From contig CAXHJY010000671.1 in assembly GCA_964016885.1 (NCBI GenBank), positions 10,651-74,650 of the forward strand: 64,000 nucleotides of DNA, given 5' to 3'. Positions 1 through 64,000 of the stretch are shown here, one piece after another. A program made the translations under genes and the position numbers. Numbering within the stretch: the first letter of the stretch is position 1; each line of letters starts with the position of its first letter. The notes under the pieces are model-generated. The model was not told the origin of the DNA, searched no databases, and saw only the letters and a program-made list of their open reading frames with translations. The DNA is from Eledone cirrhosa. Taxonomy: Eukaryota.

Positions 1-16
1 ACACACACACACACAC

Positions 17-78
<62 letters not shown>

Positions 79-84
<6 letters not shown>

Positions 85-127
85 GGCTTCTACAGGGCTG
101 GAACTGTTTCATTCGAAAGAAATCATC
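79..127 (-). ncRNA. Truncated hammerhead ribozyme motif, family A (PLE pLTR-like fragment)
   Basis: Minus strand reads GATGA-tttctttcgaat-GAAACAG-ttccagcc-CTGTA-gaagcc, homologous to intact copies at 38491 and 43793. The 5' CT of the core and the 5' stem I strand are missing. Flanked by (TA)n. Confidence 0.6.
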
Positions 128-143
128 GTATGTGTGTGTGTTT

Positions 144-282
<139 letters not shown>

Positions 283-702
283 AGAAAGAGAGAGAGAGGC
301 ACAGAGAGAGTGAGAAAGAGAGTGTGAGAGAGAGAGAAACAGAGAGAGAGTGTGTGTGTGACTTGTATAGATGAAGCTAAATACCGCAGGACATATTTTT
401 TGAGCGACTATCGATTTAATGAATCGAGCAATTAAGCGTCATGATGGTCACGGCTAGACCGGAAAATCGTTGATCATAAGTCTGCCGCGTTTATGGTGAC
501 CTGCAATAGCAACAACGACAACAACGACATCTATTCTGCAGTGTTCTGTTTAATTACGCAACCATAATTACATAACTATGATAACGTATTAGTAAAAGGA
601 AACATTTCATTGGTTAATCTAGTTAGAATGTAACAACACGTGACATACAACTTAGAACTCCTAATACACACAAATCGATGAATCATCAATAATATTATTA
701 TA

Positions 703-1174
703 ATGATTGTTGTTGTTGTTGTTGTTATTGTTGGTCTTCTTCTTCTTCTTCTTCTTCTTCTTCTTCTTCTTCTTCTTCTTCTTCTTCTTCCTCTCTTTCT
801 TCTTCTTCTTCGTTTTCTTCTATTTCTTCTTTTTCTTCTTCTTTTCTTCTTTTTGTGCTTCTTCTTCTACTGCTTCTTCTTCTTCCTATTCTTCATCTTC
901 TTGTGCTTCTTGTTCTTCTTTTCTTCTTTTTGGGCTTCTTCTTTTACTTCTTCTATTTCTTCTTCTATTTCTTCTCTCTGTTTTTCTTTCTTTATTTCTT
1001 TATTTATTTTTTTATTTATTTATTTCTTCTTCATCTTCTTCTTGTGCTTCTTCGCCTTCTTCTATTTCTTCTTCTTTTTCTTCTACTTCTTTTCTTCTTC
1101 TTGTGCTTCTTCTTCTTCTACATCTTCTTCTTCTTGTGCTTCGTCGTCCTTTTCTTCTTCTTTTTCTTCTTTTC

Positions 1175-1246
<72 letters not shown>

Positions 1247-1586
1247 ATTATATTTCTTCTTCTTCTTCTTCTTCTTCTTCTTCTTCTTCTTCTTCTTCTT
1301 CTTCTTCTTCTTCTTCTTCTTCTTCTTCTTCCTCTCTTTCTTCTTCTTCTTCTTCTTCGTTTTCTTCTATTTCTTCTCTTCTTCTTTTCTTCTTTTTGTG
1401 CTTCTTCTTCTACAGCTTCTTTTTCTTCTTCTTCCTATTCTTCATCTTCTTGTGCTTCTTTTTCTTCTTTTTCTATTTCTTCTTCTACTGCTTCTTTTTC
1501 TTCTTTTTCTTCTTTTTCGTCCTCTTCTTCCACTTTTTCTTCTCCATTATTATTACTATTATTATTATTATTAATATCACTATTAC

Positions 1587-1628
<42 letters not shown>

Positions 1629-1640
1629 TATTATCATTAT
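703..1640. repeat. (TTG)n/(TTC)n/(TTA)n low-complexity array with an internal duplication
   Basis: Trinucleotide runs; the block cctctctttcttc...tttttgtgcttcttcttctac recurs at ~790 and ~1331. Confidence 0.9.
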
Positions 1641-1783
1641 TAGACAAGGTCTGTGATTGGTAGACGTACATGGGTGATTGTGTGAGTAAATGGCGGGTTG
1701 TACCATCAAATCGGTCACGGATCACCTAAGTATATATTTATCGTTCAGCTTTTTTCTACGGATCAAAACAAATTCCCCCATAC

Positions 1784-1944
<161 letters not shown>

Positions 1945-2012
1945 AACGCACACGCACACACACACATATACATATATATATATATGTATACATATATTCA
2001 TATACATACATA

Positions 2013-2341
<329 letters not shown>

Positions 2342-2496
2342 TTATATATATATATTTATATATATATATATTTATATATATATATTTATATATACATACA
2401 CACGCACAAACACATACACAAACACACACATATATATGTATTATATATATATGTGTGTGTATATATATATGTATTATATATATGTGTGTGTATATA

Positions 2497-2557
<61 letters not shown>

Positions 2558-2564
2558 TTATATG

Positions 2565-2652
<88 letters not shown>

Positions 2653-2732
2653 TATGTATATATGTATATACCTATATATTTGCATATATATATTTATATA
2701 CATATATATACATACACACTCACACACACACA

Positions 2733-2769
<37 letters not shown>

Positions 2770-2984
2770 GGTATCTGTGTACACGGTTCAGTGATAAATC
2801 AAGAAGTAACGCCAATTTACACAAAATACTTTAGAGCTGATTATATCCAGATTTATCTCGCTAATACAGTAATATCATGTTATATATATATATATATATA
2901 TATGTGGGAGGGGTTGTGTGTGTGCGTGCGTATGTGTGTGTGTGTGTATGTGTGTATGTATGTATATATATATATATATACACA

Positions 2985-3583
2985 CAGTTGGTGCTACTGG
3001 TAACATGTATCCCAGTACAACCTGTCCCATGGCCGGGTCGTTGGCGACTAAACTGGCAACCCCACCAAGGTTTCTTGGTGAGGAGGGTGACTTTGGACAT
3101 CCCGCAGGACTAAAAACAAAACCTGTCAAAGGGCAAAGGAGCTCTTAAGAGTCAATGGCCATCCAAAATCACCGGGAGAGATGACCCCTTAGCCTTTGTC
3201 AAGGCAGAATTCTAGGAGAAGGAAAACTCTGATATAACACCTGCAACCCTGATGGTATCCAATGATGTTGACTTGTTCTTCTTTTTGGTAAATATCATCT
3301 TGGTTAAGAGAGTGGGACTGGCTTTGTGCAGTGCCTTTGCTCACTATAAAAGCTTCACGGCACAGGCATTGCTTTATATCTGGAGATCTCTCTGCACTTG
3401 TCGTCACATGGTACCATGGGCCCTGCACTATGTGTCAGTAATTGTCACAAGTGTAGTGTTTGTACCAGAGTTTTCAAGTCGCTGGCTGGACTAAAAAGTC
3501 ACACTCGTTCAGCGCATCGGTAGGGGTTCTCCTACATGGATATAAAGTAGTGGCCGTACTCGAAAACGAGTTGGCAGCCACCA
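2985..3583 (+). mobile_element. ~600-bp non-coding retroposon (probably RTE-derived), copy 1
   Basis: Near-identical copies at 21133-21745(-), 26126-26662(-) and 61432-61593(+), all ending GCAGCCACCA. Contains CTAGGAGAAGGAAAACTCTGA, which resembles RTE 5'UTR sequence. Confidence 0.8.
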
Positions 3584-3602
3584 TATATATATATAGATAG
3601 AT

Positions 3603-3701
<99 letters not shown>

Positions 3702-3757
3702 AAGATAGAGAGAAAGAGAGAAAGAGAGACGGAGAGCGAGAGAGAATGAGAGAGATG

Positions 3758-3819
<62 letters not shown>

Positions 3820-3930
3820 TATAGATGCATAGATATATATATATATATATATAGATATATATATGCATATATGTATATATATATACACACATATATGCAT
3901 ATATGTATATATATATACACACATATATGC

Positions 3931-3968
<38 letters not shown>

Positions 3969-3973
3969 ATAGC

Positions 3974-4134
3974 AAAGGAAATGTGGTAAGGAACCAGATG
4001 GACCATAACGCACCAGAGTACTCAATACTTAGGGTAATAGAGTAGGAAATAGGAAAAAGTATGACCCCGACGCCGTTTCAGTCCAGAAATAGCCGTCGAA
4101 ACGGCTTGAGTTCTGCCGTCGGGGTCATACTTTT
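3974..4134. mobile_element. Family B PLE-like fold-back fragment with hammerhead 3' half
   Basis: Inverted arms aaaagtatgaccccgacg / cgtcggggtcatactttt; GAAACGGC-ttgagttct-GCCGTC. Homologous to 24896, 36455, 43465 and 61004. Confidence 0.7.
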
Positions 4135-4714
4135 ATATATATATATATATATATAAAACAACAAAACACTTTTTTTTTCAGAAAAGGCAACTACAGAAAT
4201 ATCGGTGGCTGGGCAAACCAATGGCTGTGTGTGTGTGTGGGGGGGGGGGGGGGGGGGGGGGGGCAGTTTGAGACAACGTCAAACTGGCAATTTAAACACA
4301 CACTATGTCACCTGATCAACAACGAGATGTGGTGACGTGAACGATGTAAAATTGTACTCAAATTGCTACAAATTGCCAAATCATTTGTTTTTTTGTGTTT
4401 CGGTTTGTGTGTCTTTTCTGTTTTTCTTGTGTTTTTCTTTTTGGTTTTGTTTGTATTTGTTGTGTTTCGTGTGACAATTTCTAACCTTCTATATGTCTTT
4501 TATTCTTTCTTTCTTTCTTTTTTGTTTTACTCCCCTCCCGTATTATTTCTTTCTTGTGTTATTTGCCTCTTTCACTCTCTCTCTCTCTCACTCGCTATCT
4601 CTCTCTCTCTCTTTCTTCCCAACGCCTTCTATGTCTACATACATATCTATATATACATACAAATATATGGATATATATATTTCTTCTTTTTTTTTATTTA
4701 TATATATATTTATA

Positions 4715-4746
<32 letters not shown>

Positions 4747-4800
4747 CATATATATACAGATATATATACATATATATACATATATATATACATATTATAC

Positions 4801-4848
<48 letters not shown>

Positions 4849-4907
4849 CATACATACATACATTGGTACATATATATATATATAATTAAATAAATTTATA
4901 TATATAC

Positions 4908-5002
<95 letters not shown>

Positions 5003-5221
5003 AAGACTATTGTGTGTTTATATGCATATACATACTGTATATATAATTATGAACAGATGTGCATGTGTGTGTGTTTCTGAGTACTGCAGGGAATGTCATA
5101 AAATTACGTTATCTTTCATATCTGCAGGTAGTAAACCAATGGGGTCTCCTAAAATTGGTGTTTATATGGAACCGTACCACAGATAAATTATTGGCTAAGG
5201 AAACACATACCACTATGTATT

Positions 5222-5321
<100 letters not shown>

Positions 5322-5688
5322 CGTGTGTGCGTGTGTGTGTGTGTGTCTGTATGTGTGTGTGTGCGTGTATGGGTGTGAGAGGTAGTGATTTTTGTGTATT
5401 CATGTGTTTGCGTCATGTGTGTGTGTATATGTGTGGATTATATGTTCATGTGAGCTGTGTGTGTATGCGGTGGTGATGCTTATATATGCATGTGTGCGTG
5501 TATGGTGAATATATGTGTGTCTTATGCGTATGTGTGTATGTGAGCTTGTATATCTCATGGTGGTATATGAATTCTCATTCATTTAATGTATTGTAAGTAG
5601 CACATACAACCTTCCCTTCGGCATAGAGAGATAGACAGACAAATAGATAGATAGACAGACAAATAGATAGATAGACAAATAGATAGAT

Positions 5689-5746
<58 letters not shown>

Positions 5747-5892
5747 TTCTTTATTAGCCACAAGGGCGCACAAGAAAAGACATGCCGGGGATTTTACATA
5801 TAGTCATGTAAAAAATTTAAAACAAACAATTATAACAATCGAAATCCCCAATAGGGGGGAAGCGCCACAAATGGGTTGTTTAATACCCCGTC

Positions 5893-5965
<73 letters not shown>

Positions 5966-6067
5966 ATGAGAGATTGGACAGAGAGATGGAATTGTGAAAT
6001 GAAAGAGATCAGAAAGATAGATAGAGAGATGGGTGACAGAAATCAGCGAGCGAGAGAGAGAGAGAGA

Positions 6068-6147
<80 letters not shown>

Positions 6148-6508
6148 CAGACAGAGAGAGAGAGAAGGAGAGAGATGGGTGGGAGAAATAAGAGAAAGAG
6201 ATAGGAATGAAATAAGAAATATTTAAAGAGAGGTAGGGCAGAGAGGCGGCATGGCAAGATGGGGCAGATGAATGGAAGATATGATAAAGTTTGGACAGAT
6301 AAATCGGAATGTTGAGAGAGGGAGATAGTTTGGAGGGCGAGAGAGAGAGGTGGAAGAGAGAGATAGTTTGGAGAGTGAGTTAAATTGAAAGAGAGAGAGT
6401 CAGGAGAGTGAGTTAAGGTGAGACGATTCAGAGAGTTTGGACAGATAAATAAGAAAGTCAAGAGAGAGAACTTGGAGAGAGAGATAGTTTGAAGAGTGTG
6501 AAATAGTT

Positions 6509-6557
<49 letters not shown>

Positions 6558-6595
6558 TGGAGAGAATGAGAGAGATAATTTGAAGAGAGAGAGAG

Positions 6596-6916
6596 ATAAT
6601 TTGTAGAGCGATAGAGGGAGAGATATATAGTTTGGGGAGAGAGAGAGAGAGAATTTTTAGAGAGCTAGAGAGAGAGATATATAGTTTGAATAGAGAGAGA
6701 GAGAGATAATTTGTAGAGAGCTAGAGAGAGAGATATATAGTTTGGGGAGAGAGACAGAGAGAGATAATTTGTAGAGAGCTAGAGAGAGAGATATATAGTT
6801 TGGCGAGAGAGAGAGAGAGAGATAATTTGTAGAGAGCTAGAGAGAGAGATATATAGTTTGGATAGAGAGAGAGAGAGATAATTTGTAGAGAGCTAGAGAG
6901 AGAGATATATAGTTTG

Positions 6917-6983
<67 letters not shown>

Positions 6984-7072
6984 TGTAGAGAGCTAGAAAG
7001 AGAGATATATAGTTTGGATAGAGAGAGAGAGAGATAATTTGTAGAGAGCTAGAAAGAGAGATATATAGTTTG

Positions 7073-7133
<61 letters not shown>

Positions 7134-7180
7134 TTTGTAGAGAGCTAGAAAGAGAGATATATAGTTTGGCGAGAGAGAGA
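6596..7180. repeat. Compound minisatellite (ataatttgtagagagctagagagagagatatatagtttgg + variable (GA)n)
   Basis: About 9 units seen directly, spaced by (GA)n of variable length. Confidence 0.9.
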
Positions 7181-7576
7181 TGGGGCAATGGCTGTTCCAT
7201 GGAGTATCCGTAATGAATCAATGAATGCAGGTCAAGGGAGATTATTACTTTGAACTTGATTGAGGCGGGAGAACCATCCAATGAGAGACTATTCCATCTT
7301 TGCTTTTAATCAATGCATTCATGGCAACTGGCCAACATCTTTGCTTATCAACTGGTATTCCATTTGGACGGCAGCCAACGGTTTAGACTCAAGATGATTC
7401 CTGACAAACACACGCGCACTAACAACACACATATACACACACATATATGTACACACAGATATTTATATATAACACACATATACACATATATATATATACA
7501 CAAATATATATATATATATACACATATATACATATATATACACATATATACCTATATATATATATATACATACAAC

Positions 7577-7644
<68 letters not shown>

Positions 7645-7658
7645 TATATATATGTGTG

Positions 7659-7744
<86 letters not shown>

Positions 7745-7754
7745 TATATATATA

Positions 7755-7785
<31 letters not shown>

Positions 7786-8153
7786 CTGTGTGTGTATGTA
7801 TGTATGTATGTATGTATGTATGTATATATATATATGCATACGTGTGCTTGCTTGTATGTATATGTACGTGTATGTGTGCTTGTCTGTATGTAGTATGTTT
7901 ACGTTATTGGAGTTTCACTTCCCGAGTGGGCATTAGAAGTGTCTGTATTGTGCATTTACATATGCAATATACATATAGTTATAATACGATTAAAAAGATG
8001 AAAAATCTACATATGGTGACACGGGTGCTTTGGAACCTCCTTGGAGCATAATAAAGTAAACAGACTTTCCTATTCAGCCAACTAGCATAACAGTCTGTTT
8101 TATATTTCTTTTCGTCATCTTACTGAACATTATGAATATGTATGTATATATGT

Positions 8154-8298
<145 letters not shown>

Positions 8299-8340
8299 TA
8301 CCCATACACGAAACACATTTATACACATACACCCATACAC

Positions 8341-8446
<106 letters not shown>

Positions 8447-9173
8447 ATAAATGTGTTTTGTGTATGGGTATGTACATATATATATATTCATATACATACA
8501 TACATATATTCATAACTACATACATACATACGTACAAATGTACATACATTCATAGCTACATGCATACGTACATACATACAAACATACATACATACAAACG
8601 TACATACATACATACATACATACATACATACATACATACAGACAGACATACATACGTACATACATACGTGCATACATACATACATAAATAGAAACGTACA
8701 TACATACACACATACGTGCATACATACATACATACACACATACACACATACATACATACATACATACATACATACATACATACATACATACATACATACA
8801 TACACATAATTATGGTAATTGCTTCATCTTGTGAGAAGATAGCTGTCACTCCACAATGAGACATCTGTATATCATTAGTCTGAAGTGACGTACATATTAT
8901 GTACGTCAACTCTTTTAGACAGTGACAATAAAGAATAAGAGGAATGGTAACTATTTCAACCACGGCATTGATATCAGACCTACAACCCCTAATTTTCATT
9001 TTTTATTTAGTTTATAGATCCCTCCATGGAAATTCTTGACACTCTATCCCTTATGGAGCCCATCCAAAAATATGTAAAAAAAAAAACTAAAGGATTAAAT
9101 CAGTAAAGCAAACATAAAATAGACAGTAATAAGTGTTTTTTATTAAATCAGAAACCTATATATGTATGTATAT

Positions 9174-9222
<49 letters not shown>

Positions 9223-9413
9223 CGTGTGTGTGTGTGCGTGAAGGAAAGAAGAGTGCTCTATGTATATTGCAGTGCTATTTAATTACATAGTAAATAATTA
9301 TGAACGAGCTAGACATTTCTTTAAGAATCATCTAGTTTCTTGAAACTATTGGTAATGGAATAATTATGTTGTATTGTTTTTTATGTAAATAATAATAGTA
9401 ATAGTAATATATA

Positions 9414-9505
9414 TAATAAATATTTGCTCTAGGGTTCTTATATATTTGATATATATTTTCCTTATCGAGCCCTCTTTGGATTTTAGTCTTCACATTTATT
9501 ATTAT

Positions 9506-9510
<5 letters not shown>
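9414..9510 (+). mobile_element. Family C 3' tail fragment
   Basis: Matches ~25606-25702 (tatttgctc...gagccctctttggattttagtcttca...ttactat), followed by (TA)n. Confidence 0.75.
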
Positions 9511-9592
<82 letters not shown>

Positions 9593-9727
9593 GCATTCGT
9601 CAGTTTTATATCGAAGAACAATAATATTATGACAATATTATTGATATTCGATTCGTTTGCAGATCACCACATAATTAGACTCCACTCCAGTCCACCACTT
9701 CATTCCCCTACAACTACTTTGCACACT

Positions 9728-9838
9728 CATGTTTTCAGTTGCTCAGGGTCACAACATGCCGCTCTAACCAGGAAGGGAACTCGAGTCCTTACGCTCGAAT
9801 AACCTCGTATCCAAGCCACTTAGACCCGCACCTTCACC
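9728..9838 (-). mobile_element. Degenerate tRNA-derived CORE-type SINE head
   Basis: Minus strand gtgaaggtgcgggtctaagtggctt...gagttcccttcctgg...ttgtgaccctgagcaac: A/B-box-like head followed by a CORE-like motif. Confidence 0.45.
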
Positions 9839-9974
9839 TTATAAATCAGAAGGGGTTTCATTTGGTCATCTATTGCAGTTCATGATCCCAATCTACATAT
9901 TGATGTTGATGTTATGGTTGTTGATGTTGTTGTGGTTGCTGGAGTTAATATTTTTGCTGCTATAGTGATTTGCT

Positions 9975-10190
9975 GCGGTCCATTGGCAAAATCGGTAGAG
10001 CATCGGACACAATGCTTTGCAGCATAGAGTTATGGCCCTTTATGATGTGAGCTCAAATCCTGCCGAGGTTAGCTTTGCTTTCATCCTTTCTAGCTCGATA
10101 AAATAAACTACCAGTAATGCACTGGGGTTGATTTAATCGATTTTCGCCTCCCCCAAAATTGCTGGCCTTGTGCCTAATGTAGAAATCTTT
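9975..10190 (+). mobile_element. tRNA-derived SINE (Meta/MESC-like central domain), long diverged subfamily
   Basis: gagctcaaatcctgccgaggttagctttgctttcatcctttc...gataaaataaactaccagt...ggccttgtgcctaatgtagaa; homologous to the 40068 copy. Confidence 0.75.
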
Positions 10191-10338
10191 ATGATATTAT
10201 TTTCTGACGATTTCAAGACAATGGTAGTGATGTTGTTTGTGGTGTTAGTTGTGGTGGTGGTGGTGGTGGTTGTGGTGGTGGTGGTTCTGGTGGTGCTGGT
10301 GCTGGTACTGGTGCTGGTGATGGTTGTGGTTGTGGTTG

Positions 10339-10369
<31 letters not shown>

Positions 10370-10567
10370 GCTGGTGCTGGTGTTGATGCTGGGCCTAGCG
10401 GTGGTTGTAGTGGTTGTAACGGGCCTGGGCTTGCTGTTGTTATTGTTGGGAGGTTGACCTGGTGGTGGTGATCGTGGTCGTGGTCGTCGTTAGAATGTTG
10501 ATGATCATGATGCAACAGCTGTTATACACACTACTGCTGCTGAAACTGCTGCTGCTGCTGCTGAAAC

Positions 10568-10601
<34 letters not shown>

Positions 10602-11128
10602 ACAGTTGTTGCTGCTACTGTTATTGCTGCTGCTGCTCTTGTGGTTTTTCACTACTGCCAAATTATATTATATATACCGTCTGATTAAATCAAGTATCTT
10701 CACTCAAACATTTTACACCAAAATAGAAAGAAGCCAAAAAAAGAATAAAATAAAATACTGAGAAACAGAAACGAAAATCAAAAAGCAGCTCATTAGCATC
10801 TAAGTGAGTGTCTGGTTGAATACCAAAGATATTTGCATCTCATTACATGAATAGCCGATACACTTCATTGACCAATAATCGGATAAACATCATTGATAAC
10901 TCGAAATCGATAGCAGTGCAGTGGCGGCTGTGTGGTTAACTAGGTTTGTTTTGTAAATTACGATATTTTGGCCTCCACTCCAATCTTTCTGCGTGGCTGT
11001 GAAGAAGCGTCTTCGTACAATATCCTTAAACTGGAGATCGATCGCGTAAACTAGTTTTCGATGGCATTCCCTTGTGATCGATGATAGTGGTGGTTGTGTG
11101 CTTAAATATAAATATATATATATATATA

Positions 11129-11452
<324 letters not shown>

Positions 11453-11483
11453 CATATATATACATATATATATACACCTATTT

Positions 11484-11836
11484 CTATGGCGGGTAAAATT
11501 CCCGAGATCCATGGACGAGTTCTCTCCAGCGGTCTCTGTCCCTCATCATCGCGGCCATGTCCTGCGTCTCCAAGAGACCAGTGTCTGTCCTTGAGGCATC
11601 AACATTTGCCAACCTCGGTAATATCAGTTTCCTCTGTACTACTCTCGAGCTGACTTTTGGCAGGCTCCCGTACATCTCTGAGTTCTTCATCCTCAGTGCA
11701 TACTGATTAATGTTCAGAGCCATCCTCAGCATTCTCGTGTAGCACCCATCCACCTTCTAAGTCAGTTTCTTGGTCTGTGTCCAAGTCTCAGACCCGTATA
11801 GAAGAACAGACTCCACTACAGCAACGAAGAGACGTA
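11484..11836 (-). pseudogene. RTE-clade LINE RT C-terminal fragment
   Basis: LFVAVVESVLLYGSETWT...*KVDGCYTRMLRMALNI...[12 protein letters not shown], typical RTE C-terminus motifs. Has a stop and an internal deletion. Confidence 0.85.
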
Positions 11837-11840
11837 TATT

Positions 11841-11874
<34 letters not shown>

Positions 11875-11912
11875 GTTATATATAGTTATATATATATGTA
11901 TGATTTTGTCAT

Positions 11913-12118
11913 TTATTTTGTCTGACCTGTTTAGCTTGACTTGTTTTTTGGCTTAGCTGGTTAATGCCTTCTTGACCGTCTTCTCAGTTTGTATGGCGTT
12001 TATAACCTATGTTTATAGCTCTGGTTTTTTAAACTATGGAGCGCTTGCCAGCATAACTCTGAACTTGCGTTACGTTTCGCTTTTTCTACCTGCCGAAATG
12101 CGATTCTCGCTGAATTTA

Positions 12119-12157
<39 letters not shown>

Positions 12158-12358
12158 ATTTGTCTGACCCGAATTTTCTTGGTCGTTTTTTCGGGTGTGC
12201 GAATGATTTTAAGCATTGTCTCTGTGTGTTGGTATTTAAACGTTAGTTATAGCTCTGGTTTATCCAAACTATTGAGCCCTTTGCCACGCATTTCGAAGAT
12301 TGTGTTCCGTTATTTCGTGGGACGAGATTCCGATTCTCGATAATTTATTTGTATTTAT
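11913..12358 (+). repeat. Family G ~210-bp dispersed repeat, two diverged copies separated by (TA)n
   Basis: Both copies share tttgtctgacc...tatagctctggttt...cgattctcg; a third copy is inverted at 24655-24856. Confidence 0.65.
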
Positions 12359-12769
12359 ATATATATATATATATTATTATGTAATAAACAACATAAGGCA
12401 ATTATTCCATTTACCAGTGGTTTCTTAAAAGCAAAAGGTTTTGCTTTCAATCCTCAGAATGAAAAATCCTGGTTTGTTTATTGAATATGGATTCTAAAAA
12501 CAAAAATGCAATCTATATGAAAGTGAGGCTGGAAAAGGGAGAAGGAAAGGAAAAATAAAATAAAACTACACATGCAAACACACACAAAAAAAAAAAAAAA
12601 AAAAACACCCAAAAGCATACTTACACACACATACATATATACACATATATATAAATGCACGCATACACATATACATATACACACATATATATATATATAT
12701 ATAAAGAGCGTACACCTACACACACATACACATATATACACACATATACACATACATACATTCATACAT

Positions 12770-12802
<33 letters not shown>

Positions 12803-12837
12803 TACACACACACATATATATATATATATACATACAC

Positions 12838-12868
<31 letters not shown>

Positions 12869-12883
12869 TACATGCATGCATAC

Positions 12884-13044
<161 letters not shown>

Positions 13045-13255
13045 TGTGAGATTGTGGGTGGTGCATGGAGGTGCATGGACAACAAACGAGAAAAAAGCAT
13101 GTGTGTGCTGCAGTGTGAAACAAAACAAACTCGGACATGATAGCCTGAACGCTGCTTGGGTGAATGTTGCCGTCGCAGAGGACCGAAATCTTTGAGATCT
13201 CCAATTGACAGCTGATGAAGGGAATCAATCCGCAGTGGAAGCCGTGTACAGAATA

Positions 13256-13415
13256 CAGAATTCCGTTATAACGAATACCATCATAACGAATTTTTCAGTA
13301 TAACGAAATATTTTTCAATCTCCCATTTCTTTCTATCGATCTCGTGATAAAAAATTATTCGTTACAAGGAATACCTTTTTATACCCTATGAATTTCGTTA
13401 TAACGGATATCACTG
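13256..13415. mobile_element. Tc1/mariner(pogo)-type MITE
   Basis: TA|cag...ccgttataacgaa ... ttcgttataacgg...ctg|TA imperfect TIRs; second copy at 58732. Confidence 0.7.
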
Positions 13416-13596
13416 TATTTAAATATCTAGAGAGAGACAGGGGGGAGGTGTGGGTTGAATGATTAACATTGTATTATGTAGTTTACACAACCAACGGATT
13501 AAGATCAAATTTAGGTATGAGTTTGTTGGTGGCAACATACGGGATTAACGGTATTAAGACTGTATTTACGCCTGTTGTAATTGCTGTTAATACCGC

Positions 13597-13597
<1 letters not shown>

Positions 13598-13647
<50 letters not shown>

Positions 13648-13748
13648 AGATATTGTTGTTGTAGAAGTACTATTAGTAGTGGTGGTGGTAGTGGTGGTGG
13701 CGGTAGCGGTGGCGGTGGTGGTGGTGGTGGTTGTGATGACGGTGATAC

Positions 13749-13800
<52 letters not shown>

Positions 13801-13864
13801 CGTAGTAGTATAGTGGTGGGTGGGGTGGGGTTGGGTGGGGTGGGGTAGTAGTAGTAGCAGCAGC

Positions 13865-13895
<31 letters not shown>

Positions 13896-13941
13896 ATAGT
13901 GGTAGTAGTAGTAGTAGTAGCAGCATAAGTAGTAGTAATAA

Positions 13942-13992
<51 letters not shown>

Positions 13993-14038
13993 CAGCATAA
14001 GTAGTAGTAATAATAGTACTAGTAGTGGTGGTAGTGGC

Positions 14039-14103
<65 letters not shown>

Positions 14104-14104
14104 G

Positions 14105-14142
<38 letters not shown>

Positions 14143-14192
14143 CAGCAGCATAAGTAGTAGTAATAATAGTAGTAGTAGTGGTGGTAGTGGCG

Positions 14193-14258
<66 letters not shown>

Positions 14259-14280
14259 TCAGCAGTAGTAGTAGTAATAA

Positions 14281-14354
<74 letters not shown>

Positions 14355-14355
14355 A

Positions 14356-14431
<76 letters not shown>

Positions 14432-15710
14432 GATAGTAGCATTAGTTGTTGTTATTGATTTTGGTAAATACAGTCACCACCACCACCACCACACTACCAT
14501 GATTATCATCACTAGCATCAGTATCACCACTACACCACGATTACCATAACACTACCACCACCACCACTACCACCGCTACCAACGCTACCACAACCACTAC
14601 CAGCACCAACAACAATCCCAACATCACCACTACCACCACCAATACTACAACCGCAACCACCACTACCACCACTACCACCGCTACCACCACCACTACCAAC
14701 ACCAACAACAACCCCAACATCACCACTACCACCATCAACACCACTACTACCACCAATACTACAACCGCAACCACCACTACCACCACTACCACTGCTACCA
14801 CCACCACTACCAACACCAACAACAACACCAACACCATCACCACAACCACTACCAACACAAACACCAACACCACCACCACCACCACCACAGCCGCAACCAC
14901 TACGAACACCATCAACAACAACAACACCACCACTGCGACCACCAACACCGCTACTACCACCAATACTACTATCACCACCAGAACTACCACCGTTAACGCC
15001 GCTTTCCACCACCACTACCTACACCAACAACGACAACAACAAAACAACCACCATCAATACCACCACCACCACCATCAACACTACCACCAATACCTTCATA
15101 AGGATGCGTGCACGCTGGATAATGTGTGCGCGCGGGCGCACGTGTGTATGTATACGTGTGCATGCGTATGTGTGTGTGTGTGTGTATGTGTGTGTGCGCG
15201 TGTGTGTGCGTGTCTAAGCCCGTGAGATTTTTCGCCGACTCAACAGTAATAGTGATTTCTAATATATAATTACATTAATAAAAAATATTGATAGGGACTA
15301 TAATGAGAGTGACCTCCCCTGATTTCATTCATTAAGTTTACCTGCGTTTGTTCGATTGATAATATTTTATGTTAAATTTTTTTTTAGTTGTTACGACACA
15401 AATGACGTTGACACAATAATACTACTACAGCTACTACTATTGCTACAACTATAACTCTTACTACTACTACTAATGCTATTAGTAATGCTACTACTACTAC
15501 TGCTGCTGCTGCTGCTACTACTACTATTACTACTACTACTACTACTACTACTACTACAACCACCGACCACTATTATTACTACTACTACTACTACTACTAT
15601 TACTGAGACTACTACTACCACTACTGCTGCAACTATTACTACTGCTAAGGCTACAACTACTACTACCACTGCTACAGCTGCCGCTACTGCTGCAAATACT
15701 AATACTACTG

Positions 15711-15774
<64 letters not shown>

Positions 15775-15810
15775 CAGTACTAATACTACTACTACCACTA
15801 CCACTACTGT

Positions 15811-15861
<51 letters not shown>

Positions 15862-15867
15862 CACTAT

Positions 15868-15920
<53 letters not shown>

Positions 15921-16108
15921 TTACTACTACTACTACCACTACTACTACAGCTACTACTACAACAACAACTACTACTACTACTATAACCACTACTACTACT
16001 ACCACTACTACTACTACTACAACTACTACTACCACTACTACTACTACTACTACAGCTACTACTACTACAACAACAACTACTACTACTACTACCACTACTA
16101 CTACTACC

Positions 16109-16158
<50 letters not shown>

Positions 16159-16351
16159 CACTACTACAGCTACTACTACAACAACTAGTACTAGTACTAC
16201 TACTACAACTACTACTACTACTTCTACTTCTACTGTTACTACTACTACTACTATTACTACTACTACTACTACTACAACTACTACTACTACAACAACTACT
16301 ACTACTACTACTACTACTACTACAACAACTACTACTACTACTACTACTACA

Positions 16352-16410
<59 letters not shown>

Positions 16411-16985
16411 AACTACTACTACTATTACTACTAGTACTACTACTACTACTACTACAACTACTACTACTACTACTACTACAACAACTACTACTACTACTAC
16501 TACAACAACTACTACTACTACTACTACAACAACAACTACTACTACTACAGACAGATGTAAAGACTTACTCAGATGTTCTGTACAGAAGCAACAATCAATC
16601 CTTTTAACAAAGATGTGAAATACTTTTGCTGTGTCCAGACTTCCTCAACCCTGACAATCTCTTTAATATATTTAATATACTACCACTATAAATACTACCA
16701 CCACCACCACCACCACTACCAACAATACTACTACCACTACCACCAATACTACCACTACTACCAATACTGCCACTACCACCAACACGAACAACAACACCAC
16801 CAGCTCCAACACAAATGCCAACACTAACAACACCAACACTACCACCAACCACTACCAACACCACCACCAACATTGCTGACACCACCACCAGCACTACCAC
16901 CACCACCACCACCACCATCACCAATACAAACAATACCACTACCACCACCACCACCACCAACACTACCTCCACTGCCAATACCAAC

Positions 16986-17016
<31 letters not shown>

Positions 17017-17367
17017 CCATCACCACTACCACCACCACCACCACCAATACCATCATGAGGGTGTACACGTGTGCATGTGTGTGAGTGTGTGTGTGAGTGT
17101 GTGTCTAAGCCTGTAAGTTTATTCAGTGACTCAACAGTAATAGTAATAATATATATAATTGACATTAATAAAAAATATTGATAGGGACTATAATGAGAGT
17201 GACCTCCCCTGATTCCATTCATTAAGTGTACCTACTTTTGTTTCATTGATAATATTTTATGTTAATTATCTGTTAGCTCACATATGACGTTGGCACTTTA
17301 ATACTACTACAGCTACTACTACTGCTGCAACTACTACTAGTAGCTCTACTAAAATTGATACGATCAT

Positions 17368-17443
<76 letters not shown>

Positions 17444-17496
17444 GTTGCTGCTGCTGCAGCTGATACTACTACTACTGCTACTAGTACTACTACTGG

Positions 17497-17567
<71 letters not shown>

Positions 17568-17673
17568 TTACTACTACTACTACTGATACGACTACTACTA
17601 TTACTATTACTACTAATACTACTACTACTACTGATACTATAACTACTACTACTGCTATTATTATTACTGACAC

Positions 17674-17763
<90 letters not shown>

Positions 17764-17785
17764 AAGGAGTAGTATTTGTTCTACT

Positions 17786-17816
<31 letters not shown>

Positions 17817-17820
17817 TTAC
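13598..17820. repeat. Trinucleotide array complex (GTT, AGT, CAC, ACT) with orientation switches
   Basis: Visible runs, interrupted by duplicated unique blocks at ~15100, ~16548 and ~17050. Confidence 0.9.
15100..15432 (+). repeat. Local duplication unit (paralog at ~17053-17315)
   Basis: Shared gtctaagcc...gactcaacagtaatagt...attaataaaaaatattgatagggactataatgagagtgacctcccctgatt...gataatattttatgttaa. Confidence 0.85.
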
Positions 17821-17869
17821 ACGCATAATATCACCATCATCATCATAAACATCAGAATGGTCAACCTTA

Positions 17870-18974
17870 TTGTCTTCTTCTTCTTCTACTTCTTCTTTCT
17901 TGTTGTTGTTGCTGTTGTTGTTGTTCTTCTTCTTCTTCTCCTTCTTCTTCTTCTTCATCTCCTTCTTTTTCTTCTTCTTTTTCTTCTTCTTTTTCTTCTT
18001 CTTGTTCTCCACCTTCTATTTCTTCTTCTTCTTCCCCTTCTTCTTCCTTTTCTTCTTTTTCTTCGTCTTCTTCTATTCCTTCTTCTTCTTTTTCTTCTTC
18101 TCCTCCTTCTTCTTCTTCTTCTTTTTCTTCCTCTTCTTCTTCTACTTATTTCTGTTCTTCTTCACCTTCTTCTTCTTTTCTTCTTCTTTTCTTTTTCTTC
18201 TTCTTTTTCTTCTTATTTTTCTCCTTCTTCTTCTTCTTCTTCTTCTTCATCTACTTCTTCTTCTTCTCCTCCTTCTTCTTCTTCTTCTTCTCCTTCTTTT
18301 ATTCTTCTTCTCCTTCTTCTTCTTCTTTATATTCTTCTTCTTCTTCGTCTTCGTCTTCTTCTTCTCCTTCTTTTTCTTCTTCTTGTTCTCCACCTTCTAT
18401 TTCTTCTTCTTCCCCTGCTCCTTCTTCTTTTTCTTCTTTTTTTTCGCCTTCTTCTATTCCTTCTTCTTCTTCAAATGCTTTCTTCTTCTTTTTCTTTTTT
18501 CTACTTCTCCTTCTTCTTATTATTATTATTATCCTTCTTCTTCTTTTTCTTCTTTTTCTTCTTCTTCTTCACTTCTATTTCTCTTTCTTCTCATTATTAT
18601 TATTAACATTGCTAATATTATTATGATTACATGTTATTGTTGTTGTTGTTGTTGTTGTTGTATTAGAATTGAAGTTTTGGTTGTAGTCTGGAAAAAACAT
18701 AATCCAATCTAACCCCCACCCACCCCCGGCACACCCCTTCCAGGGTTTCTTTTTTACACAGGAAAACATCTGTTCATTCCTTAAACCTACTCTACAGTTC
18801 ATTGGAAATGGAATCTGCTTTAACAATAACAACAACAACAACAACAGCAACATGAAGAAGAAGAAGAAGAAGAAGAAGAAGAAGAAGAAGAAGAAGAAGA
18901 AGAAGAAGAAGAAGAAGAAGAAGAAGAAGAAGAAGAAGAAGAAGAAGAAGAAGAAGAAGAAGAAGAAGAAGAAG

Positions 18975-19017
<43 letters not shown>

Positions 19018-19167
19018 GCAACATGAAGAAGAAGAAGAAGAAGAAGAAGAAGAAGAAGAAGAAGAAGAAGAAGAAGAAGAAGAAGAAGAAGAAGAAGAAG
19101 AAGAAAAAGAAGAAGAAGAAGAAGAAGAAGAAGAAGAAGAAGAACAACAACAACAACAACAACAACA

Positions 19168-19214
<47 letters not shown>

Positions 19215-19215
19215 C
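17870..19215. repeat. (TTC)n low-complexity block and duplicated (GAA)n(CAA)n block
   Basis: cagcaacatg(aag)n(aac)n occurs twice; cttgttctccaccttctatttc occurs at ~18001 and ~18382. Confidence 0.9.
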
Positions 19216-19325
19216 TACAACACCAACAACAACACCAATAACAACACCACGAACAAGGTCTTAAGAAATAAAAAAAACCAAGCTGTTTAGTGAATTTACA
19301 GAACAGACAAAAGGCCCTTTCTAAA

Positions 19326-20063
19326 CTTTATATACACATATCTTTATATACACATATCTTTATATACACAAATCTTTATATACACATATCTTTATATACA
19401 CATATCTTTATATACACAAATCTTTATATACACATATCTTTATATACACAAATCTTTATATACACAAATCTTTATATACACATATCTTTATATACACATA
19501 TCTTTGTATACACATATCTTTATATACACATTTCTTTATATACACAAATCTTTATATACACATATCTTTATATACACATATCTTTATATACACATATCTT
19601 TATATACACAAATCTTTATATACACATATCTTTATATACACAAATCTTTATATACACAAATCTTTATATACACAAATCTTTATATACACATATCTTTATA
19701 TACACATATCTTTATATACACATATCTTTATATACACATATATTTATATACACATATCTTTATATACACAAATCTTTATATACACATATCTTTATATACA
19801 CATATCTTTATATACACATATCTTTATATACATATATCTTTATATACACATATCTTTATATACACATATCTTTATATACACAAATCTTTATATACACAAA
19901 TCTTTATATACACATATCTTTATATACACATATCTTTATATACACAAATCTTTATATACACATATCTTTATATACACATATCTTTATATACACATATCTT
20001 TATATACACATATCTTTATATACACATATCTTTATATACACATATCTTTATATACACAAATCT
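19326..20063. repeat. 16-bp minisatellite (CTTTATATACACA[T/A]AT), ~46 copies
   Basis: Exact 16-nt period over ~738 bp with two main unit variants. Confidence 0.95.
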
Positions 20064-20228
20064 AACATCTAAGCATCTTGATTTTCTTTGTAAACATAAC
20101 ATGGGAACGTGTAGATAGGAACAGGTATATCGTAGTCACATATCACAGTAATTAGAAACCTATGTGTATGTGTACGTGTGGATATATATATACGTGTGTG
20201 TGTATATGTGTGTGACCATATATACGTA

Positions 20229-20294
<66 letters not shown>

Positions 20295-20401
20295 TATGTA
20301 CCTATGTACTTTTATATACATATATATATACTTAGTTATATCTATACATTTATATATATATATGTATATATATATATACGTGTGTGTATATATATATATA
20401 A

Positions 20402-20502
<101 letters not shown>

Positions 20503-21132
20503 TTTATACATATATACATAAATATACTTTTATATACTTATATATACTTATATATACTTATATATATATATATATATATATATATACGTTTCAATGGAAA
20601 AACTAACCTCTTTCAATCCAAAACCATATTTATTCTCTACTTCTCCACACTTACACGTGTTTCGAAAGAGATGTTCATCCCCGCCCCCTTTTTTTCCTTT
20701 TCTTTTTTTTTTTCAATATTGGGGAACATTTCCTTCAATCTGTGTCTATATATAGGCGTAGCCATAGAGGTGTCCGTGCACATTCTTTCTCCTCGGAGAG
20801 GTTTGCCTTTAGCAGGAATAATCGACCTAAAATATACATCACAAGCACACAGTAACTTATAAAGAAAATTTAAGAGTTTTTCCAAGTGATTCCTAAGGTG
20901 ATAATGAAGCAAGCCATCCTATATGGAAATCTTTACACGTATTTCTGTGTAGAGTTGCAAAAGGTCTATGCTTATATACGTACATACATGTGATTAGGCT
21001 GTCATACATGGATGTATACATCCGTATATGTATGCATACATAAATGCATATATGCATATAAACATACATGAAGGCAGACAAACAAGCGTACATACGTACA
21101 TACATGCATACATAGATGCATACATACATGCA

Positions 21133-21745
21133 TGGTGGCTGCCAACTCGTTTTCGAGTACGGCCACTACTTTATATCCATGTAGGAGAACCCCTACTGAT
21201 GCGCTGAACGAGTGTGACTTTTTAGTCCAGCCAGCGACTTGAAAGCTCTGGTACAAACACTACACTTGTGACAATTATTGACACATAGTGCTGGGCCCAT
21301 GGTACCATGTGACGACAAATGCAGAGAGATCTCCAGATATAAAGCAATGCCTGTGCCGTGAAGCTTTTATAGTGAGCAAAGGCACTGCACAAAGCCAGTC
21401 CCACTCTCTTAACCAAGATGATATTTACCAAAAAGAAGAACAAGTCAACATCATTGGATACCATCAGGGTTGCAGGTGTTATATCAGAGTTTTCCTTCTC
21501 CTAGAATTCTGCCTTGACAAAGGCTAAGGGGTCATCTCTCCCGGTGATTTTGGATGGCCATTGACTCTTAAGAGCTCCTTTGCCTTTTGACAGGTTTTGT
21601 TTTTAGTCCTGCAGGATGTCCAAAGTCACCCTCCTCACCAAGAAACCTTGGTGGGGTTGCCAGTTTAGTCGCCAACGACCCGACCATGGGACAGGTTGTA
21701 CTGGAATACATGTTACCAGTAGCACCAACTGGTGACCTGACAATC
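21133..21745 (-). mobile_element. ~600-bp retroposon, copy 2 (longest)
   Basis: Reverse complement of 2985-3583. Candidate TSD acatacatgcat at 21122-21133 and 21746-21757 (low complexity). Confidence 0.8.
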
Positions 21746-22178
21746 ACATACATGCATACATATATAAATACATACATAAATACATACATATATACATATA
21801 TGCGTACATACATAAATACATACATGCATATATATATATATATATATATATAAATACACACGTACATTCATAAATATATACATACATTCAGAAATACATA
21901 CATACATACATATATTCATCCATCCATCCATACATACATACATACATACATACAGACATACACACGTAAAAGTAAACATACATACATCTATACATGCATA
22001 CATACATATATGCATACATATATACATACATAAATACATACATAAATGTATACATACATACTTACATACATACATATATACATACATACAAACATACATA
22101 CATACATATATACATTCTTCCATCTATCTGTACATACATACACACATACATACATACACACATACATACATACATACA

Positions 22179-22212
<34 letters not shown>

Positions 22213-22314
22213 CATTCTTCCATCTATCTGTACATACATACACACATACATACATACATACATTCTTCCATCTATCTGTACATACATACACACATACATA
22301 CATACATACATACA

Positions 22315-22348
<34 letters not shown>

Positions 22349-22672
22349 CATTCTTCCATCTATCTGTACATACACACATACACACATACATACATACATA
22401 CACACATACATACATACATACATACATACATACATACATACATACATACACACATACATACACACATACATACATACATACATACATACATACATACATA
22501 CACACATAAACACATCTTCGGATAAACACCATATTGTTATATAAGCCTACAGCCCCGCCGCCGCCGCCACTATTTTAGAAGCCAGATCAAAGATTATACA
22601 CATGACGTCACTGACAAAACAGTGGGGTTATATTTATCCGAAAATATTGCTCATACACACGCGCGCGCACCC

Positions 22673-22742
<70 letters not shown>

Positions 22743-22770
22743 AATATCTTTGTGTGTGTGTGTACGTTTG

Positions 22771-22845
<75 letters not shown>

Positions 22846-22938
22846 GTATGTATATGTTATAGCTATATATCTACATACATATTCAGTAGTTATGCAAATC
22901 AAGACCACAAACTCACATAGAAGACATAATACATGCAC

Positions 22939-23002
<64 letters not shown>

Positions 23003-23008
23003 AATATA

Positions 23009-23055
<47 letters not shown>

Positions 23056-23203
23056 CTGTGTATGTGTGTGTGTATATGTATGTATGGACGTATGTATGTG
23101 TGTATGTGTGTATGTATATATGTATATACGCACATCACATATGCACAAACATACGCTTGCGTATCTGAATCTTCTGATAAACATATTATTATAATGGTAG
23201 GCA

Positions 23204-23336
23204 GACAGATGTAAAGACTTACTCAGATGTTCTGTACAGAAGCAACGATCAATCCTTTTTACAAAGACGTGAAATACTTTTGCTGTGTCCTGACTCCCCC
23301 CACCCTGATAATCTCTTTAATATCTTTAATATACTA
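23204..23336. repeat. Unique-looking block duplicated at 16548-16682
   Basis: acagatgtaaagacttactcagatgttctgtacagaagcaac...ctctttaatat.tttaatatacta present at both sites. Confidence 0.85.
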
Positions 23337-23446
23337 AATCCTCTTCTTTTTGACCATCCTTCTGTTACTTAGCTCGCTTGAAATAGCATTTCTAGTATAA
23401 ATACATACATAGAGACATTAATATCTATTTAACCACATATGATATG

Positions 23447-23482
<36 letters not shown>

Positions 23483-23484
23483 AA

Positions 23485-23579
<95 letters not shown>

Positions 23580-23613
23580 TATATATACAGATATATATAT
23601 ACAGAGATATATA

Positions 23614-23713
<100 letters not shown>

Positions 23714-23891
23714 CATATATACAGATATATAGATATATATATGTATATAAATTTATATGCATGTATGTATATGGATATAGAGATATAGATACCACCAAGA
23801 ACTTGCCTGATTCGATGAAGACATACACACACAGACACACACACAAACAGATATATATACACACACACACAAACACACACACATATATATA

Positions 23892-23954
<63 letters not shown>

Positions 23955-24572
23955 GTTTGTGTGTGTGTGTCTGTGTGTATGTGTGTATGTCTTCATCGAA
24001 TCAGGCAAACTCTTGGTGGTATTGATGACAGTTTAAATGGAAAGTCCATATCTGGTCTACATTATTTATAAATTGTTTAAAGGTTGAAGATACAGTCATG
24101 GGAGAAAATTGAATAAATGCGATATGTCTTACGTCGAAATAACCGTTAAGAAACTGCAAATCCACATTAAAGAATACGTTCATACAAATGCTTCGTGCAA
24201 TAAATTCCATCTCTAGATATATCATATTATGGATACTACGCTAACTACCAAAGCTGCGCAGCGGAATATTAGAAACCTGAGGATTAAAGAGTTTATCCTT
24301 ATTAATAATTTATATCATCCATCAATAACAGACAAGAATGGATCGACGATAGTAGCTAAATATAACATTAATAATGTGTGCATATCACGCCGATGATTCC
24401 TACATATAGGTAAAGGTCAGATATAAGGTGGTCCTCCATGTTTGTTGGTCTAGATGGAGAATAATATAATCTGATATATTGAAAGAGGACAGGAATGACT
24501 TCACTGGTGAATGGTGTGCTTTAATAATCAAGGGAAGTAATTCTTCACTTTTTTCAAATGCCTATACATGTA

Positions 24573-24654
<82 letters not shown>

Positions 24655-24655
<1 letters not shown>

Positions 24656-24856
24656 TTAGCGAGAATCGCATTTCGGCGGGTAGAAATTAGCAAAACGCAA
24701 CCTCCGTATTGTGCAGCCAAGCGCTCCATGGATATGAAGATACCAGAGCTATAAACATAAGTTTAAAAGGTCATACAAACAGAGACGATGGTTAAGAAGC
24801 CATTAACCACCAGAGCCAAAAAAGAGAACAAGCTAAAGGGGTCAAACAAAATAAGA
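24655..24856 (-). repeat. Family G copy 3
   Basis: Diverged reverse complement of 11913-12125 (gcgagaatcgcatttcggc...ccagagctataaacata); flanked by (TA)n. Confidence 0.65.
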
Positions 24857-24895
24857 TATGATTGAAATAGTTATATATATATATATATATATATA

Positions 24896-25095
24896 ACGAA
24901 GGAAGTGTGGTAAGGAACCAGGTGGACCATAACGCACCAGAGTACTCGATACTTTGGGTACTAGAGTGGCTAATAGGAAAAGGTTCAGGACCCCGACGGC
25001 AGAGCTCAAACCGTTTCGACAGTTATTTCTGGACGCAGAAATAGCCGTCGAAACGGCTTGAGCTCTGCCGTCGGGATCCTGAACATTTTCCTATA
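24896..25095. mobile_element. Family B PLE-like fold-back element
   Basis: Imperfect palindrome ~24974-25095 with GAAACGGC-ttgagctct-GCCGTC (one arm slightly mutated), plus a tail homologous to 43585-43663 inverted. Confidence 0.75.
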
Positions 25096-25294
25096 TATAG
25101 AGAGAGAGAGGCGGGAGAGATAGATAGAGAGAGAGAGGCGGGAGAGAGAGAGAGAGAGGGGGGGGGAGATTATAAAAATCTCAGCCGTCGGGTCCCTAAT
25201 CTTTATAATATCACCTTATTAAGTACTCTGTTGAGTAATGGTCTAACTAGTTTTAAATTGGTACTAGCCTGATATATATATATATTTAATAAAT

Positions 25295-25702
25295 ATATTT
25301 ATTAAAATAACAGATTAAAGTTTAAGCAAAGAATCGCTGCTTTCACCCTTAACGGGATCTTCTGAAACTAACAAAGTCAATCTGTAAACGCAGTACTGGA
25401 TATTTCAAAAAACGTTGCAACCGGAGGAAGACAGGAAGACGATACTTTGGTTCATGGTGACGTTCGCCGTCTTCCTGTCTTCCTCCGGTTGCAACGTTTT
25501 TTGAAATATCCAGTACTGCGTTTACAGATTGACTTTGTTAGTTTCAGAAGATCCCGTTAAGGGTGAAAGCAGCGATTCTTTGCTTAAACTTTAATCTGTT
25601 ATTTTAATAAATATTTGCTCTTCGGTTCTTATATATTTGATATATATTTTCCTTATCGAGCCCTCTTTGGATTTTAGTCTTCAATTTTATTATTATTACT
25701 AT
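25295..25702. mobile_element. Family C fold-back element: 147-bp inverted arms, 26-nt loop, 3' tail
   Basis: Arms 25295-25441 and 25468-25614 are reverse complements; the tail to 25702 is shared with 9414-9510. Confidence 0.85.
25524..25599 (+). ncRNA. Type-I hammerhead-like motif, family C, variant core CAGAAGA (mirror copy on minus strand, 25310-25385)
   Basis: acagattga-ctttgtt-agttt CAGAAGA t-ccc-gttaa-ggg-t GAAA gca-gcgattctt-tgc TT aaact-ttaatctgt. All three stems and a stem I bulge form; core position 4 is A instead of U. Confidence 0.6.
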
Positions 25703-25705
25703 TTA

Positions 25706-25758
<53 letters not shown>

Positions 25759-25775
25759 TCTGTGGTTAATGGCTT

Positions 25776-25808
<33 letters not shown>

Positions 25809-26125
25809 TGATAGATAGATATTGGTATCTCCTGATAAGTGGTCGTGTGTTTCAAGTTCGTACATTTAAGATATAATGTGTGATGTTCTCAACAGTGAAA
25901 GACAGAAAGATGGAATCATTAAAGAGATATTCTGAATATACAGTATACAGACGGAGAGAGCCGAAAGTTAAAAAAAACGGAAATTTACGAATTTGGCCGA
26001 AAAGTCGATAAATCACTTAAGGTCCATTTTCTGTAAAATAGGTTATGTATAAATTTATATGAACACGCAAACACACATTCACACACATACACATACACAC
26101 ACGTAGGTGTACATATAAAGATGCA

Positions 26126-26662
26126 TGGTGGCTGCCAACTCGTTTTCGAGTACGGCCACTACTTTATATCCTTGTAAGAGAACCCCTACCGATGCGCTAA
26201 ACGAGTGTGACTTTTTAGTCCAGCCAGCGACTTGAAAACTCTGGTACAAACACTACACTTGTGACAATTATTGACACATAGTGCTGGGCCCATGGTACCA
26301 TATGACGACAAGTGCAGAGCGATCTCCAGATATAAAGCAATGCCTATGCCGTGAAGCTTTTATAGTGAGCAAAGGCACTGCACAAAGCCAGTCCCACTCT
26401 CTTAACCAAGATGAAGAACAAGTCAACATCATTGGATACCATCAGGGTTGCAGGTGTTATATCAGAGTTTTTCTTCTCCCGGTAATTTTGGATGGCCATT
26501 GACTCTTAAGAGCTCCTTTGCCCTTTGACAGGTTTTGTTTTTAGTCCTGCAGGATGTCCAAAGTCACCCTCCTCACCAAGAAACCTTGGTGGGGTTGCCA
26601 GTTTAGTCGCCAACGACCCGACCATGAGACAGCTTGTACTGGGATACATGTTACCAGTAGCA
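26126..26662 (-). mobile_element. ~600-bp retroposon, copy 3 with two internal deletions
   Basis: Homologous to copy 2; candidate TSD agatgcat at 26119-26126 and 26664-26671. Confidence 0.8.
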
Positions 26663-26731
26663 GAGATGCATACAAAGATGCATACATACATATATACATA
26701 CATACATACATGCATGCCTACATACGTAGGC

Positions 26732-26801
<70 letters not shown>

Positions 26802-26809
26802 TGTAAGAA

Positions 26810-27662
26810 GTGTCTGTGTGTGTGTGAACGTCTATGTATGTCTCTGTGTATGTGCCAGTGTCTTTGGGTATGTGTCTCTGTGTATGTGTCTCTGTGTGTC
26901 TCTGTGTCTCTATGTATCTCTGTGTCTGTGTGTCTATGTTTCTCTGTATATGTACGTGTCTCTGTGACTCTGTCTCTGTGTATGTGTCTCTGTGTGTCTA
27001 TGTATCTCTGTGTCTGTGTGTCTATGTGTCTCTGTATATGTACGTGTCTCTGTGACTCTGTCTCTGTGTATGTGTCTCTGTGTGTCTCTGTGTCTCTATG
27101 TATATCTGTGTCTGTGTGTCTATGTGTCTCTGTCTCTGTGTATGTATCTGTGTGTCTCTGTGTGTCTCTATGTGTCTATGTATGTCTATGTGTATGTGTC
27201 TCTATCTGTGTATGTGTCTCTGTGTGTCTCTGTGTGTCTATGTATGTGTGTGTGTATGTGTCTCTGTGTCTCTGTATGTGTCTGTGTATGTGTCTCTGTG
27301 TCTATGTATGTGTGTGTGTATGTGTCTCTGTGTGTCTCTGTATGTGTGTGTGTGTCTCTGTGTCTCTGTATGTGTGTGTGTATGTGTCTCTGTGTGTCTC
27401 TGTGTGTCTCTGTATGTGTGTGTGTGTCTCTGTGTCTCTGTATGTGTGTGTGTATGTGTCTCTGTGTGTCTCTGTGTGTCTCTGTGTGTCTCTGTGTGTC
27501 TCTGTATGTGTGTGTGTGTCTCTGTGTCTCTGTATGTGTGTGTGTGTGTGTGTGTGTCTCTGTGTGTCTCTCTGTGTCTCTGTATGTGTGTGTGTATGTG
27601 TGTATGTGTCTCTGTGTGTCTCTGTATGTCTCTCTGTGTCTCTGTATGTATGTGTGTGTGTG
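26810..27662. repeat. (TG/TC)-derived cryptic satellite
   Basis: Reiterated tgtgtctctgtgtatg units. Confidence 0.9.
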
Positions 27663-27889
27663 TAGTAGGCATGCTCCAGTATATAGATGGCGGTATTGAT
27701 CAAAGAAAGAAGAGGTATGTTCATGATAATGGATAATTATTCACATAACAATGAATAAAGATCGATAACGAATAAAGCTAAATATACAACATACAGCACT
27801 GTGTCGTTGTCATCAGATATTGGAAGTGTGTGTGTGATAGATACATGTGTGTACGTGTGTGTGATAGATACGTGTGTGTGCTTGTGTTT

Positions 27890-27996
27890 GTGTGTTGAAG
27901 ATGGATGCTTCTAAGGAGTATATATATATATGTGTGTGTGTTGTATGTTGTATATGTGTATATATATGTGTGTATGTGTGTTAAAGGGTGTATATT

Positions 27997-28089
<93 letters not shown>

Positions 28090-28143
28090 TAGATACGTGT
28101 GTGTGCGTGTGTATGTGTGTTGAAGATGGATGCTTCTAAGGAG

Positions 28144-28178
<35 letters not shown>

Positions 28179-28251
28179 TGTATGTTGTATATGTGTATAT
28201 ATATATATGTGTGTATGTGTGTTAAAGGAGGGGGCTTCTAGGGTGTATATT

Positions 28252-28331
<80 letters not shown>

Positions 28332-28396
28332 TGCGTGTGTGTGCGTGTGTGTGCGTGTGTGTGCTTGTGTGTGTGTTTTGAAGATGGGTGCTTCTA

Positions 28397-28453
<57 letters not shown>

Positions 28454-28790
28454 TATATGCGTTATATGTGTGGCAGGGGTGTTAAAAGTGGATGCTTCTA
28501 GGCAGTATTATATATATATATATATATATATGCTTGTATGTATGTATGTATGTATGTATGTATGTATGTATGTGTGTGTGTTAGAGAGTGTGTTAAAGAT
28601 GGATGCTTCTAAGGCGTGTGTATATAAGTATATGTGTTTCTGTGTTGTGTGTGTGCGTGTTAGAGAGTGTGTTAAAGGTTGATGCTACTAAGTTTTATGT
28701 ACTTATGTCTGTGTGTGTGTGTGTATGTGTGTGTCTGTGTGTGTGTGTATCTGTTAAAGGTGGATATTTCTAAGTAGTACGTATGTATAT
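27890..28790 (+). repeat. Diverged tandem array with core gtt(g/a)aagatggatgcttctaag separated by microsatellites
   Basis: About 8 cores near 27894, 28120, 28221, 28376, 28481, 28592, 28671 and 28753. Confidence 0.8.
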
Positions 28791-28938
28791 GTGTGTAGGT
28801 ATGTATGTGTGAAAGTTTGCTGTCATTTTTGGTGTGTGAGGTTGTGTACATCACTGGTGTATAAATGCGTGTGCCAGTATGTGTGTGTATATGTTAATGG
28901 TGAGTGTTTGTAATGTGACTCTCTCTGTGAATGTGTAA

Positions 28939-29009
<71 letters not shown>

Positions 29010-29155
29010 TATTAATGTCGGGGATTGCATGTAAAGTTTGTGTGCGTCAGTAAGTGAAACAGAGAGAGGGGGCGGGGAGATTCAAAAGAGAGAGAGAGAG
29101 AAAACAAACAGTGAAAGAGAGAGCGCACTCAAAGCGAATGAGAGAGAGAGAGAGA

Positions 29156-29214
<59 letters not shown>

Positions 29215-29541
29215 GAAAGTGAAAGAGAGGGAAAGAAGAAAGCTGAAGATAGTAAGAGAAAAAGCGGCGAAAGAGAGATGGAAGACGGCAAGAAAAAATA
29301 GAGTTAAATAGAAAAGAGAGGAGTTTCCAACAGAACCTACGTTTTTAAGGTGGAGAATTAGAGAAGGAAAGGAGAGACACTGCGTCTCATGAAACGGGGG
29401 GATGGGGGGGACACGAGAGACTTAAAATCGAGAAAGAAAGTTAAAGACGCAGATACAAATGGTTGATGGAAAGAGAGAGATGAGAAGAGACGGGTAGCAG
29501 AGAGAGAATTATAATGAAGATATTGATATCAACATAAAGAT

Positions 29542-29642
<101 letters not shown>

Positions 29643-29711
29643 GTATATATATGTATATATATATATGTATATATATGTATGTATATATATATATATTTAT
29701 ATATATATATA

Positions 29712-29820
<109 letters not shown>

Positions 29821-29874
29821 ATGTATGTATATATATATATATACATATGTATATACATATGTATATATATATAA

Positions 29875-29956
<82 letters not shown>

Positions 29957-30581
29957 AGAGAGAGGGCAGAGACTGAGCTGTAGGCGAGTGTGAGAGAGCG
30001 AGAGAGTATAGAAAAATGAGGTTAGTGATGATGGAGTTGGTGGTGGTAGCAGAGAAATACATAAATGACAGCTGAACGATTCTATATAAAATAGGCATCG
30101 TTTCATGTGACCACATTTTCAAGATCATAGACCAGCATATCACATGACGAGAGCACACAGAGTCAAACACAAAACAAAATGGCAGAAGGAAATAATATAA
30201 CGTTTTCTCTTTGGTCTGCCACTTATATTTTTATGGTATGTCATAATTTCAAACTTCCTTTCGATGTTAGTTATGCATTAAAGACATTTCTTTTTAAATA
30301 TAGTGGGAAATAATGTAATATTGACACATACAGAGACGTAATAGCCCTTAAGTCTAGTATTTATATCTTTACACATCTAACTTTATCACTATATGTGTTT
30401 CTGGTAAGTAGTGAGGGATGGAAGAAGTGAGACAGAGTATAGATGGGGAATGGGTATAGAGAGAGAACTTAGGCTGTGTGCTGACCAATTCTATAGAATA
30501 TCAAACAGCCAGCTAAAATAAAAGTCGTGCTTGCTGGATGGCAGTTCCTAAAGCCAAATTGTTTGTTGTCTAACTGTTTGG

Positions 30582-30657
<76 letters not shown>

Positions 30658-30789
30658 TTATACATATCCATACACATACACTTACACATAAATAAGTCTT
30701 CGTGTGTCTATATGGTCTGTATGTATGTTTGTATGTATACTGTAGCCCTGAAGCTATATATCTACATGTATACAAATGTATGTATGCAT

Positions 30790-30879
<90 letters not shown>

Positions 30880-30959
30880 TACTACATCTATTACTACATC
30901 TTTAGTATGGTCGATTATATTACCAATTCTGAGAAGAAATTTTTAACCAGCGCATTACA

Positions 30960-31860
30960 TTACATAATCCCACTAATGCCGATTCTGTCTGCCATCCTTC
31001 CGGCGTCAATAAAATAATGTATCAATCAAGTACTAGGGTCGAAGCAATCAACTTTCCACTCGACATCACCCCCACCACCACCACCGCCGCCGCCACCGCC
31101 GCCACCACCACCACCACGACAACCATCACCTAAAAAAAAAATTGCCGGCCTTTTGCCTAAATTAAAAATAAATCATTATTAGCGGCATAGAGTTAAGGTT
31201 CTTTACGTTCTGAGTTCAAATACCGAAATGGTTAGCTTTGCCTTTCATCCTTACGGGGTCGATAAAATAAAGTACCAGTAATAAACTCGATTTGATTTAA
31301 TTTGACTTTCCCTTCCCCGACTTGCTGATCTTATGCCTAAAGTAGAAACAATTATTTTTATTATTATTTTACAGTCTGTATCGGTAGAGGGTCGATAAAA
31401 TAAAGTACCAGTCATACACTAGGGTCGATTTAATTGACTCCCCTCTCCTTTCCTTCAAATTGCTGGTCTTGTGCCTAGAGTAGAAACAATTATTTTTATT
31501 AATTCTGAGAAGAAAACCTTTTAGCAACACGCTGCCATTATTTGTGTACGATCTGAGTTCAAATCCCGCCGAGGTTGACTTTGCCTTTCATCCTTACGGG
31601 GTCGATAAAATAAAGTACCAGTAATACACTGGGTAATTGCTGGCCTTGTGCCAAAAGTAGAAACAATTATTTGTGGATTGGCAGTATCGGTAGAGAGTCG
31701 GACGCCATGCTTTCCAGCATAGTTACGTCCCTTTACGGTCTGAGTTCAAATCCCGCCGAGGTTAACTTTGCCTTTCATCCTTACGGGGTCGATAAAATAA
31801 AGTACCAGTAATGTACTTTGTAATTGCTGGCCTTGTGCCAAAAGTAGAAACAATTATTTA
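30960..31860 (+). mobile_element. Head-to-tail cluster of ~5 SINE copies (Meta/MESC-like family)
   Basis: gtcgataaaataaagtaccag recurs; 3' ends (...gtagaaacaattatt or degenerate) near 31170, 31350, 31490, 31670 and 31855. Confidence 0.85.
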
Positions 31861-32667
31861 TATATTTTATAATGTTATTATTTTTACTTGGGGGGGGGGG
31901 GTTGAGGTTTTTTTTTTTTTGTTCATTTTAATCCTTTCTCGGCTTCCCTTAAAACTAAACCAAATTCTTCACACTGAAGATGTGAAAAACAGCAGGAGAA
32001 TGGGATTGATTATTTATCTAAAGCCCAGAGTTTTACAAGACATTTACATTTTCTTCATGTACAGCTAATTTCATAGGCGCTTTTATTTCGTTTGTTATTG
32101 TCATTTTTTTTTTTTTTGTTTATTTGTTTATTTTATTTTATTTTATTTATTTACTTATTTATTATTATTTTCTTTTCTTTTTTTTGGGGGGGGGGGGGGG
32201 GTAAATTCTTTTCAGTGACTTTGTTAATAATTTCTTTCGTTCTATCCCAGAAAAAAAGAAGGGGGGAAAGTTTTAAAATGTAAATACTAATAATACTACT
32301 ACTAATAATAATAACAATAACGAAATAACGATTTCTTTATTCACCAAACAATAATAAACTATTGGTGTTAGAAAGGTGTTTGAAATAATCCTTCTTTTAT
32401 GTAAAAGAGTACACATGATTTAAGGTGTGCCTTTACCGAGACGAGTGGAGATGGAGAGAGTCTGTGGTTTCAATTAGCATGTGAAAACGTACGCATATAC
32501 AAACGTACAGACAACACGCCTGCATGTAATTACACACACACATACATACCATACATACACATAAACATACATACACAGACATTAGCGCATACAAATACAC
32601 ACGCTCAAACATACATGCATTTACGTACGCACACAGGTGCATATACAAATACACGTATTCAGACTCA

Positions 32668-32705
<38 letters not shown>

Positions 32706-33743
32706 TATACGTGTGCACACACAATCGCACACATACACAGACATCCGTAAAACAGAAACATGCATACAAACACAGACACACACATATATATACACACACA
32801 CATATACACATATACACAAGCATACACACACACACACATACACATATACACAAACATGCGCACACATACGAATACATACAAGCATACACAAACATACACA
32901 CACAAATACACATACATACAAACATACACAAACACACACACACATATGCACAAACATGCCCACACATCTGTACAAACAAACATACACATACACACACATA
33001 CACAAACATACACCCACACACACATACATACAAACATACACAAACATACACACGTACATATACACAAACATACACACACATACACAAACATACACACACA
33101 AATATACACACATACACATACATACAAACGCACACAAATATAGACACATGCACGTGTAGAAACAGGCTTTCTCAGTAATATTATTGCATTTTTATTTATA
33201 TTTTTAGTTGTTTCATTATTCTGTTTGTTGGAGTTTTTTCTCTTGCTTTCCCTGCTACCCTATTTGTTGTTCTTTTTTTTACTTTCCCTGTTACCAAATT
33301 TGTTCACCCTCAGCCCTCATCCTTAACCTAAGACAAGGAAATGTTGGGGAAATATATAGGTTAAAAAAAAAGGAAGATTTCCAAGCAACATCAAATTCAC
33401 TCTCTCCATTCTCCATTGGAGAAAACAACGACAAGAAAGAAATTCGTAACGAGAAATTTTAAACAAAGAGTAATTTTTTAAAAACATAACTGAAAAGGAT
33501 GTTGTAGCCGAAATATTAGATGGCAAAAGTTCTCAGAATTCAGGAAAAGGTATCCATTAGTGAGACAAAGAGGAAGAAGAAAGCCAAAGAGAAGTAAATT
33601 AAATAAAACATATAGCATCCTCCTTTTCACATCTAGAAAACAATATAAATATATATATATATATATATGTGTGTGTGTATACGTATATATATATATATAT
33701 ATATACGTAACATATATATATATATATGTGTGTGTGTGTATGA

Positions 33744-33808
<65 letters not shown>

Positions 33809-34073
33809 AAACAGTTTACACGTGTTATGTAAAAGATACATCGATACATAGATAGAAAGAGAGAGATACCTCGATAAGTAAATAGATAGATAGATATAGG
33901 ATATAATACAAATGAAAAAGTACAAATACCATGATTCAACATTGTACGCATTACTTTAAAGAAAGTAGAATATAGATATCATTTGAACACACACACATAT
34001 ATATATATGTGTGTATGTGTTCTCGTGTGTGTGCGCTTGTGTGTGTGAGTGTGTCTATAAACGAGTGACAGTT

Positions 34074-34109
<36 letters not shown>

Positions 34110-34402
34110 AACACATAGGCACGCATACATACACATATACTCACACACACATATACATACATATGGTGAGCGAAATCGGGAATTATTTTTTAAATTAAAA
34201 TCTGATGTGTTATCAGCATCGTATCATTTTCATACACACATACACATACACACACACACACACATTGACACACACACTCACACATACCCAAATACTTACA
34301 TACACATGCACTCACATACACACACACTCAGGCATACACATACACACATACACATATTTTCTCACACACACACACACAGACACATTCACACATTCACACA
34401 AC

Positions 34403-35055
34403 CAGCACATCCCCCAGCGAGACCAGCCAAGCTCATAGATGTTATCTAACCATCTTACTCTGGGTCCACCCCTGGGCCTCCTGCCGGCTGGTTTTACCCG
34501 TAAAATCTGTCCAGCAATTCTTTCCTGAGTCATTCTACCAACATGCCCATAGTATCGGGGTTGTGATCTCTCAATTCGGAGAAGTAGTGGCTCTACCTGG
34601 TGTGACTCTCTGATCTCCGAGCTACAGATCTGTCCAGCGATTCTTTCCTGAGATATTCTAACCACATGTCAGCAGTATCGGATCTGTGATTTCTCAATTC
34701 AGAGAAGTAGCGGCTCTACCTAGAGTGACTCTGATCTCCGAGCTACAGATCTGTCCAGCGATTCTTTCCTGAGACATTCTAACCACATGTCAGCAGTATC
34801 GGATCTGTGATTTCTCAATTCAGAGAAGTAGCGGTTCTACCTAGAGTGACTCTGATCTCCGAGCTACAGATCTGTCCAGCGATTCTTTTCTGAGACATTC
34901 TAACCATATGTAGGTAGTATCTGAGCTGTGATCTATCAATTCGGAGAAGTAGCGTCTCTACCTGGAGAGACTCTCTTATCTCCGAGCTACGCACTCTGTC
35001 GAGTAACGTTACTCCAAGGACGCCTCGCGGGAACCCGATTTCAGCTGTTTGTAGT
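34403..35055 (-). pseudogene. RTE-clade LINE C-terminal fragment with 4x internal ~121-bp tandem repeat
   Basis: GVTLLDRVRSSEIRESLQV...LLLRIERSQ.RYYGHV.RM...GRRPRGGPRVRWLDNI; units start at 34505, 34628, 34749 and 34870. Confidence 0.85.
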
Positions 35056-35602
35056 TACTCCATAAATGAAAAAATTTATGAAATGTGTGATACATTTTTT
35101 TAGTTAATTTATATACCTGTTTTTTTTTTTGTTTATAATTATAGGACTTAAAACCATTAAGACAAGTTTTTTTTTATAGCCCTATGCAATTTCATGGTAG
35201 CTTTCGCTTTAATTTGAAAGAACTTTTACTGATGATAACCACACAACGCGTTTTCTAACGTGCTTACTTATACTTTTTTCCTTCAACAAATGGAATCTTT
35301 GCCAAGGTCTTTAAAATGAGATCAGTTTTGAACATGTCTCAGGTCTTTCAACTTTGTTGTGCCATGCCTACTGCCAAACAATCAGTCATTGCAGAGAGAA
35401 AAGGAAAAGGAATTGAATAAATACCCCCCAAACCCCACCCCTCCAAAAAAAAGCAAAATGGACTCCACCAACAATAATATAATAAATAAATAAATAAATA
35501 AATAGATAAATGAAAGTAATATATTTGTTGCATAATCCATCATGTTACATTATTTATTTCTTATATATTGATTCCCTTTATTTATTCATGTTTGTGCATG
35601 TG

Positions 35603-35633
<31 letters not shown>

Positions 35634-35721
35634 GTGTGTAAATATATATATGTATATATATACATAAATGTATATATATATGAACATATATATATATAAA
35701 TATATACATTTATATATAAAT

Positions 35722-35755
<34 letters not shown>

Positions 35756-35790
35756 CTAGATAAATATATATGTATATAAATATATATGTA

Positions 35791-35929
<139 letters not shown>

Positions 35930-36454
35930 GTGTATGTGTTATTTATTTAATTGTTTGGTCTTTTTGAAGAGAAAATGTATTGGATTCCAAAGGATTCCTG
36001 CTGTCAGAGAATCTTGGTATTTTCTTTGTATATGTGTGTGTACATGTGTGTATATATGTGTCCATGTGTATATGTATGTATACACATACACTCACACAGA
36101 TAAGCATTCACATTAACACACAGAAACTGATTATATGCGAATAGGCCTATATGTGAGTGTGTCTGTGTATTGTGTGTTTATGTGTGTGAAGGGGGGGGTG
36201 TATCTACGTGTGTCATTTTGAAAATAAAAAAAATTAAATTAAATAATCTAAAATTTACTGTATATATATATATATATACAGAAAAAAGAGAGAAAGAAAT
36301 AAAAAGGAAAAGAATAAATTTTTCTTCCTAATAATCGTATTTTTCTCCCTGATATATATATTGTTATATTTGGGGAGGGTCATATTGTTATAATATTGCC
36401 AGAAATATTAACACACTCATTGTTTGGTTGGTTTTCGCGAAAACCACCAGAAGG

Positions 36455-36549
36455 CTGAGCTCAAGCCGTTTCGACGGCTATTTTCTGAGTCCAGAAATAG
36501 CCGTCTAAACGGCTTGAGCTCTACCGTCGGGGTCATACTTTTTCCTATA
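36455..36549. mobile_element. Family B fold-back fragment
   Basis: gagctcaagccgtttcgacggcta...tagccgtctaaacggcttgagctc inverted pair. Confidence 0.65.
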
Positions 36550-36848
36550 TATACATATATAATAGAAAAAAAATAGAAAATACTAGAATGTACACCCCAG
36601 TACCAACATCAATAAACCTGAAAGACCCACACCACACCCTTCGTGGGAAGAATGTGGGTTTCAGATTAATCCAGGTGTAACCATTTGTAATTATTTCGCA
36701 GTTGACTTAATGGTGTGAGAGTGATGTATTACTTACTGACATCCCCACTACCACCACCATCACCATAACCACCACCACTACCACCACCACCACCACTTGC
36801 CACCGCCACCACCTCTACCTATCTATCTCGTGTTATTATTTTTACACA

Positions 36849-37035
36849 AGGGGCGGTGAATTGGCAATATCGTAGCGGGTCGGACGCCATGCTTTGACGC
36901 ATAGAGTTACGGCCCTTGCCATTCTGAGTTCAAATCCCGCCGAGGTTAACTTTGCCTTTCATCCTTACGGGGTCGATAAAATAAAGTACCAGTAATGCAC
37001 TGGCAATTGCTGGCCTTGTGCCAAAAGTAGAAACA
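36849..37035 (+). mobile_element. Full-length tRNA-derived SINE with TSD
   Basis: B-box gagttcaaatcc; TSD gttattattt(t/a)tacaca at 36832-36848 and 37036-37052. Confidence 0.85.
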
Positions 37036-37714
37036 GTTATTATTTATACACACTTTCCTCTACACCCCATACATCTCATTCTACATTTCCTCCTACTTCT
37101 CTCTCATCACCACCTGATGTTGTTACCCGGAGATTTACCCATCTGCATTGTTGAGGCTTCCAAAACGACCAATTTTATTATTCCACAATGCTTCAAGCAA
37201 ACTTCAACACTCTCATATATATATGTATGTATATATATATATAATAATAAAATATAGAGAAAAATACTGCAGGTAGCACATGGATAACATGTAATAAAAT
37301 GAGTCCCTCATCAGTGATTTGCCGACGATCATCGATATTTCATTGCATTAAAAATCATATACCTCACGTCGGTGCAATAATAACCAAAATAAGTTATTAG
37401 GACAATTGAAACGCGTAAAGCGAGTGAGACAGGAGAACAACACAGAGTATAGCTAACCGTAGGGGAAAGAAACAAGCTTCAAAATTATTCTGTTTAGCAT
37501 AAGCTAGGTGAATATATGAGCTTTTAGAAAACAGACCTGACACGAACTCTGGCCATGTGAGAAGAGAGAAAAATAGCCTTCGTGGTGTACAGGATGAAAT
37601 GAAGAGAAGAGAAACAGTGAGTGAGTGAAAGTGTGAGGAAGAGTTAACTGACATGACAGAGGGGGAGAAACAGAGAGACTGGGGGAGCAGTAAGAGAGAG
37701 AGAGAAAAAAACAC

Positions 37715-37749
<35 letters not shown>

Positions 37750-37819
37750 AAAATGGAACGGGAACAGAGCAGAGAGGCAGTACAAACAACGTTTCACTCT
37801 CTTGAAAGTGTGGGGGGGG

Positions 37820-37848
37820 GACGTTTCAGGCATAAGCCCTTCTTCAGG
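37820..37848 (-). ncRNA. Minimal hammerhead core remnant
   Basis: CTGAAGA-a-gggc-ttat-gcct-GAAACGTC on the minus strand; stem I does not pair. Confidence 0.4.
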
Positions 37849-38009
37849 CGAAAGGGCGGTGGGAAGAGAGTTCCGAGGGTGTGTGGGGGAGTGGTGGAGA
37901 GACATTTAGAAAAAAGGAGGGGAAAGGGAGGAAAAACGGTGGAAGTGGTACAAATAAAAATAAAAATAAACATGAAGATAAACAAGTGGTGGAAACAAGT
38001 ATATATATA

Positions 38010-38047
<38 letters not shown>

Positions 38048-38228
38048 CATGCATGTATATATATATTATACGTAAACAGATAGTCTACTGAGAATATGAT
38101 ATATTTAATTTTTAAGTCGGTCAGCCAAAACGAGATTGGATTCCACTATAAATTTGAACAAACGTTAATATCTGTATTTTCCTCAGTTAATATAGAAATA
38201 TGTAGGTTTATATACATATATATGTGTG

Positions 38229-38260
<32 letters not shown>

Positions 38261-38447
38261 CAATTGCGTGTGGGAAGTAAGCTTTATGTATATATAGTCT
38301 AGGCAAAAATGAAATATATAACTATCCAAGTGGATTAAAATCCATCATTCTGAAACATAGAAAGTCAGACATACTGACACACATTCATGAATGATGTGTA
38401 GGTCGGTATGTAGTACATATATGCGTATCATATATGTATATATACAT

Positions 38448-38486
<39 letters not shown>

Positions 38487-38490
38487 GATG

Positions 38491-38541
38491 AGATTCTACA
38501 GGACTAGAACTGTTTCATTCTTTAGAAATCATCAGGAATCT
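38491..38541 (-). ncRNA. Type-I hammerhead ribozyme, family A
   Basis: agattc CTGATGA t-ttc-taaa-gaa-t GAA acag-ttctagtc-ctgt A gaatct. GUA site. Stem I differs from the gcttc/gaagc copies but still pairs. Confidence 0.8.
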
Positions 38542-38840
38542 GGGTATCAAAAAATAAATATGGTATTTATAGGTCTCTACAAGTGGTAGGAGAGGGTGGG
38601 GAGTGGGATGGGTGTAGGTCATTGGTTGATAGAAAAGGGAATTCATTAAAAGCTAATTCTACAAAGCTATAGTTTATTTTTATTAATTTTTGTTTTTAGT
38701 AACAATATATATAATGTAATCTGAGTTTTTCGAACATTAATAATAATATTATTCGGTTGCTTTGCAATTATGCAAATAAGCCTCATTTTTAAAGCCATGT
38801 CAGTAGAATGAGCCCCTCATTCTTGCTCTTGCGTTGGCAT

Positions 38841-38906
38841 GTAAACAGAACTGCAGACATTGATGTTTCTGGGTATTACCCTTCATCAGTACAGTTCACT
38901 GTTCAC
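38841..38906 (-). ncRNA. Type-I hammerhead ribozyme, single-copy family
   Basis: gtgaaca-gt-gaactgta CTGATGA a-gggt-aat-accc-a GAA acat-ca-atgt C tgcagttc-tgtttac. GUC site, 8-bp stem I plus extension. Confidence 0.8.
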
Positions 38907-38949
38907 CTGCCAACAGTCAGAGCTAGTGAATTTTTTATCTTTTTTTTTC

Positions 38950-38988
<39 letters not shown>

Positions 38989-39100
38989 GCACATACATAC
39001 ATAGAAATATACTAGTGTAATTATAAACATATATGATCCGTTTATACACATATATATATATAGACGGAATGTAAGCGGATAGCTCGTTAAACTTAATTCT

Positions 39101-39208
<108 letters not shown>

Positions 39209-39391
39209 TATGTGTATTTATATATATATATATATATGCGTGTGTGTCTGTGTATGTAAATATATATATATAGTTGGTAAATGATATATATGTGTTTGAA
39301 TGCGTATGTCTACGTATAAATGAGTGTATGGTCGTGTGTGCAGAAGTATGTATGCATATGTGTGTATAAGTGTCTGTGCAAATAGTATGTG

Positions 39392-39438
<47 letters not shown>

Positions 39439-39974
39439 TAAATAATTATTGGATTAATTTAACAGAATTAATTCCGCAAAGATCAATATCTTAATGTAAT
39501 TTAGATATCGATTTTGTTCAATATCGACTCTTATCTCTTATCTTGCTACATTTATTTAAGACGTCCAAATATTTCTAACTTGGCAGTTGAGATTGTCTGT
39601 CAAGACAATACAATTCAATCTGGATAGAAACTATACACTGTATCCTATCGTAATAGTATAGAAAATTGAAAATTACTTTTGAACGATAAGGACATAGATT
39701 TAGTAGTGAATATATTGTTACATAGAATATATTGTTCGAGGACATCCGTCCGTAGCGACGATGTGTGTTCCAGTTGTTTGAACATTGGAAAATCCTTTTC
39801 GTGAAATTAACAAGCATATGACTGAGTATTCCATAGTTCCAAGCATGCTAAGATGACTGGAACAAAGTGAAGCAACGCGTCGTCAGGAATCAAACGATCT
39901 TTAACTAAATCCCCTAATCTCCAAGCCTCGCTCCTTCACAACTGTGGATATCTATTTATGGACATACGTAATGA

Positions 39975-40670
39975 TTAAGGATTTCACGGCCAGTGTCATT
40001 TACCATAGTTTCGTGTTGATCAGTAACCGCATCTGTATCAGTGAACTGCTCAATATTATCAAACTTAGGCGGTGGATTGGCAGCGTCGGTAGAGGGTCGG
40101 ACGCCATGCTTTCCAGCATAGTTACGTCCCTTTACGATCTGAGTTCAAATCCCGCCGAGGTTGACTTTGCCTTTCATCCTTACGGGGTCGATAAAATAAA
40201 GTACCAGTGATGCACTGGGTAATTGCTGGCCTTGTGCCTAAAGTAGAAACAATTATCAAACTTATACCAATTACATCAATTGTCAACTCAAGAGTACTGA
40301 AACTATACGGCCATATAAAAAGATCAACTCGTGGTGTGAGTAGGTTATGCCTGGAAGGAAGGTTGGCTGGTAAGAGAAGCAGAGGCTGGAAACCAAAACA
40401 ATGACTTGACAATGTCAACTGAACTTGATCTTTGCTCTTTAAAATCTGCTGCTGGTGATCGAAAGGTATTATATATTGCTGGAAGAAATGTTGGCCGGTA
40501 AGATAAGCAAAGGCCGGCAGCCAAAACGATGGCTTGATAATGTCAATTTATGGACTGGACTTGATCTTTGTTCTTTAAACTCTGCTGCTGGTGATCGAAC
40601 TTTGTGGAGAGAGATATCTCATGTTAATGCGCATTCTGCAACTGGCGGAGTTTAGCGTCTAAAGAAGAAG
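39975..40670 (+). pseudogene. RTE-clade LINE 3' end, interrupted by a SINE, with an internal duplication
   Basis: RVLKLYGHIKR...LEGRLAGKRSRG and a second LEEMLAGKISKGRQPKRWLDNV...AAGDRTLWR; short AAG tail. The 5' boundary is approximate. Confidence 0.8.
40068..40251 (+). mobile_element. Full-length tRNA-derived SINE, short subfamily, perfect 13-bp TSD
   Basis: TSD attatcaaactta at 40055-40067 and 40252-40264; A-box-like tggcagcgtcggt, B-box gagttcaaatcc, central gcctttcatccttacggggtcgataaa. Confidence 0.9.
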
Positions 40671-40884
40671 CGTATTGATCTGAAGTGACATAAGTTAAGG
40701 TGTTAAATTGGTTAGACCGAAGCTGTTTCGAAAATTGGCGGATGTATACGACTACTCATACAACACACACACACCATATATCTATATGTATTTATGTGTG
40801 TGTGTTTGTGGGTGGGTGGGTGCATATGTATGTGTATATGTTGCAGGAGAGTTTTGTGTGTTGTATTACGTATCGAAAAGTGTG

Positions 40885-40969
<85 letters not shown>

Positions 40970-41123
40970 AAAATGAAAATAATAGGCTGCCCGTTGCAAA
41001 TGGTGGGGCATGTGAAAAAGTAGGTCCTTCATCAGTGACCCTCCAACCGTCCCAGGCATTTCATCGCTTTAAGGGCCATATGCCTCAGGTTGGTGCGAAC
41101 AACGGCTAACGACGATATATATA

Positions 41124-41382
41124 TCGTTTCTGAATTTGTTTAGCAAGATTCTTTATCTGAAATCGTGTGTTGAAACCGATATTGTTATACTTTGGGAGGG
41201 TCATGTAACGAAAGGACTATGACTATATATAAACAACTATCTGGTTGTGGAACCAACCAACCAACCAGAAATTTATAAGTTTGTAGATTTGTAAATTTAT
41301 AAATGTATAAATATATAATAAATTGAAGTGAAAGCAACTGGTGCGTGTGTTTCTTATTGGCAACATGACCCTCCCAAAGTAT

Positions 41383-41391
<9 letters not shown>
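41124..41391. mobile_element. Family F inverted-arm element (paralog at 63449-63680)
   Basis: attgttatactttgggagggtcatgt / acatgaccctcccaaagtataacaat inverted pair. A minus-strand ggagggtca-CTGATGA-aggacc half motif lies nearby at 41022-41044. Confidence 0.65.
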
Positions 41392-41429
<38 letters not shown>

Positions 41430-41533
41430 TATATATGTGTGTGTGTGTATGTGTGTGTGTGTCTGTGTGTGTGTGTGTGTGTTTGTGTGTGGTCTTCTCT
41501 GTCTTCTCATTGCAAACACACACACACTTTATC

Positions 41534-41586
<53 letters not shown>

Positions 41587-41627
41587 ATCTATATCTATCT
41601 ATTTCTCCCTCTCTCTCCCTCTCTCTA

Positions 41628-41670
<43 letters not shown>

Positions 41671-42243
41671 CAGCAAGCTTCCCTACATTACACTACACTG
41701 CACTGCAATGGACATCATGGAATCAGAGACGCCAATTTTATGGCGCTCCTCGTTCACATATTTACCTCTTTACTGCCCCAAGTTATCCATGAACGTTTGC
41801 ATGAATAAATTCCTTCGAATACAAATATCAATATATAAATAATATAAATACCATAAAAATATCTAAAAGGATAAAAAAAAAAAGGCTTTATTGTGTGATT
41901 GTTTTGTAAATTTTCCAGATAAAATTACTTCCAGAATCTAGGGAAATTCAAGGGATAAAAACTTTTTGAAAACAAACAGAAATGAATTTCTGTTCTTTAA
42001 GATTGGAAAATCCTACGTGATCAACTGCATTTACCATATGATTGATATAAACGAATTACTTGTGTTTATTTTATTTCAGCTGCATTGTAGTATTTAAGTT
42101 AGAAAGATGTTTATCAAAAACTGTGTTGTAGTGGAACTACTAAGAAACTAAGCTTATGGAATTGTTAGAATAAGAGCGATAAGGCGAAAAACGATAAGAC
42201 AATAGAGGCGAAGAAAAAAAGGAAGTACTACAATAGAAGCTCT

Positions 42244-42375
<132 letters not shown>

Positions 42376-42403
42376 GGTGGGTGTTTATCTTTGTGTGTGT
42401 ATG

Positions 42404-42487
<84 letters not shown>

Positions 42488-42813
42488 AAGCTTAAGTGAA
42501 ATTAGAAGAGTAAAATAGGCAACGAATATTTATATATATATATTTATATATATATAGATATATATAGATATATATATATATATATATACACACACATATT
42601 TATATAATATATCTGTGTGTATATGATAGAGTGATAAAGAGGTGGGGCTGAGAAAGACAGAGCACTCTTCTGTCTCGAACTGGAAAAGTGAAGATAACAC
42701 TAGATGAAATTATGAATACACACCTTCAATGTCTTTATTATATATCAACACACGCACACACACATACAAACACATACACTCACATACACATACACACACA
42801 GTCTCATACACAT

Positions 42814-42848
<35 letters not shown>

Positions 42849-42919
42849 CATAGATATGTGTGTGTATATATATATGTATACATTTATATATACACTTATA
42901 TGTATATATGTATATATGT

Positions 42920-43346
42920 ATAATATATAAGATCAAAAGATGGTTAAAGGAGTTCCATGTATTTTATTATGCGCATTTCAAAAACAAACATCATCATGCA
43001 ATAATATTTGTGTTTTCATCAGATAAAACAGGAGAACATGATATGAAGGCTAAAAAAAACACTTGTGGATAGTGCAGTTTTAAATCAACATATCAAAACT
43101 GCACTATCCACAAGTGTTTTTTTTAGCCTTCATATCATGTTCTCCTGTTTTATCTGATGAAAACACAAATATTATTGCATGATGATGTTTGTTTTTGAAA
43201 TGCGCATAATAAAATACATGGAACTCCTTTAACCATCTTTTGATCTTATATATTATGTATACTCCAGTCCTACAAACTGTAGAGTGCTTCTTATCCGATA
43301 TCTGCATTGCTTTATTGTACTACAATAAAACTCACCTCCTACATTA
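42920..43346. mobile_element. Family D fold-back element: 162-bp inverted arms, 13-nt loop, 3' tail
   Basis: Arms 42920-43081 and 43095-43256; tail ends ctcacctcctacatta. Confidence 0.9.
43136..43220 (+). ncRNA. Type-I hammerhead ribozyme, family D (mirror copy on minus strand, 42956-43040)
   Basis: CTGATGA at 43154-43160, GAAA at 43197-43200, stem III ATGCGCAT, stem I ttttat/ataaaa. Confidence 0.8.
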
Positions 43347-43435
43347 TGTATATATGTATATATATATATTTATATTCAATGATATTAATTGAATATCCCG
43401 TTTGCCTATATATATTTATATATGTAATATTTATA

Positions 43436-43464
<29 letters not shown>

Positions 43465-43467
<3 letters not shown>

Positions 43468-43660
43468 GGAAAAGCGTCAGAACCCCGACGGCAGAGCTCA
43501 AGCCGTTTCGACAGCTATTTCTGGACTGAAATAGCTGTCGAAACGGCTCGAGCTCTGCCGTCGGGGTTCTGACTCTTTTCCTATTACCCACTCTACTACC
43601 CAAAGTATTGAGTACTCTGATACGTTATGGTCCACCTGGTTCTTTACCACACTTCCTTCG

Positions 43661-43663
<3 letters not shown>
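43465..43663. mobile_element. Family B fold-back element with tail
   Basis: Near-perfect palindrome 43465-43584 centred on tggact; GAAACGGC-9nt-GCCGTC-gggg on both strands. Confidence 0.8.
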
Positions 43664-43725
<62 letters not shown>

Positions 43726-43732
<7 letters not shown>

Positions 43733-43928
43733 GAAGGAGCTTCTACAGGACTAGTACTGTTTCATTCAGATGAAATCTTCAGGAAGCTCAGTGCTTCCTG
43801 AAGATTTCATCTGAATGAAACAGTACTAGTCCTGTAGAAGCTCCTTCTATAAAATAAAAAAATTTTACTCTGCCATGTATTGAGTACCTTACTTACTGTG
43901 GTTATCCCCGACTCAACCCGGGACCTAC

Positions 43929-43929
<1 letters not shown>
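43726..43929. mobile_element. Family A fold-back element
   Basis: Palindrome 43726-43854 with a 5-nt loop tcagt; tail cttactgtggtta...aacccggg shared with 61138-61168. Confidence 0.85.
43793..43841 (+). ncRNA. Type-I hammerhead ribozyme, family A (mirror copy on minus strand, 43737-43789)
   Basis: gcttc CTGAAGA t-ttc-atct-gaa-t GAA acag-tactagtc-ctgt A gaagc; loop III contains the palindrome ACTAGT. Confidence 0.82.
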
Positions 43930-43974
<45 letters not shown>

Positions 43975-43984
<10 letters not shown>

Positions 43985-44291
43985 AGGACAAAAGATGGTT
44001 AAAAGAGTTCCATGTATTTTATTATGCGCATTTCAAAAACAAATATCATCATGCAATAATATTTGTGTTTTCATCAGATAAAACAGGAAGACATGATATG
44101 AAGGTTAAAAAACACTTGTGGATAGTGCAGTTTTAAATCAACATTTTTGAAATGCGCATAATAAAATACATGGAACTCTTTTAACCATCTTTTGTTCTTA
44201 TATATTATGTATACTCCAGTCCTACAAACTGTAGAGTGCTTCTTATCCGATATCTGCATTGCTTTATTATACTACAATAAAACTCACCTCC

Positions 44292-44296
<5 letters not shown>
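43975..44296. mobile_element. Family D asymmetric fold-back element; intact hammerhead on minus strand 44011-44095
   Basis: The left arm is the inverted ribozyme region; the right arm restarts at 44144 (tttttgaaatgcgcata) and runs to the 3' end. Confidence 0.85.
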
Positions 44297-44337
<41 letters not shown>

Positions 44338-44757
44338 GTAAATTGCAAGTATTTTCACGAACAATACAAGAGTACTCAATAAATATAGTAGAGTGAAATA
44401 TCTCTATTTCTTAAAAATTGATGGTCAACTCAATCTACTGAAACTTATATTTGCAGACTATTTACAAAGTTTGTGGCTGTCGTACTCATCTAATGGACAG
44501 CTATAGAAATCCTTCTTCTATTAAGGCTGCTAATGTGTTGCATGCTTGTGATCACTGCAAAATATTTTCCACTCTTGTATGGAAATTTTAAGTTATAGAA
44601 GTTTTTTATAATTACAATATATCTTTATACATAAATATCTGCAGAGAGGCGGAGTGGAGGAATAGGGGCGGGTAGGGGGGGGGATGAAGGGTAGAGGGGA
44701 GAGGGGAGAGATTCAGAGAGATAGAGAGAAAGAAAGAACGAATGAAAGCAAGCAAGC

Positions 44758-44825
<68 letters not shown>

Positions 44826-45172
44826 AAAAAAGAAAGAAAAAGAAAGAGAGAGACATAGAGGGAGAGAGGAAGAAATAGAGAGAGTGAGACAGAAATAGAG
44901 AGAGAGAGAGGGAAAAGAGAGAGAGAGAGAAAGGGAGAGAAGCATACACCCACACACATACACACACACACACACTATATATATATAGAAAGAGAGAGCG
45001 AGAAAGAGAGAGAGAGAGAGACAGAGAGAGAGAGAGAAATAAGTAGATAGATACGACGTATACATATATATATATATGCGTGTGTGTTTCTGTGTTTATC
45101 TATGTGTGTGTGTGCCTGTGTGTTTATGTATGTATGTGTGTGTATGTCATGTATGTATGTGTATGTTATGTA

Positions 45173-45262
<90 letters not shown>

Positions 45263-45639
45263 AGTATGTGTATGTATGTAACTGTATGTATTTATATAAA
45301 ATGGAGAATGTTTTAGTAGTTTGTAAATTCGATGATTTATAGTCGGAGATACGGACAGTGGAGTGGAGCTGAATGGGGGGGGGGGGTACTAGTGAGGAAA
45401 GAAGAAGAAGAAGAAGAAGAAGAAGAAGAAGAAAAAGAAGAAGAAGAAGAAGAAGAAGAAGAAGAAGAAGAAGAAGGACGACGACGACGACGACAACAAC
45501 GACAAAAACAATAGCAGAAATAACAACAGCAACAATAACAACAACAACAATAACAAGAACGACGACAAAAACAACAACGACAGCAATATCAACAACACCC
45601 TAACGCTAACCCTAACCCCAACTCAACACAAACAATATT

Positions 45640-46355
45640 ACTAAAGATACCGACACCTCCACCATCGCCAACAATAACAACACCAACAACAGCACCAACG
45701 ATATCACCAACACCACCACTGCCAACAACGCTGAAGATACCACCCTCACCACCATCACCACCAACACCCCCCACTGCCAACAACGCTAAATATACCACCA
45801 TCACCACCATCACCACCACCACCAACACCCCCACTGCCAACGACACTAAATATACCACCATCACCACCATCACCACCAACACCCCCCCCCCCCCACTGCC
45901 AACAACGCTAAATATACCACCATCACCACCACCACCACCAACACTCCCCACTGCCAATAACGCTAAAGATACCACCATCACCACCATCACCACCAACACC
46001 CCCACTGCCAACAACGCTAAAGATACCACCATCACCACCATCACCCCCCACCCCACCCCACCCCACTGCCAACATCACCACCATCACCACCACCACCACC
46101 CCCACTGCCAACAACGCTAAAGATACCACCATCACCACCACCACCACCAACACTCCCCACTGCCAATAACGCTAAAGATACCACCATCACCACCACCACC
46201 ACCAACACCCCCACTGCCAACAACGCTAAAGATACCACCATCACCCCCCCCCCCCCCACTGCCAACAACGCTAAAGATACCACCATCACCACCATCACCA
46301 CCACCACCCCCACCCCCCCTGCCAACAACGCTAAAGATACCACCATAACCACCAC
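45640..46355. repeat. C/A-rich minisatellite (ccccactgccaacaacgctaaagataccaccatcacc...), ~12 units
   Basis: Units of roughly 55-65 bp with variable poly-C and (ACC)n. Confidence 0.9.
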
Positions 46356-46640
46356 AACAACAACACGAACAAGGTAAAGGATTTCCATTCCACGATTCAT
46401 CTGCTAGGAGAGAGAGGGTGAGAAAGGGAAAGAGAGAGAGGGGGAGGGGAGGGGAGGGGGCGAAAACAATTTTCTTAAATAATACATAAATTAGAAAAAA
46501 AAATAATAATTTTAAAAAAATTGCACAGAGACAAACAAAATCATGGAAGAAGAAAAAAGAAGAAGAAGAAGAAGAAGAAGAAGAAGAAGAAGAAGAAGAA
46601 GAAGAAGAAGAAGAAGAAGAAGAAGAAGAAGAAGAAGAAG

Positions 46641-46702
<62 letters not shown>

Positions 46703-47110
46703 CTACAGCAACAACAGCTACAGCAACAACATCAACAATAGCAACAACAACATCAACAACAAATAGGTAAAAATCAAATACAAATATATATAAAAATATA
46801 TATAATATAAAAGAGGAAAATTGGAGAAACATGAAGAAGAAGACAGTTTCAGTTATAAAGAAAGATTTTCTGTGAAAATAAAAGTACTTTGTAATAAATT
46901 TCTTGGTGTAATAGTGGTGCAGTGGTGGTGGTGGTGGTGGTGGTGGTGGTGGTGGTGGTGGTGGTGGTGGCGATGGTGGTGGTGGTGTTTGTGGTGGTTT
47001 TGTTGAAGGTGATGTCAGGAAAAAAATGGCAGCTAAGTGCGTATAGAAGTATAGTAGTTTGGTTTCGAGAAATGATGGAGTGAAATTCATATATATACTT
47101 ATATATAAAT

Positions 47111-47201
<91 letters not shown>

Positions 47202-47253
47202 AACACAGGGAAATCTGGTGGCAGTATATCTCTATCTATATATATGTTTATTT

Positions 47254-47291
<38 letters not shown>

Positions 47292-47957
47292 GCATATACA
47301 TACATATATGGATAATTATATATCCAACCGCATAGTTATATATCCAACCGCAAAGAATACATACATACATATACACACACATACACACACACACACATAC
47401 ATACATATATATACATATATATATGTGTATACATATATATATACATATATGTATATACATATATGCGTATACATATATATATATACGTACATACATACAT
47501 TCATACATACATAAAGAAAATGCTAGCGTGAAATAAAGATAGAGATAGAGAGGTATATAGAGACAGGTGAAGAAGGGCGAGTAGGTTGGAAATATACTTA
47601 CTTCCTTCAGCAGAGAAAATGCAGTGACTTTGGAACTTTGGCATCATAAATCATGCCATGGAAGCAATGGTAGGGGGTGAGGGGCATGGAAGGCGTGTCG
47701 GGTGGGTCAATGATGAGAGAAACTCACATACGAAAACTGATACAAGACAACGAAAAAACACAGACAAAAAACACAGACAAAAACAACATTTTTGAGTTTC
47801 TTACCAATAACTTCGTCTTGGAGTCTAACATGGTTTTGGAAATTTCTTCAATTTAGTATGTGTATATATTATACATCTGTATATATATGTCTATGTATCT
47901 GTTTGTATGTATGCGTGTATGTATGTATGTATGTATGTATGTATGTATGTATGTATG

Positions 47958-47988
<31 letters not shown>

Positions 47989-48083
47989 GTTTGCATATAT
48001 GTATATATGTTATGTATATGTATACGTATATGTATGTATCTATCTTTCTACCTCTCTCTATATATCTATATCTATATATGTAT

Positions 48084-48248
<165 letters not shown>

Positions 48249-48454
48249 TATACATATATATATATATATTCAGGTTTGTGGTTCACCATTGTATAGAGCT
48301 GGTCTATTCCGTATGGTCAATCGTAATGTAATAATATAGAGAGTACTCAACGTAAAGCAGTTCAACCGTCGTAGTATATTAAACCTTTCAAGGATTTACA
48401 CAAATCCAGCCTCCTGTCATTTCATTATAATATTATATATATATATATATATAT

Positions 48455-49790
48455 AAACTTTCATATCAACAGTGACATAAACCGCCTTTACTTGAAACGT
48501 AAGCAGGGAGGCAGAGGCCTAATATCAGTCCAGACAGCATTTGAATGTCGCATCATATCCCTCCGACAACATCTACGAACCTCGAAGCGTAGGGGCCCGT
48601 CTCTCGAGCAAGTCTATCTGCATGAAACAGATAAGATCATGAGAGTTGGTTAGGAACTCCTCGAGAGATATTTCCTGTGTGATAATCAAAAACTCACACC
48701 CAGGGAAGTCGCTCAGCAGTATCGCAGTGAATCCATATATGAAAAACTGCATGCTTATCAGCAAAAAATCATGCACGAATATGTTGCCAGGAAGCTCCAG
48801 AGTGAGAGCAATATAGATAAGGAAAGTAGTCTATCTTGGACCAACAACCGCTATATTGATTCCCACTTTGAAGGATACGCTTTTGCAATCCAAGAACAGG
48901 AAATTAACACTAAAATACCTGATTCACAAAAGAGATAGGGATGCAGGCAAAACACCTTGATGTGATAACAAGTGCAGACTCTGCAGAATTAACATCGAGG
49001 ATATCACCCATGTCATCAGCAGCTGTCCAAAGATGTCATCGCGGTACTATCTACCTATGAGGCATGATGTAGTGACCAAAACACTGTACACTGCAATCCG
49101 TAGAAAAGATAGCTCGATAATAAAGACATTAAAGCTACAGCAATGTTGAAGACATCCACATACATAATATGAAAGAGTACTGGTGGAATGTTCCAGTAAA
49201 AACCCCAATAAAATGCAGGCATAACAGACCAGATATAATGATTTGGGACAGGGAAAAGAAGGCATGCACAGTAGTGGAAATTAGCTGCCCAGCAGATACC
49301 AATATAATATCAAAGATTAGCGAAAAGGAGAATATTTATGCAGAACTAATGAGAAATCTGCAGATACTCCATCCTGATTACAGATTCAGATTTATGCCTG
49401 TGATTATTGGGGGCACTGGGGTATGTTAGTAACTGCCTCAATATAAATCTTGAGAAGCTGGGCTTCACAGGAACAGAAAGAACACAACTATTTAGGAAAT
49501 TACAAGTACAATCCATTAATGAAACAGTAAAAATATGTAAAACATTCCAAAGATTTTGTATCTAATAACTGCATATACACATGTACAGATACAAAGCATA
49601 TATACATGCACACATACAACTCAAAACATACACATACACGCATACAATAACATCCATATCTACACATGCATACATACATATCTACCTAGTTGATGTTGTG
49701 TAAATTCCAATGAGAGAGTCTTGTATCTATGTTAGAAACCGACTCTCTCTCTCTATTGGTAAAAAATTTGTGAAATAATTGTTTCTACTT
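48455..49790 (+). pseudogene. 5'-truncated R4/Dong-like (restriction-like endonuclease) non-LTR retrotransposon
   Basis: YLKRKQGGRGL; FAIQEQEI; CCHC knuckle CRLCRINIEDITHVISSC; RHD; HNRPDIMIWDREKKACTVVEISCP...KENIY (PD-(D/E)xK). Stops and frameshifts present; ORF ends ~49565, followed by a 3'UTR. Confidence 0.88.
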
Positions 49791-49815
49791 TAGGCACAAG
49801 GCCAGCAATTACCCA
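49780..49815 (-). mobile_element. Severely 5'-truncated SINE tail with 10-bp TSD
   Basis: Reverse complement of the SINE 3' end; TSD gtgaaataat at 49770-49779 and 49816-49825. Confidence 0.8.
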
Positions 49816-50412
49816 GTGAAATAATAAAACCAGAACATATATATACATACATAACTATATACATACATACATAACTATATACATTTATACACATGTACCT
49901 ATATACATACATATGTACCTATATATATGACGTCTACGATATCAAGGTTGTCAGTATTCAGATAAAAGAGCCTTGTTTCGCTATTAGAAGCTGTCTCCTT
50001 CTTTATTAGTTAAAAATTGAAAGGAAACACACACACACAAACTAGACACATACATGAGGACACACACACACACACGCGCGCGCGCGCGCGCACATACAAA
50101 CAGACAAACTACACACCTTAGCTCACACATACACAGACAAACACACACACACTAACACACAACAACCCCCAACTCTATCCCCTTACAAATACACTGCAAA
50201 GAGGGACAGATACACACAAACACAGACAGACACCCCCCTCCATATATATATATACAGAAATACATACACACATACATACACACAAATGCACATACACAGA
50301 AATAGAGACTGACACACACGCACACATATACACAGATACACATATATTTACACATACACACAAAAACACCAACAGACGCACACACACATACACACACACG
50401 CACGCCCACACA

Positions 50413-50467
<55 letters not shown>

Positions 50468-50841
50468 GCAGTTTTGTAACAGGTGTCACTTCCTATTTAC
50501 CAATATATTGTATAGTCGAGAAAAATATCATGGTTGATTTACACCAATTCAAAGAGATGACTTATCTCCCCTTTTTTTTACAGTACATTAAGTGTAACTA
50601 AAGAAGTAAGGAAGATAGAGAAGAAAGAGGGGGTGCTGGATGTGCTTGTGGTAAGGGTAGTGAGTGGCGGGAGTGGGGGGGGGATACGTGTGGAGTAGGT
50701 TTAGAATGTGGCGTGTGGAAAGACCACAACAGACGTCCCTTTGTAGGTCGATCAGGAAAGGAGAGAGAGAGTCTCTCTCTCTCTCTCACTCTCTCTTTCT
50801 TTCTCTCTCAATCTCCCTTTCTCTCTCTCTCAAATTGCCTT

Positions 50842-50895
<54 letters not shown>

Positions 50896-50897
50896 GA

Positions 50898-50940
<43 letters not shown>

Positions 50941-50944
50941 GAGT

Positions 50945-51096
<152 letters not shown>

Positions 51097-51188
51097 CGAG
51101 AGAGAAAGAGAGATGAGAAAAACAGAGCGAGAGAGAAAGAGAAGTATATAGATAGATATGTGTGTGTGTATGTGTGTGTGGGGGGGTA

Positions 51189-51219
<31 letters not shown>

Positions 51220-51469
51220 GCGCGTGTGTGTGTGTATTTTATGTTGTACTTTAATAGTTTAGATAAGACTGCGGGGGAGTGGTATGGTGGTAACATGGGT
51301 TATGGTGGTTTATGTGGGCTGTGACTAGCTTCTCCTATACTTAAACTTCATTATCATACCGATGTGATGAAAGAGATGTTATATATCTGTATGTAATTAT
51401 ATATGTATATATTCTTTCTCCAAAATGGTTGACTGAATACACACGTGCTTTTTCTTAAATAATTATTTT

Positions 51470-51926
51470 TTCGTCCCTTCTACTTCTCACTTTATCTTTC
51501 TATTTCTATTTCATTTTATTCTCTTTTTCATTTTTCATTCTACTTTCTGATAAAGGACTAGTGTCCGAAACGTGAATACTCTGTTACTACTATATCAAGC
51601 ATTCAACTAATATATTTCTTTCTTCAATGTGCTGTGTTTCTTGCTGTGTTGTTCCCGTTTACATTTGTGTGTGTGTTTATATATGTGTGTATGTATGTAT
51701 GTATGTATCATGAATGGACCTGTTATTTTTATCTAAAGACATTAAAGACATTTTTTTTCAAATTCCAACCCACCCGTCCCCTCAATCTATCTTATTTCTC
51801 ATTCTTTCTTCTGATGAAGAACTAGCGTCCGAAACATTAAGACCCTCTTCCTGCCATATCAAGCGTTAACCTAATATATCCCTTCCATATACTGTACCGA
51901 TTGTGTTGTTATTTCTATTTACCATT

Positions 51927-51930
<4 letters not shown>
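51470..51930 (+). mobile_element. Diverged tandem pair of minimal-hammerhead units (cores 264 bp apart)
   Basis: CTGATAA-a-ggac-tagt-gtcc-GAAACGTG at 51547 and CTGATGA-a-gaac-tagc-gtcc-GAAACATT at 51811, each followed by tatcaagc.tt...ctaatata. Third relic at ~59515-59590. Confidence 0.6.
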
Positions 51931-51983
<53 letters not shown>

Positions 51984-52208
51984 TGAAGTGAATGTTTTAA
52001 ATAGCAATGCGTGTCCTAGTTGCTTAATGTCAGGTGAAGACTGCTTGTGACATTACCCTGTAAGCGTTGAAGCGTTTCACAAACAAATATATATATACCA
52101 TGACATAGTTTTAAGGCTGATCCTGTGTTACACAGGGCCTAACAAAACAGGTCCTTTGAATTACATGTAGAACAGATCTTTTTCTCCGACTGGACAGAGA
52201 GGACAGAA

Positions 52209-52426
52209 ATAATTGATTCTACTTTAGGCTTAAGGCCAGCAATTTGAGGGGAGGGGAGGGGAAAATCTATTAAATCGATCCCAGTACATTACTGGCGCTT
52301 TATTTTATCGACCCCGTAAGGATGAAAGGCAAAGCTAACCTCGGCAGGATTTGAACTCAGAACGTAAAGGGCCGTAATTTTATGCTGTGAAGAATGTTGT
52401 CCGACGCTCTACCGATTCTGCCAATC
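52209..52426 (-). mobile_element. tRNA-derived SINE, long subfamily
   Basis: Reverse complement of the 40068 family with the extra gggatcgatttaatagatt...cccc segment. Confidence 0.85.
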
Positions 52427-52454
52427 GGACGTATTTCCCCATCGTTCCTAAAGG

Positions 52455-52570
52455 CAGGAGAGCTGATACTGGGAAATAAAGTGTTTAGTTCAAGGATCCC
52501 AAGCACCACTAGAAATCGAACTTCGTTCTTACAATATGGAGCTAAACATCCTAAGCACTAACCCACATGT
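52455..52570 (-). mobile_element. Degenerate CORE-type SINE head
   Basis: Minus strand gggttagtgcttagg...agttcgatttc...ccttgaactaaacactttatttc. Confidence 0.45.
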
Positions 52571-52948
52571 ACAGACGCACCAACACTCCTGGAGCAACGA
52601 GGAAATAAAGAAGATTTGTTTACAAGCTAATATCGCATCCATTAATACAATAGGAAATGTATTCCTATATATTTTTTCAAGGAAATAAATAAAAATATTT
52701 CTCGCCTATCCCACATATCTTCCGGAAATTTCCTTTTTAAAAAACTAAAGACGTCTTTGTGACGTTCTTTCAAGGAAAACATTCAATAACAACATAGAAA
52801 CCAAACATACCACAGGAAATCACCATCTTCAGTCAATAATGTAAAATTCAGAGTTAATATATAGTACACACACACCACAAAACGCAGAAACACGCATGAA
52901 CACACACACACACACATACACACACACATAAATATCATGTGAAATCAA

Positions 52949-52989
<41 letters not shown>

Positions 52990-53198
52990 TCATATTGATT
53001 TCGCGTTTTATTTTCCAAGTTTTGCGGAAGTTCGTCGACGACATATAAGTGTATCTGATGGCGCCATGTCATGTGATGTCGCACATCACGTGACACAACG
53101 CCATCTTGTCCATTGCTTTTATAACTGCTACCAAAGTCCACTATAGATGGCTGTGATCAAATTATAAAGGATCAATAAGGACAACTACATGGCGCTTA

Positions 53199-53332
<134 letters not shown>

Positions 53333-53626
53333 GTGTGTGCGTGTGTGTGTGCGTGTGTGTGTTTGTGTGAGTGTGCTTGAGTGTGTTATATATGTGCGTT
53401 TGCAATGAAGTCGACGAGACTATCCATCTATCTATCTCTCTATCTATCTATCTGTATATCTATCTATCTATATGTCTATCTATCTGTATATCTATCTGTA
53501 TATCTATCTATATATCTATCTGTTGATCAATCTGTTTATCTTCTTACATATCTTTATATCTATCTTGCTTATCTATCTGTATGTCTAACTATATACCTTT
53601 CTCCCTCTCTCTCTCTCTCTCTTAAA

Positions 53627-53673
<47 letters not shown>

Positions 53674-53779
53674 CATTTACATATACGTACACGAATATAC
53701 ATATATGTATGTATAATCTTGTATATATACTTATACATATACAAGATTATACTTATATATATATATATATATATATATA

Positions 53780-53843
<64 letters not shown>

Positions 53844-53852
<9 letters not shown>

Positions 53853-54314
53853 GAGATAAGCGGAGCAAGTAAAATTCAAACAATTTCTTAAAACAAATTA
53901 AAAAATATAATTTAAATATTTACCTAATCCATTTGCTTTTACCGACGGTTTCACCTTACAAAAGATTGGAGATCCTAGGGATCTCCAATGGAAATGTTCG
54001 GATCATCAGAGAGCATTTTCTTTTCCTAGGACAGAAGTCCCAAGAACGGCAAAATATATTGCCACCTGCCAGCTAGCAGAGGATCTCGAATCTTTTGTAA
54101 GGTGAAACCGTCGGTAAAAGCAAATTGATTAGGTAAATATTTAAATTATATTTTTTAATTTATTTTAAGAAATTGTTTGAATTTTACTTGCTCCGCTTAT
54201 CTCAATTTTATAGTTCTGGTATGTCAAAGTAATACCATGGAACACCACTGTATCATAGACACCCTATATATTCCCAGGGGTACTTAGTACCTGTGAGGAT
54301 ATTAATCTCCTTTT
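53844..54314. mobile_element. Family E fold-back element: 133-bp arms, ~103-nt loop, 3' tail
   Basis: Arms 53844-53976 and 54080-54212 with a few mismatches; tail homologous to 55768-55870. Confidence 0.85.
53934..54015 (-). ncRNA. Type-I hammerhead ribozyme, family E
   Basis: tgctct CTGATGA [long stem II containing attggagatcc-cta-ggatctccaat] GAAACCGTCGGTA aaagca; one stem I mismatch. Confidence 0.7.
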
Positions 54315-54432
54315 ATATATATATATGCATGTGTGTCTTTAATTGAGATTGGTGTTTAATTGTGTTGTTTTTGTTGTTGTTTTAGTAATGTGAGTTCAAT
54401 GGGTGAGTTATTGCTCTTAAATATATATATAT

Positions 54433-54493
<61 letters not shown>

Positions 54494-55234
54494 TGTATAT
54501 ACATGCACAAATATATATACATATATATACATATATAAATATATATATATATATACATATATATAAATATATATACATATATACAAATATATATATACAT
54601 ATATACAAATATATATACATATATACAAATATATATACATATATACAAATATATATATATATATACATAAATACAAATATATATATATGCACATACAGAC
54701 ACAAACACACACACATATACATACATACATACATACATACATACATACATACATACATACATACATACATACATACATACATACGTACATACATACATAC
54801 GTACATACATACATACATACATACATACATACATACATACATACATACATACGTACATACGTCTTTTTAATAAAAAAAGAAATAAGATGTATTTGTTTTC
54901 AACAACATATAGTGTTGTCTGGTAATGAGACGTTTACGGAAATCAAAACACTTACAGAGGACATTTGCTGTCTCTTTCATCTTCAATATTATATTCTCTT
55001 CTGTCTAGGACAGATCACTGTTCACGTTATCACTCATCTTACTACTACTTAAGAACGAAGACAAAGACAAGAGTAACCTACACAAGTTATTAGATATTTC
55101 TGTGTAAATCGACTAAGAACTAACTAGGCTTTGCTTGGTTGTAACGTATATTTTTAGTGTGTGACACAACATGAATTCCAAAAATGGAAATTGACTTTTT
55201 ATAAACGTTTTTATAGAATTATAGGCACATCCCT

Positions 55235-55330
<96 letters not shown>

Positions 55331-55392
55331 CAGAGCGTAAGCACGTGGGAAAGTAAGAAATCGGAGAATAGACCGTTAAAACATGTTTATTT

Positions 55393-55423
<31 letters not shown>

Positions 55424-55492
55424 ATCAAGGTTTAGCAAATAAGAAAAAGTTTCAAAATAAATTTCAAAAAATTCACTGTACTTACTATGGTT

Positions 55493-55579
55493 ACCTTTAC
55501 CGAAACGGTTTCGAGTCTCAAAAATAAATGGATAGTCCTTGCGGGCCTCCATTGAAAAGATAAACTCTCGTCAGAAGGT
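55493..55579 (-). ncRNA. Type-I hammerhead ribozyme, E-like, canonical core
   Basis: acctt CTGACGA gagt...actc GAA accg-ttt-cggt A aaggt; G-C closing pair on stem II, GUA site. Confidence 0.85.
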
Positions 55580-55702
55580 TCTTTTCACTCGGAGAATATA
55601 AAATTCCCGAGTTCGAATTACGAACTGGCGCTATTCAAAATTGTTCCCGAGATGAGAATGAATGATTTGGAAGCAATTCTGTCCATATATATACATATAT
55701 AT

Positions 55703-56240
55703 ATATTTAAATCGTATTTTAATTTATTTAAAAGATTGTTTAATGTTTACTTGTTCCGCTCATTTTTATAGTTCTGGTATCTCAAATTAGTACCATTGAA
55801 CAACAACGATTATAGACACCTTGTATATTTCCGTAGGTACTTAGTACCTGCTGGAATATCTATATCATTTTATATGTATTCTCCTTCTATGTAGAGAACA
55901 AAATGTTGTATTGTGCTGCTATTTTTTTTTTAGCGGCATGAAGTATCAACGAGTCTATAATATCCTGTTTTTACTTACGGCCTATTTATGTGTAGGTCAA
56001 TTTAACGGACTGACATTATGCATCGGGTAGGAAGCGATATATTTACAAACTATGAGGCTTTATGCCCTATGGTAGGGAAATAGCTGTCTGAAGAGCTAAT
56101 TCTTTCCATTGGAAATCTCTGAATTTCCAATCTTTTGATTAGTGAAACCGTCGGTAACAGCAATAGAACAGGTGAATATTTAAATCGTATTTTAATTTAT
56201 TTAAAAGATTGTTTAATGTTTACTTGTTCCGCTCATTTTT
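55703..56240 (+). mobile_element. Family E 473-bp unit with 65-bp terminal direct repeat (retrozyme/mini-PLE-like)
   Basis: 55703-55767 is identical to 56176-56240; one hammerhead inside; microsatellite flanks. Confidence 0.75.
56083..56161 (+). ncRNA. Type-I hammerhead ribozyme, family E
   Basis: gctgt CTGAAGA gctaat...attggaaat-ctctga-atttccaat...attagt GAAACCGTCGGTA acagc; predicted cleavage after 56156. Confidence 0.85.
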
Positions 56241-56241
56241 G

Positions 56242-56333
<92 letters not shown>

Positions 56334-56542
56334 TTTATATACGCTAAGCGAATTAGCGGGGTTAGTAGGGGTGACCTATAGAAGGCGTTGTGGCAGTAGT
56401 CCTCTTCCGCTATAATCTGTAAAGCAGTGTTCAAATCGCACTGACATTAATTTGATCTTCCATCATTGCAGAGGTCAGAATTTACGATAAATTACATACA
56501 TATCAGTGAAGATACTGCCAGAATAGCATTCATTCTTCTTGT

Positions 56543-57121
56543 CGGTGTTGTTGTTGGTGGTGGTACTGGTGATGGTGGTGGTAGTGGTGGTGGTGGTGGT
56601 GGTGGTGGTGGTGGTGGTGGTGGTGGTGTTGATGGTGGTGGTGGTGGTGGTTGTGGTGGTGGTGGTGGTGGTGGTGGTGGTGTTGATGGTGGTGGTGGTG
56701 GTTGTCGTAATGTTGGTGGTGGTGGTGGTTGTAGTGGTGGTGGTGGTAATGGTGGTAATGGTGGTAATGGTGGTGGTGGTGGTGGTGTTGGCGGTGGTTG
56801 TAGTGGTGGTGGTGGTGGTGGTGGTGGTGGTAATGGTGGTAATGGTGGTAATGGTGGTGGTGGTGGAGGTGTTGGTGGTGGTAATGGTGGTTATGGTGGT
56901 AATGGTTGTAGTGGTGGTGGTAATGGTGGTAATGGTGGTAATGGTGGTGGTGGTGGTGGTGGTGGTGGAGGTGTTGGTGGTGGTAATGGTGGTTATGGTG
57001 GTAATGGTTGTAGTGGTGGTGGTGGTGGTGATGGTGGTGGTGGTGGTGGCGGTGGTGGTACTGTTGGTGGTTGTGGTGGTGGTGGTGTTGCTGTTGTTGG
57101 TGTTGGTGGTGGTGGTGGTGT
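56543..57121. repeat. (GGT)n-derived array
   Basis: GGT runs interrupted by AAT/GTT triplets, with internal duplications. Confidence 0.9.
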
Positions 57122-57243
57122 TTAGCCACAAGAGTTCCCTGCCATGGTATAAATGATGTTGAAATATGTCCTGATTATTTGGTTATTGTTGATTTATAAT
57201 TATATTTAGATATTTAGAGTGAATAGATGGTATTATCTCGCCA

Positions 57244-57429
57244 GCGGTGGTGGATTGGCAGTACCGGTGGAGGGTCGGACGCCATGCTTTCCAGCATAGT
57301 TACGTCCCTTTACGATCTGAGTTCAAATCCCGCCGAGGTTGACTTTGCCTTTCATCCTTACGGGGTCGATAAAATAAAGTACCAGTAATGCACTGGGTAA
57401 GTGCTGGCCTTGTGCCTAAAGTAGAAACA
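57244..57429 (+). mobile_element. Full-length SINE, short subfamily, with TSD
   Basis: Near-identical to 40068; TSD atta(t/c)ctcgcca at 57232-57243 and 57430-57441. Confidence 0.88.
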
Positions 57430-57484
57430 ATTACCTCGCCATTTTATGGTTGTTTGGCTGCGTGAGTAAAGTACGTAGAAATTG

Positions 57485-57524
<40 letters not shown>

Positions 57525-57707
57525 GTGTGTGTGTGTGTGTTTCATGTTGTATATATATAGATATGTGTGTATGTATATATATTAATGTGTGTGCGTGTGT
57601 GTATGTGTGTGCGTGCGTATGTATATATCGATATATGGGCGTGTGTGTGTGTATGTATGTATATATATATGTATGTATATATATATATACATATATATAT
57701 ACATATA

Positions 57708-57749
<42 letters not shown>

Positions 57750-58731
57750 GATGTGTATACATATACATATATATATGCATGTTTGTGTGTGTCTATGTAT
57801 ATATACATACATACATATATATATATCTGTGTGTATTCGTATGCGTTTTTGAATAGGCATATATGCTTATACACACACATACATACATTTATATATACAT
57901 ATACACATACCCCCACACACACATATATATGTATATGTATGGATATATATCTATATATATATATGTCAGTGTTTGTGTGTGTGTGTGTGTGCGTGTGTGC
58001 GTGTGTGTGTGTGTATACGTCTTTTGGTATGCATTTACCCATGTATGCGTGGCCGTAGGTAGGTAATGGTGTGTTCGTGAGTTAATCAGTGCGTGAAATG
58101 AGAATGCGTAATAGGAGTCTGACTAAAGAATTCCTATAAGGTTGTGTAGGGATGGGGGGGAGTGGTGGTGGGGGAGGGGAGGGGGGAGGGTCGAGCTTGG
58201 ATGCCTTTAGATTAGAATATTTTCCCTTACTTCCATAACATTTCCCTTACTTCCATAACACGTGACCAGCTTTACGTGACAGATGGCGCTCTCAGCTAAT
58301 TAGGAAGCTGTGAGTGTTGTTGTTTTTGTTGTTGTTGTTGTTGTTCTTCTTATTCTTCTTATTCTTCTTCTTCTTCTTCTTCTTCTTCTTCTTCTTCTTC
58401 TTCTTCTTCTTCGTCGTCGTCGTCGTCGTCGTCTTCTTCTTCTTCTTCTTCTTCTTCTTCTTCTTCTTCTTCTTCTTCTTCTTCTTCTTCTTCTTCTTCT
58501 TCTTCGCCCTGAGAGAGTCGTGGAGGGCAGAGTCCTGAAACACTCCTTCCAGTAGGTCCTATCAGAAGCAACCCTCTCCAACTGATCCCCTCTACCGTCG
58601 AGCCCTGGGCTCAGAGCCCAACCCCTCTCCCCTTTCCCCCACCCCATACTTCTGTGACTCTAGAGTTCTTGCCATTCCATCCCCTTCCTATTTTTTTTCT
58701 TTCCTTTCTCTGTTCTCTCTATATTTGCCTA

Positions 58732-58899
58732 CGGGTAAAATTCCGTTATAACGAATACCATTTTTTACAGTATAAAGACATTTTTTTCAATCCCCGGCAA
58801 CACACGCTCAATGTATTAGATCAATCTAGTTATAAAGAATTTTTCGCTACAACAAATTTTTTTTATACACTGTGATTTTCGTTATAACGAATTTTACTA
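58732..58899. mobile_element. Tc1/mariner-type MITE, copy 2
   Basis: gtaaaattccgttataacgaa / ttcgttataacgaattttac TIRs with TA flanks. Confidence 0.7.
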
Positions 58900-59238
58900 T
58901 ATTTCACATTCCATTCTTCTCAATCTAAATATTATTTTTCTTTTTCTATTAAACTATGCTTACATGATATACAGGTAAAATTCTTGCCCAATCTGTATGT
59001 TTATATGATATATTCCATAAATAAAATAACTACTTGTTAATTATTTGTTTCCAAGTTATTTCCTTTTCCTGGTTAGGTTGGTATTTCATAAAATATCGCT
59101 TTACTCAGTAATTAAATGTACTTAATGAGTCTCTTTCTGAAGTTGTTCCCCTATACATTACACTAATTTACTATAGGGATATACATACACACACACAGAG
59201 ACAGAGACTCACACACACACACACATATATAGGTGTGT

Positions 59239-59314
<76 letters not shown>

Positions 59315-59403
59315 TGTGTATTTGAGCATGTGTTTGTCTGTCTCAATACACATATATATACATACATATGTATATTATATATAGATATACATATATATAT
59401 ATG

Positions 59404-59478
<75 letters not shown>

Positions 59479-59649
59479 ATATGGGGCGTACTCTTTTACT
59501 ACATTTAGTTTTTCAAGTCTAATGTGGGACTAACGTTAGAATAACGTTACAATCCTTTCCCACCTCTATCAAGCGTTAAACTAATATATATCATCATTGT
59601 AGATGGAAAGATAGGTAGATAGATAGATAGAGAGAGAGAGAGAAATAGC

Positions 59650-59680
<31 letters not shown>

Positions 59681-59694
59681 ATGCAGAGAGAGAG

Positions 59695-59733
<39 letters not shown>

Positions 59734-60112
59734 GAGAGAGACTAGATCCTCCGTCGGTTTCGATGATGAATATTCATTTGCTGGATCAAATGAACGTCCC
59801 ATGTCCGACCCATGAATGAACTAACATCGAATTAGTTGGGTATTCGGCAGCCATGTATAGCCATGATAATTCTCAATTAGAATCCGGGTGACATAATTAC
59901 ATGACTAGGCTGGATAGGTGAGTAAAAGATAAAACCTATGAACCGAGCTTCCAAACAATTTGCGTCCGTTCAAATTCACTCATAATACGTGGATCAACTC
60001 AACTCTACACCAAACGACACTTCACCATGACGCCACGGTGTTGCAATGATACCCGAATTACACGATAAATAATCTAACGCGTGAGCCACTCATTCATGAC
60101 CTCACCTATATA

Positions 60113-60227
<115 letters not shown>

Positions 60228-60370
60228 GGAAAGTTATATTTAAATTGTTGGGTTACAACTAGTAAATATTTATAACTGATATAAAAGCACTCGACAAGTA
60301 TGATATCCCTGAAATATATATAATGAAATAAATATGGTTTTATAAATATAGTTTCCATTTATTTAATATC

Positions 60371-60458
<88 letters not shown>

Positions 60459-60900
60459 ATGTACATACATATATGTATACAGACGTACAGTAGTATGTAT
60501 ATATATACATACATGCACACATATATATATATGCACGTATCAGTCTACCGAACATTTATTATAATGCTCGGTTACATACATACATACTTACATTTAAGTA
60601 AGTGACGTACTAAGAGTGAGAAATGAAATTTCGTTTCATTCTATTCCATTTATATATATATATATATATATATATGATATTAAACAAATGGAAACTATAT
60701 TTATAAAACCATATTTATTTCGTTATATATATTTCTGGGATATCATATTTAAAAATATGGTATGCCTTCCTCAGACAAAATACAATACATAAGCTGTTTT
60801 ATAAATAATTTGACATACCTTTTAAATAATGCAACTTCCATTTAAAAAGTTGATTTGATATTTACTCGTTGTAACCCAACAATTTTAAATAAAACTTTTG
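60228..60900. repeat. Family H diverged inverted pair (60228-60370 vs 60676-60900)
   Basis: aaataaatatggttttataaatatagtttccattt and its reverse complement; ttgttgggttacaac and its reverse complement. Confidence 0.7.
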
Positions 60901-60999
<99 letters not shown>

Positions 61000-61003
61000 C
61001 AGA

Positions 61004-61127
61004 TAGTGTGTGGTAAAAAAAACATGTAGGCCATAACCCACCAGAGAACTCGATACTTGGGGTAGCAGAGTGGGTAGTATGAAAAGATTCAACACCCCGA
61101 CGGCTGAGCTCTAGCCGTTTCGACAGC
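61004..61127 (-). mobile_element. Family B diverged fragment
   Basis: ccataacccaccagagaactcgatacttgggg...ccccgacggctgagctctagccgtttcgacagc. Confidence 0.7.
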
Positions 61128-61137
61128 AAGATCCGAA

Positions 61138-61399
61138 CTTACTGTGGTTACCCCCGATTGAACCCGGGGTAAACATACATATATATATATATATATATGT
61201 TTATAAACATATATATATATATATATATATAACCACAGTAAGTAAGGTACTCAATACATACCAGAGTATAAATATTTTAATATAGAAATGGCTTCTACAG
61301 GACTAAAACTGTTTCATTCGGGAGAAATTATCAGGGCTTCCTGATGATTACTCCCGAATGAAACAGTTCTAATCCTACAGAAGCCATTTCTATATTAAA
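61138..61399. mobile_element. Family A fold-back element with two mutated hammerheads
   Basis: Palindrome ~61277-61399. The plus arm has CTGATGA...GAAACAG but ctaca instead of ctgta; the minus arm has CTGATAA. Confidence 0.75.
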
Positions 61400-61431
61400 T
61401 ATATATATATATATATATGTGTATGTATATA

Positions 61432-61593
61432 TGTCAATAATTGTCACAAGTGTAGTGTTTGTACCAGAGTTTTCAAGTCGCTGGCTGGACTAAAAAGTCA
61501 CACAAAGTCACACTCGTTCAGCGCATCGTTAGGGCTTCTCCTACATGGATATAAAGTAGTGGCCGTACTCGAAAAACGAGTTGGCAGCCACCA
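61432..61593 (+). mobile_element. ~600-bp retroposon, 5'-truncated copy 4
   Basis: Matches the last ~150 bp of copy 1, with a short aaagtcacac duplication. Confidence 0.8.
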
Positions 61594-61598
61594 TGTGT

Positions 61599-61681
<83 letters not shown>

Positions 61682-61800
61682 GCCGTATAACAACATGTCA
61701 TACATATAACAATGAACTCTATACACGACAGTTGGTAATCCAACACTCAAGTTCTTTGTGTTCTGTTCATTGTAAGGAGACGCGGGTCAATTGATATTCG

Positions 61801-61988
61801 TGGTGGATTGGCAGTATCGGTAGAGGGTCGGACGCCATGCTTTCCAGCATAGTTACGTCCCTTTACGATCTGAGTTCAAATCCCGCCGAGGTTGACTTTG
61901 CCTTTCATCCTTGCGGGGTCGATAAAATAAAGTACCAGTAATGCACTGGGGTAATTGCTGGCCTTGTGCCTAAAGTAGAAAGAATTAT
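61801..61988 (+). mobile_element. Full-length SINE, short subfamily
   Basis: Near-identical to 40068 and 57244; no clear TSD. Confidence 0.85.
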
Positions 61989-62060
61989 TACATAACACGA
62001 ACACCATAGCTATATCCAAGGGTCTCATGCAAAACCACACTCCAGCACACATACATAATT

Positions 62061-62352
62061 AGATAGCGAGAGCGGGAGAGAGAGGGGGGAAGAGAGGAAG
62101 AGAGAGGGGGGAAGAAAGAGAGGAGAGATAGAAGGGGGGAGAGGAGGGAGAAAGAGAGGAGAGTGAGCAGTGAGAGGAAGAGAGAGAGGAGAGAAGGAGA
62201 GAGGTGGGAGATGAGAGAGCGTGAGAGGGAGAGGGGTGAGAAAGAGAGGAGAGAGAGAGGGGGGGAAGAAAGAGAGGAGGAGAGAGAGAGGAGAGAGAGA
62301 GGGAGAGAGAGAAGGGGGAGAGGAGGGGAGAAAGAGAGGAGAGTGAGCAGTG

Positions 62353-62394
<42 letters not shown>

Positions 62395-62567
62395 ATGAGA
62401 GAGATGAGAGAGAGAAGGAGAGAGGTGGGAGATGAGAGAGCGTGAGAGGGAGAGGGGTGAGAAAGAGAGGAGAGAGAGGGGGGAAGAGAGAGAGGAGAGA
62501 GGAGAGGAGGGAGAGAGAGAAGGGGGAGAGGAGGGGAGAAAGAGAGGAGAGGTGAGCAGTGAGAGGA

Positions 62568-62623
<56 letters not shown>

Positions 62624-62786
62624 AGGAGAGAGGTGGGAGTTGAGAGAGCGTGAGAGGGAGAGGAGGGTGAGAAAGAGAGGATGAGAGAGAGGGGGAGAAA
62701 GAGAGGAGAGAGAGAGGGAGAGAGAGAGGGAGAGAGATAGGGAGAGAGAGAAGGGGGAGAGGAGGGGAGAAAGAGGGGAGAGTGAG

Positions 62787-62823
<37 letters not shown>

Positions 62824-62905
62824 AGAGAAGAGAGAGAGGTGGGAGATGAGAGAGCGTGAGAGGGAGAGGGGTGAGAAAGAGAGGAGAGAGAGAAAGAGAG
62901 AGAGT
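62061..62905. repeat. Polypurine (GA-rich) higher-order minisatellite
   Basis: gtgagcagtgagag and gagagagcgtgagagggagag each recur four times. Confidence 0.9.
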
Positions 62906-63372
62906 TGGGTAATCTTCAGATTAATCATGATCCTATTTCGATAAAGTACAATGACTCAACTGAACTCCATATATCACAACAAATCCCGCTCAGATACGGG
63001 GAAACATAAGAAGACGCTCTGATTGACAGAGTTTCATATCACCCTGCTGCATGTATGTATATAGGCGTGAGATTTTAAGCCTGAACCAGAATGAGGCGTT
63101 TAATCCTTGAGGAAGCCACTTTTCCTCACGTTGCACCAGTATTCTCCCCCTCCCCTGTAGAAATGAGTTGCGATGTTTCTGGGGTCAATCCCATGTTCAC
63201 TAGTGACTGAAGGCAGTCTTTATTTTTTATCATATATATGTTCTAAGATATAACTTACCGAATCGATTCATCGATATCTTCTTATTGAGTGCTTCGTGCA
63301 AATCTTCCGAACATTGTTTTTTTTTAGGGATGCTAGCCGATTGCTGCAACTTCGATTTTATTCACTTACATT

Positions 63373-63405
<33 letters not shown>

Positions 63406-63448
63406 TATATATATATATATACTATATATATATAGTATATATATATAT

Positions 63449-63680
63449 ATTGTTATACTTTGGGAGGGTCATGTTGCCAATAAGAAACACACACGCACCA
63501 GTTGCTTTTCACTTCAATCTATTATAAATTTATTATAATAAATTGAAGTGAAAGCAACTGGTGCGTCTGTTTCTTATTGGCAACATGACCCTCCCAAAGT
63601 ATACACATATATCGGTTTCAACACACGATTTCAGATAAAGAATCTTGCTAAACAAATAAACAAATTCAGAAAACGAAATA
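63449..63680. mobile_element. Family F fold-back element
   Basis: Imperfect palindrome ~63454-63603, then a tail that is the reverse complement of 41124-41181; inserted in (TA)n. Confidence 0.75.
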
Positions 63681-64000
63681 TATATATATATATATAATAT
63701 ATATATATAATATATATATATATATATACTACTATATATATATATATATATATATACACAGGATAACAGATTATGTTATGGGTAGTCCACTTAGGTGTAG
63801 TCCAGTTAGGGTACTCCGAGTAGTGGATGGTATCAACGCTTGGCTAAGTTTGCCTCAACAAGGCGTTTCCATAGTGATAGTTGCGAGTATGCGGTGATTT
63901 CTATGTGGTTTACTTCATTCTCGCTAGCTCTGGTGAATTGACTGGTTATGACTATGTATTGCTGACGAATTGTCGCTGAACTGGTAGGGGTCTATAGATC

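What the first reader, a model, noticed from the sequence alone, without database searches (positions are those of the whole stretch)
55703..56240. Permuted 473-bp ribozyme unit with 65-bp terminal redundancy: possible retrocopy of a circular RNA
Seen: the element begins with sequence that lies about 20 nt downstream of its own predicted cleavage site (55703-55767 = 56176-56240). It runs through the tail that ends the 54-kb relative, then ~210 bp of non-coding spacer, then an intact hammerhead. Inference: a 1.14-mer is what reverse transcription around a ~473-nt circular RNA, or a tandem-pLTR mini-PLE, would leave.
Basis: partly seen in the sequence, partly recalled or inferred. Interest (0 to 1): 0.75.

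Follow-up and report, generated by a model that had tools for sequence, protein, structure and literature searches.

The report
Truncated hammerhead retrozyme with Penelope ends
This is one shortened copy of an abundant protein-free jumping repeat carrying a predicted self-cutting RNA motif, and the way its relatives start, end and repeat suggests that Penelope-type retrotransposon enzymes likely copy it into the genome from a small RNA, probably a circle.

Summary
In detail: a 473-bp unit, an exact 65-bp terminal repeat and a type I hammerhead whose stems covary. It is one 5'-truncated copy (1.14 units) of a non-coding family with at least 808 ribozyme copies in this 3-Gb genome: an animal non-LTR retrozyme, i.e. 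a non-autonomous Penelope-like element. The 65-bp length is incidental. Copies start anywhere round the unit but end at two fixed sites about 85 and 190 nt past the cut, in (TA)n; 18 of 24 two-armed insertions pair one end of each kind, none two alike. That is the Penelope 'tail' signature. The window's identical repeat says nothing about a circle (it equals the family majority). A younger sister subfamily does: one 19+9-unit two-armed insertion carries a variant in all 28 passes that occurs nowhere else in the genome, junctions across the cut are seamless, and all-unit variants lean A>G. Against: arrays also homogenise after insertion, no autonomous partner was found, and cleavage, expression and circles are untested. 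Circle template about 60%. This scan has reported the same kind of element many times on other DNA of this and other genomes.

The parts
55703..56240 (+). Whole insertion: 1.14 units of a 473-bp non-coding hammerhead unit, 5'-truncated, single arm
55703..55767 (+). 5' copy of the 65-bp repeat (unit positions 20-84, counted from the cut); most of a conserved hairpin that ends just before end site A
55768..55871 (+). 'Tail': the roughly 105 nt between the family's two fixed 3' ends (site A near 55767-55770, site B near 55871-55879); conserved hairpins
55872..56082 (+). Non-coding spacer of the unit; predicted to pair with the tail; holds an AT-rich box at 56037-56046 that may be a promoter element (inferred by eye)
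56083..56161 (+). Type I hammerhead: stem I 56083-56087/56157-56161, core 56088-56094 and 56144-56147, extended stem II 56095-56143, short self-complementary stem III 56147-56155, predicted cut 56156/56157
56176..56240 (+). 3' copy of the 65-bp repeat; the element ends at fixed site A
55685..55702 (.). Upstream (TA)n target tract; no target-site duplication can be told apart
56241..56330 (.). Downstream microsatellite flank, short TA run then (AC)n
53849..54312 (.). Sister-family insertion (72-80% identical): two arms head to head, minus arm ending at the site A equivalent, plus arm at the site B equivalent; its family has about 470-bp tandem units with a homologous spacer

Best explanation
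The window holds one 5'-truncated copy of an abundant protein-free hammerhead repeat whose copies end at two fixed sites in (TA)n tracts, and which is likely pasted in by a Penelope-type reverse transcriptase/endonuclease copying a unit-length RNA that is probably circular. Shown: family, unit, permuted starts, two fixed ends, (TA)n targets, two-armed insertions with one end of each kind, multimers, seamless junctions at the cut. Inferred: (1) multimeric loci are transcribed; (2) hammerheads, probably as dimers, cut out monomers that are ligated to circles; (3) a Penelope-type protein nicks both strands of a (TA)n tract and starts copying at site A from one strand and site B from the other; (4) copying runs back through the ribozyme junction and round the unit for a variable distance, and the two cDNAs join head to head or one is lost. 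Here copying began at site A (56240) and stopped after 538 nt, one unit plus 65.
For: Ends: in an unbiased series (all 41 insertions hit by an exact core motif on C1, 39-197 Mb) 57 of 65 arms end at A (31) or B (26), 54 of 65 run into (TA)n, 24 are two-armed, 18 A+B, 0 A+A or B+B, 6 with an unclassified end. Same in 58 search-ranked window-like insertions: 74 of 80 arms, 18 of 22 pairs (one locus is in both sets). Two internal starts bounding a tail, AT-rich targets and copying from both strands are what a purified PLE protein does (PMC11167929). RT+GIY-YIG elements of this genome also end at two sites past a hammerhead-like motif, into (TA)n. Continuous template: 5' starts show no pile-up at the cut (2 of 65); 194 of 194 pattern hits across the cut have exact length (overlapping loci not merged). 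One template per insertion: repeated parts within an insertion differ by 4.4% against 8.6% between insertions (41 loci); L205/L206 (19.1+9.3 units, inverted) has two variants in every pass of both arms, and the motif for one occurs 27 times in the genome, all in that insertion, against 249 matches of the other allele. In 18 young insertions 5 of 7 sample-private all-pass substitutions are A>G against 2 of 40 partial ones (p 0.0003). Units fold as circles better than shuffles (z -4.6 to -6.2).
Against: No autonomous element sharing this hammerhead and tail in the 54 GIY-YIG loci examined, of 10,597 candidates. Long arrays change after insertion: one variant in 6 of 28 scattered passes and one in 2 adjacent units of L205/L206; one in 10 of 41 passes of a 41-mer whose 3' end is at neither site, so conversion could also spread a variant through an array. 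A second candidate private variant (L209) was not private: 11 more matches in 9 other places; another occurs in part of two other loci. In the window's own older subfamily only 7 strictly private variants are shared by both passes (about 2 expected), none A>G, and no arm above 2.03 units was seen in the loci fetched. The decisive multimers belong to a subfamily only about 73% identical to the window unit. In PMC11167929 unprocessed linear RNA was the main substrate in vitro and hammerhead cleavage was not needed.
Confidence: 0.62

Rival explanations
1. Same element and same Penelope-type enzyme, but the template is an uncut linear read-through transcript of a tandem master array; no circle is involved, and arrays are kept uniform by unequal exchange and gene conversion.
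For: Arrays long enough exist (41 units). Scattered shared variants show exchange among units. The B arm starts near site A, as twin priming on one long RNA predicts, in 2 of 18 and 4 of 18 pairs, about 1.3 expected in each set. Unprocessed RNA was the main substrate in vitro (PMC11167929).
Against: The 28-pass variant has no carrier elsewhere in the assembly and is on both inverted arms; the known 41-mer has the other allele and its own all-unit variant. All-pass variants lean A>G on the ribozyme strand, which DNA-level homogenisation does not predict.
Confidence: 0.27
2. The template is the hammerhead-cut linear monomer, and multimers arise by repeated template jumps from its 5' end to a 3' end.
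For: Intact hammerhead core in nearly all copies; one-haplotype arrays fit re-use of one molecule.
Against: 5' starts are not enriched at the cut (2 of 65 and 5 of 80); junction length is exact in 194 of 194 hits, whereas jumps between RNA ends often add or lose bases (own knowledge, R2 RT).
Confidence: 0.07
3. A DNA-level satellite or a local 65-bp duplication beside a solo Penelope terminal repeat; no RNA step of its own.
For: The window's repeat is short and sits in unstable microsatellite.
Against: Dispersed copies on many contigs with the same unit, fixed 3' ends, random 5' ends, A+B arms and covarying RNA helices.
Confidence: 0.04

Closest known systems
Metazoan non-LTR retrozymes (coral, mussel, axolotl; PMC7229834, passages plus sections 14 and 17 read; bioRxiv 10.64898/2026.07.22.740005, parts 1-3 of 5 read)
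   Same: Non-coding, low-GC (33%) unit with one type I hammerhead, monomers to long tandem arrays, thousands of copies, PLEs in the same genome; circle-templated copying by a PLE is the cycle those papers propose.
   Different: Unit is 457-473 bp, slightly above the 150-450 bp quoted. The parts read do not describe two fixed ends, two-armed insertions or (TA)n targeting for retrozymes. Circles were shown there and are untested here. Supplements were not seen.
Endonuclease-bearing Penelope-like elements and their pLTR/tail (PMC11167929, parts 1-2 of 4 read; PMC8557442 and PMC4209133, passages read)
   Same: 5' truncation, partial tandems, inverted upstream copy, tail at one end only, microsatellite targets, hammerhead with short palindromic stem III upstream of two RT start sites.
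   Different: No ORF; tail about 105 nt rather than 30-40; arrays to 41 units; stem II is long rather than minimal; no sequence match to an autonomous family was found.
Non-autonomous Chlamys elements such as MRC1 (PMC8557442, passage read)
   Same: Non-autonomous PLE derivatives forming pLTRs and multicopy head-to-tail insertions.
   Different: Green algae; that clade lacks canonical hammerheads; those share 3' sequence with autonomous families.

Membership tests
Metazoan non-LTR retrozyme | One type I hammerhead per unit | tested here: met
   Core, three stems, covariation: 93.7% of cells paired, 7 of 25 pairs changed on both sides in 16 chosen sequences; Rfam silent
Metazoan non-LTR retrozyme | Short non-coding low-GC unit in tandem repeats, dimers to multimers | tested here: met
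   No ORF; GC 33%; up to 2.03 units in the window's subfamily, 19, 9 and 41 units in a sister subfamily
Metazoan non-LTR retrozyme | At least two consecutive ribozymes at the locus (the 'active' criterion of the 2026 preprint) | tested here: not met
   The window copy has one cut site; other copies of its subfamily hold a full cut-to-cut unit
Metazoan non-LTR retrozyme | Self-cleavage of the RNA | not testable with these tools
   Needs an in vitro assay; 8 of 9 Xenopus dimers did not cut in the preprint
Metazoan non-LTR retrozyme | Expressed as circular monomer RNA | not testable with these tools
   No RNA data set was available
Non-autonomous Penelope-like element | Two fixed 3' ends downstream of the hammerhead (tail) | tested here: met
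   57 of 65 arms
Non-autonomous Penelope-like element | 5' truncation, partial tandems and inverted 5'-truncated copy | tested here: met
   24 of 41 two-armed, 21 of 41 with an arm above 1.03 units
Non-autonomous Penelope-like element | AT-rich or microsatellite target | tested here: met
   54 of 65 arms run into (TA)n
Non-autonomous Penelope-like element | Terminal sequence shared with an autonomous PLE family | tested here: inconclusive
   None in 54 GIY-YIG loci of 10,597 candidates; the only hit was a separate mini dimer beside an ORF
snRNA-type internal promoter | Spacer resembles upstream regions of this genome's U6 or U2 genes | tested here: not met
   Local alignments with 5 upstream regions no better than shuffles

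The most novel reading that the evidence does not exclude
The family is a genomic record of rolling-circle retrotransposition: one Penelope-type protein dimer loads on a single, sometimes A-to-I-edited, ribozyme RNA circle at two fixed sites and copies it round and round from both strands of a cut (TA)n tract, leaving two back-to-back arrays that fix that molecule's edits in DNA.
Probability: 0.4. Interest if true: 0.75.

Novelty: new member of a known kind. Interest (0 to 1): 0.5.

Why it matters
The papers read propose, but do not show, that animal retrozymes are copied from circular RNA by Penelope-type enzymes. This family gives the start sites, the target and a two-arm rule, which define a direct in vitro test, and one insertion whose 28 passes share a variant found nowhere else in the genome. 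If the A>G bias is editing, edited RNA is being written back into the genome. The window copy itself is an ordinary, ageing, dead-end truncation.

Tried and rejected
Rfam: no hammerhead hit at gathering or E<=10. No RNA holder listed; three contig sets of unknown kind from one sample were laid and only show the family as DNA-like repeats; no evidence either way on expression. snRNA promoter match: none. Autonomous partner: BLAST and an HMM from 19 copies over 54 GIY-YIG loci found none. Editing in the older subfamily: the A>G excess among shared variants (2.4-fold) vanished when only rare variants were counted (0 of 7, 2 of 12), so it is not used. L209's variant as a second genome-private case: rejected. 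The window's identical 65 bp as evidence of a circle: rejected. The hammerhead fold is not the lowest-energy fold of the isolated stretch; the energy printed used a mis-set helix and is discarded. For covariation, 6 of 22 script picks were left out on sight as lying outside the mapped arms, and 2 of 18 aligned rows (one unrelated, one rearranged) were dropped. Literature searches for octopus+Penelope+ribozyme, retrozyme+Neptune and Penelope+rolling circle+circRNA+target-primed found no description of this family or of two-armed retrozyme insertions; the library lacks most subscription papers, and supplements were not seen.

Full report
Observation. 55703-55767 and 56176-56240 are identical over 65 bp, 473 apart. 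A type I hammerhead lies at 56083-56161 with a predicted cut at 56156/56157. Rfam has no match. In 16 diverse family sequences the drawn structure has 93.7% of cells paired and 7 of 25 pairs changed on both sides; no shuffle of 500 reached the covariation score and 12 of 500 reached the pair count (the structure was drawn from these sequences, so the counts lean towards it). Of 117 distinct ribozyme sequences found by a pattern that allows C or U at the first core position, 113 have CUGANGA. Stem III is three pairs and self-complementary, the type reported to need a dimer (PMC4209133, passages). There is no ORF and no PLE protein remnant in the unit. Unit positions below count from the cut.

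Family. The element gave 2931 first-look candidates in the 3.0-Gb own genome; the 40 scored are full-length or near-full-length matches at 86-94% apart from self. The spacer alone gave 1010. An exact 18-nt core motif occurs 808 times, control 0. Subfamilies of 457-473 bp are 72-100% identical to the window unit. The 54-kb relative is a two-armed insertion of a sister family with about 470-bp units and a homologous spacer.

Anatomy of insertions. I took all 41 insertions hit by the motif on contig C1 between 39 and 197 Mb as an unbiased series. Of 65 arms, 31 end at site A (positions 77-97), 26 at site B (180-200) and 8 elsewhere; 54 run into (TA)n. 24 insertions have two head-to-head arms: 18 are A+B, none A+A or B+B, 6 have an unclassified end. 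21 have an arm above 1.03 units. 5' starts are spread round the unit; 2 of 65 lie near the cut (no excess), 9 of 65 in the stem II hairpin (p 0.02). A search-ranked set of 58 window-like insertions agrees: 74 of 80 arms at A or B, 18 of 22 pairs A+B. The window copy is a single arm from position 20 to site A, so its 65-bp overlap is simply 84 minus 19. It differs from its subfamily majority at 20 of 473 positions, 4 of them private, three in a conserved spacer block: an ageing copy with one cut site.

Which enzyme. A purified Anolis PLE protein nicks both strands at AT-rich DNA and starts copying at two internal RNA sites that bound the genomic tail (PMC11167929, parts 1-2). Partial tandems, an inverted 5'-truncated copy and a tail at one end are general PLE features (PMC8557442, passages). 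This genome has 10,597 GIY-YIG candidates. Those fetched include long RT+GIY-YIG frames (RVT_1 at E 2e-6 but under its cut-off for two of three) with the cysteine motif before GIY-YIG that PMC8557442 gives for Neptune and Nematis; no tree was built. One such family ends roughly 75 or 140 nt past its own hammerhead-like motif, into (TA)n, with L122 showing one end of each kind on opposite strands. No autonomous family sharing this element's ends was found in 54 loci. The enzyme class is therefore inferred from footprints; the partner is unknown.

Circle or line. The cut linear monomer is unlikely as template: no 5' pile-up at the cut and exact length across the cut in 194 of 194 pattern hits (overlapping loci counted more than once, and the pattern needs intact flanks). 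Within window-like insertions, repeated parts differ by 4.4% against 8.6% between insertions, and share non-majority bases at 2.8% against 0.8% (41 loci, 8391 positions); most of this reflects sub-lineages, as only 7 strictly private variants are shared, about 2 expected. The window's own repeat is uninformative. The young 457-bp subfamily is sharper. L205/L206 is one insertion of 19.1 units ending at A and 9.3 inverted units ending at B. Two variants are in all 29 and 28 passes on both arms. The motif for one occurs 27 times in the genome, all inside this insertion; the other allele has 249 matches. A 41-unit array has the common allele and its own all-unit variant. In 18 young insertions, 5 of 7 sample-private all-pass substitutions are A>G on the ribozyme strand against 2 of 40 partial ones (p 0.0003); in an overlapping set of 15 the figures were 4 of 9 against 4 of 41 (p 0.03). 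None of the five has a 5' G and three have a 3' G, as ADAR prefers (preference recalled). This fits one RNA molecule, sometimes edited, copied many times.

Against the circle. Scattered shared variants (6 of 28 passes; 2 adjacent units; 10 of 41 passes) show that arrays exchange sequence after insertion or that the template was itself an array. The L209 variant has 11 matches in 9 other places, and the 41-mer's variant occurs in part of L210 and L216, so some 'private' changes are recurrent or lineage markers. A parent array could be missing from a single assembly. The A>G bias is not seen among rare variants of the window's subfamily. In vitro, unprocessed RNA was the main PLE substrate. I put the circle at about 0.6 and the uncut linear multimer at about 0.27.

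RNA structure and transcription. Units of four subfamilies fold as circles well below shuffles (z -5.8, -6.2, -4.6, -4.7). The consensus fold of 15 units has a helix joining tail and spacer across site B with an A-U/G-C swap in 8 versus 7 sequences, so the spacer is probably part of the functional RNA and site B is internal. An AT-rich box about 48 nt before the core is kept across subfamilies by eye, but the spacer does not resemble U6 or U2 upstream regions; the promoter is unresolved.

Comparison and verdict. It works like, and by the testable features belongs to, the animal non-LTR retrozymes (PMC7229834), which a 2026 preprint derives from PLEs. Copying from circles by PLE enzymes is proposed in PMC7229834 and PMC4209133. 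Searches found no paper on this family or on two-armed retrozyme insertions, within the library's limits. My reading of the two ends and inverted arms was noted before those look-ups; I took the word 'two-armed' from them. New member of a known kind; interest 0.5, carried by the family-level evidence rather than by this copy.

Noticed in passing
window 55425-55690, minus strand: An unrelated hammerhead element (core at 55574, predicted cut at 55498, ending in (TA)n) sits head to head with the finding across a short TA tract; contig depth suggests it is more abundant than the finding's family.
   Followed up: partly
window 11219+, 43154+, 44077-, 43022-, 38889-, 12457-: Further hammerhead-like motifs of at least three other families; 43022- and 43154+ form a close inverted pair.
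   Followed up: no
window 24055-24321: Remnant similar to a PLE GIY-YIG domain, E 1e-7.
   Followed up: no
L249-L251 (G000:C2:144.7157-144.7343 Mb): 40.7-unit array of the 457-bp subfamily, 99.7% uniform, 3' end at neither fixed site, one variant in all units and one in 10 of 41 passes, mostly towards the 3' end.
   Followed up: partly
L112, L113, L120, L122, L131, L091-L096: Autonomous RT+GIY-YIG elements carry hammerhead-like motifs with altered cores (UUGAAAA, UUGAUAA in place of CUGANGA) fixed across copies.
   Followed up: no
L113:5999-6920: A two-ribozyme dimer of a sister subfamily inserted in the (TA)n just past an autonomous PLE's end; nesting in TA tracts is common.
   Followed up: partly
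L225-L228 upstream; G000:C19:31.78-31.84 Mb and C3:307.35-307.45 Mb: U6 genes have an octamer-like box near -76 and a TATA-like box near -30; U6 and U2 lie in long tandem arrays.
   Followed up: no
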